From Paragordius varius (taxonomy: Eukaryota; Animalia; Nematomorpha), in the NCBI GenBank assembly GCA_964247055.1, contig OZ176053.1:9548001-9612000 (forward strand): a stretch of DNA of 64,000 nt, in the 5' to 3' direction. Numbering within the stretch: the first letter of the stretch is position 1; every line of letters begins with the position of its first letter. The notes beneath the pieces are model-generated. The model ran no database searches and was not told the DNA's origin. It worked only from the letters and a program-made list of their open reading frames with translations. A program made the translations under genes and the position numbers. Positions 1 through 64,000 of the stretch are shown piece after piece.

Positions 1-322
1 ATTTTTCATGAATTTCAATGCATAAACATAACAATTCCATAATGTATTATTAGCAATAAATAATTTTCATCTTTTTAATTTAGCCGGTAGAATACGAATT
101 TAGGTTGTACTTTGATCCCAAACCATAAATATGCAAATAAGTGTTTCTGATAATTTCCATCTAACCAATCATTGTATATAACTTCTAAACTTGCTAAATT
201 ATTTACATATCTTTATATTACAGAATTCCAGAAATAAATACAGTGAGCAGCTTTGACGCTGTAGAGAAACAACGCTTAAAATATATATTCAAAATTTGTT
301 ATCTTCCAAATTATATTATTAC

Positions 323-3300
323 CACCACAACTGATCATCGTTATTTGAGCGCAATATGTTTTAGCATGATTAAGCTTGCAATTCTGAATACTGCTCTCTG
401 TTCCAGAACATTGAATTCCTTTGATAGATTGTAGAAAATGTGAGGTTTTGAAGGAGTCGGACTAACAAATATTATTAATAAATATACAGTTTGTCGAATT
501 TAGGGGTACCTTTACGTTTAAAACTATTTTTCTATATGGAGTCGATAATAGGCCGAGTAATACAATAGGGATAAATAAAAAACAGCATATTTAGCAATTA
601 TAAGTTTTTAGCTAAAACTCAAAAAACAGCTACATTTTCGCCATATAAATATATTCAATAACAAACTAAAAATATATTAATCGGTGTTCTTGTGAAATTT
701 TTAACATGTCAAAATATACCATCTGCACTTTAACGGTGTGCTTTAAAAGTTGGTCTTGAATATTTTATTGGCCCTTAAACATTTTTTTTGTATTTACTAT
801 CAAACTATGTGTATTTATCTATCCTAGCAACTTTTAACCTAACATTTCATTCAATATTAATTTTTTTATCGAGAACAGTATCTTTCATTCAGTCTTGAAA
901 TATTATTTTTATTAATAAGGTTTAAAGGCAGGCTTATTTAAAAATATTTTTTCTGGGTTATTAATTTCTTATTCGTTAACAACAATATTTAATAGCGAAT
1001 TTAGAAAAAATATTAAACAATCTATTCAAATTTGTTTATATAAATCCTGTTGCACCTATTTTTAAATCTTTAGTTTACTACAGCGAATAATCACATTTGC
1101 CTATAATTATTATTTTTTTGGAAAGGATATGCTAATTGGCAATTTTCGAAATTGGATGAAAAATCAATTGATTTTGTACCTTATTGCGGGATGATCATGA
1201 CAGTCTCGAAAAAATCAAAATATATTTTAGCTTTTACCATAAATATAATATATAAAAATATATTTGATATGAAAAATGTAACCATTCATCGATTTTTATT
1301 TGTATTTATTAAATGATATAGACAGTGCAAAAACCATATTAATTGTTCAATTTTTTATTTTTATTTCAAACATATTTTTTGCATTATATATTAACGGTTA
1401 CAACAGTGTGAGTACTTATACATTTCTACTTTTATATTAATATTGCCAGGGAGCTATTCAGCGAAGAGCACTATTATTGGTGAATAAAAAGAAAAAGCGA
1501 AAAAAATAACTTTAGGCCAATAATATATATCTTTGGATATGGTTAAAATAAACGAAAAACTAGCATATATATAATTTATTAAAAAATTTAAGCTGAAATG
1601 CGTACAAATATAAAAAATATATGATCAAAAAAATTACGTAACCTGTCTTCTCCGTGGGGCCATATAACGAATATGTCATCGACATAACGTAGCCACATGG
1701 TAGGAAGAAATTCGGAAGTGTTAAATATCTGTTTTTCTAGGTTTTCCATGATATCTGCTAGGATTGGGGATATGCTTAGTCCCATTGGTGTACCATTGTT
1801 TTGAAGGTAAAACTCGTTATTGAAAACAAAATATGTATTATATAGACATATCCGGATCAATTTAGGTATATCTTGAGACCTGTTTGTGTAAAACTGCTTA
1901 TTATATCCATAATTTATGATTTGGGTATTTTTGTAAAGAGTGATTCTACATCTAGTGTTACTAAGAGGTCGGTGTCTTGAATTTGTAAATTTTTAATTTT
2001 GGAAATAAAATTAGAACTGTTTTTAACGTATGAGTTTGTTTTGTGCGCAAATGGTTTTAGGTGTTTAAGAAGTTGTTTTGAGAGTTTGTCGGATGAAGTG
2101 TTAATGTTGCACACTATGGGACGTAGTGGCGTTCCTTGTTTGTGGATTTTAGGTAGGCCATATATCCTGGGTGGGATTGTAAATTTTGGTGTGGCGGCTG
2201 TTTTTTCTTTAGGTGTTAATGATGATTCTTTGAGGGCTTTTTTAATTAAGTTAGTTATTCTTGTTGTGGGATCTTTTTAACAATAGTATAATCGTCAGTT
2301 TTCAATAAATCGTCTATTTTGTTTACATACTGGGATTTTGACATAATCACAGTAGCATTATACGTCCCATAGTGAGCAACATTAACACTCCATCCGACAA
2401 ACTCTTAAAACAACTTCTTAAACACCTAAAACCATTTGCGCACAAAACAAACTCATACGTTAAAAACAGTTCTAATTTTATTTCCAAAATTAAAAATTTA
2501 CAAATTCAAGACACCGACCTTTTAGTAACACTAGATGTAGAATCACTCTTTACAAAAATACCCAAATCAGAAATTATGGATATAATAAACAGTTTTACAC
2601 AAACAGGTCTCCAGATATACCTAAATTGATCCGGATATGTCTATATAATACATATTTTGTTTTCAATAACGAGTTTTACCTTCAAAACAATGGTACACCA
2701 ATGGGACTAAGCATATAACCAATCCTAGCAGTTAACTGCATGGAAAACCTAGAAAAACAGATATTTAACACTTCCGAATTTCTTCCTACCATGTGGCTAC
2801 GTTATGTCGATGACATATTCGTTATATGGCCCCACGGAGAAGGCAGGTTACGTAATTTTTTTGATCATATAAACAAAATGAATAAAAATATTAATACCAT
2901 GGAATACAATAATACCTCTATAAGTTTTTTAGATACATACTACCAAAACACCCGATGGCCATCTCAATCACACGGTCTATCGCAAACCAACCCACACCAA
3001 CCTCTACTTAAACGCTCACTCACACCACCACCCAGCTCAAAAACATTCAGTTATTAAAACACTCATCCATAGAGCCTATGACATATGTGACTCAGCATTA
3101 ACATACGTTCAAAAATGGCTACCCCAAACAACTTTTTGATAAAATTCTTCACAAAACCTCAAATAAAAAGGAAAATAATTTTGTATCACAGCTATCTTAC
3201 CTTTCATTAATAAGGATACCACCAAAATCGGTAATATCTCAATAAATTTAATATCCGTACAGTGTATAAGCCAATGAAAAAACTGATCAATCTAATCAAA

Positions 3301-4827
3301 TACAAAGATCCGATACCCAAGAATAGACTACCTGGTATATACAATGCCACATGTTTATGTGAAAGCGTCTATACAGGTGAAAGTGGTAGAAGTATAGACG
3401 TTCGTTTACGTGAAAACTCCCAATACATTCGTCTTAATAAACCCACCTCAGGTTTATCTGAACACGTTTGCATGGAAGGAAACTTAATTGCTGACACCAA
3501 AGTAATTAGAAATATAGAAAACTATAACAAGCGTCTCATACGCGAATCAATAGAAATAAAGAAACAGAATGCATCACTTAATAGAGACGATGGCCTAATA
3601 ATGTCCCCTTTTTGGATATATATATTAATAGAATAACAATATCAATCCATTATAATTATAACACATCCATAACAATTATCAATATTTATGTCTTTAATAA
3701 TGTTGTAAAGGTAATTGATTTTTTCCAGTATACAAGAATTTTGATGTTACTGGTTTTTTTCATCAATTATCTATATCACACTATATAAGGCATCTTAATA
3801 CGTTACAATTCATTTCATATTTTTTCGATAAAGACTTTACTATAAAAGTCGAAAATTAAAATATATATTTTTTATATTTGTACGCATTTCAGCTTAATTT
3901 TTTTAATCAATTTCATAAATACAATGCGTAATTCTCTTAATTTTAGTATATATATATATATATACTTATACTGTATGTAGACGAAATCAAATTTAGCGGT
4001 TATAATTCTTGCATAATTAAATTTTTTTACCCAAACGAAGGCAATACCATTTTCAGCCAAAAACAACATTTTTAAAATAGAGATTTTATTTTCAATCAAA
4101 GACTAATAAAAAGTTGCGTTGCTTAAAAAAATGTTGCGTTGAATGAAATATTGCTGCGTTTTCTTGAAAATTTTGCGTTTGATTGAAAAAATGATAGATA
4201 TAGTTGAAAAAGTGTTGAATTCGACTGAAAATGGGTTATTAACGAGAAAAGGCTTTATCTGCATCATTTCAAAGATATATAAAAATTATATTTTGCCGAA
4301 TTAGGAAAATAAAAAGCGTGTTTAACTATATATATATTTTGATTATTAGATCTTTGACCTTTTTTATTCACACGACCGGGCCGCATGCGGGCATCTGAAA
4401 CTTTTGGGTGCCACCGCGAAAATTTGGAATCCATAATTTTGTAAAGTTTACAAAATCTTTTTAAAATATTTTCCATTTTTAAAGAAATTAGATTTATTCA
4501 TAATTATATCCTTGGATTTTTTTTAAATATGTTTATCAAAATAGCAAGAGCGAGAAAAATTGTTGCATTCTTTTTATCTTATGTTTGAAATCTAATAAAT
4601 TATTTTTGAATTCCCATATATATTTCGAATGAGGCCCGCAGAGCCATTTGTGTTGGGCACCCCTGATATAAACCATCTTGTTTTAAGATAATTTGTTTAA
4701 TCTTTATAAAAAAACGAAAAACAGCTGACAGCTAAAAATTAAGTATTTGGGTTTTATCGATACTATTGCAACTGACTCTTAATTATTTTTATAAAAGTTT
4801 AAAATTACATCGTTTAACCCAACATAC

Positions 4828-4891
<64 letters not shown>

Positions 4892-6251
4892 CTTCTAAAA
4901 GAGATAACGGACGAATCTGAGATATTGTAGGATGACCCATTTGCTGGCATAACAAATGCGCTGATGTTATATCTAATCCTAACCAACATACAGGGACAAA
5001 TGATTGAATCTCTCGTGAATATATCAATATTTCTTTTAGGGTGGAATTCGCAACTTCAATAGACTGTACTTTGATAGTAATAAATTATTATATGTTATAT
5101 ATATGTACAATAAAGATATTTCGGCTGATCCAGCGTATATCAATCAACCAACATGTCCCCACCTATGTAACGTGTGTTACAAAGTACTACGCCATATCAC
5201 TTTTTTTCTTTTCAAACTTTAACTTGTCGATGTATGCATGGTATGAAAGACTCAAATTTTTTCATGAAACGTATGATGAGCTTCGGAATCCAAAATATTT
5301 TAGGTAAAACATACAAGATGAATAAATGCCGAAAAACTCCACCATACACCGGACTATCATTTTGGATTTGAAACCTGAAGTAAAAAGCTCACCGGATATA
5401 TGAAAAAATTAAAACAACGGTTTAATCTACAATAGAATTATGGCTCTTGGGTCAAAATTTACACCAACTTTCTTTATAAACCGGAACAATTTAAAATTCT
5501 TAAAAATTTTCGTCATATTTTTAAAATTTGATCAAATAGATTTGAAATAATTTTACAATATATTTTTGAAACCTAAAAAAACAGTTTTTGTCAAAGCTTC
5601 ATTAAGTTTTTTATTATTTTATAGCTAATATAAATATTATAAGATAAAATTTGAAACTCCATTATAATGTTTGGAATACCTCGGTTTTTGGCACTATTTT
5701 ATATAGGCATTTACCCCTATACGGATTTTGAAGGCCTATCATTTACACCCCCTATTTCGCACAGGTACCCACAAATTTTAAAGTTTCACACCTTACGCAT
5801 AAATGCTCTTTAAAACGTAGTCTAATCAATTATTTTATAATCCAAAATATCTCATATGAGAAAAGGAGAATGGTTATATGGTGGCAATCATTTAAATTAA
5901 TGGTTACCAACCGTTTATGTTGACGCCCCACCAGATTTAAAACTCCACACCCTTTCCTTCCAAAAAAACAAAAATAATAATGCAATTATTATAATATTAA
6001 ATCAATGTATTCCCTGTACCTGCAATGAATTAAATAATTTTTCTATATTGGGGGCACTTTATAATTCATCTGAGATCCCGATTACGCTTAAATTTGTTTC
6101 TAGTTTAAATTTTTTAATTTAATTATCCAAATTTTTCCGTTTTAAAAGGCGATGTCCCCCATTCGGGAACCACTGGTTTAAACCGACACGCATCATATAA
6201 ATTTATTTCGGGTACATAAACTTTTAAGTCCTTTCCCTTCAATGAAAAGAC

Positions 6252-6296
<45 letters not shown>

Positions 6297-6855
6297 TATA
6301 TTATTATTTCGTTTAAAGGGTAATATACTCCATTTTTGCGAAAACAATATTCGAAACATATATCTTTTTTGAAGGAAGAATAATCATCAGCCTTTAATAG
6401 AGCTTTTCCGAAAAAAAAAACGTTTGCAAAGATGATCAATTTTTTTAGTATAATGTGAACCTTACTTTTAAGTATTTTTAGTTGATAAGTATTATAATTT
6501 TTAGAGAAATGTTTCATTCAATAAATTTTGGCTACAATATATGTGGGTTACCAATTTTACAAAACTTTCAGCCACATTCTATACTTAAAATGTAAACCCG
6601 GAATCTGGACAATTTGACAGAATGAAAGGAGTCGAAACCATTTTAATTGTAATTATTTTCTGTAACCGTTTTATAAAATATATTTAGAACCGGACCGAAA
6701 CCAAAACAATAATATCGGCTAAATATACTGCAAATTTCATCAGTTCCATCTTCGCAGTCTATCTGACCATCACACCTTGATGAAAGGGGTATGCATTGAG
6801 GTTTGCGTAAACAGATCCACTCGCTTTTACCGCAGGTTAAGGGAATGGTTAAATT
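323..6855 (-). CDS. Partial spliced gene encoding an LDL-receptor class A repeat followed by an SRCR domain (TMPRSS2/enteropeptidase-like stem). Exons 6855-6729, 5068-4893, 461-323; 5' and 3' ends not resolved
   Basis: Exon 6855-6729 reads [42 protein letters not shown] (LDLa Cys and acidic pattern). Exon 5068-4893 reads ...[26 protein letters not shown]... and exon 461-323 reads ...[34 protein letters not shown] (SRCR N- and C-halves). All have GT-AG ends and compatible phases (1 then 0). Confidence 0.8.
1619..2340 (-). mobile_element. Penelope-like element RT fragment, the inverted partner of the + strand copy
   Basis: The minus strand reads [21 protein letters not shown]...[14 protein letters not shown]...NGTPMG...WLRYVDDIF. 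Bases 1619-2125 are the reverse complement of 2361-2870. Confidence 0.9.
2361..3870 (+). mobile_element. 5'-truncated, frameshifted Penelope-like retroelement (RT core, thumb, GIY-YIG endonuclease, 3' UTR)
   Basis: Motifs [32 protein letters not shown] region reads [28 protein letters not shown]...RLIRESIEI...LNRDDG (ORF 3262-3636). Several frameshifts and stops. Confidence 0.92.
3817..3864 (+). ncRNA. Degenerate minimal hammerhead ribozyme motif in the PLE 3' end
   Basis: Stem I ATATTT/AAATAT, stem II GACTTT-loop-AAAGTC, then GAAA and a palindromic AATT. The core reads TCGATAA instead of CTGATGA, so it is probably inactive. Confidence 0.5.
4376..4665. mobile_element. hAT-type MITE remnant
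   Basis: Contains GGGCCGCATGCGG and ends ...GAGCCATTTGTGTTGGGCACCCCTG. The terminus and an internal AAATCTAATAAATTATTT are shared with 43306-43623. Confidence 0.5.
4833..4888. repeat. (TA)n microsatellite beside the splice donor at 4892
   Basis: Uninterrupted TA run seen directly. Confidence 0.98.
6257..6292. repeat. (TA)n microsatellite
   Basis: Seen directly. Confidence 0.98.
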
Positions 6856-8436
6856 CTAAAATAAAAGATTGTGATATATTGTTATATTTAATAGAAAAAT
6901 AAAAATATTTGGCTAAGCAAAAAGTATAAAAAATAATAGATTTCGACTTTCATCAATCCCTTTATCAAATTAGAGCAAAATTGTAAAAAAATTAACGTAT
7001 TTACGTATAAGCGTAATAATTTATCCTTTATAATACGTATTCAAGTGTGATAAATTGTTGTATTTTGTTTTTAATGTTTTAAAGTTAAAAATTAAGTTCG
7101 GTGTCCAGAATGATAACTAAGATCATCCTCCATTTGAGATATAATTATATATAGATCGACTTCCAAATGAGGCTTTTGATAGATGGAAATGTACGAGTTT
7201 TGTTTTTATTGGTGTGGTTTATTCAAAACAGAAGTTTTAAGCCCGACCTTGTTGACTACTGTAAAATTTGTCGAAATTTATTGTATTCAGGGATTGCTAA
7301 AAAAATTATTCAATATGACCACACAATTACAAATAACAGTCGTTTTCATTTCCAACTATTTAAGGTTAAATTAGCAATTATACAATATCTTGAAAACAAG
7401 GAGTGGACTTTCTTTCTAAACAAATCTTAATAGTTTTACCTTGCATATGCAAAAATATTTTTACACATTAATAATATTTTATAATTTATATATATAATAT
7501 TCAAATATTCTTGTTAACACTTGGATCCAACACATTCATTTTAGTCCTTCGATTCAAATTGGGGTAGTTGGATACCCCAGGCATGTCAAAAATTTAATTC
7601 TTTAAAAAATATGGAAGGAATCAAAACCATGGCACAAAAATTTGCACTCATATAACATAAATAAACAGAAATATATAAAAAATTTTATTCAAAATACTTG
7701 ATATTACTTAATTTAAGCTAAAACCCAAAGGTAAAAATTTAGTCAACGTGGCATGTGTGCAATGGTAAAATTGAAAATTACAAAATACACCGCTTTTTCT
7801 ATTTCCAAGGTTAGATGTAATTTAAATAAAAAATAGCTTTAATTTATACCCCTAAAATTAAATGAAGACGATATTTTTCAAAAATTTTTTAAAATAAAAA
7901 TGGCGTCCAAGTAGTTTGACATGAAATTTTTTTTCAAAACAAAATTTTATTAGGATATTTTAGCATATTTATATAAATTTTATTAGGATAGAAGGATAAA
8001 TTTAAATTGGTATTCTTTTCTCCAGTAGTTTCAAAATCATAACTTAAATTTAGTCTGGAGTATTTAGATATAAGAATTTGAATCGAAGTGTAAATAGAAT
8101 AATTTTACCCATATAAATTTAACATGCCTATGGTGAAATTTTTAAAAAACCTATAAGGCCTAATGGAATAACAGGTCTAAAAATTTTGATCCGGCACATT
8201 TTAAATTAGGGAATGAGTAAGACTGTACTCTATGTTAAATACGCCACCATTTAAAATAACGCAGAATGAATCAATTACTTCAAAATTCACAATATATAAA
8301 TTTAATTATGATTTTAGTATTTCCCAAGAATCGGACCGGTTCCTATTCTCGAATATTTTTTTTAACTTATTTAAGAAAAATACTTTTTTTTACCTCTTAC
8401 AATTTTTCGTAAGAAAGCGGTATCTATAGTCTATAT

Positions 8437-10357
8437 CAGTGGTACTCACCAAAAAAACTTGACGGGCCAAATAAAATATATTTTTTATCGAGGGCCATGA
8501 ACCTTATAATGGCAAATGTTCCATAGCTATTTGACACATATGCACAAATTTATATTCTAAATCAGCACAATGGATTTTTTGCGGATCGCATGGAAATCCA
8601 GCTAAAAACTCGTTTTAAACCATTTAATTTTAAAAATTAAAATATTTTGATTATTTTAATATTAATCAATAATTTTTACCAATTTGGTTTTGTCTCATGA
8701 CAGGCCAAATTTAATACGGCGTCCATATAATCATCGGTTAAGCGATTTCTGTATGTATTTTTGACATACTTCATTTTTGAATATACCGCACTAGCGTAAG
8801 TTGAGGTAAAAACAGTTAGAATATCTTGAGCACATTTTTTTATATTTTCATATTTATTTGGTTTATCTTGTGAAAACTCTACATATCTTACGATTCTCCT
8901 TGAGTATAGCCTCCAAATTGAAATCATTTTTAGAATCTACAAATTCTTCAATGATATGCGCCTGATCGAAACCGAAATGGTCTAATTGCATATATCCATA
9001 TGCCATGAATTTTCAACGAGTTTTAAGCAATTATCAATATTTTTTAATTCTTGAAATTTGACTTTCAATTCATTAGATTAAAATGTTAAATTATTGTCTT
9101 TCTCCGCGAATTCCATATTTTCTTCATGAATCGTTTTAAGTGCTGGAAAATATAGGAGAGTTTTATTTATAATCTTGTTTATACATTATTAATTTTTCTT
9201 CAAAAGCAACTATTTGATTAGAAAATTGGGTTTTTTTTGCTCCTTTGAAGACTTGTATTAAAAATACTTAATTCATACGTATTGTCGCAAAGGTAGGCTA
9301 AAACCCATCATTTGTTACTATTAATTTCCTCGTCAAACTTTGTGTTATCTTTTATAACAAAAAATTTATTTAATATTTGCTAAGGCTTAGCCATCTCACA
9401 GCGGTGTACAAAAGTATATCATCAAACTCACTGTGGATATTTTTCAAAAGGTTTTCGAATTTACGGCGGTTGAATTCTCTGCCACGGATGTAATTAACTA
9501 CATCCAAAACGGTTTTAATTACTGAATTGAGTGATTCATCTTTACACGCGAAACCAGGTTTTCCTGATGAATAAAGCAGTGAAAGGATAAAATAGTTTTT
9601 AAACTATATTTGTTTTTCAGGAATAAATCCTTTTATTCCAATCATAGAGGGACAGCCATTTGTGCAGATCGAAACTTTTTCATACGTATTCCATTATTAT
9701 CGAAAAAAGTGCATTATTTCGAGACAATCACTTCCTTTCGTTGTATTATATATTGGTGAAAATTTTAAATATTCCTCGTTGATTATGTTGTCCTTACATA
9801 TAAGGCAGGTAACAATATTTTATTTAAACGACAAAGAATTTTTTTCCCATTCTTTTTAATGGAGCGATTTTCATCTGATAATTCACGTTTAGCATTAGAT
9901 GTCACCCTTTGAAATTATGTTTAAATATTATGTAAATTTCAAAAATAGGAATATAGTTTGAATTATGCTATAAAAAACAGGTCGAAATTTAAGGATATTG
10001 ATTTGAACAATATTTTATTGGAATGAGATAAAAAAAAATGATGCAGGATAACAATGAAAAGAACTATATGGTAGTTTGGGTGAAAGGTTTGCTATAATAC
10101 AAAAAAATATAATACAGAAACAACGTGTGCCAAAATTTTGATGTTCATGTAGGAAAATTTTTTCACATTTCAAATTGGGAAAAATATAAAAATTACCAAA
10201 GTTAAATCTAAATAAATTAATATCAAAATAAGCGAAAATTTGTATATGTGTATTTAAAAATTCATCAAAAAAAATTATTTAGGTGTCAATATGATCATAG
10301 GGCATTTTTACAGCACTCTTAGGGCCGCATGCGGCCCGCGGGCCGCGGTTTGAACTG
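8437..10357 (-). mobile_element. Decayed hAT transposon (Buster/Charlie/SPIN-like) with a perfect 8-bp TSD GTCTATAT
   Basis: GTCTATAT occurs at 8429-8436 and 10358-10365. Termini are CAGTGGTACTCACC and ...GCGGCCCGCGGGCCGCGGTTTGAACTG. Minus-strand transposase relics include VVNYIR...YTAVRWLS (~9380-9520) and the hATC-like FTSTYASAVYSKMKYVKNTYRNRLTD (8676-8927). Confidence 0.9.
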
Positions 10358-11650
10358 GTCTATATACATATATTTATATACCACATATGTAAATTATGAA
10401 ATAATAGGCCATCTTTAAAACTGGGGTTATTGATAAAAAATTGACTTGATCCAGTTCCAATCGAATTTCCCATATAAGCAAAAAAATCAGATTTTCCTCC
10501 GAAAAACTAAATATTTTAAAACCAATTTTCCGAAAATCGCGGATGGTTTTTTATTAAGCCATGGTAAAGGCGGAACAAGCGCATGTGATTATCCCTAGCC
10601 CTGAAATTGTTTTAAACATATTTTAATATCAGATTTCAACTATTATTGGTCGGCAAAAAAATCGAAAAATACTTTATGCAATAAAAAATCACCACAAAAT
10701 GTTTTCCCTATTATAACATAAAAGTTTGTTAAAAGGCGTTTTTTAAACGTGTATTTTTACAGATTTTTTTCATACTGGCACTTAACCTTCATATACAAGA
10801 GTTTATTAAATTCTCTTTATACCATAAACCATCTAAATATAAACCCACAAATAAATTTGTTAAATTTAATCAAGTATCTTATGTGATGATCAACCTAAAA
10901 TTGTATTATATAAATATATGTTACACCTTATTGCCGTTTTTTCATAAGGACCAATTCGATTTGGTGTGAATTGCCAAGGTAAATATTCATTTTCATTTTT
11001 TGGATTTGTATAAGCTATTGAAAAAAGGAAGGGATAGTAATATTGCCCATAAAATTTACAATCAATTAAAACCCTATATTAAAAGCAAAATCAAACCGTG
11101 CTGAACCTCTTACATCTCTATGCCGGCACTGCCCAGAGACAATATATAATTAATTAAACATATTATCTAATTTTAAATCAACCTGGCCATACACGAATAT
11201 CCGATGCAATATGGGAATCCATAAAAATGTGGTTAAAAGTTGCATATTAAAAGGCACATGTATTGTAAAAGATATACTATTTTTTAAATATGTTTAACAG
11301 TAATTTTCTAGCATAAAAAATAAACATAAAACAGGGTATAGTAAACATTACAACAAATTTAATGTTACTAAACAATTTGTAAATTGGAGTAACTTACATT
11401 ACAGAAGTCAAGTTTATTAAAAACCTCGATTTTTATTACTTTGTCACATTAAAATTACAGTATTAACGGAGTGAAATCGAAACATCGACAACTACCGATC
11501 ATAAAAATAATTAATTTTGTGTTAATTATAATTTTTTTAAAATTACTGCGATCATGAACTATAAAATCTATGTGTTCTAAAATATTATACTCAATGTGAC
11601 AAATTACATTGATAAGAAAATATTTATTAAGGGGTTAACAAATGACATAG

Positions 11651-14600
11651 TCATTGAATAGGTGTATGACGAGCAATAAAATCACGATATTTGCTAAGTC
11701 GGGTAAAAACATTTGGGAACCCTGGAGAAAAACATTCGGTGTTGGCAACGAAACTTGCAATTCCATAGACAATCCAAGATGTCCCATCTTTTTTGCAAGA
11801 AAGTGGTCCACCAGAATCTCCCTATATATACGGTGCATAAACGAAATTATTGATATAGAGGTTTTTCGATTTTGTTTGAAAAGAAACATTGAATAATTTG
11901 ATATAAGTATTTCGAGCAAATTGGTAACCTAATTTACTTGTTAGCTAAGGTTGTGGATCTTATATAGTGCACTGCTCTGATATGATATTAGAAATTTATG
12001 GAATCTTTAGTTTTTATATGAATGTGAATCATATATGTTTTAAAGCTGCGCTAAAGTTAACATTATATTGAATATATAATGACCATTATTGGGGTTTAGA
12101 TAGGGCCTTATAAAAAAAGATTATTTGTAAAATTTAAATAATACTATTAAAGTGCTTATTTTAGAATCAGATTACACTAGTCAACAAGGTTTTGCACCAC
12201 CCCATTATTTTTGCATTTTCTGATACCTAATGGCATGGAAAGGCCAAAACAAAAAAGAAAATTGAGGCCACCAATAGGATTTTTCCAAAATTTACTTTTT
12301 AAATTTGTATTTAATTCAAAAATAACAATCATTCCTCGTGTACATATGTTTAAAAATTCAAACAAGCAAGTCGATACAAGTAATATTCCATGCATGGATA
12401 ACAAATTCTAGGCATTAAATAAGATACTAAACAAGCTAAGAGCCAAATTATTTAAAATTTAAAAGGGGCTTATGTATAGTGTGATAGATATGGGCGGCTG
12501 CACAAACTCTGCATATCCCCCAAGCGATCCTATAATTATGCCAGATATGGCAAAGATAACAATAAGTAATCGTAAAGTCCGATAAGAGAGACTTGCAAGC
12601 AAAATCTGGCAAATTGACATGTCCAATTAACCAATTTACAGAATAAAGTTAGATAAATTCTACAATTAAATTAAATATAAATTAGGTAAATACAAATGGT
12701 CCAACCCCATAACAGTAAACTCTACTAAAAGTGGCTACACAACATCTATCTGAAATTCAAAATACAAAACAACCAATAATTTCAAAAAAATAAGGTATAT
12801 ACTAGGTATAAATAAAGGATTTTTTATAAGAACCAACCAAGAGAAAAAGTCTAATAAGTACTCGAAAGAACGAAATCTAACAAAAAAAATATAGCCTATC
12901 TGAAAGCCGAAGGTTTAAACCATAGAATGCCTTTTTTAGTATTTTTTTTAAAAATTTTTATATGTGTTAAAAATTCACTTGAAAAAAAAGACTAAATTTT
13001 GACGTTTAAGTCCGTACTATTTTTTTCTCTCTGATATTTAAATGACATATTTATATTCAAAAGATAGAGTTTAAAACGCTTTATTAAATGATATTAAATT
13101 TATAATATAATAACATTTTATAGTAAAGTTATATTTAATTTTCTCTCGATTTTCTCTTGTTTTTGAAAAATTAAAAAACCTATAAAATTTCAAAATTCTG
13201 ATTGGCGGGATCAAAATTTTTTTTAAATTCGGTTTTAAAACACTGGAATTAGTCATAATTTAAAAAGTTTGAGTGGTGGTGCTTAAAAATGTCCAAATTT
13301 GTCGACTAGTGTTATCCACAATGTCGGCATTTAAATAAATGATTATTGAAACAATTTCTACAATACTAACAAAAAATTGCTCCAATTTTTCATTCCCATT
13401 TAAATGATGTTAAACTTAGGGGCTGTTAATAAGATAAGGACCTATGCTCTGCCTAAACTTGAGCTAATGGTCACTATTAAATCTAAATAGAACCAAATGT
13501 TCCACGGAAAATTTGTTAAAAGTCATTTAAAAAAATTTTCCTCAAACATTTATATGGCAGTAATTATAGTGTTAAATGAGGATGGTTTTTAAAATTGGGG
13601 AATATATTGAATTTTATTTTAATAATAAACAGTGAAACAAGTTATTTTGAAACTTACATGGCAAGCGCTCCGTAAACCATTTTTTGTTTCAGCACATAAC
13701 ATGGAATCTGTAATCACATCGTTTATTCGGCGATATTTTAGTTGACATGTCTTTAGTTTAGATATCGGTAGACATATTTCTCTTAATACACTTGTGGGTT
13801 CCTGAGGATCTTAATTCAAAATTCATAATCATTACAAATTTAATTAAAAAGTATTATAAAAATTTATATTAGATATGATGAATTCCAGCTTAGACCGATA
13901 ACACTATAGTTACACAATTATTCCACACGCTTCTGACAAGCTAAATATTATTCAAATTATTTTTTTTACACCTTTTCACCCAATCTCAAAACTATTTGTT
14001 CAACATCAACAATTTTTATTAAATCAAAAATATTTTAAGTATAATCGAATTAGGATCCGTTTTCTTTGTTACCAATATATTTTAGAATAACGGCCAAATA
14101 AACCCCATACAAATTTGACCATAGTAAATTGACAAAGTACGTTGCTTTAATACATATAATATTTTTCTATTGTTAAGCCTTTAAACTTTGTGTCCTAATA
14201 TAATATACAGTTGAATTATAATAGGCTGATTCATATTTTTGATTTCGTTATCGATTTTATGATAATAGATAAATATCAGAATTCATGCAAAAGTTTCTAA
14301 CTTTAAATGACATTTTTAACTGTCCACAAAGGTGCGCTTAAAAATGTAATAAATGTATATACGGATTCAAAAAAGCTCAGAAACCAAGCTGAAAGGTAAC
14401 TAACTCATAAAATTGTTATATTCTTTATGCAAACATATTTTACTGGGGGAAGGGGCGGTAAATTAAGCCTTTATAAATACTCTATTACGTTTTGGGGTAG
14501 TTTATATCCCAGAATGATCTGTAATTTTATATTTTAAGTATTTAAGCTATCAAGCCCAATTTAAAAATATGCATTATTTAGCCTTTTAGCCGCATTATCC

Positions 14601-17600
14601 AATTTTTTTTTATAAAAAAAATGTAAAATTGTAAAAAAACTTTCAAACTTTTTGACGCTTATTCTATGAATTTTTTAACGCTAATGCAACAGCCAAATAA
14701 TGTAAATTATGGTTAAAAAATTGTAGATTAACTTTAAAAAGTTCTCAGGCTAGATTTTACCAGCAAAAACTTGATATATTTTGATTAATATCAGCTGTTT
14801 TCAATTGTTTTTTGGGCTGTCCCAATTTTAAGCTCTTGAAGCCCCAAAACTGTAAAAAAACATAAGTTTTTTTATCTTATATATGTGAACATTGCTTAAA
14901 AATTAAATTTTAACTAAAATAACTTTCGAAACAGTAGTTTATTGACATATTTGAGTTCTGGGATATAAAATTACCCTAAATTTTATACTAAGAAAAAAGT
15001 GAAAAGTTAATGTTTAATACTTTTTGTAAGTGAAATATAGATTATCAATTACTTCGGGTATCACCCCAACCCGAAACATAACAATCATGACCGGTTTCTA
15101 TTTCATCAGTGGCATCTGGTAAACAGGCTGGATTAATGTTTGTTGCAGAGAGTGGGACTGGTTTACGAAATTCGATTATCGCTATATCATTGTCATGACT
15201 AAGTTCGGGTTTATAATCTTCATGAATCATTAAACGTTTAATTAATGAGAACCATTTGATTGAAGAAGGATATTTAATATCATCTTTATTGATTAGTCCA
15301 CCAAAGATTACCCAAAGATCCAAAGGTCTATAAAATAAATATTTGAACAAAAATTGTTAAATTATACATAATTAATTGGGTTAATTTGTAGAAAGAGTAA
15401 AAGTGGTGAATAAATGTTACGAATATTAAAATATTATAATTAATTACATATCTGAGAAACAGTGGGCTGACGTGATAGCAAAATTGGGATGGATAAGTAC
15501 TGCCCCACATTCAGAAGACGGAGACATTAAAAGGAGCTAAACACAATTTTAGATAATAATAAACGTTAAATTTGATTTAAATTTATGTAATAATTGGCAT
15601 GATTATATCATAAATATAGTTCATATGGAAAACAGAACTAGATACAAGGTGGTTTCTATGAGTTAACTCCAAAACCGGGTTGGTTTTTAATTATCTTTAC
15701 CGGAAGCTCTTGAAATAATCTGGGCGTATTTGTTTCAAATTTGAGATTACTCGTTTTTTGAATATACAACCGACTTTAGACCAATTTTATATAAAAATTC
15801 CGTCATTTTTATGATTTGTGATAAAATGATTAATATCATTACTATCTTTCCTTTAGAACAGATGTGTCCAACACAAATGGCAAGGCCGCATTTTGGGGAT
15901 TATATTGACATAAACAAATATTTTATTAGATTTTAGACCTAAAACTGTAAAAACAACTATTTATTTAACATTTTTAGCCAGTTCATTGACAATATCCGGA
16001 AAGATTTATCAGTAAATTTTTCAAGATAATGATTTGTTTCTAGATTTCGTAAAATCTTGTATTTGATATTTCTGGCGGGCCGCAGGATTTTGGAGGGCGC
16101 AGGCGGTCCGCGGGCCGCAATTTGAACAAACACCCCTGCTTTGAATCACAAACTAATATTATTTAAAAAAATTATTTAACTAACACAAACGTCATAAACC
16201 AAAAATATTGTCCAACTTATTATCTTATTGATATATTAATAAAGTTAATTTATTAAATATCTAAATGATCCATTAAATTTTTTTTTAATTAAACCTATTT
16301 TTCTAATTTTTACCAATTATATTATTTAGAGGTAATATAGAGAAACGTGTCTGGTAAATAATAGTTTAATGAATAATGTAATGGAGAGCAAAGCTTTAAA
16401 TCAATAAACCAGAACTTGGATGCTGAGATTTGAGCAGAAACTGATTTAGATGGGCTGAAACTGCAAACCTACTTCTGAATTTTGTCCAAAACCACCTAGG
16501 TTCCGGTCCCAACATTAACAAACTACCGTGTTTTCTTAAATTTTAAGGAAAATACCCAGAGGCTGCTTTTGGTTTCACAAAATATTTTGGAGCAAAAATG
16601 GTTAATGAATGCCAATTTTGATATTTTTTTTTATAAATTACTAACATAATTGTTTTCGCCTACTAAAATGGGTATAATAGAATTTCATCAAATATAAGTT
16701 TATAGTTTTTAATTAATCTTTTTATTTATGATCTAATTAGCCCTGGGCAGGCGAGTGTTAAAGCCTTCTCATGACGGGATACAATTTAAGTCCTTACTCT
16801 TTAATATAAAAGGAAAAAAGAGACTCTAAACTGTATATTATGATTTAATTGATATTTAATTACATAATGATTATAATAATTCATACATATAAATAATAAA
16901 TGTATGACTAAAATTTTTGATGAGATTTACAAAAAATGCATCCAACAATCAAAATGAATATTTCTATCATAATTTAACCTATTATATAATCAATATTTAC
17001 CAAAGACTTTTTATTAATATAGACATTTTGAATTAACCAGCATCCACAACATTTGCGATAAAAACATTAAAGTTATGTCGATATATTTTTAATATTTCTA
17101 TTTTCAAAAGATATTACAAATGTCTCAAGCTTTCTAATGTTTTAATTCAAGTATCATTCATGATCAGCTGCTTGGCCCATTTTTCTTTGTACCATTTGCA
17201 CTTTAAGAGTGTCCTAGAACACTTCAAGTTTGTCCTTGAACAAATGAAGTTGGTCCTTGAACAATTCAGGTTGGCCCTTGAACAATTCAAGTTGGTCCTT
17301 GAACACTTCATGATCCTTAAAATTTTTAAATTTTGATTTAACCATAATTCTTTCAAAAAACTATTAGCCTAAAGCTAATTTTAAATTTAAACAATATCAA
17401 GCTTCTGCCGGTAAAATGCAACCTGAATGCTTGCCAAAGTTAATTATTTTTCTGACCATAATATACATATATTTGCCTATTGTATTAATGATTTAAAAAA
17501 ATTAAAAGAAAAAAATGGCGGCGAAAAATTTTGAGATGAGGACTTTTTTACAATTTTACATTTATTAAATTTTTTGTTTTATGCACCAAAAAGGCTTTTG

Positions 17601-20030
17601 AAAGCACATTTTCGAATTCGGTAAGGCCTTTAATATGTCTTATGATTTTTAAATTCCGATTCGCTCTGGGATATAAACTACCCAAAAGGTCATGAAGCCA
17701 TAAAGCCAACATTCATTCTAAATAGTTAATTTAGTCATCCAAGTAAATGACCCTTATTAATTGTACGAATATATAAATGTTTATCTAACCTGCCATGGCC
17801 ATGCTCCTAACAGTGATTCTGAACCTCCCACGACACTTGTTCTATTTTGTGTGTATAATAGCGAACAATTTGGAGCAACAGGCATGGCAAAAGTTTTACC
17901 ACAAACGAATGCTAATTAGTTTTTTAAGATCAACAAAAAAATATTTTCCAATATACATGTTTGATAAAATCAACACAGAATAACTTTTATTTTATTAACA
18001 ATTGAATAGGAATGATAATGTCAGAGAATCTATAACTGGTAGGATCCGGTGTCATTTCTTAAAGATTTTCAGTTCTGAGCGGTTTAAGCCGGCAACCCGC
18101 TATTCAAACCGTATACCCGTTAATATAAAAGATAAAAACTAGTGGATATGCAGGCATAGAGTTTGGTCTGATTAGTTGTGATTGAATTCATGACCGTAAC
18201 AGAGACCGCTTCACAAATAGCTAGTCTAAGAAATTTAAATTTATATAAAATAAAATCATTTCACACAAAAAATTGTAAAGTTTAAAATTTAATCGAACCC
18301 TGTTATTGGTATTTATTAGACATAGAGGGTAAAATTTAAATATTTAAATATCCTCTATATATGATTTAGAAATCAGTAAATATTATTATAATTCGAACTA
18401 TTATATAAAATCGGCTTAATATCATTAAGTGGAAGCAAAAGATTATGCGATATTATGGACGTGCTCCATAAATCTGCCCCTGTTTATCACCAACTTGGCA
18501 AAAATATCTTAAATTCCATAAAGTTATTGAATTTGTCCTGTTTTTACAGTGTATGTATTTTTATTGTGAATATTATTTTGTATTTTAGAGGTACCGGGGC
18601 ACAAAAAAACTTGAAATTTTAATATTATGTAGAGAAAAGGTCACATCAAAATTTAATGTAAAACTTGGCCCACTTGGGGCACTAAAACAGTGTTCTACAC
18701 ATCTTAATGTAAATATTGAATAAAAAATCTCATCAAAATTTAATATACATTCTTGTGTTTCATTGTATGTTGAATTTCGAAATAGCTTTTGGTATTGATT
18801 GATCAAAATGATTCTTTCGTTTGTAATATTACCATATGGTAGAAAATATATGCCAGCATCATGTTCGCTATTAGTTTGATTGTCCTGCGTTAAATCTTAA
18901 TAAATGAATTGAATCATAAACAGCGGTTTAATATATTAACTTAAGTTAAAACGAATTTAAAAATAGAATAATTTAAAATTTAACTAATATGTTTAGTTTT
19001 AAAAATGGATATTATATGGAAACCTTGGTATCATTAAGTGGTCATTAAGCTGTCCAAAAAGGATGATCGATTCGAAATGTCAAAATTTTCTTATCCCAAA
19101 AAATTTGTTATTAAACAACTCCGTAAAATATAAGAACAGCTTTTTTCGTTTTAAAATTTATTTGTGGGCTAAATTGATCAGGATGATAGAATAGTGTGTG
19201 AAACATTTTATTAAAAAATATAGTTGAGATAGTTTGCATTATTTTAGACTTACAAGCTTCTTCGAAACCGTTAATCTCAACAGCAAATATTTCCCACTCA
19301 ATCATTTGCAGTATATTTTATATAAAAAAAGGATACTTACCATACAGAGAACATCTTGAAATTAGGTTTTTTTATTTAATTATCCTGTTACGATTGACAT
19401 AACTTTTTACGTTTAAAAATCTCATTTTTAAGATGCAACCTAATACATATCGCTTCCCATTAGCTATTAAGCTTGTGGATGCAGTTAAGCCATATAAAAA
19501 AGAAATATACAGTTTAGTATCTCTTTTATACCTTTTATTGAAGGGTGATAACTCAAGTTGTATCAGAACATTTGGAAGCTTTAACACTAGCTGATCAGGG
19601 CTGACAGTAATAATGGTAAAATTGCGTATTTTTGGGATCGAACTCTGGTAACACACAGTGCAAGAGCTTGACGTCTTTACTATATCATCACTATAACTTT
19701 TAAATAATAATTATTTACTATTAATTTAAAAAAAGAGTAAAAGACCATTTAAGTTTTGAGCGATAAAAAAGTGTAATTATACGGATGATAAGTTATCGGT
19801 CTCATAAAACGTGTTTGGTCAAATATTTTTAGCCTACTTGAAAATCATAAAGAAAATATATGTAGTTACTATATTGATAGTAATTGGATGATATATACTG
19901 AGAAGATATTGCGATTCGAATAACCAAAATAATTTGAGTAAAAAGTATAAAAAACATTATAATAAAATTTGAAATTGACGAATACAGTACATTAAACTCA
20001 TCATGTTCGTCAAAACAAGTTATACACAAA
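11651..20030 (-). CDS. Multi-exon S1 (chymotrypsin-fold) serine protease, probably type II membrane-anchored. Protease-domain exons 17911-17790, 15536-15448, 15327-15053, 13809-13658, 11821-11651. Tentative upstream exons ~20030-19838 (TM), ~19680-19400, ~19296-19120, 18895-18595, ~18507-18460, ~18230-18152
   Basis: Spliced translation: CGKT...VVGGSESLLGAWPWQ|LLLMSPSSECGAVLIHPNFAITSAHC...DNDIAIIEF...PACLP...CYVSGWG...CLPI...MLCAETKNGLRSACH|GDSGGPL...GIASFV...PNVFTRLSKY...TGA. The His-Asp-Ser triad is intact and phases are consistent across the protease exons. A hydrophobic stretch, SNFIIMFFILFTQIILVIRIAI, lies at ~19900-19980. The upstream exon chain is less certain. Confidence 0.88.
14488..14980. 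mobile_element. Non-autonomous TIR element (dispersed family)
   Basis: Inverted termini TTTTGGGGTAGTTTATATCCCAGA ... TCTGGGATATAAAATTACCC. The same motifs bound 33640-34100 and recur at ~17665. Confidence 0.55.
15859..16138. mobile_element. hAT/Buster-type MITE (~280 bp)
   Basis: Termini CAGATGTGTCCAAC ... AACACCCCTG, flanked by CTTTAGAA and CTTTGAAT (decayed TSD). Internal sequence resembles 37339-37610. Confidence 0.7.
17190..17320 (+). repeat. ~21-bp tandem repeat (GAACAATTCAAGTTGGTCCTT-like, ~5 units) behind a TACCATTT terminus
   Basis: Repeat units are seen directly. The terminal motif and periodicity match the element at 56358-56693. Confidence 0.75.
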
Positions 20031-21318
20031 AGTACAAATTGTTGATGAAATTATAATAAAAATAAATATATTATATAATATTTGATAAAAAAATTAGCTG
20101 TTTTCGCGGTAAAGTACCCTTTTTTATATGAATTGAGTTTGTACCGTGTTAGTGATCATACTGATATAAAAAATATATTTTCATTTTCAGTTATAAGTGC
20201 TATTACAATGCGTCCGAAATCAGCAAAATATCAATGAAATATGTATATCCTGATAGAAAAATATATCAGGATTATCATGGTGCTTTTGTTTTGGGCCTTA
20301 CGTCGAGATGTTATTTTTTCGGCTGCTTTATATCAGAAATGAGCAAAATTTGCGCTTTGTTGAGTTAAATTTTTTTGGTATGCTTCATTGCAAAAAATAT
20401 ATCTAAAATATATGATAAAATACGTATAAAAAGATAAATATTTTTTAATATATCTAATTTTAAGATGTGGATTTAAAAATCACAAATATTTTCGGCCTCC
20501 TAAAACGGCTAGTTCTATTAAAATAAACGCAAAAATGGTGAGATTTAGCGATAAAGATTATTAATATATGCATAATTTTGACAAAAAAAAGTTTTTTTTT
20601 GAAAAATGATATTCTGCTCAAAAACAACCTAACACTATTTTGAGGCATAATAAAAACGAAATAACACCTTTGTAAAATTCAAAAAAGTTAAAATTTTATT
20701 ACCTTAGAATTTTAATTAAAATATTTGTTAGTCTAAAATTTATAAAAATATAATCTTGGTAGGAAAACTAACCCAAAAATAAGAGCCAATGAATCTTTAA
20801 ATCAAAGTTCTGAGGGTTTAGTCTTCAGTATCATCGAATTATATAGAAATTTTTAATATCTTTAAGTGTTTTTATACAGTTTCCACCATGCTTAGTAAAA
20901 CTCGCTTTCGCGAATGTATTGCTTTGAATTATATTTTTAAAACCGATTTTTCAGTAAAAAATTTTTTGATGTTAAAATTTAGCCATTTATGAATATTTTA
21001 TATCGCGCAGTATGGCATTTTTACACCTGTTTAAGAAATTTTGCCCACTTTCAACGGGTCAAAAAATTTGAGACTATTGGACCCCACATCTATCTGAAAT
21101 CGTATAAAATAATGTTTTGCTTTTATATAGTTAATGATATGATTAAGTGATATCTATTAAAATGAATTTAGAAAAAAATTTACCGTAATAAGCCCAAATT
21201 TTGCCATTTCGTATCAAGCGTGATCACAAAAGAAATAATAACTTTCTTATATGACTCATAAGGCTTAAATTTGAAATAATGGTGATCCTGCATTTATCTA
21301 TTAAACACAGAATATATA

Positions 21319-22476
21319 CACTGTGTACAAAAGAAGAGTTAATTCTTTTTCGACCAGCGAATTCATTTGCCTTAAAAATTTTATGTTGACGACCTAATTT
21401 TGAAATATTGAGAAAAAAACGAAATCGGGCAAAAAGTGAAAGGATAATTAATGATAATTCAAAAAATAATAATAAAAGTTGAGATATGGTTTATTATCAT
21501 AGGAGATATTTTCAATAATATAAATAACCTAAAATCGTAGAGTTAGGGTTTTTATAAAATCTCAGTTCGAAAGATGGCGTTTTTTATTTAATTCACTTGC
21601 AGACAAAATTTTTTTTATAAAACCATATTAAAATAATATTTTCAATTATTTACTATCTAATCTCACTATTAAAATCTTAACATTCATATTATATTCAGTG
21701 AAAAAACTTATATATCAAAATAAAACTAAAAAATACTGTTTTTATATTTTTGTCATCTGGTTTATGATCGTAAAAATTAATACTGTTTTATTTAGTAATC
21801 TTAGTGCGAATTATAAAGTTTATAATTTATGCAAATTAGGATTTAAAAGTAGTGGAATATCAACCATCCTTACAAATCCTTTGAACAAATTTGTAACACA
21901 AATTAATATTTTAATTGGGATATATACGGATTTTGGGTTGATTTTCCACTACTTGTAAATTTTATTTTGTTTTAATTTAGATACTTTCCCGCTTATGTGA
22001 AATTCCAAAATAAAACAGTAATTTTTTTATACCGTCATAAACCAGATGACAAAAAAATCAAAAAATAAAAAACAAAATTTTTTATTTTAGTTAAATATAT
22101 AAGTTTTTTTATTAATATGAATGTTAAGATTTTAATAGTGAGATTAGCTAGTAAATATTTAAAGTATTATTTTAATATAGTTAAATTAGAAATTAAGTGT
22201 GTTAAAAGAAAAGCTGCAACTTTTAAACTGTTTTATAGAAAGACTAACTATATGATTTAGGCTATTTATATATTGAAAATACTCCTAAAATAATAATAAA
22301 CCATTATATCTCAACTTTTATCATTATTTTGAATTATCCTTAATTTTCACTTTTTGTCCGGTTTCGATTTCCTCCCAATATATCAAAAACTAAACAAACA
22401 AAATTTTTTACGACAAATGAATTTGCTGGTCATAAGCTATCTAACGAAAAAAAGATAATATTATAAAATTTTGCAC

Positions 22477-22482
<6 letters not shown>
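21319..22482. mobile_element. Foldback / long-TIR non-autonomous element with TA-flanked Tc1/mariner-like ends
   Basis: ~21320-21815 is the degenerate reverse complement of ~21985-22480, for example GTCATCTGGTTTATGA vs TCATAAACCAGATGAC and AAAAGTTGAGATAT vs ATATCTCAACTTTT. Ends are TACACTGTGTACAAAA and TTTTGCACACAATATA. Confidence 0.75.

Positions 22483-22511
<29 letters not shown>
22481..22511. repeat. (TA)n microsatellite
   Basis: Seen directly at the right end of the foldback element. Confidence 0.97.
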
Positions 22512-22513
<2 letters not shown>

Positions 22514-24100
22514 TGATCATCAGGTTTAGTTATAATCCTTATGAGTGATTTATGGGACATGCTAAATATCAAAAAGTGGCAAACTTTGCTGTGAATCTTA
22601 ATGCCTCATTTCAATAATTTCACTAACTTATATTATAAATTATATCTGTATAAGCAAAAATTTTTATAAATCTATTTTTTGGGCTTTAATTATGTTTGCC
22701 CCTTTCTCAAATTGGCAAGTTTTCTTTCAAATAAAGGCTAAAAAGCCGAGATTGCGAGATATAAAATACAATAATGAGCTAAATTTTTATATAAGTTTCT
22801 TCAGAGAAAACGGATATTTTTTTTAATGTTTTATTTATGGCAGTGGAAGCATACTGACTATTGAGGTAGATTCAACCATTATAAAAATATAAGATATTAT
22901 ACAAACATTTTTATATAATTCGATGTGCTCAGCATTTCTAATAGCTCTTAAATTTTAAAGCTTTTGAATTTGGGAGATTTAATAAAAAAACAGTTCAACA
23001 AATATTTAAGAAATCTCAGGTGATAGAATTATTCATCTTTTATTATATAAAAATTTTATATTTAATTAATTCATTTTTTAGGATTTGGCTATTTTAAGCC
23101 AAACTAACTTTTCTGAAGAAACCATTATGTTAGCATATATTTAAAATCCTTATCGCGCAATCTCGGCATACCTTTAATATAAGAGAGACCCATTTTATTA
23201 GGGAAAAGTTAGCCCAAAAATTATTTTATCAAAATATTGGTTTGCTTTTTATGGTCTATAAAATTTAGTATTCATATTTTTGGAATCAAACATTTAGCTT
23301 TCACCAAAAAATGTTTATTTAACATAATGTGAGGCTTTTGCTCCTTTCTGATATGGAGCACTTACCACAATATTATGATCAAAACCAAAAGCATCATGAG
23401 AATCCTGAATTTCTATCAGAATATTTTTTATACCCGAATTTGGTGCAGTGTATATCATCAGAATATTTTTTGTGTGCAAAGAGTTATGGTAAATATATTT
23501 GGTGAAAGCTAAATGCCTCATTTCAATAAATATAAATTAAAAATGATAAATTACAATATATTAAAAATATTTTTATGTAAAAATATGTATTTGTTGCAAT
23601 TGTTGATATTACAAAAAACCGAAAACTATATGAAGTCTAGTCTAAAAATAAGAATTTCACTGAAATTTACTTCTTTTCCAAATTATACACTCAAAAGGAC
23701 GTGATATCATATTTTTGACTCAATAGTAATATTCAATTTTAGAAATTCTGAGCGTAAATCTTAGTCAAAAGGTAATAAATTAAATGCTAAAACAAAACTC
23801 TAAAATTTTATTTTAAAATGCTTATATATAATTTTTATTCTATCGATTAATTTAGTAAAATTATAGATATCTTAATTTTTCTATGGGTTTAAATAACACA
23901 ATGTGAGGCTCATTTGGTATTGATGAATGATATTATGTTAAAGGAAATTTTAAATTTAACAATGATTATTACATGTTAGAAGTTGTTATATTATTATTAT
24001 TGTAAATTGGAAACGTATTGAAAAAAAGATTTTCAATATTCGCGTGTATACAGAATGTAGACAGCATATGGTTTGCAGGATGTCACATATTTAAATTTGA

Positions 24101-27100
24101 ATGCATTTTGACTTCTTAAAATATCTACTCAAATATTTTTATGTTAACCATGCTTTTTATTGCTCAATAATTATTCCAATTTTATTTCTACCTATACCGA
24201 TATTATATCCTGATCCAGTATATTTTTATATTCTTAATATAGGCAATTAAATGCGCCTACGGTTCTCTGGTTACAGCATTATTTCTAATTACACAAGCAT
24301 TACCTATACCTATCGCATCTCTTATACCAATATTTATTTTTCCATGTTTAGGCATTATGAATTTAAAGGATGTTTCCGCTAATTATATGAAAGTAACTAA
24401 ATATTAATATCAAGGATCCAATCACCTTATTTCTTGCCTCTCTTATCATTGCACAGGCTATTGAAAATGTAGATTTACATAGGCGAATATCGTTAAATTT
24501 GTTACTTCTTTTTGGGTCTACTTCAATATGGTTTTTATATATTTACATAATTTATTAATACTTTTATATGTTTTATTAATATATATTGATTTTCTTGAAC
24601 AACCTTACTCATTTCTTTTAAAATTGTTATGTTTTATAAATAGAAACAAGAGGATGATGCGAGATAAAAATTCAATATTTTTCTATAACTCATAAAATCA
24701 TGTCGCAATTTTAAATAATATTAATTATTTTTATTTTTGACATACAACTAAAAATACTTTTTCTTGCATAAAAATCAAAATTATTTTTCATTGTCAATAT
24801 AATTATATTTAGCACTTAATTATTTATTTTTTTGTAAAATCACTACTAAAAATAATAATTTTAAAAAATTATTACATTTTATAAAAAGAAACGTTTCGAA
24901 TTTAATAAAAATAACGCAAACTCAAGAAAAAATAGTTTATGAATCGGTCCATAGAGCATCATAGAAAAATATATGTCTTTAAATTACACCCATTGGTTCT
25001 TAAAGTCAGTAACACAACAAATCAATAATATAATTTTATGAGTCAAAAATGAATTAATTTAACTGCACATTTTATAAATAAATCACCATATTACATGTTT
25101 TAAATAACAATATTTAATAATTATATTATAAAATTTTTAATCATTTTTACCCAACATCTGAATTGACAATTATTATAAACAAAGTTAATTTGCCACACAT
25201 TTGGATAGGTTAATGTTAGGAATTCTATCGACCACCTTTTTTATCTCCATGTGGATTAATAACACGGCAGTGGCTGCTCTTATAACACCCATAGTGGCAG
25301 GAATTATGAAAGAGTTTCAAAGATTAAAACATGCCCACACTAACGGAGATTTTGGCACGAATTTGGGTGGTTTTTTTTATCTATTAAAATGTTTGAGTGT
25401 TAAATGGATTGTACTGTTGTATTAAGGAATTATTTTATGATTAATAATTTTGGAGTTATACGTCTATAATGTATTTAAGCCATAGGATATGTTTAAGTTT
25501 ATTCTGGGAGGTCGATTTAAGAACAAAGTTTTTTGACCGCTAACTTTCATTTCTTCACTTAAGTTTTTATAATTTATTGTAGTATAAATTTTGAAACATT
25601 TTCCTATTTAAAAGCTAATATAACTAATCGTTTTCAGATATAGTGTTGATACATTTTTTTATATGTGTCATAAAGAAAATGGGAAGGATCTGAGGTACAG
25701 TAACACGGAAACTAATTTGCAATATTTACTTTCTCCTACGAAAAATATGCCAGCAAAGCGCCTTTCGGTCTATTAATTTTTATCACATTACCTGAATACA
25801 TAAAAAACAGATTATAATAAAATATTTTATTCTTACAAATATTTATGTAACATATCAATAAACCGTCATGTAATAAACATATTTTACAGGCGAATCAATT
25901 TAAATTATCCCTTATAGATTGGTGAAAATATCATAGGCGTTGATTACATGCCAAATTTAATAGATAACGCAGGTCTTAATGCTGAAGAATTTTCTAATAT
26001 ATCAAATAATAAAGGTATTTTACAATTTTATTTATAATGAAGATTAATTAAATTTTATTATTTAGTTTACTTTAATTTTGTTTATTTAGCAACAAACTTA
26101 CAGAAAAACCGGTAATATATATGTATACTTAAATACTTTTTAATAGTTGTGTTAACTATCTGATGTCAAAAAATTGACAATAAAAAACTACATTATTATT
26201 TTAAATGGTAAAATTAAAAGATTTTATAATATAAGGTTTTGGAAAAGAGCAATATACTAAAAGATTTTTTTTAGATTTTTTCTTATTTTATAGCATTAAA
26301 TTAGGAAAACAATTATTAAATACTTTGTGCCAAAACTTGGCATTTGGTAAGTCCATTTTATTTCTATGTGACCATCTTTATTTTAATAATGTTTACGTAT
26401 CAATCATGGTGGACAGTAATTTAAACATAATATATAATAATAAAAGCAATACTTTTCTAAATTAATTTTAAGTTTTTGCAATTTGCTCAGTTTTTTAACA
26501 TTAAATTTATATTTTAGATCAAATATACCTCATAGCCTTTCATCACTCCATAAAGCTTTATTCATAAGCGTGGCCTATGGGGCTAATTTGGGGGGAACTG
26601 GCTCTCTTACAGGGACAGGTCCTAACCTTATAATGACTGGGATAATGACACAGTTAAATTCAACTATGATACAACAAATTTTATACTTTACAAAAATTTT
26701 AAGACTGATTTTTTATGAATACAGTTTAATCAATAACTTTTATATTTTTAGAAAGAAACAAATATTTGTCTATATATATATATATATATTATATTGAGCT
26801 TTTAGAATTTTTTTTATTAAATTTGTTATAAATAGACTTTTTGGTCCCTCAGCCGAAATTAGTTTTGCAAAATGGTTGATATATTCCTGCCCAGGAGCCA
26901 TAATAATTCTCATACTAACGTGGATAGCATTGGCTTTTATCTTTTTGGGATTTGGGTAGTTTTCAATTTTTTGATCTAATGATTGATAATTTAGCCAAAT
27001 CTCTAGATATTATTGCAACATTATTTTATTAGTTTAAGTAATTAATGAATGTGTAATTTTAATACTAAAATTAAATTAAATATATATATAGAGAATCATT

Positions 27101-30100
27101 CAATCAAATACGAGGAAGATCATCTCGCCGAATGGCAGATCCAAAACCATTTATTCGACAACAACTCAATTTGATGGGGAATGTAAAGTAAAATATGTTT
27201 TATACTATCTATTAAGACATTTCTTTTAAGGATAGTCATTTTGATCATTTCCTAAAAAATAATCACACTTTGGCGGTTCATTTGTGGTAATGCACTTTAA
27301 TATCATACGGACGCGGATATTTTGGCTTGCATTTAAACGCAATAACAAATGAATGTAAACACTTTGGAATCTTGTGACAGGGTGCTCTTAATTAAATGAT
27401 AATACCCATATTCTTTATTGTGTCAAAATGCGAATTTGATATTCTAAATCCTATTCACCGTTCCCTTTTCAAGGTTTGAGCATATATTTTGATTTGTTAG
27501 TTAATATTATCATTATAGTTCTAACATCTAGCGCTATAATTCTAAATACTTATATGAACGATCTTTCAAATACATTATTAGGCTGAACCAAGGTTTTTAT
27601 CATAAACCATTTAATAAAAAAATTCTTGCGAGTATGAAACATTTAATAACTGGCCTCTGTTGTTAGTTAGATGATCAGCATAAATCACGGGGTGGCAGTA
27701 CAATTTTGGGGGCCAATCATACATTTTATTTATATATTTAATGTTCGACAATTTTTTTCCAAACCTCTGTTACGATCATTACTTCTAAATCTCTTTTCAA
27801 AAAATCTTTACATATATTGCAGCACTAGTGGAACCCTATAATCCCCCCCCCACAAAGGGTTTTGTTAAAAAAAGCACCTATGCCCTTTTCCTATTTGTAT
27901 TAAGGCCCACTTATTAGGTTAAATCGTTTGAAATTGAGAACACCTTCCAACGAGGGTATAATGAAACCCTACTAATGAGCCAAATAATTTTAATCATTTA
28001 TTATCAATTTTTCACATATCTATAGAATATTTCTTAAATTATACAATAAAATATTATTGAGTTGGTAACGACGAGGATGTTTATGTAAATAATGTTTTAA
28101 TCGTCGTAAAATAATGTAAAAATAAAATATAATTTATTAATTATCAAATTTTTCGCCATAGGCATCATCAGGAGATTAATTAAGAAAAATATATATAATA
28201 ACATAATAAAAATTAAATTAAAAAATAAAAAATGAACAAAATCATGGTTGATATTACTTATATAGGAAAAATCACAAAAGAATCGTTAGTGGACAAAAGA
28301 AAGGAAGATCACAAAAAAACCGTTGTGATAATAACCAAATGTTTATTTTAATGCTATAAATAAAATAATAATTTAGCATAAAACAATGTGGGCACAAAAT
28401 TATTAAAATTTAAGTAATATCTACACTGTAAAATGGTTTGTGATTAAAAATTCGATAATTTTTGATAAACGATTTAGTTTCAGGGTTTATATATTTGCTC
28501 TCTTCATAGCGATTAAGTAAACCATCTTCTGCGCTCTGTATAAAGAGTGCTTCTTTTGTTATCATTGAGCTGTATTTTCTTTCTACGGCTAAAACGTCAA
28601 TTGTGTTTGAGCACTCATGGTTGTTATACACGCAATGCATAAACATGGCCGAACTTTTGCTTTTTTGATGGTCCTTATATCTTACCTTTGTATTTCGCTT
28701 CGACTGGCCTATGTAAATTGCTGCGCAATTCTTGCATTTCAACTTATATATCGTTTTTCCATTTCCACTTCAACAGAGTTTAACATTTTTACAACGTTCG
28801 ATGTTGGTTTATAAATCACTTTTATGTCAGCTTTCTTTTTTAAAATTCTCCCGAGACTTTCTGATGAGCGCTATAGAGGCAAGCAAATTTTATACGATTG
28901 TTTTTTCCGGAGGGATGAATAGTTTCGTCCGTGAGGTTTCTGTGAGAAGGATGGGCTGGCACGGAATAAAACCAACATGATTTGCCGACATGGGAGTCAG
29001 GTTTCCTTTTAGAATTTTGTTTACTGCTGTTGTAATCCATTCTTTTTGATAGCCTTGTTGTACACCCCTCCTTCACATCATACAAGGCTATAGTATCCAA
29101 TTACCTAAAACACACTTCTCTTACCCAATACAGTAAAAATGCAGATCCAAACAAATAAAATTGTACAGTATTTGCTACAACAAGGCTATCAAAAAGAATG
29201 GATAACAAAAGCGTAAACAAAATTCTAAAAAGAAACCTAGCTCCCATGTCGGCAAATCCGGATGGTTGTGTTCCATGCCAACCCATCCTTCCCACAGAAA
29301 CCTCACGGTCAACAGACGAAACTCATCCCTCCGAAAATAACAATCGTGTGAAATTTGCTTGCCTCTATAGCGCTACATCAGAAAGTCTCGGGAGAATTTT
29401 AAAAAAGAAAGATGACATAAAAGTGATTTATAAATCAACATCGAACGTTGTAAAAATGATAAACTCTAAGGAGGTGGAAATGGAAAAACGATATATAAGT
29501 TGAAAGCAAGCATTGCCCAGCAATTTACCTAGGCCAGTCGAAGCGAAACATAAATTTAAGATATAAGGACCATCAAAAAAGCAAAAGTTCGGCCATGTTT
29601 ATGCATTGCGTGGATAACAACCATGAGTGCTCAAACACAATTGACGTTTTAGCCGTAGAAAGAAAGTACAGCTCAAGAATAACAAAAGAAGCACTCTTGA
29701 GCGCAGAAGATGGTTTACTTAATCGCCGTAAATCGTTTTTCAAAAATTATCGAATTTTTAAGCACAAACCATTTTACAGTGTAGACATTACTTAAATTTA
29801 AATAATATTGTGTTAACATTGTTTAATGTTAAATCGTCATTTTATTTATAGCATTACAATTAATTTTTTTATAGCACATTTGGTTATTTTATATCACAAC
29901 GGTTTCTTTGTGATATTTCTTTCATTTGTCCATTAACGGTTCCTTTGTAATTTTTTCCTATATAAGTAATATCAACCATGGTTATGTTCATTTTTTTTAT
30001 TTTTTTGAATAATTTTTTTTATCTTATATTATATATATATGTTTTTCTTAACTAATCTCCTGATGAGGCATATGGCGAAAATTTGAGAATAAAATATTAT

Positions 30101-33100
30101 ATTAATTATATTTTAATCAAAAATCTATTTACCCACAATCATGGTAATTACGGGTAGACTGTAAATACTTTCCAAAAATATGATAAATTTGGTACTTTGT
30201 TTCAGTTGGCTTTTGATGAAGTTTGCCAGAATTTTTTTTATATTGTTACAGCGTTTCCAAGCTCGTAATTTTTTCAACTGTTTTATTATAATTATTAACT
30301 TTCTAACTGGCTTTCCATCGCTATTCTCAAATAAAAGCTAAATAAAATAAGGCGTAGGAAGATTTTGGTTTGTTCTTATTATAAAAATTTAATTTACTAA
30401 TATCTCTTTTCCCAACAAGCATGGGGTTTAAAATTTTAAAATAAGGTTATTAAAAAAGGATTATGTCATAAGTTCGAAACATCTAACGTCCCATATGCAT
30501 TTTTTATGGAAATAAATATTATAATCCTACAATATGGCGAAAAACCACATATTTATTTAAATTTATAATACCATATTTTGGGTTCATAAACAGTTTAAAC
30601 GAATTTACCTGTTTGGTCGGTTTTAAATGCATTCTTTTATGGTCGCCTGTGTCAATAATGCTGTGGTAAAACTTAATATAATATGCAATAAAATATGTTT
30701 AAATATCAAATGTAATGTTCAAATAATTTACCGGATAGCAACATGTCATTACGGTAATAATTTCCATAACCAGGTCAGACTTATCAAATATGGCCAAATT
30801 GTAAATAAAAAAGTTATATGTATTTGTAGTATGAATTGAATCGAAATTTTATTATACAGGCAGGAAGAAACGACAGTCATGATTACATTTGTCTTGCTTG
30901 TGATTGTATGGATTTTAAAAGACCCCAAATTTATGCCAGGCTGGCAATCTTGGTTCCCACCAAAGTATATATTTAAATTAATTGTTAAGATTTTTAAATG
31001 TCATTATGCATTATTAAAACAAATCTATCTTTAGAAGCCACAATTTTTAACATTTCATTTTCTATTTGTATTATCTAGCACGGTTAATGATACGACACCA
31101 GCCATATTACTATCACTTTTGTACTTTATTATACCCCGAGATTTTAGTTGTCTCAACCCATTTCTCCACAGTAAATAATTGGATTAAATTTTCTATACTC
31201 TGTATCGTTTACATATATTTTTTCTGATAAAAGTGTCCAAAATGCACAAACTAACAACATCAAAAGACGTCAGTGATCCAGAAACAACCGAGAGCTTAAA
31301 AATTGTGTTTAGGCCTATTCTCACATGGAATGATGTACAAAACAAGCTTATGTGGGATGTTATCCTTTTGTTTGGGGGTGGGATGGCGATTTCCGCTTGT
31401 TTTAGAGTATTTTATTGTTTTGTATATATTATATCAAAATTGATATTGTTTTTAATCTCGGTTATTTTAGTTAAACCTAACAAAAGTTGTAATATCCAAA
31501 GAAAAATCGGAATTATAGCTCTAAAATTTTTTATGAATGTTTTTTATGGACATCAAAAACCTATTATTTTTATCAAGACCCTGGTTATGAAAAAAACTGT
31601 TGTATGTGACAAAAAGCATGCAAAAATATTTGCGAATATTAACCCACAATAATAAAATACAATACTTTTCCTCACAAAATTTCAATAAGTTTTCATAGTT
31701 ATATGCTACCATAGATATTTATAACTTATTTTTTGCTAAAATTTGTTTTATGGCATTAAATTACACAAAAAATATATTTAGACATCCGGATTGTCAAAAT
31801 TGTTGGTTAAATGGTTTGCCGTCTTTTCCAACACCAGCCCACTCCTAATATGTATCTTGTTTACAACAATAACCTCTTTTCTTACTGAACTTATGAGTAA
31901 CATTTCTACTGCTTCCATACTTGTACCACTTATGGCAGAATTAGTAAAAAAAATTTTACATATAAATAATTCGATTCCATTTGTTATATATATGATAATT
32001 GTCCAAAACTTTTGTAACTAAATCTTTTTTCAATATCCATTTTAATCAATATTTTTTACGTGAATTTTAATTAGATAAAATGGTTTTAATTTCGTTGCAA
32101 TAAAATTTAATGCTACTTTATTTTTAAAAATCAAAAATTTACTTTAGTAATTTAAATAAATAGCATTTAGTTTAAATTATTAACCTCAAAAACGAAAAAA
32201 TATAAAAGAATTAGGATGCGCTTCTAATTAAATCATGATATTTTGTTTTTTTAGTTATGGAATGCTTCCGATATTATTGTTCCGCAACCCGTTATTAATT
32301 CCATATTTTATAACACCTGATTTTTTAATTAATAAAGTATATATATATATAGGCAGTTAGTTTGAAAATTAACCCTCATTACCTTGTGTTTCCAGTTACT
32401 CTGGCGGCATCATATTCATTCATGTTACCAATTGCCACGGGACCTAACGCCATAGTTTACAGTGCTGGTGATCTTTCATTTTGGGATATGGTAATTAAAT
32501 TTAATAATTAAAAAACTAACCCAATTATTTGTTTCCTAAATTCTTTTATCCGTTTTATTATGTGTTTTTAACATAAATCCTAAAAATATCCAGGTAATTA
32601 GTTTAATTTTTATGATTAATTCCTAGGCTTTTTGTAATTTCAAATTAATGTTTAAAATGTATATAATCGCTTTAAAAACTAACAAAAATATTTTTAGCTT
32701 TTATAGTTCAATATAATTTTTGAAATATATGTTGAGTGGAATTGGAGCTATATATATTTTGACCGTAAAAAAATTAAAGCTTTTTCGCATTAAATAACAT
32801 AATGTCAAATAGAACGTTTGGGCAGAGAACATGTATAGCATAGTATCTTCATTTAAATTTTGAATCAATAGAAATTGACACAAAAATGTACTCATCTCTT
32901 ATATTAATTTTGCGAAAAGATTTATGTTGGAAAATCCGATAAATATTGGAAAAATCTATCAAGGTCAAATACAACTTAATCTAAATTCGAGCACTCTAAT
33001 ATTATATAAGCATTAATCACTAATTTTGGAGGTTTTAAGCATCAAAGGATCCTAAAAAACGTTCATTTACTAATTTAACTAAGGCAAGTTTAATTTCAAC

Positions 33101-34312
33101 CATTTATAATAATAAAAACAAAGAAACTAAAAGAGGGACGTATCATACTTTCAGAATGTTGTTTTAAAAAAATAGTTAATTAAACATAGCTCAATATGAT
33201 TCAAAAAGTTGTATTTTGTTGGAAAAAAGTTGAATATGATTGAAAAATTGTGTTTGCATAATATAAAAAAATAACTTTTCCAAATCAGAAAAAATATGGG
33301 ATAAGATAAATGAATTCCAAACAAACGATTCAGTTCATAATTAGGCTACAACTAATAAACTGATATCGGATTGGCTGAAAAACAATCGTGGATACAAAAC
33401 CAAAATATTCCAAGAAACTATTTTATATTATTTTTTGGATATTTATACAATATTTAATTTTTAGACAAACTTTTCTGTATTTAACTAATCATCAAATTTA
33501 TAATAAAGCCATTCAGGTCTCAAAGTAAAAAAAAAATTATAAACAAGATTGGCCCTTTAGTTCACAATTTAATTTAAATTTACTATTTTCCAACTATTAA
33601 CACTCCATTTATCTTTTCACTTTTTTGGCCTTGTTTTCATTTTGGGTAGTTTTATATCGCAGAGCTCAATTTCGTAAATAAACTACAATTTTAAAAGTTA
33701 TTTTAGTTAATTATTGAACATTGAATAATGTATTAGAAAAAAAGCTTATATTTTTACAGTTGTGTGACTTTTAGGGCCTAATTATGGGCAGCTCCAAAAC
33801 ACGATGAAATTAACAGCTATTATTAAAAAATATATAAAATTTTTGCTGATAAGTGAAGCTTTTTATATTCAACCATAATATATACTGATTTGCCTGTTGC
33901 ATTAATAAAAAATTTATAGAAAAATATGGCTGCAAAAAATTTGAGATGAGGATTTTTTTAAAATTTTACAGTTTTTACAAGAAATATTTGTATTATATGC
34001 TAAAAGACTATAAAGAAAGCATATTTTTAAATTCGGTTCAATGGCTAAATACTTTTTAAGTAAATTTTCAAATTTCTCTGGGATATAAAACTACCCCAAA
34101 AGGTAATGGGGTGTTGAATATCGAATGCAGTCCTCCTAAATTTAAAAAAAACTTTAAAAATACATAAAATGAACTTTTTATGTGTGAAAAACCAAAAATG
34201 TGCGGGTTCAATAATATGTATGTGTTACACATTTTTTGGTTTTTGTACTCTACTTCTATTTTTTATTTTCTTCTTTTTTGGATGTTTTTTACATATATGG
34301 AGATAACGTTTA

Positions 34313-34362
<50 letters not shown>

Positions 34363-35285
34363 AAACCAAAATAGAGTTCAATAAACTCTTTGTTAAAAAG
34401 AAAGTAATTTGAAATAAAGCTATAATTGTATGTTGAAAGCATTTGCCATTGCGATTATGTTTAGATGTTGGTAGGAATGTACTCTACCTACCCTTGTTTT
34501 TTATTTTCTATCACATGTGTTTCCAAAATAATATATTACCTTGTACTTTATTTTTACCTATAGCTACTTACATTTTCCCGTTCAAATATATACATTTAAA
34601 GTTCATTGCACAGTTTTTTGTACGATTCTGCATGTGTTTATTTCTATAATAATAACATTTACACTCTGTTTTCAGGAGTTTAATGCTCTCTTGACATATT
34701 ATATGGCCATATTTCAAAAAATGCAAAGTTCCCTAAAGTATTGAATGCTCTTTTTTGGATAAATGGCCGATTTCTATCCAACTATACCAACATGATAGTG
34801 TTTAAACTATTTTCTAATAATTTTATACAAGAATAACTTTTATTACATACACCAAATTATATATCCAAATTTGTATTTACAACAAATTATTCAATCTTAT
34901 CAGCTTACTTAAATGCATATTAACGTTCATACGTTGAACTTTTAAGGGTCAATGATACGCGTTTTTGTATGTAATAATAGAGCAAAAAAATATTTTTTGG
35001 TTTACATATATTTGGAAGCAAAAAGGTTATTTATTAGTGTACGTGAGTTCAAAGACCATGAACCTTACATTCAGTATATTGTATAGGCCAAATTTTTTAT
35101 GAATTTATTCATATATCGATTTTTTTTCGTTCTATTAGTTATTACCAGGGTTCATCGTCAATTTCATTGGTGTCATAGTTTGCGTCGTTTCCATCAATAC
35201 ATATGCTAAATGGACCCTGGGTACTGGTACATTTCCAAATTGGGCCTCAAATTTTAAAGTTAATTCGACTTCTATGATTCAGTAG
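24101..35285 (+). CDS. SLC13: SLC13-family (Indy/NaDC/NaCT-like) Na+:dicarboxylate/citrate/sulfate cotransporter. Exons 24101-24217, 24243-24392, 24415-24530, 25209-~25398, 25918-26014, 26090-26111, 26518-26652, 26836-26955, 27092-27187, 30860-30964, 31079-31170, 31234-31406, 31782-31943, 32353-32490, 35139-35285
   Basis: Spliced translation has the family signatures AIENVDLHRRISL, FFISMWINNTA, AYGANLGGTGSLTGTGPNL, WDVILLFGGGMAI, FLTELMSNISTA, SYSFMLPIATGPNAIVY and the C-terminal FPNWA. Introns are GT-AG. The junction after exon 4 (variable loop) is approximate. Confidence 0.95.
28125..29062 (-). mobile_element. Penelope-like element 3' half (GIY-YIG plus 3' UTR), left arm of a palindrome in an SLC13 intron
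   Basis: ORF 28410-28742 reads CKNCAAIYIGQSKRNTKVRYKDH...KEALFIQ...LLNR (GIY-YIG). The arm is the reverse complement of 29176-~30110. Confidence 0.9.
28142..28175 (-). ncRNA. Minimal type I hammerhead ribozyme motif
   Basis: The minus strand reads TCTC-CTGATGA-T-GCC TAT GGC-GAAA-AATTT-GATA. Core and stem II are intact; there is one extra A and a stem I mismatch. Confidence 0.75.
29063..30110 (+). mobile_element. 5'-truncated Penelope-like element (end of RT thumb, GIY-YIG, 3' UTR), forming the spacer and right arm of the palindrome
   Basis: Frameshifted HPSFTSYKAIV...KIVQYLLQQGYQKEWI (PLE thumb-like), then FACLYSATSESLGRILKK...IKVIYK and the GIY-YIG tail (29595-29795). Confidence 0.9.
30056..30088 (+). 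ncRNA. Minimal type I hammerhead ribozyme motif
   Basis: TCTC-CTGATGA-G-GCA TAT GGC-GAA-AATT-T-GAGA. Stem I is TCTC/GAGA, the core is intact, stem III is a palindromic AATT, and stem II has one mismatch. Confidence 0.78.
33640..34100. mobile_element. Second copy of the GGGTAGTT(T)TATATCCCAGA TIR family
   Basis: TTTTGGGTAGTTTTATATCGCAGAG ... CTCTGGGATATAAAACTACCCCAAAA. Confidence 0.55.
34319..34358. repeat. (TA)n microsatellite
   Basis: Seen directly. Confidence 0.98.
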
Positions 35286-37338
35286 CCAACACAAATACAC
35301 ATTAATTTATTACTATTTCCGTTTTATATATTTATTGTATAGTTAGTTATGGCTTTAATCTATAGTTTTTATCTTTAAAACGTAAATGATACATAATTTT
35401 ACGTATGCAAATATTTTTATTGTATTTAAACACATCTACATACAACAAAGTATTATGCCGCAAACGCAAATATTTTACTAGTCATAGCTTAAAGAATATA
35501 TACAATTTCGTAGTATATTTTTAATGACCAAATAAATTATTTATTATCGCCATTATTTACTTCTAATTTTCTTTTTTACAAAAAGACACCTTATATAAAA
35601 AGATTTATCCGAATCAACTGAATTCATCTTGATATAGAAAAATTATTCACTTTGGTTTAAATTTAAAAGTAGCGTATTTTCATTGAATGGTCACTTGTTT
35701 TTACCTGTGAAGGGGTTCATCAATCGATTGGATTGATGTATTGTACTTTCTTTCTCTCATCATTTTCCCTTTGTTGTTATATGGTTAATGTATGCACATA
35801 ATTATAAATTTTTCTCAGATAAATGCATACATGTATGTAATTTTATGTTGATTGAATTTCTGATAATATTTACGTATTTAATTCTATTATGAAGGATATT
35901 TAATTAATAATTATTTTCCCTTTCAACGTATATATCCCATATTATTCCCTATTCTTTCTGTACTTTTGTACTACAATTTTATTTCATTATCAGCTTCATC
36001 ATCAGATCGTTCGTTGGATCGGAGGATCAGGTAGATTGAATTAAATTAAAATAAAATAACATTTTAGAAAATAGATATCTTTAGTAATTCAAGGTAACTT
36101 TCATTTTTTTTCTAATATAAACATAATAAATACTTCCTTATCGGATGTAAACCATAAAATTTTTTATCCATTCTAAATCTATCATTATTTGCTTATGCTG
36201 GTATATCTGATGATTTTATCAATAATATATTTAAATTATATGTTGTTTTGCTGGATGATTAATCATGATCAAATAAATACATTTATATTAAAAATTTGAT
36301 AAAAAAAATTACAGGTAAAAAAACGTATAGAAAAAGGAAGTATATACAAATGATCTGAACTTGAAATAAATTTTACGCCTATTTTTGTAAAATATATAGA
36401 ATTTTATTATAAACCTTATTGGTAATCCAACTATACGACCTACCCTTTTAATTTTTTATAATAATACAGGCTTTCAAAAATCTATTTTTTCCAAGTGCCG
36501 AGTAATTTCTGTATATTAACATGCTTGCAATGTCGAAAACTTATTTTTGAAGGTTGACTTTCAGACTTTTTATACGATTATACTTTATATTGGTTTTGTT
36601 CGGATTCGAATTATAAAACACAAACAAGTTTCCATATCACCCATTAAAATGTAAAGACTTTTTTAGCACAAACTTTTAGATGTAACCGTTAGAGTTTTAT
36701 ATTACCATATATCCCTCTGTTATAGGCGTACTTCAATAAAAAGATGTCCCATCATTTGTGAGAAAATGTGTCACCCGTGTTATAAAAACCAAAAATAATA
36801 TATTTATCAATCGTACTGAATATTCAAACATTAGATAGCTAGACAAAGTTAGGGACTTATTAAAGTGTCTTTGATATATAAATTAATAATGTACATCTTT
36901 GTTTCGATTTCTATATAATTGACAAATGTGCCAGGGAATTTAAATATGATCACCGATATTCGAATTTTAGATTTTAAGGTTAAGTAAACATCCATATTTG
37001 TCATTTTTTCTCTTATGTGGACAGTTTTGGATAAAATAAATATGGCTAAGTATTTGCTGTAAGGCCTAATTTCTCCAAGTAATTAATAATAGTCTACTAA
37101 TTCCGAGTAAAATTTAATATCACTAAACGAAAATGCTACATCATATAAAAGAAATTATGTAGTTTCTTACCAATTTGGGGACAATGGAGACTGTTACTAA
37201 TTTCCAATCCCCAAACATTCTATTAACATTTAAGTGGACCCATCGATCGCTTCGCTTATATGGCGAACAAAATTAATATTTTACTACAAAATCATCGTTG
37301 TGATTGTGGAATGTGTTTTTGTATCAAGTGCTTTAGAA

Positions 37339-37610
37339 CAGGGGTTGTTGACACATCTCTTGCCGGCTGTATTTGAAAAAATATATGGGCACATATAAAT
37401 ATTTTATTAAATAAATATAAGACTGTAAATAATTTACTAATTTTAAGAATCTTGGTCAATTTATTGCCAAAATTTGGGTAGACTTATTCCGAAAATTTGT
37501 TTATGAATAATTCTAAAATTTCATATCTTATATCTTTTAAAATTACAAGGGGGCTGCATAAATATTTTAGAGGGCTACATGCGGTTCGGGGTCCGTGTTG
37601 GCTACCTCTG
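37339..37610. mobile_element. hAT/Buster-type MITE (272 bp)
   Basis: Termini CAGGGGTTGTTGAC ... GTTGGCTACCTCTG, flanked by CTTTAGAA and CTTTATTA. Confidence 0.7.
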
Positions 37611-38223
37611 CTTTATTAAACATTATCAAACATTGTAATATTAACTAGTTTGATCTTAATATTATCGTAGTTTGAGTTATTTCTATCAGTCCATTAGCTA
37701 TGAATAATATCGAAAATATAAGCAGCCATGTGTATTAGATGCTAAGGTAGGGCTGTTCCGCTACGAAGGCGTTTATGGCGATGACTGTGCCATCTACACA
37801 GAAAAACTAGATAAACTTTTAAACATTGTTCTCAAACTTGCTATAATATAAAATAATAATGAAAAGAGAAATTTCATTTTTTTTTGAACTGTTAATTTAC
37901 CATTAACAATATAAAATTTTGAATATCCAATTATTTTGCTTAAATGAGCCTTTTTTATAAAATAATTTATAATTTTATTTTGTATCTTTATTTTAATTTT
38001 ATTTTTATCCGAAGAAGTTAGAGGAATCTAACGAAAATTTATTAATAAATTTATTATTAATTTGCTGATATTACATCATATCATTCTAAAACATACTGAT
38101 TTAGCCTAATCCATAATATATAATTTCAATTTAAGCAATTTCATATGGTTTTCATAACACATTTTAATGTTTCAATACAATTTATGGATAGAAAGTGGAA
38201 CAATACAAGATAATAAATTTATA

Positions 38224-39119
38224 CCACGGGTTCAAACCGGAACCGTGACTTCATGCAAGGAGAATGTTTTTTCGCAACCAATTTTGTTAATTTAAAAATT
38301 TGTTGCTAAATTTTTTAATACTTTCATCATATGATAATGCTTTTTTTCGTTTCCGTTTGAAATGGATATACCATGTTAATTCTGAATATCTACCTTTAAA
38401 GTATGAGATATCCATAGATATCATTTACGTAGATTATAGATTAAGAACACCTACATTATTAATTAAAATAATCTGGTAAAAAACCATAAAGTATATGTTG
38501 GAATCTCATAGCTAAATAAAGGGAAAATAAGATAAATTTATCCAGGTTAATCATCTTATATTTTTTAATTCCAAAAATTTAAAAATAATTTTACAATCCT
38601 TAAAATTTAACATATCCAAAAACTATAGCATCCATAATCATACCCATAACTAAAGAAATGAGTTATGCTATATATGAGTGGTATAAACCAAGGCCCATTG
38701 ATAGATCGGTCCTTAAATCGATTTTTTCTGGCTATCGATTTTCCAAAAAATATTAAAATTTTAACATAAAAGGTTACATATAGCGGCTCATACATAGCAT
38801 AATTTTAGATATATATATATATATATATATAAACAGGGATCTCGCCATTTTATATGATGAGATACTCAGTTAAACATATTTATATATGTTTTAGGTATAT
38901 TGTATGATATGAAAATCATTCAATGAAAAGTCAGGAACCAAAATAGGACTGGTTTCAAGTGTAAACAACCTATTCCGGTTATTTTAGGAATCAATCCAGC
39001 AATTCCACTTGAGGAACCGCTCCGGTTCCCGTTCCAAAATTTTAGGAACTTCCGTTTTAATCTCTAACTTCTTGGGAAGGCCGGCGGTTATGCATTTTTT
39101 GAACTGGTTTGAAGCCCTG
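38224..39119. mobile_element. Possible non-autonomous TIR element
   Basis: Imperfect inverted ends CACGGGTTCAAACCGG and ACTGGTTTGAAGCCCTG. GAACCG-rich subterminal motifs also occur at ~6170 and ~6690. Confidence 0.4.
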
Positions 39120-41167
39120 AATATTTAAAGCTGCATTATGTCATTTGAAATGCAAAATAGGTTATGGTGCGGAAAACGATGTTAGTATAGACATATTTCC
39201 TATTTTAATATTGAGTGTATAGTCTTCTTTTCAGAAAATCTTTTATTGATTAGTTTAGGATATCTAGAAATTATTAATTTAATTATCTCGGGTGTCTAGA
39301 ATAAAGATTTGAATATGAAACCCTGCGATAAATATCGTTTATAATTTCTATTAACTAAGATGTACATTGAAAAACCTCGATTAAATTGAAATTTTTTAAT
39401 GGAAACTATTGGCAAAGGTTAACTTATATAAAATCAGTAAAAACCATTTTGCGCTTTGGCCTTAATATTATGAAAATTTCTTTTAAAAGTTTAATTAGTC
39501 AACTTTGTTGGTGTTTGACTGTTACATACGGCTTAGCTGTATTTGCTCCATCGAATATCTTATGCTTTATAAAAAAAATTTTTGCATTATTTAACCGTCG
39601 AAGCTTAAATGTTTGGGCCGTCATAAACATTAAAGTAAAGCAAGTGATAAACAAAATTTTTTTTGAATCAGGATTACAGTGTGATTGATGCATATATATT
39701 TTATAAAATTAATGTGACCATATAATTCCGAATAATTAGCATTATACTAACGTATTTATAGATACACAAATTTATGCCTGTGCAATTCGTAATAGTTTTA
39801 TTTTAGCCATAGACAAATAAGAGTTTTTCGTTCATTTATTAATTAGTTTCGTATTACTGTATATATATAGTGTGAGTTTTAGAACCAACAGTTCCTGTAA
39901 TTTTTCAGTTGGCTGTTTCTAGACACCTTCTCAAATGAAATGTGATTTGTACTTTTTGTCTAGAAAATTTACTTTTTTATACCAGAGCGTAGTAATAATT
40001 ATTTATTTTACAACCATGCGGTGACAAACAGCAGTATTTTAATTTTATACCATGTAAAAATTGTCCAAAATAAAAGAGAATTTTTTCTGGTTTCTAGCAA
40101 TTTTTTTTCCTAATTACGTAAGGAAGCTAAAAATATCACAGAGGTATATGTATAATAAAAAGTACTTTATTACCAAACATATGTCAGTATATTTCAAACC
40201 AAATCAATAATTCAAAAAGATTTCGCAACATTTGTTTTATCTAAAATACTGGAAGTCATTTAATTTTTTGAACACCAAAATGGCAAGATGAGATTAAAAT
40301 ATTTTAATGAAAATTATCATATATTATGATGTTTGAAAAATGATTTGACCTGCAGACAAAAATGACAAAATATAAAACATAAACAGTATTTTAAATTTTA
40401 CGATAAACAATTTAAATTTAAAAAATTTAATTTTTATTCTTTTGCAAATTATTGTACTTTTTTACACGAAAAATTTTATGTTACAGAGGCGCCTAGAAAT
40501 AAGTACGACATAACAAACGGTTTTATGGTAGGAAAGTGTATGATAATAGTTGAATTTTTTTATATTTCTTAGACAGTTGTTTTTATTATTCTAATTTATA
40601 GACTTCATAATCTTAAAATTATGCTAAGTACCCTAAAACGATGTTTTGTGTTTTCGAAGTAATGTAAATTTAGGCAAGAAAGGGGTATAAATAGATTTTG
40701 TCCTTGATTTAAATGTCGCTGCTACACAAAAAAAGTCATTTTGTTTGACAATAATAGTAAAAGTTTTAGGTATTGCTAAATAAATGGTGAATTAGCAAAA
40801 TAAATGATATATAAAATATCTTCAAACCAATCTGAAGATAACGGTAACGCTATATAGTAGAATTTTGAAAACAAAAGTAAATTTTTTTAAACATAAACAT
40901 GTAAATATATGTCTCCTCTTTCACTATCTCTCTATTTCTGTGTGCTTGCTGCCTATGAATAAGCAAAAAATATGAATAATTACTAGGTAGTAAAATGTAC
41001 ACACCTATTTTTTTATTATTAACATATTATTAGAATTCACTTTTTAAAATATTTTTTCAATATTATGTGTGTGCGTTTGAATCCAATGTTTGAATAGTCC
41101 ATATTATCTTATTTCCATATCCTTCAAAATAAAATATTTCCTGATAAAATATATTTCTGACACATAT

Positions 41168-43525
41168 ATGATTGATTTTCGCTGTCTTAGATTAGCGAAT
41201 CAGGCTGCGCATGTCAAAAAATTGAATCAAAAACATCAAGTACACGTTTCTGTGCCCGCATGTAAAAGTTACAAAAATTGTCGGAAATTGTTAAAAGATA
41301 ATTTGGCATTCGCACAATTGTCAAACATCGATCGACATACCTTTGGTGGTTGGATTAAATCAAATGCGTTTCACCAAGATATCACAGTTCAATTAAATAA
41401 CAATCATTTAGAAGAACCAGGTATTAATGTGGTTCCAAAGGCAGATGGGCCAACACCACCCGAATCATTAATTGAAACAAAGGACAAATCAATTGTTATT
41501 TGCCCGTTCAAAAAACCATCTATTAACGTTTTAAATAAAACATTTGAAGATATTCCAGGCCCTAACATACGAGGACTAGGAGATTCATCTTTTTTCAGAT
41601 ACAAACCTTTTGGTAATTATTTTATACTCTTCTTGCTATTCGGTCCATTTCAACCGTTTTTATGTATTTAAAGTGAAGAGTGTGCAGGTTTAAATATAAA
41701 ATGGTCTCTGATAATTTGTCGCGGAGCCCGGATCGTATAAGTTGATATGTGTCATGCATACAGTGGACCCTCTATACAGCAACTTAATTAGCTCAAGCGC
41801 ACTTCGAATTTTAAATAAGGCCTTATAAGTTATCGTTTAGAGATTTACTTATTTGTGATTTTTATAAAACCATAGTAATAAGCCAAAAATAATTAAATAA
41901 TATATATTTTTTCATTTTTCAATATTATATTATTTTATGAAATTTTTTAAAGAAGGGATATAGATGTTAACTATGTATTTTTTCCTACAATCGGGTCATT
42001 ATGGGGAAGTGGGGGTCCACTGTATAAATAAAACATTTGATTAAGTTAGTTTAAATACTAAAATTTTACATTACGGTTCTTGCATATAATTTACTATATA
42101 ATTTTGTCCAAGATTGTTTATAATTTTAAAAATTTTGCAACAATTACATCGGTACATATGTGTGTTATTTCTGTTTATAAACGTAACTAAAACTAGGTCA
42201 ATGCACCTATTAAAAAAACAGTATTATCTTCAATTACCTATTTTTGCATTGTAATTATTTTGTTACATACCTTTCAAGGACATTTCTTCATTTAAAAAAG
42301 TAGCGTGAATTTAATTAGGTTTGATTTAGGATGCAAACAAGGAATTGTTTTATCATAAAATATAAAGTGATAACCTTTATACATTAACACAAAATTCAGC
42401 TGAAACAAAACAAAACAAAAAATGGTATAATATGGACGTTTTTTCAAACAAAATTACATTAAATTATTTTTCATAACTCTAACATAAAGAATAGTGAACT
42501 AAAGGTGGATGGTGAAAAATTGAATCACATTAAATTTATTGATCGAATATAAAATTTATTTATTTGTTTTAAGTAAATTTACTTAATTATTTTTTTAAAG
42601 CAAAGTACAGTATAATAGGATAAAGAATATACTGGTTTCGGAACTCAAAGGGGAGTTCTCTTCTCGGTAAAAACTTTAAAAATTTCTAATAATGAAATGT
42701 ATGTGTATGTTTTTCTCATGTACCACCTGTTTAAAGCACGCTGTTCATTGGTGTTTGAAATTTACTCATCCTCTTGATTAAAAGTATAGGTTTAAACTTT
42801 AGATTCATATCCTTGTGATTGTTAATGACATGCAATCTATATCCTGAATGACCATAATTAAAGCGTGTTCAGAAATAGAACTATTTTCTATGTTAGGGTT
42901 TTTCAGACAATCTTGGTGTTCTTTTCATCATATAATAATTTTCCTTTATGTTAGAACAATATATCATTTCTTACATTCACAATAAACCTTAAAAAATTAA
43001 CGTATTTACCGTTTCCATGCCACAAAATAATATGAAGTACGTTCCAACAAAATTTTGTTAAAAATTAATTTTTTGTAAAAGGTATGCATTTTTAAAAAAT
43101 ATTTTTAGTTGATATCCAAAAATTAGTATATGTTTAAAATTTTTATCACTCGACATTTTCGCGTTTATTAAGAAAACTAGCCCATTTTAGAAGACCGTAA
43201 AAATTTGAGACTTTGGGAGTCCACATCTAAAAATTAAAACTTAAAAAAAAATTATTTTGCCTTTCATCTGTAGTTTAGTAAATATATCAATGTTAGTGTT
43301 TAAAGCAGAGGTGTCCATCACGCTGCCCTCCAAAGCTTTTTGTACTGCCCATGTAAAATTTGAGAATTCATAATTTGCAAAAATATCACAAAATCTTAGC
43401 AAAATTGATATTCCTTAAAAAATTTCAAATAAGTCTCTCCCATTGGCAAGAACTGAAAAAATTGCAATATTGCGTTGGCATATTGCAGTTTTTTGTTTGA
43501 AATCTAATAAATTATTTATGAATGC

Positions 43526-43575
<50 letters not shown>

Positions 43576-46500
43576 GTATATATCGAATGCGGCCCCCGGA
43601 GCCATTTGTATGGAACACACCTGGTATGAAGAGTGAGACTTTATTATAACCATTGAAATAAAAGTTAATGATGTTTTTATAAATACAGTATGCATATTAA
43701 TGATGGTCGATTCACATTATTGTTGGGCAATTGGTAATACAGTAGTGTATGATAAACAAATTCTGTCCATAATTAAATATATTTAAGATGTGAAGAATTG
43801 CAAGTCCAACCATTTGTACAACGCTACTATATTACCAATTGTCCGAAAATACTGTGAATTGACCAAAATTAACGTGCATACTGTAAATTGTTCATGTTTT
43901 TACATTTATATAAAAAATATATAAACTGTCATTCAGCAATATTTTTAAATCTATTAATTTGCCTTTTTGCCCATCGAAAACTAGCGCTCCCAAGCTTAAA
44001 TATGGCGGCATGTGATTCTCATAACCACAAAAACTATGTAAAATTCAGTAAAAAAAAATTACATATATTGGTGAAGCACTATCTCATCATTGCTATTTAA
44101 TAGCTATGTTATAGTAATTAACAATGATGCTTTTGTATATCTTAGGTCTTTTAAGACTATTGCAATTATAATAATATGAATCTTCAATAAAAAAGGGTGG
44201 AACGTGAATAAAAAATGTAATATAAGTAATAAAGGAATTGGGACAAAAATTGATCTTCAACCACTAAACTAACATGACATATATGGATTGATCTTTAAAA
44301 TTTTCAATTAATTAGTAGTATTATTGAAAAATATATTCTTTCCAAATTATGAAACCCCAAATTTTTGGCAAGCCTCACAAAAACTCTCGGAGGGGTCGCG
44401 TGTAAGCAACCCCTGTTTTGAAAAATGTCATAGTTAACAATGTCTTTTCTATGATGACCTTTTAAGGTTTTGTAAATGCTGTCAAGAATAAATTTATCAA
44501 AATATTGCTAAAGGTTGATTTCGACTGCAAAACAATCCATCTAATAAAGATCTATATAAAAATCATATATTTAATTTAATACAAATATTAATTAGGTAGA
44601 TGGGATTACAACAAACTACATCATGCAAATTTAGAGAAATTTCAAAAGTACGGTCCGATTGTGCGCGAAAAACAAAGCATATACGGTATCAATAGTCTTT
44701 TATTATTCGATCCCAGGGATGTCGAAAAGGTATTCCGTAAGGAAGGCGCATGTCCATACAGGCCCTCTTTCCCAGCATTAGTTAATCATCGAATCAAGCA
44801 TAATTACAGTTTGGGTCTTGGACAATTGTATGTCTTAAATATACTGACATTTACATTTCATTGATAATTTTGTTTTAAAATAGAGAAAGTAATTACTTAG
44901 TATAAAATTTTATACATCATGGTTACTTTCAATTTAACAGTCTCCTATATATGACGACAGTTAAAAACACCATTTTATCATGCGTAAATATTAGGTGTCA
45001 CATATATGGTCAAGCTATATTCCAGAAAAATATAGTTTCTTAAAATTTGAGATATTTGGTTTGCGCATTATGTGCCAAAAGAATTAAAAGAGAAACCATA
45101 AATGTAAATTATTAATTTTAAAATCAGGTAAATACCAAATTTTTGTTTTGGTAAATATACAGCTTAGAATTTATGGCCTTAAAACAAATATTTTAAAAAA
45201 ATATACAATATTTGGTTTACATGATTTATTTCGAAATTTCATTACTTTTTTCAATAGTGTATATACATTTTTCTACAAGCTAGACAAGGGACGGAATGGC
45301 GAGAATTGCGAAGAACTGTACAAAAGCGCATGATGAATTTAGAATCGGCTTTGCCTTATCTCAATATCCAATCAAATACTGCAGATGATCTAGTCAAACT
45401 CATACGTCATAAACGATCAAGGATTACTATGCACATAGATGATTTTATAACTGATTTGCAAAAATGGTCATTAGAATGTAATTTCATTATTCTATAAAAT
45501 TATTTCGTAATATTTTTTGTTATTGGTTTTCATAACATTCTAGCTATAGTAGCTGCGTTATTGGGCAGCCGGTTGGGATGTTTAAATACTAACAATGCAG
45601 GAAATATGGAAATCGAACAATTGATTGATGATACTTGTCGAATTTTCGAAGCCCAATACGATTTGATGAATGGGATCCCATGGTGGAAGTATTTCCCAAC
45701 CAAATCTTATCATCAATTTGTGCAAAGTCATGAGAGAATTTTCAAGTATGCCATACTTTCTTTATCTTTTAAATTAATGTTTAACACAATTTTTCTGTAT
45801 TTAAAATTTAGAATTTGTAAAAAATACACAATGGAAGTTTTGGATAGACCCCAAAATAATACAAATTGTAGTCACAATATAAATTCTATTCATGAAGTCA
45901 ATTCAAATAATAGCAAATCTAGTTCAATCAATTTTATAAGCTACCTTGCTAAGGAAAAATCGTTAAAAATAAATGATCTTCTTACCACCGTGATTGAGCT
46001 AATGATATCAGGAATACAAACGGTATGTTTCTGTGAATATAAATAGCTGCCATATATGTATATGACCTATCAATACAAATCATTAATTTTACTAGATTAA
46101 TATTACAAAAATGTATAACAGTAATCGTATCGCTTAATATTTAACTTAGGTTTTACACTAATGCTTTAATAGACATTTTTTCAATTTTATTCCTCTTTTA
46201 CTCCGGACGTCATGCAATCTATTTTTTTTACCTTGGTATCTTATTTCTATACCATTTATACCAGTTGCCATAATTAACTTTAAACTGCACCTTGTAGATT
46301 TATTTCCAATTTTAATTTTCCTCTTATTCCACTCACTTATTCCAATATTAATTATTTTCGCTTATTACGCAATAATCACCAGATGCTTCCTTATTTTATT
46401 TTCCATCTTCGAATCTATGATGTAAAAACCTATATTTACTATGAATTTTTTTCCTATTTAGGTGAAGTAGCAATACACCTTCAGCAATAATATAAAGCAA

Positions 46501-49138
46501 TAAAAGCGGAGGATTTTATAAATCCTATTCCCATACATAAGAAATATCAATTTGGGATTTAAATAGGATATAGGAATATTTGCCTCCCCCAATCCGGCCC
46601 CATCAAAATTTTGAGGAAGTGTATGCCACCATACAGCAAATTACAATACTTCTTTCATCTTACCAACTATTCCACTTTTCCTAGTTTTTTGATTTTTGCG
46701 CCCTATAGCTTATCCAATCTGTTTTGAATGCTTTCGAATTGGAAACCCACCGCGTCCGAAAATTCCCATCAATGAAAGCGAAAGAATGTGCGGTTTCATA
46801 AATATATGTTCCCTTTCAACATGGTATTATTCTATGCCGCAGCTTCTTTAAGGCAGTTGCTCTTGAATTTATTGCATTAAGATCACCTAATTTTAACGAT
46901 TGCTTATCCAGGTTAGATGATTGCTTTCATTCCTTACTGCACATCCCCTATGGGGTTCGATTTCAGTGTCAACAACGTTTGATCACAGATATATTTTATG
47001 CTACTTCTTAATTCTAACAATATGAACACGTTAGCCTATTGTTTTTGACTATCATTTTTACTGTTTAAGCCTTGGGAATTACACCTCTAGCGCCTCTCGG
47101 ATCATTTTTCCATATTAATATCGAAAGTTTGCAGAGTTATAAATATTGAGTTTACCTTGTGAAGTCAAAAGTTTACCAGTTTTTTGAGTAAAAAACACAT
47201 TTTTTTAAGGCAATCAATTATTTATTTTATTAAAAATATTATCCATCAGCTTCTACACATTTCAACCACCTCTCAGCTACTATATGAATGAATGCCATGC
47301 CAGAAAATCTGTTTGTCTTTTGCGGCAGAGCATTCATCAGGCAATTTTAACGTCTTCGATATTATTGAAGGGCTGCTCTACGAGCGTGTGCCCCCATTGA
47401 TGAGAAAAAGAAATATTATTGCTTGTAGATGTTTACTGATTGTTATTTGTGATAAGATAGCTTCTGTCATCCAATAAGTCTTGCGCTTTATAGTCTTTGC
47501 AATTGTGTGATCTATCATAATACTCATTCTCTTTCACATTCAAATCACAACATTTAATTGTCGAAACCATGTTTCACGTTTTTGAATCGATGGACCATGT
47601 TCACCATATGTTTCTATTAGCCCAAGAGTGACTCTTAGCAGCTTTTTTTAAAATAAGAAATACAACGCGGTCACAAATGTTTGAGGCAAAATCCGACATG
47701 AGTGAAAGATAAAATAAGCCGCTAGATTTCGGAGGCAGGTGTGCGTTTATTGTTTAATGTCTGATAAGTAAAATGGCGTCTATACTAAATTAATCGGCTG
47801 CGTATTTTCCAATAACGCTTCTCTTAATCAAACTGATGATATGACACATAATATAATGCTTCAGCTCTTTTTATTTATGCAACCTCTTGGGCCTTGAAGA
47901 GGTTTACTTGAGTGACAAATATTTTAGTTGCTTCTATTTGTGTTGGCCATTCGCACTCATCAGACGATTTGGGTTAAAAATTTCGAATATTTTTGTTACC
48001 ATATGGGAATAAGCGAAAGGTGTTTATTAACTTAAATTTAAGATTAAGACCTTTAAGGCATTAGATATATTTTATAAAAACTTTCGCCTAGGTAGAGATA
48101 TTGCATCTATTAAATTGGTCGGTATTTAATATTTCCAAATAATCTTTGCTTGTTTCATATAATTTATTAGTTATAGAAACGTAATTTGCTTCAGACTTCA
48201 TATATTAATGTAAAAAAATATACTCATCCGCATAATATGATATAAAAAAATTAGAATAGGGTATTTTTAATTATATGATAATTCTTTAAGAGAAATCGAT
48301 CCTTTTTAAATATTTGAAAAATACATTTAAATATGCAGACGGCATCAGGAATGGCATTTTGTCTCTACCATTTAGCTCGCAATCCTAATATTCAAAATAA
48401 ATTGCGCCAAAAAATTGAAAAATCAGTTGGCGAAAAGGGGCATATTGATGGTAATATCATAAGAGATCTCACCTATTTAAGAGCAATCATTTGGGAATCA
48501 TCCAGGTATTGTTAAATGATCTTTGCATATTATAAGCGATAAAAACTTTTTTATATATTAATTTTTAATCATGAAGGTTAACTCCTGTTGCATTTGGAAC
48601 AGTTCGCATGTTGAGCCAACCCATCGAACTTTCGGGCTATCAAATACCTGCTGGAGTTATTATTCCTTTGTTAACTTTATATCTATTATTACTTGTTTTT
48701 ATTTATCTATCTTTTCATGATAAATATTTTTTTAAAAAAAGGTACCCTTATTGATACAAAACATGGTTATGTCACGGCTACCAAATTACTTTAAGAATCA
48801 TGACGAATTTATTCCAGAACGTTGGCTAAAGCATGGATCACAAAAGGAATTCCATCCATATTGCGTTTTACCGTATGGTCATGGTCCACGTATGTGCATA
48901 GGACGTCGTTTCGCTGAACAAGAATTGAATTTGGGTTTAATAAAAGTAATAACATATCATAATAAATTTGCCACATCTTGAATTAATACATATAAATAAA
49001 AATGATAAAATTAATATATATATTACATAGATTATACGAAATTTTAATATTGAATACCACGGAGATCCTATTGATAGTTACACCGAATTGATAGTAAAAC
49101 CAGATAAACCATTGAACATCACATTCAAAGATATTTGA
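41168..49138 (+). CDS. Mitochondrial-clan cytochrome P450 (CYP44/CYP49/CYP302-like), ~613 aa. Exons 41168-41612, 44596-44827, 45284-45477, 45544-45745, 45812-46022, 48339-48505, 48577-48655, 48742-48945, 49031-49138
   Basis: Motifs IPGP, KYGPIVRE, GTEWRELR (WxxxR), KWSLES, SGIQTTA (I helix), WESSR (ExxR), FIPERW and the heme motif PYGHGPRMCIG. All nine exons are phase-consistent with GT-AG ends (1842 nt total). The subfamily call is from memory only. Confidence 0.95.
41761..42022. mobile_element. Tc1/mariner-type MITE with TA target duplication, in CYP intron 1
   Basis: TA|CAGTGGACCC ... GGGTCCACTG|TA. Confidence 0.8.
43306..43623. mobile_element. hAT/Buster-type MITE containing a (TA)n tract (43529-43569)
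   Basis: Termini CAGAGGTGTCCA ... TGGAACACACCTG, flanked by GTTTAAAG and GTATGAAG. Confidence 0.7.
47150..47830 (-). mobile_element. Internally deleted mariner relic in CYP intron 5
   Basis: Minus-strand fragments LIETYGEHGPS...ETWFRQ (N-terminal HTH region) and FNNIEDVKIA...IFWHGIH...RWLKCVEADG*YF (mariner C-terminus). Confidence 0.75.
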
Positions 49139-50303
49139 GCAACGAAAACGTGAATTACGTCAAATATATGGTTGCTAATTTTATGCGTGTTGAGACACTG
49201 CGGGTGAAAGAGGGCTTTGTCAGTAAAGGGTACCCAAAATATGTGGATACCGAATTTTAAATATTTTCAAATATTATTTGGAATGTGTGCTTTTATAACT
49301 GCAGTTTTTTAAAAAATACCCCATGCAAGTTAACTTGATAAAAAGGGGTAAAGTTTTGTTCCAATAATTAGGTACACATGGTTTGTATAATGAATGATTA
49401 TTTTTACATTAAATATGTACAAAAGCCAATGCACAAGCAAATAGCAAATTTTTAAAATTATTATGTCCAGAGCTACTAATGCTTCATGATAATAATTTTA
49501 AAAACTTATATTATTTATATGTTATGAATATTAAAATTTTTAAATACCTGTTATTTTTATCATTATAGTTATCTATTTGTTTCATTTATGATTTTTTTAA
49601 AATACTATATGAAATTGGATCGTAGCTATTTGCAGTATTAAATAATTTATTACACACTCAAAGCAGTATTATTAAAATGCATTCACTTTTTTATTAGGGT
49701 TTCTCATCGTCATATGTATTTATTTTATTTATATTTGTCCCAATAAATTAAAACTATAGCTTACATATTTTGTTATTAAAAAAACGCCAAAAATTTATGC
49801 GCCAAAAAACCTTGCGATGAACTCATGTGGTTAATATATAGAGGACTGATTTGCTTTGTATAAAGGCAAAAAAAATTTCAGGATACGGTAAGGGTAAAAA
49901 CACACTTAGCCTTTTATAAAAACATTTTGTTACTTCGATGCCGAATTATCATCTCATTTTAATATGCATTCGCACTCTATAAAAAAATAATTGATGCAGA
50001 TCTGGCCATAAATTTTCACGTAATCCGGGCTGTTTAGAGAGATAATGAGTACTCTGTTTTTATTGTAAAATTAGAAGCAAGTGTTTGCAAAAACGTTAAG
50101 ATTTTAATAATTTTGAAGTTATTAGAATGTAGTCAAATAAATTTCAAATCTGTTCAGCAGTTGTAGCCATTTTTACCGGCTTTTTGGAATAAACATTAAA
50201 TTTTGAGAGTAAATCAATTATTTATTTTCAAAATCCCATCTCTCAGGTAATAACTAAATGGCGTGGCAGCCGATTGTCTTTTCCAGAAAAACTTTGTGTA
50301 GCT

Positions 50304-50978
50304 CAGGGCTTCTTAAACTTTTGTAATTCCCGACCCCATTTATGATTGCCACTTTCTTAACGACCCCAACAAATATAAAAGAAAAATAAATTAATATTTT
50401 TTGTATATTTATTAGGTAACAATATACATATGCATAAGAAAATATATAAATTTAGAATCCGTTTTGAAACACATAAATATCTAAAATTGAAATTTGCACA
50501 AAATTTTATAGAATTTTTTTACTTTAGTTTCAAAAACAAAAGTGGATTTTGACCGTCTTAATTCTATATATCCAAGTAGTTGTGTGGTAAATATTAAATT
50601 AAAGTTTACGTTAAAAATTTAATGAGATGGATGTGCCTGTTTTTTTTATTGCATAACAAATTAAATATTGATGTAATGTTTAAAACTGCTGGACGTAAGA
50701 CCTTTTCAACATTTTTTATCACTGAACGATATTGGGATTTAATGTGTGTTAAAGCTGAGAAAGTAACTTCACATGATCGGAATAGAAAGGTGGTATAAAC
50801 AGTCTTTCCAAACCAAAAAATTTTATGATATATTTATCTACGATAATTGTTTATTTCGTTATAACTATAATTTTACAAGTTAAAAAACAGTTTTTGTTAA
50901 ATTGTATTTTATCATACGACCCCTAATTTTGCTACGCAACCCCAAATGGAGTCGTGACCCATAATTTAAGAAACCCTG
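50304..50978 (-). mobile_element. Buster-type hAT deletion derivative (675 bp)
   Basis: TIRs CAGGGCTTCTTAAA and TTTAAGAAACCCTG; TSD GTGTAGCT/GTCTAGCT with central TA. An internal minus-strand relic reads CEVTFSALTHIKSQYRSVIKNVEKVLRPAV (Buster C-terminus). Confidence 0.85.
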
Positions 50979-51039
50979 GTCTAGCTATTTTCTTACGTCT
51001 TCTTAGAAACTATTGGAATGCTGCTTCTTTAGGGTGTGT

Positions 51040-51845
51040 CCCATTAATGAGAAGTTGCATTAATCAGATGACGCCAGGCCAATCGATCAGCGATTTCAAG
51101 GTGTCTTTCACTGGTTTTGCTGTCTGAGACGAAGCACTGTCATATAGCAAAATATCTGTCTTTTGCCGATTCCGGTCATTTGATTGGTTGATAATCATTT
51201 TAAGGCAATAGCGCTATGAATTAACGGTTTTATCTGGTTTCAAAAGTTTAATAAACAATGTTGATCATGAGTACCAGACATAGAGCACGATCTTTTTGCC
51301 GAAGCGATTTGGTATTGTTGGAGGAGCTTGGCAAGATAAAAACACGATTTTTTTGCTTTGTTCAAAACAAAGCCCTTTCTGTTCCCGGACGCATTCGATG
51401 TAAAAATAATATTTTTTGAGAAATTGAAGGTGGATTTCACAAGTCACTTTGCGATTGTCAATTTAACGTTTTGTAAAGTTTAAGTTGTGTCATCATCAAT
51501 TAACTCTTTTACAGCGTCACTTGTGTCGTGTACAAGAGCACCCAAACTTCTTCTCAAAATATGACGTTTTAAATTATGAAACCATGCTTCGCATATAATA
51601 TCGATAAAGCATGTTCACCATATGTCTCTTCGGATGATAATTTTCAATAATTTTCTTTTGATGGCAATGCCTGCCGTAAATTTTCTTTTCCTGTGAAAAA
51701 AATAAAACGCTAGTTTCTAGCGAACCAAAATGTGTTTTGTTTAATGTCAGATAACAAAATATAATTTAAATTAATCATCTGCTACTTTTCACTGGCGTCT
51801 TCTCTTAGTAAAACCGGTAAACTACACCTGATATTTTTAACATTA
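51040..51845 (-). mobile_element. Degenerate mariner transposase relic
   Basis: Minus-strand fragments EETYGEHAL, PNRFGKKIVLYVW, ILLYDSASSQTAKPVKDTL and DLASSD match the mariner DD34D domain layout. A TATCAGGTG terminus lies near 51836. Confidence 0.8.
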
Positions 51846-53737
51846 TTGATTATATTGTTGGAAACAGGCGTCTTAAAAATAAAAGCACAAAGAGGGTTAG
51901 AAAAATATTTCGGAATTATGTTTAAATCCCTCACAATGCTCGTTTTCCAAAGGAGTATTGATAAAATTTCGAAATATTATATTCGTAATCTTCTATTTTA
52001 AAACTCAATACTATCCGACTTAAGGGACTTTTAACGACTAAGCTCTTAAATAAAAACCTTTTTCCATTTTAAATTTAAGAGCAAACAGCAATTATAGTTT
52101 TATTGGTAAGAGAAAAGCTGATTTCGTTTAGTATAGATAGGTTTACGGATATCTCAAATTTATTTTTAAGGTAGTGGCTGTCTTTTGTCACGCATCCCGG
52201 AGAGTCATTTGACATATATTTTTTTATTAATAACAAAAGGATTATGAATTTTAAAACATAAAAATTTTAACCATGATGCGTGTTCCCTTTTACCGAATAA
52301 TTGCTTCAGAGTAAACATTTTACGTTTGATAAATACATTCATTTATTCAATTTCCATTCACGAATTTTAAAATTGTTATATATGGATTATCGGAATTTAT
52401 ATAGAAAATATTTGATTGTCATTCGAATAAAATAAATATTATGGCTTTCCAACACTCAATTTGTCGAACTTGACCAATCTAAAATAAAAAATAGTATTAA
52501 ATGTATTTGAATTTGGATCACGGGTGTATATGATTATATTTAATTAATAATATTGCATTAAAAGGGGTTAAAAACCCTTATTGTGCGCCAAATTTTGGGA
52601 CCAAAAACAAACATAGTTATAAATGTAAAATAATAATACCACTAAGTCTATAGGGGAAAAAACCAAAAGTCCTCGTTATTTAAATTATGCGCATTTTACA
52701 AAAAACAGCTAAAGGGGGAAAATTCCGAAAAATTATGCGCATAAACAAATTATTATAAAATTTTTGTGTTATCATCTCCTATAATTTTTACAAAATCAGA
52801 ATTTATTACGTCTAATTTCACCCATTTATGATTTTAATTTCGTTTTATTTTTTGCAAATCGTTTTAAAGAACCTAGCCCAAACTAAACCACCCAAAAAGA
52901 AGGTGTACCACGAAGTTCTAAAGCTTGTTAAATTAACTACAATTAAATCTCTTAAATATCAATGTTATGTATCTTTATAAAATGAAGAAGATAAGTAATT
53001 TTGAATTAAAGATGTCTCTGTAAATAAAATGTCTTAATATTCGAATTCAATTAGGGTTTGTATTCAATTTATTAGAGTTCTTTATTTTTATTTGAACAAT
53101 ATAGATCAGTCCCAGAATTTTAAGGATTTTGTAAAAAAAAGCAGAAATTTAAATTTTTGGAGAAAAAGAGAACGATGGGAAACTATGCCAAAAGCTCTAA
53201 AAAGACTTTGTTACCAGCTCTTTATGTTAAATTTGGGTGCTATGAATTATAAAATGGTGAACTATTTAATAATTACAAATAACTCATTAAAATATCAAAT
53301 TTGCACACAGGCATCAGATTTCGTTAAAAAATAGATAAAAATAAAGTATAACAAAATAAAATTTGTTATGATATCTAATAGTAAAGAGAAAAAGTATCAA
53401 AAAAACGGTAAAGGGTAAAATAATCAAGAGTTAATTTAAAAAGCTACCATTTCAATGTTTTATGTATCCTTCTAATATTAATAAAACTTAAAATATTTGA
53501 TCCAAACTTACTTAAAGTTAATTATTTGATTAAACTCATCGTAAAATGAAGTAACCCTATTTTATTAAAAAGATGGTATGTTGTTTTATAAAATCCAAAT
53601 CGGATCAAAAAATGTCACCGGCTAATTTGTCAACTAAATGATATTAAGATAATAATGAATCTTAACTAATTCGAAACTGGTGGAAAACTAAAATGCTATC
53701 TATAAATATTCTATCGATTATTATAAAAAAATATCGA

Positions 53738-54464
53738 TCATAATAATAAAGCTAATAAATACGGAGCAAGTTGATCGGAAAACGTTTTGATCGTCTCCAT
53801 CAATATTTTCTAGGATATTAATCAATAACAAAACTTGTCCTGGAGGAGCGATCATACTAAACTCTATGAGATAATTATTGGATATGGGTTCCAGATTTTC
53901 AAAATTATTTGGTCTTATCATCTTTATTAGCATATATATTATTGAATACTTTATATATTTTTGATATTACAATTTTTAATTTTCCTTTATTGAACAGATA
54001 ACCTTTGCATATGTATTCATATTCTTGTCTTTTCTATATATAAATAATTAATAACCTAAAACCCAAATCGAAATAAAATGAAAGAGCGTTGGGACTAGCA
54101 GGAACATCTATGGATGTTCGATAATATACGATAGAATTTTTATCAGCAAATTCAATAGGACCTTGATAACGAATATAATGAGGAGCATTTGTAAATGACA
54201 AAGATCTACGAATTTTAATCTTAAAAGTATTTGAGAGCCCAGAACCGTGAGTTTCGTTTTCAATGAAGCATTAAATAAAAACATACTAGAAATTAAAATT
54301 AATCCCGTTTCATAGTCTACAAACTCATTTACCGCAGAAGTTTTTCCATCACAAATACCCATGAGTTTTTGTATGACCATATCTAAATCCTTTTCCAAAA
54401 TGAGTCCCTGTGTAAAATATTCTTGCGGCTGTGCAAGATTTGGATCAAAAATATCTGTCAGCAT
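53738..54464 (-). CDS. MED18: Mediator subunit 18. Exons 54464-54287, 54260-54056, 54028-53950, 53921-53835, 53809-~53738 (last codons uncertain)
   Basis: Spliced translation: QEYFTQGLILEKDLDMVIQKLMGICD...FVDYE...KIRRS...HYIRYQG...DKN...RTSIDV...DLGFRQEYEYICKGYLFNKGKLKIVISKIYK...EPISNNYLIEFSMIAPPGQ...KTFSDQLAP. This is colinear with MED18 as I remember it (EYLLQG...LRGLCD; GFR..EF..KG..F.KG; YLVELSVVAP.GQ; FAEQLKP). The model needs four 25-28 nt introns. Confidence 0.88.
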
Positions 54465-54501
54465 GGTTATTGGTGCATTCAATTTAACTGGTGTTTTACA
54501 T

Positions 54502-55880
54502 ATGGATAGCAAGGAAATTTTTTTGAAAGGAGCATCGTCGAGAGACCCTCTGAACTTGGAAAATTCTTTACCAAAACACAAAAATTATAATAAAGATCCC
54601 TTAATAATACCATCAATCGTTAATGTTAAGAATCCTTTGAATTTAATTTTAAATTATGAGGTTAAAAATAATACGAAACCCCCACCTCGTAAAAAAAGAA
54701 AATCAGATTTTTTATACACAAATAATTTTTTTTATGGAAGAAAAACTGAAAAAACCAAAACTGTATTTACATACGGGAATTACCCTGGCTATTATAATTA
54801 TCGGAATCCAAATACAGCCAATTATGGACCTGATGAAATGATTGATCCTCGGCTCTATGTAATACACAAGGATTGGATTATGAATAAAAAAATATTAGAT
54901 GTTGGATGTAATGACGGCTCAATCACCATCTTTATTGCCAAAAAATTTAAACCATCTTTGATTGTTGGCCTAGACATAGACAATAAATTAATAAAAAAGG
55001 CTAAATATGAAATATTACGGCAACTTGAATTGGATAAATCTCACATCAAACATCCAGTTCGCAAAAATTTATCCAAAGCTCATCTATATCCCTTGTTTAA
55101 TACCGTGACCCAAGATAAATTTCCTTACAATGTTGAATTTGATACGGTAATTCTCATTGAAATTTATGTTAGCTTTGGTAAATATTTTTTAGTAAATGAT
55201 TTTTTTATCAATAGATTAATTATGTGCCAGAGTGTCCCGAGTTATTGGCCTTACAGCATAGTGAATATGATGTAATCTTCCTCCTCTCAGTTTCAAAATG
55301 GGTTCATTTTAATTGGGGCGATACCGGTTTAAAACTTACATTCCAGCGAATCTACAAACAATTGAATCCCAAGGGATTATTTGTGTTTGAGCCACAAGAA
55401 TGGGGAAGCTATCTTAAAGGGAAGAAAAAGGTTATGATCCATGAAAAATAATGAAAAAAATATATTTAGTATATAAATAGTTTCATTTATTACCCATATA
55501 TTTTATAGAATTCGATTAATTATTTACTTATTTTTAGATTTTAATATTATATTTGTAGACTGGTCACCTTCTATCCCACATCAAATTTAAACCAGAACAA
55601 TTCAAATCATACCTTTTACACGAGGTTGGATTCAATTATGTTAAAGCTTTTCTCCCATCCAAGCCTCATGGAAGTATTATTGACAATTATACTCTTTTTA
55701 TATTAGATAGTCTTTTAATCATTGTTAAACTTTATATTTACCATTTAACTTTTAGCTGGGTTTTCTCGCACAATTTATGTTTATGTCAAATGTGATAAAT
55801 CAGAAGTCGAAAAGTATGTCTGTGAAAACAAACTTGAGGGTGGAGAATATGCAATATCCAAACCGACCGAAATAAGATAA
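54502..55880 (+). CDS. MEPCE: 7SK snRNA methylphosphate capping enzyme (bin3/BCDIN3 family), ~366 aa. Exons 54502-55146, 55215-55430, 55559-55673, 55756-55880
   Basis: Motifs [13 protein letters not shown] (N-terminal DPLNL), [65 protein letters not shown] and GFSRTIYVY. Phase-consistent GT-AG introns. The start could be further upstream (54361). Confidence 0.93.
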
Positions 55881-55973
55881 TTTTAGAGAATGATTAGATA
55901 ATCATAATAATATTTAAGCATATATTAAATAAATTTAATTTTAAAACATAGCTGTGTTGTTAGCGTGGGTAAC

Positions 55974-56275
55974 TTATTGAGGAATTTTGATGTTTTCTTG
56001 TTTTTTCCTGTATATTGATTCTTCTGTGGTAAATTTTATGGCTCTTTTTAATGAGATTGCAATATATATGGTAACAGCTAATGAAAAAGGTTGTAAAGTT
56101 ACGAGAGCTATATATAATACTAATTTAAAAAAGTTTTTTTCATTTATTTGGCTAAAATCTATTACGCAGTGCACGAAATCGGGAAAAACATCCCGATACA
56201 ATTTTGTATTATGATCATTAAATGCATCAGGATTCTCGGCATACGAGTTATAAGAAGTCACATCTATTATGGTAT
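55974..56275 (-). CDS. Putative terminal exon of an unidentified gene with one predicted TM segment, convergent on MEPCE
   Basis: 95-aa open frame with coding-like composition and a hydrophobic run (FFKLVLYIALVTLQPFSLAVTIYIAISL) followed by KR. I do not recognise a family. Confidence 0.35.
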
Positions 56276-56357
56276 ATGTTCTCCATTAAAAAATAGCCGT
56301 TATGTTTAGTGAATAGATGCTTCATTAAGAAAAGTTTCATTATTTTTTATCATAAAA

Positions 56358-56693
56358 TATACCATTTACAATTCAAATTCACCATTATACAATTCAAATT
56401 CACCCTTAAACAATTCATATTCACCCTCGAACAATTCAAATTTACCCTCAAAACATTATATGTTTCTTGAGATTAAAAACCTATATTTTTATATATTTAA
56501 CAAATAAAATTTTGTTTCAAGTTAAAATAATACTGAAAAAATAATATATGACATAAAAATATATTTTGTATCAATAATGAGTTATAGTTCGAAAACACAA
56601 TTTATTTTTAGGGTGAATTTGGATTGTTCAATTTGAAATGTTCGAGTGAAAATTTAAATTGTTCAAGGGTGAATTTGAACTGTAAATGGTATA
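56358..56693. mobile_element. Small TIR element with 21-bp subterminal tandem repeats
   Basis: TATACCATTTACAATTCAAATTCACC ... GGTGAATTTGAACTGTAAATGGTATA. Both arms carry 4-5 ACAATTCAAATTCACCCT-like units. Confidence 0.8.
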
Positions 56694-57099
56694 GATAAAA
56701 GAAAAAAAATATTTTACATAAGAATAATTTGACTCATAAATTTGTTAAATTAAAAAATATCCAAAATTTTCTATACATGGTGTATCTTTTTCTATAAATG
56801 AACCATAATAAAATATATTAATATAAAAATGATAAAATATAATAAGGAAATAAGATGTGTCAATGTCCATGTGGTTTTCTTTTTTAAGTGGATCGCTCAA
56901 TACCTCAAAGTAATCAGATATTGTCAAAAATTGTTTGAATATGTTATTAATTGGTTAATGAGATTCTAATTCAAATGTGAGCTCTGAAAGTAACATTTTG
57001 GATTCTTTTTGATTTGAAATGTGTTTGATCAATTTTTTTGTAAGAAATGGTAGGTATACTAGACAGGAATAACAGCGATCCAGATATAGTTTGGTCTCA

Positions 57100-60050
57100 G
57101 GTGACTAAAACAGGGAGGGGGGTTTCTGTAAAAGGAAAGGCGGAATAAATTGGAAATCGCGAGACAAAAAAAGCTTTTAAAATGTGGAGATTTACCCACC
57201 AAACAAAAGACAATGAAAAATAAAGGGATTAATAAGTAATTTAAAAAGCTTGTGAGAAAGCTTAAAAAAGGAAACGGAATGACCTCATGAGGAGCTAGAT
57301 AGTAAGCAAAGTCTTGTTAAGGTTTTCAAAATCGGTCGACAAAGACATAAAAGAAAGCCAGCCTTGTCCCCTTATGCGACCGATATTAATGACAAAAACG
57401 GTAAATAAGTCATAGATGAAGGGTCTAAGAGGTGGAAGAAATTTTTCGAGGACCTTGAATTGGGCTTCAAAACGAATTTACTCGAAATATCAGATTCTAT
57501 CTGCGCAAATTTAATGTAATATTAAAGAAAAAATCCAGGTTGGTTCAGAAGAGATATCTGTAAATAAAGTTGCAGGTTCTGACGATATTAATAAAACTGT
57601 TGGAAAATAATGTTAGCGAATGATATTGAATATTAATAATATAGTTATTACAGGTATGATATTCGAATGGAAGGACTTTCACTGTTTTCATTTTTGAGGG
57701 TAAAGGAGGCATCGATGATTTAATAACAAACGGATAAAAGGGATGTCTCATACAAAGAAATTATTTGAGAAAGCACTATAAAACCGAAAAATGATAAGTA
57801 TATAATAAATTTGATTTCATGTAAAGTCCATCATCGATCCGATTTACGCAGTTAAAAGGTAAATTGAAAAGCAGGAGTTGCGTCAAATTTTAATCTTAAA
57901 AGGATTCAAAATATACCATGAAGTACAACATGGTAAAGCTTAAGACAAAAGCAGGACTCTCCCATCATACCAAAGTTAAAACACATCAATGTCAGATCCT
58001 ATTGAAACACTGTGACTCAAAAATGGGGATCACAAAATAAAGCCTAATGAATCTTATATCATCCGATAGCTAAAGGGTATTGATTATCGAAATGATACAC
58101 GCGGTTAAAATACAAGAAAAAAAGTTATTTTAATTTATCTGCTGTAGACAAAATTAAAAAATCGTATTTTTACCTATTAGGTCTAATAAAATTAACTACA
58201 ATAGATAAAAACGTAGAATAATTTTAAACGAAGAGAGGGTCCCAGAAGGATTAACATGAATATAACCTAAAAATTGCCCTTTTACGTCAAATTTGAATCA
58301 TAAAAACTTGTTAAGATGCGGTAAAATATTTTATTTTTTATAAAAACAATCACATATCTTTATATAAAAAGTTTACTAAATATATCGCCTTCAAAAAAAA
58401 TTCCGACCTTATATAAAAATAAAATTATTTTTGGATAATTTACACCAAAGTGGAAGCTGCGTATAATTTTAACAAAACAATTAATATATATGATAAATAC
58501 TTTTTCCATATTCGATGCAGAAAAATAATCTATCATCTCAGATTTTTATTTAGGGAATTTTTCACCCTAAAATCTTGATTATATATTTGGCGCCACAGGT
58601 TTTAGGGTAAAATAATTCTTTAAATAATCTGAGATGATAAATCTTTTTTCCTGCATCGAATAATATGGAAAATATAATTATAAAATTTATTAAATATTAT
58701 GTTAAAATTATACGCAGCTTCCGCTTTGGTACATATTATCGGAAAATTTTCTTTTTTATATAAGGCTTGAATTTTTTTAAAGGCAATATAATTACTAAAC
58801 TCTATATATAGAGTTAATATATGATTCTTTTAATAAAAATTAAATATTTTACTGCATATTAACAAATTTTTATGATTCAAATTTGACGTCAAAGGGCGAT
58901 TTTTTAGCTTATATACTAGTAGATCTTTGTGGGACCCTCCGAAAAAGTGAATAATCTTTTTTGATATTTTACGTATAGAATTATCCTTGTGCTATTTTTG
59001 AAATGAAATTTTGTTGACGCATTTTCATCTATTGTAACTAATTTTTTTGATTAATATGCGATATGCGATTTTTTGATTTTGGCTAACAAAAAAGTTAATA
59101 AATTTATTTTCTAGTATTTCAACCGCATATATCATTTCGATATTCATTATCCTGAATAACTATCGAATGATATATGATTCATTCAGCTTTATTTTTTGCT
59201 GCGCACCCTGAAATAAGCCAATGTATAGGGGTCAGCAATCATTCTATTGATTCTTCATATGCATGGACGTAATATCAAAAGAAGGAAAATATTGTGGTGG
59301 CTGGTATTTGCTTTATTCAGATGACCTAATAGTTTTGTCATATTCAGACTTCCATAAATTGAAAGAATTAGTGAGCATATGGATTGTTCTATTACAATGG
59401 TGCCGTTTAAAAGATATACAAGAAAACGCATATAAATTTTGTTGGGAAATAGCAAGAAATATTAGAAGAAGATTGGGTAAAAGGTCAGGAGGAGTGAAAA
59501 ATTTAGGCGATTTTAGCAGAATATGGTTTAGCATATAATTTCAAAATTCGAAATAGTTTGGCAAATTATAAAGAGATCTCAAATGTTTTATGTAGTAAAA
59601 ATATTGATTTAAAAGTTTAAAGTAAGGTTTAGAGTGCTGATGTAGAGCCAACAACGTATAACTCACAGCTATGGGCACTAAAGAAATCAGAAGAAAAGCA
59701 CTTTGATTTTTGAATCGAAAATGCTTAAATTGATGTGTGATGTAACTGGTAAAGAGAAAAGAGAAAAGAATCGACAAAGAATACAAACCGACAGCACAAA
59801 AGATGATGTTAAATCGTCTTAGATGGTTTGGACATATGAGGGGAAGAGATGGTAACTATATCGGTAATATTGATGAATATATTGTGGAAGGTAAGAGGGG
59901 AAGTAGGCACACTAAAATACGATATATAGATACGGTTAGAGATATGGCAAAAACTGAACCTAAAACGCGTCGACGCCATAAACAAGGTTCTATGGCGAAA
60001 TATTTTACGAGTATGATAAAACTGCTCGAAAGAGTCATATAATTTAATGT
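57100..60050 (+). mobile_element. Decayed RTE-like non-LTR retrotransposon, split by a foldback insertion
   Basis: Relics include KVAGSDDI, IFEGKGG...GMSHTKKLFEK (~57570-57780), GVSN...CMDVI...LLYSDDLIVL (59220-59340, YADD-like) and RLRWFGHM...VEGKRG (59803-60042). Confidence 0.75.
58030..59200. mobile_element. ~1.2-kb foldback (near-palindromic) element
   Basis: Arms are mirrored about a ~30-nt spacer near 58570-58600, for example ACGTCAAATTTGAATCATAAAAA vs TTTTTATGATTCAAATTTGACGT and GGAAGCTGCGTATAATTTTAAC vs GTTAAAATTATACGCAGCTTCC. Confidence 0.8.
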
Positions 60051-63000
60051 AATATATTAAATACACAACTTATGTAAAACTTAAATTTTTAGACAAACGA
60101 ATCTTTTTTTCGACAATCAGAGGTGATCTCACCATAATTGAATTATATAAAAACAGCAATTTATAGCGAACATGTTTCAAAAATCTTCGAGAACTCCCTT
60201 CACCAAAGTTTTGGTAAATAAATTAAATTTTTAAAATATCCTTTCGGATAAATTTTTCATTTTTAAATTTAGCTTATACAAAATTTTAATCTCGCAACAC
60301 CGGCATTTTTACGTTTAGTTATGGATAACTTTCCAATTTTAGAGGAGTGCATTTCAGGCTTATGAGGCCCTCAATTAAATTTAAATATAAAATATTGTGT
60401 AGTCTATGAATATTTTAGTGATATTTTTTAAAATGGAGCATTTAGGTAGCACTTAAATAAATATTATTTATCAAAATATATGCAATTTTTGCCATTTTCC
60501 TATGTGGGAAAGTTACCATGAAACTAGAAGTAATAACCTTCTTATATCAGCTGAACAAAAGCATCATAAGAATTCGGACACATTTATCTCCCAGAATATC
60601 TATACACAGTATACGAAATCGGGGGTCATGGAAAAATATCTCTATATTTTGATAGAAAAATGATCAGGACTATCATGGTACTTTTGGTTTTGGCCCTTAG
60701 AAGTGATATAAAAAAGTTACACTTTTATGCTTAGTGGTCCATATCACAAAATGGCAAACATTGATCTTGTAAAAAATGTTTTTGATTAAAGCTTAATGCT
60801 CCAAAAATATTACTATAATACATCATAAACTAGTTATAAAAAACAAAAATATTTTAATTTAGATGGGGGCTTTAAAAGTATACTTTTTTATTTTTCTAAA
60901 ACGGGTAAAATAAAAGCAAAAATCCTTTGCAATAAAATGTTTAAATATTTGCTAAATTTAACATCAAGAAAAAATATTTAAAATATGCATACTTTTAGAA
61001 ATATTCAATTTTAGCAAAATTTCGTTGAATTAATTCCTCTTATTTTTTACGATGAAAACAGTATATAAACACTTTTATATGTAAAAACACTTTTTCTATA
61101 TAATTAGATGATTCTGAACATTCCTATCGCTTCAGAATTTAATTCCAAGACTCGGTTACTTTTTAAATTTCGGTGAATTTTTATAACCCTAATTTATATT
61201 ATCATAAATTTGAAGACAACGAATATTTTTAACCAAATCCTGAGGTAGAAAGAAATGTTCAGCATCATCATATATTGAGTGCTATTATAATATCTATAAG
61301 CGTTTTCATCATGCCTAAAAAGGAAAAGTATGCTTAACAATTTTGCTAAAAATTCAATTTTTGTAAAATATGTACTTTTTTAAAAAAATAATATTTTGAT
61401 GTCAAAATTTAGCATAATTTAAAAATTTTATTGTAACCCCGCATTTTTGCTTTTATTCAGCAGAGCTAAAAAAATTGGTACTTTCGCGCCCACATCATTA
61501 AAATATTATAAAAATATTGTGTTGCTATAAGTAGTATGTTATATTTTAGGAATTTCATGCTTTCATAAGAAATTTTTAATAAAAAAATGTGTGATTTCCT
61601 TTTTATGATCGGAGCCCTTACCATATTAAATAGCTTTTTTATATCACTCCTAAGCCCCACCAAAAGCACCAAGAGATTCCCGATTTTTTATCTATCGATA
61701 TATATAGTGCGAATAAAACTAACCAATTGGCACTTAGCTTTTCACTGTTTGGTCCAAGTGGACTAATTTGGGTAGTTTAAAAGAGCTAAATTTGAAATGA
61801 ACTAGGGTGTAAACTTATTTTAGCTAAAATTAGATTTCCAAACATTGTCATGAGATTTGTGATTTCTAGAGTATAAAAATGGGACAGCGCTAAAACACGA
61901 TTGAAACGCAGCTGACATACAACAAAATATACATCAGGTTGCTGGTAAAATGTAGCCTGAAAGCTTTTAAAATTTCCAAACATAATATGCAAATTTACCT
62001 GATGCATCATTCGAATTGTATCTAAATATCGCAGACTATACGCAAGTTGATATTTTTAAAAAACTACAGAAAGAAACAGTCCCAATTTAAATTTATGCTA
62101 TCCTTATAAAAATTATACAGAGCTAAAATATCTAAATAAAATTTAGTTTTGAAACAACCATATCAAACTACTCCGACGCCATTTTTTACAACATTTTTAC
62201 AAAATGTCAGGTTTATTTATGGTTAATTCTTAAATTAAGGCTAATTTTTAGAATAAATCTCATATAATATTAATAGCAGGTTTATTTTTAATATTTTTTA
62301 ATTTTGGTTATGCACAAATGTCCTGACTAAAGTTTTAGCTTTGGGCCTTTCTATAAAACAAGTAATATCTTAAATATTTTTATATTTTAGTTCATTAATG
62401 TTATATAAGTGCAAACCCATACCATGGTTTCGATTCCTTCCATACTTTTGAAGTATTCATTTTAAACAGGCCTGGGATAACCAAATACCACAATTTGCAT
62501 CGAAGGACTGAAACGAATGCGTTACCAAGTGTTATATACAACAAAGTTATAATTGTCTTAAAAATAATATAAATACCGGATAAAAAATAATTAACAAAAT
62601 TTTTTTATTTTTTAGAATAATGGTTTTTAACACTTATACAATTCGATTCAAGGGGGGATTTTAATTACCAGATTATATTTGGTTGGTATTTTTAATAAAA
62701 TAAACGGTCTCAATATAAATTTATTCTTCTATCCTACTATAAATTATAAAATTAAGTTAAAACATCTAAATAAAATATAGTTATTATAAAAAGTTTCGCA
62801 TCGAAATACTTCGGCACTTTTTCACATCATTTTTGAAAATATCGTATTTTATTTTAAAGCTAAAATAAATTTTTTTGGAACACATCTAACATTGATATAA
62901 GAAATACTGTTTATTTTATATTATTTTTAAGATTATAATGCAATGTTATGTTGACTAATTTTTTACCTTTGGTTTTCGCGTTAAAATTAGTAATATCAAG

Positions 63001-63226
63001 TATTTTTAAATAATTTTTTTTATGTTTATTAATGTTATTTTGCAAATGCCATTTTAATTCCTTCCAATTTTTAAAGTTTTTGATTTTTAACAGGCCTATC
63101 TAACTACAATTTGAATCGAAGCACTAAAACGAATGTCTTGTATCCAACGGTTGATTTATTTTATAAAATGCCTGGTTTAGACGTTTCCATTGATAAACAC
63201 ATCTGTCAACCATATGTGCTTTTGTA

Positions 63227-63365
63227 ATGTTGATTACGGTTGATCGCTGCTGCCCTAAAAAGGTATTTTAAATCTTATAACAAATTTTTAATTTTACTTT
63301 ATAATTTAGGATAATCAAGCAAACAATGATGCATTAGATCCTGATTTTACCAATTCTACGGACAG
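63227..63365 (+). CDS. Possible first two exons (63227-63262, 63310-63365) of an unidentified gene
   Basis: ATG...MLITVDRCCPKK|DNQANNDALDPDFTNSTD with a 47-nt GT-AG intron in phase 0. No homology recognised. Confidence 0.25.
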
Positions 63366-64000
63366 GTTAAATATAAAATTTTATTTTATATATTTTATAG
63401 CCAATAATTATTTTTTAATTTTTGGTGTGTGAAACAGTAATATCAACCGCTTTATTAAATTCAAAAAACATACTAGTATTAAATGCATGTCTTAATATTT
63501 TATATAATTAGGTCTTTTTTTTAAAAATAATCAGGAATTATAATAAGCTGTAATAAAGATTATTTGCCTAATTTTTGTTGAACAAAGCTAAAGTTAATAA
63601 TGAAAAAATTCATTCACCGAAATCGGTGCCGTAATTTTTTATTATATTTGGTTTTAATTAATTTTACATTAAGATTTTATAATGAGGTTACTAATCAATA
63701 TATGTTTTGAATTTCATCTACTATATGAAATACTAATAAATTGCCTTTATATATTAAAATTCAACTGAATATATTGTTAATATTTCCTAAAAAGGTTTAC
63801 TTAACCTTATTAATTTATAATTAATGAAAATATTTTTTATATAATTTAATTTTCTATGTTAAGTGCTGGTATTATCCCCACCAATCAAATTAATAAATAT
63901 TTTTTTTAAAAAAATTGTCAATAGCATATTTTTCATTCTCAGCCCTTCTAACATTTATTTTATTTTAGTATATTCGCTATATAATTTTTAATGGATTGCA

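Follow-up and report, generated by a model that had tools for sequence, protein, structure and literature searches.

How small can a spliceosomal intron become in an animal that keeps long introns in the same gene? The question is posed by two segments of 25 and 22 nucleotides near the start of a putative transporter gene of the SLC13 family in the horsehair worm Paragordius varius, found in a window of 64,000 nucleotides (NCBI GenBank assembly GCA_964247055.1, contig OZ176053.1, positions 9,548,001 to 9,612,000 of the forward strand; positions below count from the first letter of the window unless a numbered contig is named) with a base composition of ~27% G+C throughout. Introns shorter than ~30 bp had been considered absent from animals, and the only animals given as having introns of <30 nt are the myxobolid myxozoans, with medians of 22–27 bp, and Dicyema japonicum (PMC13644364, Mol Biol Evol, September 2026). 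The evidence assembled here, from the segments themselves and from related genes and housekeeping genes of the same genome, suggests that both segments are very probably true spliceosomal introns of the U2 type in an intact SLC13 (INDY/NaDC-like) gene, shrunk from ancestors of ordinary length.

The two segments lie close together at the 5' end of the gene:

24218..24242, + strand: micro-intron 1, 25 nt, starting GTATAT and ending ATATAG, phase 0, 12% G+C
24393..24414, + strand: micro-intron 2, 22 nt, starting GTAACT and ending ATCAAG, phase 0, 18% G+C

An earlier note on this DNA had described them as canonical GT-AG introns in phase 0, with an early stop if either is retained and a protein collinear with SLC13 transporters if both are removed. 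Bases and lengths are as it quoted them; retention of micro-intron 1 brings a stop after 10 codons and retention of micro-intron 2 a stop after 4, and the collinearity holds in the alignments described below. Neither segment contains an internal AG, and the exon pieces 1 to 3 that flank them are all open on translation. The mere shape of such a segment carries little weight, since a generic AT-rich GT...AG 26-mer has 25 occurrences in the window where shuffles give 25.6, which is not above chance. What is above chance is placement, both at boundaries where paralogues carry introns and within a gapless SLC13 alignment.

A gene model was built from conserved blocks and splice sites, with reading frames carried exon by exon by a local script. 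Comparison was made with three further SLC13 genes, returned by a search of the genome (110.5 Mb, 44 contigs) with the family profile: two paralogues in tandem on contig 1 near 5.64–5.67 Mb (A1 and A2), and a third on the minus strand of contig 1 near 9.07–9.08 Mb (B). The resulting model spans 24101-35285 on the + strand and comprises 14 exons, 13 GT-AG introns and 575 codons closed by one terminal stop; its introns measure, in order, 25, 22, 678, 309, 823, 183, 136, 3,672, 114, 63, 375, 409 and 2,648 nt. Its parts are as follows:

24101..24217, + strand: exon 1, 39 codons, with an ATG that immediately follows an in-frame TGA; resembles exon 1 of A1 and A2
24243..24392, + strand: exon 2, 50 codons
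24415..24530, + strand: exon 3, with a phase-2 end that splits a Trp codon
24531..25208, + strand: intron 3, 678 nt, phase 2, in a position and phase common to the paralogues
25209..25366, + strand: exon 4, with the first hairpin motif; matches CitMHS positions 79-113 (E 7.7e-6)
25676..25694, + strand: tentative exon of 19 nt, frame-restoring, inside a local G+C peak
26518..26652, + strand: exon placed by paralogue and Pfam similarity
26836..26955, + strand: exon placed by paralogue and Pfam similarity
27092..27187, + strand: exon placed by paralogue similarity and splice sites
27188..30859, + strand: intron of 3,672 nt, containing ORF copies of a mobile element in mirrored arrangement
28410-28742, minus strand, and 29595-29795, plus strand: the mobile-element ORFs within that intron
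30860..30964, + strand: exon placed by paralogue similarity and splice sites
31079..31170, + strand: exon placed by paralogue similarity and splice sites
31234..31406, + strand: exon preceded by the 63-nt intron, the only one of ~60 nt in the gene
31782..31943, + strand: exon with the second hairpin motif, Ser-Asn-Ile
32353..32490, + strand: exon scoring 27.2 bits against the Pfam profile
35139..35285, + strand: terminal exon, with the stop at 35283-35285; E 8e-8 to the C-termini of the paralogues

The least secure part of the model is the interval that follows exon 4 (25367-26517). That exon ends in phase 1 and the first conserved exon after it starts in phase 2, in the window gene as in A1 and A2, and similarity searches found no exon between the two; the 19-nt exon at 25676-25694 is offered as a tentative bridge. 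In the same interval A1 and A2 have candidate loop exons of 76 and 73 nt, respectively, and B splices directly. The presence of a 3.7-kb intron in the gene, already remarked upon in the earlier note, is borne out by the measured 3,672 nt. Its mention of introns of ~60–75 nt stands for a single one, of 63 nt, and the remaining ordinary introns run from 114 nt upward to 3,672 nt.

Assignment of this predicted gene to the SLC13 family is supported exon by exon through Pfam and PDB matches. Residues 3-50 of exon 2 match residues 50-97 of human SLC13A2 (8w6c) with an E-value of 2.5e-7, and residues 4-34 of exon 3 match residues 101-131 of the same chain, so that by these alignment coordinates residue 50 of exon 2 abuts residue 1 of exon 3 with no gap. 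The same arithmetic is gapless on the structures of SLC13A5, SLC13A1 and NaDC3, which makes four human SLC13 structures in all. When exons are scanned singly against Pfam PF00939 (Na_sulph_symp), exon 2 covers profile positions 33-72 and exon 3 positions 86-124, followed further downstream by matches at 211-243, 306-336 and 401-442; the related profile CitMHS spans the exons between those matched by PF00939, and the per-exon matches are collinear. Only one exon, that at 32353..32490, reaches the PF00939 cut-off of 27 bits alone. Searched by itself, exon 1 matched nothing in Pfam or PDB, and a protein word search with exon 4 gave no candidate.

Members of the SLC13 / DASS family carry two motifs of the Ser-Asn-Thr type at the tips of hairpins. 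Read from the exon translations, the second motif of the window gene is Ser-Asn-Ile, and the first is Asn-Asn-Thr rather than Ser-Asn-Thr. The window gene resembles the family (human NaDC1, NaDC3, NaCT and NaS1; Drosophila INDY) in being collinear exon by exon with the solved structures and with PF00939, and its 575 codons compare with 568-608 residues in the solved SLC13 chains.

The paralogues bear on where the two segments came from, as the same two boundaries can be read in genes with long introns. Intron lengths at these boundaries are:

First boundary: 25 nt in the window gene, 535 nt in A1, 785 nt in A2; exon 1 of B was not found
Second boundary: 22 nt in the window gene, 268 nt in A1, 5,086 nt in A2, 1,079 nt in B

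All readable paralogue introns at both boundaries are GT-AG, in phase 0 and at the same codon boundaries as in the window gene, which argues that the segments are introns and not chance stretches of AT-rich sequence. Over exons 2 and 3 the window gene is 44–49% identical to the three paralogues, and the figure for A1 against A2 is 94%. As the paralogues share intron positions, those positions predate an old duplication, and as their introns occupy the same two boundaries, the micro-introns of the window gene would be inherited and shrunken in this copy. That two ordinary ancestral introns shrank in the window copy is, on this comparison, the most economical reading. Introns of ordinary length would have been present before the four SLC13 copies diverged, and those of the window copy would then have shrunk to about the smallest size that the local spliceosome accepts. 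It is worth adding that short first introns are evidently not required in the SLC13 family, given that the paralogues carry long ones, a point which counts against this main reading.

The same comparison bears on whether the segments lie within coding sequence at all. Were translation to begin downstream, or at some other first exon, exons 1 and 2 would be non-coding and the segments irrelevant, a possibility that the earlier note had itself raised and that gains something from the lack of any Pfam or PDB match to exon 1 on its own. Exon 2, however, aligns with residues 50-97 of SLC13A2 at the E-value given above and is exactly 50 codons long in all four SLC13 genes, whilst exon 1 resembles its counterparts in A1 and A2 and has its ATG right after a stop. 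A downstream start therefore seems very unlikely, and the preferred reading of exons 1 and 2 remains that of coding exons separated by a true intron.

The earlier note had proposed a class of introns of this size. Its proposal is upheld independently by eEF1A, BiP, alpha-tubulin and a mitochondrial EF-G-like gene, in which the following were located:

9914772-9914795, contig 1, minus strand: eEF1A micro-intron, 24 nt, GT-AG
9914570-9914591, contig 1, minus strand: eEF1A micro-intron, 22 nt, GT-AG
12482291-12482313, contig 4: BiP micro-intron, 23 nt
12482546-12482573, contig 4: BiP micro-intron, 28 nt

The first three exons of eEF1A are near-identical to mammalian eEF1A1 in the alignments and correspond without gaps to its residues 1-48, 49-108 and 109-164 (5lzs); the later introns of the gene measure 58 nt, ~61 nt and ~66 nt. 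In BiP, the homologue aligns contiguously over both micro-introns, the 23-nt intron falls inside the invariant Gly-Thr-Thr-Tyr-Ser-Cys motif, and the third intron is of 69 nt. In the alpha-tubulin gene (contig 3) an intron of 29 nt follows immediately on the ATG, and further introns measure 81 and 180 nt; introns of 26 and 36 nt were found in the mitochondrial EF-G-like gene and in a CCT gene, respectively. With the two in SLC13, the tally reaches nine micro-introns in six genes on five contigs. A word search with a 346-residue exon found BiP to be 80–84% identical to BiPs of diverse animals, with no protein of the same species among the matches, and by this measure the housekeeping proteins of the genome appear not to be fast-evolving.

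Position within the gene seems to be part of the pattern. Four of the genes have their tiny introns at the first position or the first two, within some 350 coding bases downstream of the start, and the micro-intron class may be confined to these leading positions. Proximity to the 5' end is nevertheless insufficient for tiny size, as long introns occupy that region in the SLC13 paralogues and in several CCT genes. Nor do intron lengths elsewhere point to a genome-wide median below 30 nt: they run from 63 to 3,672 nt in SLC13 outside the two micro-introns, from ~430 to ~710 nt in CCT genes (estimated from gaps in the match table) and from ~60 to ~280 nt in actin (read from matches). The earlier note's view that this is not global genome compaction is accordingly well founded, with SLC13 introns reaching 3,672 nt and those of CCT genes ~430–710 nt. 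Moreover, as the same ancestral intron is 22 nt in one paralogue and 5 kb in another, shrinkage would have affected introns individually and not by way of genome-wide compaction.

These further cases weigh on two other accounts of the segments. Spurious short insertions, introduced by assembly or sequencing, could in principle break a reading frame in just this manner, yet random insertions would not twice have GT and AG ends at paralogous intron boundaries, nor would they be expected in nine similar cases across six genes and five contigs. In addition, of the words sampled from the stretch a fraction of 0.86-0.93 is present in two DNA runs from a single sample, although that sample may be the source of the assembly. 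An artefact of this kind is extremely unlikely. A less easily dismissed account, albeit still an improbable one, is that the window SLC13 gene is a dead or dying paralogue in which internal deletions took two introns below spliceable size, so that their remnants disrupt the reading frame. Its function could be covered by the three other SLC13 copies, among the sequencing runs listed none recorded as RNA contains the locus, the second micro-intron has an atypical AAG end, and one junction of the gene model rests on the tentative 19-nt exon. Decay of this sort is hard to reconcile with a gene in which the other conserved exons are open, phases and GT-AG sites are kept and a proper stop codon is in place, or with the exact GT and AG ends preserved in both segments; it also leaves the same-size introns of eEF1A, BiP and alpha-tubulin without explanation, since these genes cannot all be dead. 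An intact gene from whose pre-mRNA both segments would be removed remains the better account.

How introns of this size might be recognised is a separate matter, upon which the splice signals themselves offer some guidance. A U12-type reading was considered and dropped: a U12-type intron would have a 5' site of the form (A/G)TATCCTT and a U12 branch motif, and the SLC13 micro-introns start GTATAT and GTAACT. The U1 snRNA gene of the genome is canonical and carries ACTTACCTG, and the U2 snRNA gene, likewise canonical, carries the branch-binding box GTAGTA. Across the nine micro-introns, G+C content is 8–19% and the 5' end reads GTA in four and GTT in five. At the 3' end eight have T at -3 and so end TAG, the exception being the unusual AAG of the second SLC13 micro-intron. 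Most carry a TAA(A/T) element close to the AG: in six of the nine its second A falls at precisely -8 relative to the 3' end, and in eight the distance is between 5 and 11 nt. In the two SLC13 cases the element is TAAT, with its second A at -6 in micro-intron 1 and at -8 in micro-intron 2.

Shuffling the interiors of the micro-introns matched the count of eight in nine in only 128 of 20,000 trials, and an element that near the AG was found in 3 of 15 long introns, all from the four SLC13 genes, as against 8 of 9 micro-introns (Fisher p = 0.002), these statistics being post hoc and drawn from nine hand-picked micro-introns. Where other long SLC13 introns have TAA(A/T), the element sits 13–25 nt from the AG. 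A minimal U2-type intron in this genome may thus open with a short 5' site (GTA/GTT) and a spacer of ~8–12 nt, which lead into a branch element, a few Ts and the closing AG. Recognition would operate through the 5' site and the branch-like TAA(A/T) some 8 nt before the AG, with no space left for a pyrimidine tract.

Such tight spacing is the only argument for supposing that the segments are handled without the spliceosome, by ribosomal bypassing or another route of RNA processing, given that 22 nt is less than the spacing usually presumed between 5' site and branch point. That supposition is vanishingly unlikely in view of the GT-AG ends of the segments, their homology to ordinary introns, the canonical U1 and U2 snRNAs of the genome, and the spliceosomal introns of the same size published for two other animal lineages (PMC13644364).

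Spliceosomal removal being the preferred reading, those lineages offer the closest points of comparison. In the myxobolids Henneguya salminicola, Thelohanellus kitauei and Myxobolus rasmusseni, as here, tiny introns (22–27 nt there) are GT-AG and sit at conserved positions; the 5' motif is reduced, weakly conserved As upstream of the AG are the putative branch point, the splice motifs amount to 'GTa' and 'AG', and U2 is canonical (PMC13644364). The resemblance ends with genome architecture. Myxobolid introns have medians of 22–27 nt in a compact, fast-evolving genome (PMC13644364), whereas here such reduction appears limited to a gene's first intron or first two, and the others measure from 58 nt to 3.7 kb; and myxobolid splicing is backed by Iso-Seq (PMC13644364), whereas that of the introns described here is predicted from genomic sequence. 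Dicyema japonicum, by the account in the same paper, is likewise an animal with introns of <30 nt and reduced splice-site motifs, although there they occur genome-wide (PMC13644364) and in Paragordius varius they form a minority class near the 5' ends of genes, beside long introns that bear transposons. Further afield, the ciliates cited in that paper (Paramecium, Stentor) have spliceosomal introns of 15–30 nt with a branch-like A near the 3' end, whose retention leads to a premature stop, much as here; ciliates, however, are unicellular and nearly all of their introns are tiny (PMC13644364), in contrast to an animal with mixed intron lengths.

Against this background, what is new in the present case is the contrast between paralogues, in which one ancestral position is occupied by an intron of 22 nt in one gene and of 5 kb in another, together with the shortened distance that separates the AG from its branch-like element. 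It is tempting to go further and to propose two splicing regimes within the same transcripts, one for introns in roughly the first 350 coding bases, of 22–29 nt and with TAA(A/T) ~8 nt before the AG, and another for downstream introns of at least 58 nt with the branch element 13–25 nt from the AG. We put this forward as a tentative possibility only, and on balance lean against it.

Two sets of figures from published hairworm genomes give the finding its context: the Gordionus genome has 26.9% G+C and a BUSCO completeness of 71.6%, and published hairworm genomes measure 200–300 Mb, compared with 110.5 Mb for the assembly searched here. The papers that report these G+C and genome-size figures do not mention introns. 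At 22–25 nt, the introns described here are smaller than the limit long accepted for animals, and gene finders that impose a minimum intron size would cut short or break up the 5' ends of such genes, with consequent distortion of annotation, of BUSCO scores and of estimates of gene loss. If the reading of two regimes were true, part of the gene loss and low BUSCO completeness reported for the phylum could stem from gene finders missing micro-introns, and horsehair worms would be a third, architecturally different animal lineage with introns of <30 nt. The compressed distance between branch-like element and AG, meanwhile, provides a concrete and testable feature through which the recognition of minimal introns may be explored.

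The third intron of the eEF1A gene in the same genome, and the spliceosomal RNA genes, lie at:

Contig 1: 9914340-9914400, minus strand, eEF1A intron 3 (separates codon 164 from codon 165; length 58 nt)
Contig 6: 565000-634000, clustered U1 snRNA genes, intact and decayed copies
Contig 3: 257000-527000, U2 snRNA genes, intact and decayed copies over ~270 kb

This eEF1A intron begins with GCATTT and ends with TATAG. Because its 5' boundary offers no GT donor, it appears from its sequence to be of the GC-AG type and to have a weak 5' site. Further copies of the U2 snRNA gene occur near several contig ends.

Within the window, features of the SLC13 gene and of other regions are as follows:

25676-25694, plus strand, 19-nt exon candidate of SLC13, within a local G+C peak
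28410-28742, minus strand, ORF, first member of a mirrored pair, within the 3,672-nt SLC13 intron
29595-29795, plus strand, ORF, second member of that pair, within the same intron
41090-46046, two long open stretches, read in translation
54108-55275, strand opposite to MED18, 304-codon ORF whose start adjoins the MED18 gene

Judged by its translation, the 304-codon ORF carries a methyltransferase-like motif resembling Bin3/MEPCE; a 157-codon minus-strand ORF overlaps it. The two open stretches likewise look, from their translations, like candidate exons of a cytochrome P450-type gene. The two intronic ORFs are arranged head-to-head, and their protein sequences are almost identical.

For the stretch that separates SLC13 exon 4 from the conserved exon following it, the 19-nt candidate was the sole solution found that restores the reading frame; in the corresponding interval of the paralogues, candidate exons of 76 nt and 73 nt are present in A1 and A2 respectively (the tandem pair on contig 1), and B, the minus-strand copy on that contig, is without one. 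Exon 4 itself (25209-25366 in the window copy) encodes the first hairpin motif, which, read from translations, differs among the four SLC13 copies, the variants being Asn-Asn-Thr, Asn-Asn-Ser, Ser-Asn-Ser and Asn-Asp-Ala. Such variation suggests that ion coupling may differ between the copies.

Follow-up and report, generated by a model that had tools for sequence, protein, structure and literature searches.

Candidate introns of 25–28 nt, one of them with a putative TG end, in the MED18 gene of the nematomorph Paragordius varius

We analysed a 64,000-nt stretch of the Paragordius varius genome (Nematomorpha; contig OZ176053.1 of assembly GCA_964247055.1, forward-strand positions 9,548,001 to 9,612,000), hereafter the window, and find on its minus strand a gene for the Mediator subunit MED18. 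The gene is likely to be intact and functional, with five inherited spliceosomal introns, four of which would now measure only 25–28 nt and the first of which would end in TG; we infer the splicing, the branch motif and the use of TG from the DNA. Taken by themselves, the four 25–28-nt segments are very likely to be real micro-introns of a conserved animal gene, as judged by comparison with a related nematomorph.

The identity of the gene follows from its second and third exons. The exon 2 open reading frame (frame 2, minus strand) matches human MED18 residues 66–125 in the solved Mediator structures 7emf_R and 8t1i_M (E = 1e-7), and residues 50–109 in the shorter chain 6w1s_M. When the same frame was used to search 1.84 billion representative proteins, the sole close match was P0005, a 214-aa protein with 55% identity over residues 61–129 (E = 2e-16). 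P0005 is annotated in Gordionus sp. m RMFG-2023 as a Mediator subunit, and it contains the PF09637 domain. Exon 3 (26 aa) aligns with positions 150–174 of the Pfam Med18 profile PF09637 at E = 4e-4 and 20.9 bits, just below the 21-bit cut-off, and exon 1 as a protein query gave no match. The complete model consists of six exons and five introns and encodes 214 aa (Table 1). It is collinear end to end with the Gordionus protein, which has the same length, at approximately 54% global identity (59.8% in the BLASTP local alignment), and the global alignment contains two gaps, the first near residue 58 and the second close to the C-terminus. The alignment of the spliced protein to an orthologue proposed in an earlier note on this DNA thus comes out in favour of the model over its whole length.

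The same note had described four minus-strand segments of 26, 27, 28 and 25 nt, and we reproduce their coordinates, sequences and lengths in full. Its claim that removing these four recovers MED18 stands in part: the flanks do encode MED18, but a fifth intron of 52 nt has to be removed as well. The fifth intron of the Gordionus gene, which follows QLKP, pointed us to it. With intron 5 kept in, the model ends in the unrelated tail ...APYLLALLL; its removal joins ...QLAP to IFIDSILVFHQFRIS and the stop codon, and the protein then ends in ...QLAPIFIDSILVFHQFRIS. Other acceptors for intron 5 were tried as well, and among the 17 downstream AGs a MED18-like C-terminus is obtained only from the AG at 53711.

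Table 1. Exons and introns of the MED18 model in window coordinates, with the Gordionus introns at the corresponding aligned codons
Feature	Position	Strand	Length	Description	Gordionus intron (length; shared phase; site)
Exon 1	54287..54464	-	178 nt	ATG 54464-54462; ends in phase 1; aligns with the Gordionus N-terminus (QPQEYF.QG..., EF.DYE.GLIL)	
Intron 1	54261..54286	-	26 nt	GTATGT...TTAAT...TTG; putative non-canonical GT..TG	40 nt; phase 1; inside K of KN
Exon 2	54056..54260	-	205 nt	matches human MED18 and P0005	
Intron 2	54029..54055	-	27 nt	GT..AG; in-frame TAG inside; 11% GC	49 nt; phase 2; GF[R/Q] to QEYEY
Exon 3	53950..54028	-	79 nt	PF09637; QEYEYI.KGY.F.KGKLKI common to Gordionus	
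Intron 3	53922..53949	-	28 nt	GT..AG	49 nt; phase 0; after SKI[YK/FN]
Exon 4	53835..53921	-	87 nt	Gordionus alignment PNN.E.L.P.S..Y.I.FS.IAPP.Q	
Intron 4	53810..53834	-	25 nt	GT..AG; TTAAT 8 nt upstream of the 3' end	186 nt; phase 0; after PP[G/S]Q, before K
Exon 5	53763..53809	-	47 nt	K.L.E.IK.F.DQL.P common to Gordionus	
Intron 5	53711..53762	-	52 nt	GT..AG; placed by the MED18-like C-terminus and the Gordionus intron position	46 nt; phase 2; QL[A/K]P
Exon 6	53662..53710	-		stop TAA 53664-53662; completes the 214 aa	

Retention of any of the four short segments breaks the reading frame, as the earlier note had said: introns 1, 3 and 4 shift it, and intron 2 brings in its TAG. Taken alone, this argument is weak, since the DNA is so AT-rich that chance easily supplies short frame-restoring GT..AG segments. 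In two homology-free scans of the window, frame-restoring GT..AG pairs of 20–32 nt were no commoner than control dinucleotide pairs, and GT..TG pairs joining open frames, which were also taken into the homology-free scanning, reached counts no higher than the controls. Frame restoration by itself does not exceed chance; the coincidence of all five sites with introns of the Gordionus gene does, on the alignment described below.

A second gene calls for the same caution. MED18 (start 54464) lies head to head with a plus-strand gene for a MEPCE/Bin3 methyltransferase (start 54502), identified by its matches to human MEPCE structures, and the likely start codons are 37 nt apart. Its first intron has two possible versions, one of 68 nt (55147–55214, with the donor after NVEFDT) and one of 23 nt (55192–55214). 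Each has GT..AG ends and puts MEPCE back in frame; the human alignment, in which NYVPE corresponds to NYVLD of chain 5una_A (residue 162), fixes the acceptor alone. That two introns can be drawn at one site warns against calling micro-introns from the reading frame alone. A protein search with the MEPCE reading frame returned distant homologues only, none from a closer relative. The 37-nt spacing means that the 5' ends overlap, that a very small promoter serves both directions, or that trans-splicing is at work; a CAG stands 26 nt upstream of the MED18 ATG.

The strongest evidence that the five segments are true introns comes from Gordionus. Its genome has a GC content of 26.9% and was annotated by BRAKER using RNA-seq (10.1101/2023.06.26.546503); the window, at 23–33% GC, is similar. 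The P0005 gene lies on chromosome record OX940783.2 of assembly GCA_954871325.2, which we examined as L001:5001–6015, and MEPCE is not adjacent to MED18 at this locus. Only one model results when P0005 is fitted to its own locus; it has five introns, all GT-AG, of 40, 49, 49, 186 and 46 nt. In the global alignment with this one orthologue, every one of the five window introns falls at the identical aligned codon and in the identical phase as a Gordionus intron (Table 1), and it is this agreement in codon and phase that leads us to read the segments as introns. The two genes are thus members of the same family with equal protein length and the same intron sites; what differs is the introns themselves, which in Gordionus are 40–186 nt long and GT-AG throughout, while the first four of the window gene are 25–28 nt and the first would be GT..TG. 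Base composition also separates the segments from the coding sequence, with 11–24% GC in the MED18 introns and 31% in the exons.

A second individual provides independent information. Run X3 derives from another sample with the same species label, and we compared it with the window over 53300–56300. We treat it as DNA, since exons, introns and intergenic DNA are covered evenly and without joints. X3 contains two haplotypes and differs from the window at 113 sites and by 8 indels over 3 kb, and diversity in this species is very high. The details that follow come from 40 listed differences of the 113. Among them, the only MED18 indels are a 1-nt deletion at 54052, in intron 2, and a 2-nt deletion at 53930, in intron 3; both are found in one haplotype, in which introns 2 and 3 would each measure 26 nt. 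Indels that shift the frame are tolerable only where a sequence is non-coding, and the X3 deletions therefore support introns 2 and 3. The exon 1 substitutions among the listed differences (54288, 54360 and 54411) all lie at third codon positions; two are synonymous and one changes M to I.

X3 also bears on whether the apparent introns, and intron 1 in particular, are assembly or sequencing indels in a gene that really has fewer micro-introns or none. A 301-nt X3 contig covering 54059–54359 crosses intron 1 with zero gaps and a single substitution (54288), in spite of the homopolymer runs (T5, A4) within or beside the intron and the frequency of indels in long-read assemblies of AT-rich genomes. 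Intron 1, its TG included, is thus no assembly error, and the assembly indel that the earlier note had named as a way to refute its reading is not found there. Introns 2 to 4 contain stops or would require indels of 25–28 nt, and every site matches a Gordionus intron. We regard the indel explanation as extremely improbable.

The same observations speak to the state of the gene. The reading frame is open in each of the six exons, the model is collinear with Gordionus across an equal 214 aa, the listed exon 1 SNPs sit at third positions and the listed indels of the gene all lie within introns. MED18 is a core subunit of the Mediator head, and no second copy was seen in the window. It is accordingly quite improbable, in our judgement, that this copy is a decaying pseudogene or is mis-spliced, so that TG would no longer work as an acceptor and some or all of the segments would stay in, leaving no functional mRNA. 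Such a reading would draw on the non-AG acceptor of intron 1, which has no AG for 41 nt downstream, and on the transcript searches: three RNA runs of the same species label (X8, X9 and X10) yielded no contig on 53300–56300 at a likeness of at least 88%, and show neither excision nor retention.

For the four segments together, the core of the reading in the earlier note, that they are introns, is upheld by the Gordionus positions, by X3 indels in two of them and by their AT-rich composition. Intron 1, which the note had listed without comment, differs from the others in its ends. Its donor is GTATGT and it ends in TTG, and no AG is present between the frame-2 stop (an intronic TAA) and the conserved part of exon 2. 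The GT..TG model yields KNETHGSGLSNTF, to be compared with KNTPLSSKISSSF in Gordionus, and the part in which the competing models diverge then contains 5 identities. As regards the exact ends, we think GT..TG the probable reading of intron 1, with appreciable room for doubt. Moving the cut by +1 or -1 nt replaces the conserved K by R or E and loses the GT, and GT..AG options of 47, 67 and 81 nt for this intron run into stops or the wrong frame.

One canonical alternative deserves closer attention. Intron 1 could be a 26-nt GT..AG intron at 54245–54220, exon 1 continuing through 54286–54246 as ...SSMFLFNASLKTKLT, in which case the GT..TG segment would be coding. This intron would fall in the same length class and restore the same downstream frame; frame 0 is open throughout the region, and only about 2% of the identity to Gordionus would be lost. 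The orthologue nevertheless places its intron 14 codons away, at the very codon and phase given by the GT..TG model, and the alternative product, with SMFLFNASLKTKLT in place of KNETHGSGLSNTF, shares no identities with Gordionus KNTPLSSKISSSF in the differing segment, against the five of the GT..TG model. The alternative intron would further have 38% GC (counted by eye) as opposed to 11–24% in the other introns, and the GTATGT donor and TTAAT of 54286–54261 would become a coincidence. On balance we consider this alternative unlikely.

The change from frame 0 to frame 2 at intron 1 also equals a -1 shift, and approximately 160 nt are open in both frames, as a programmed -1 ribosomal frameshift in place of splicing at that point would have it. 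The overlap contains no slippery heptamer of the X XXY YYZ type, Gordionus has a plain intron at that very codon, and the frameshift product would carry extra residues that are missing from the orthologue. The chance that frameshifting accounts for the frame change is, in our estimate, negligible.

Returning to the GT..TG reading of intron 1, TG 3' splice sites have been verified experimentally in humans, as alternative sites of U2-type introns (PMC2374985). The human cases are similar to the window intron in that they are GT..TG introns of the major spliceosome in which the terminal G is kept. They differ in that the human TG sites are alternative (PMC2374985), whereas the 26-nt window intron would rely constitutively on TG as its single acceptor. 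We entertain, as a serious possibility that we would stop short of calling probable, that the smallest introns here need no AG, the cut being fixed a short distance past the TTAAT-like branch site, so that TG would be used constitutively and MED18 intron 1 would belong to a recurrent GT..TG class. What anchors this reading is the orthologous GT-AG intron of Gordionus together with the identical intron 1 DNA in the second individual.

The candidate splicing signals are sparse. From intron 1 to intron 5, the MED18 donors read GTATGT, GTTATT, GTATTC, GTTTTG and GTATTT. Two further micro-introns are found near the start of an SLC13-like transporter gene on the plus strand (24218–24242, 25 nt, and 24393–24414, 22 nt), both GT..AG and both with TTAAT. 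This motif occurs in five of the six micro-introns that we examined in the window, namely MED18 introns 1, 2 and 4 and the SLC13 pair; with a background of 11.5% in random 26-mers, the binomial probability of five in six is approximately 1e-4 by our own arithmetic. MED18 intron 3 has CTAAT and TCAAT in place of TTAAT. Putative yUnAy-like branch motifs lie 5 to 19 nt from the 3' end, and we take the TTAAT-like motif to be the presumptive branch site. In intron 2, a nearer TAG at +22 has to be skipped for the AAG at +27, which points to a branch point lying very close to +22 or else to a degree of wasteful splicing. In Gordionus MED18, introns 1 to 3 (L001:5176–5597) contain CTAAT, TTAAT and TTAAC 7–8 nt before the AG, without a polypyrimidine tract. 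A very short distance between branch site and 3' splice site may be general in nematomorphs. MED18 intron 5 and the MEPCE introns are longer than the micro-introns, so at most a bimodal length distribution is to be expected.

We propose the following explanation. The five MED18 introns would have been inherited from the common ancestor with Gordionus, and in the lineage of the window the first four would have shrunk to 25–28 nt, the last now being 52 nt. Removal would probably proceed by ordinary U2-type, intron-defined splicing that makes do with very few signals. These would be a 5' end of the form GT(A/T)T, a body rich in A and T, in most cases a branch-like TTAAT or CTAAT, and, shortly downstream of that motif, the 3' end. 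Intron 1 would have kept a strong GTATGT donor and TTAAT and would be excised exactly at TG, so that the G alone would survive of the usual AG.

Three further features of the window may be recorded. Downstream of MEPCE, at 56343–56708, four tandem 21-nt units are accompanied by a pair of 79-nt inverted repeats 208 nt apart, with a MITE-like look. At 59263–60066, open reading frames overlap on both strands, and one peptide, RLRWFGH..., is typical of the reverse transcriptase tail of non-LTR retrotransposons. Exon pieces of a cytochrome P450 with the haem-binding PYGHGPRMCIGRRFAE motif lie at 48333–48981 on the plus strand.

Schistosoma and tapeworm genome papers reportedly describe small 5' and large 3' introns, with a short class that is said to peak above 30 nt and with non-AG ends as no feature. 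The likeness to MED18 is that short introns come early and longer ones later (in MED18 26, 27, 28 and 25 nt, then 52 nt).

Introns below 30 nt were long believed to be missing in animals. A survey of 51 animal genomes published in September 2026 reports introns of less than 30 bp in two groups alone, the myxobolid myxozoans and Dicyema japonicum (PMC13644364). The lineages given in the earlier note for introns of this size are outdated by the publication of the myxobolids (PMC13644364). These two groups resemble the window gene in several ways: their nuclear genes have introns of 22–28 nt, to be set beside 25–28 nt in window MED18, their splice-site motifs are reduced, a polypyrimidine tract is lacking, and A residues are conserved a little way before the 3' end (PMC13644364). 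All three are parasitic lineages. There are also differences: Dicyema and the myxobolids have genomes that are compact throughout, with a median intron of 22–27 nt (PMC13644364), whereas in the window a 52-nt intron occurs in the same gene as the MED18 micro-introns, and the window lineage is unlike them in being ecdysozoan and in having one intron that would end in TG.

Nematomorpha are absent from the main text of the 51-genome survey (PMC13644364), our literature search found no paper on intron length in this phylum, and introns go unmentioned in the Gordionus genome paper (10.1101/2023.06.26.546503) and in a nematomorph comparative-genomics preprint. As far as the literature searched shows, micro-introns in Nematomorpha are unpublished. 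The putative GT..TG intron is the most novel part of the present findings. A constitutive micro-intron of this type would inform how the spliceosome chooses a 3' site where neither a polypyrimidine tract nor AG recognition of the U2AF type would fit. In practice, genes such as MED18 would be broken by gene finders and spliced aligners that require introns of at least 30–40 nt and accept only GT-AG. The BUSCO completeness of Gordionus is only 71.6% (10.1101/2023.06.26.546503), and broken gene models could inflate the conserved-gene loss reported in Nematomorpha. If our reading of MED18 is true, the nematomorph would be a third, independent animal lineage with introns shorter than 30 nt.
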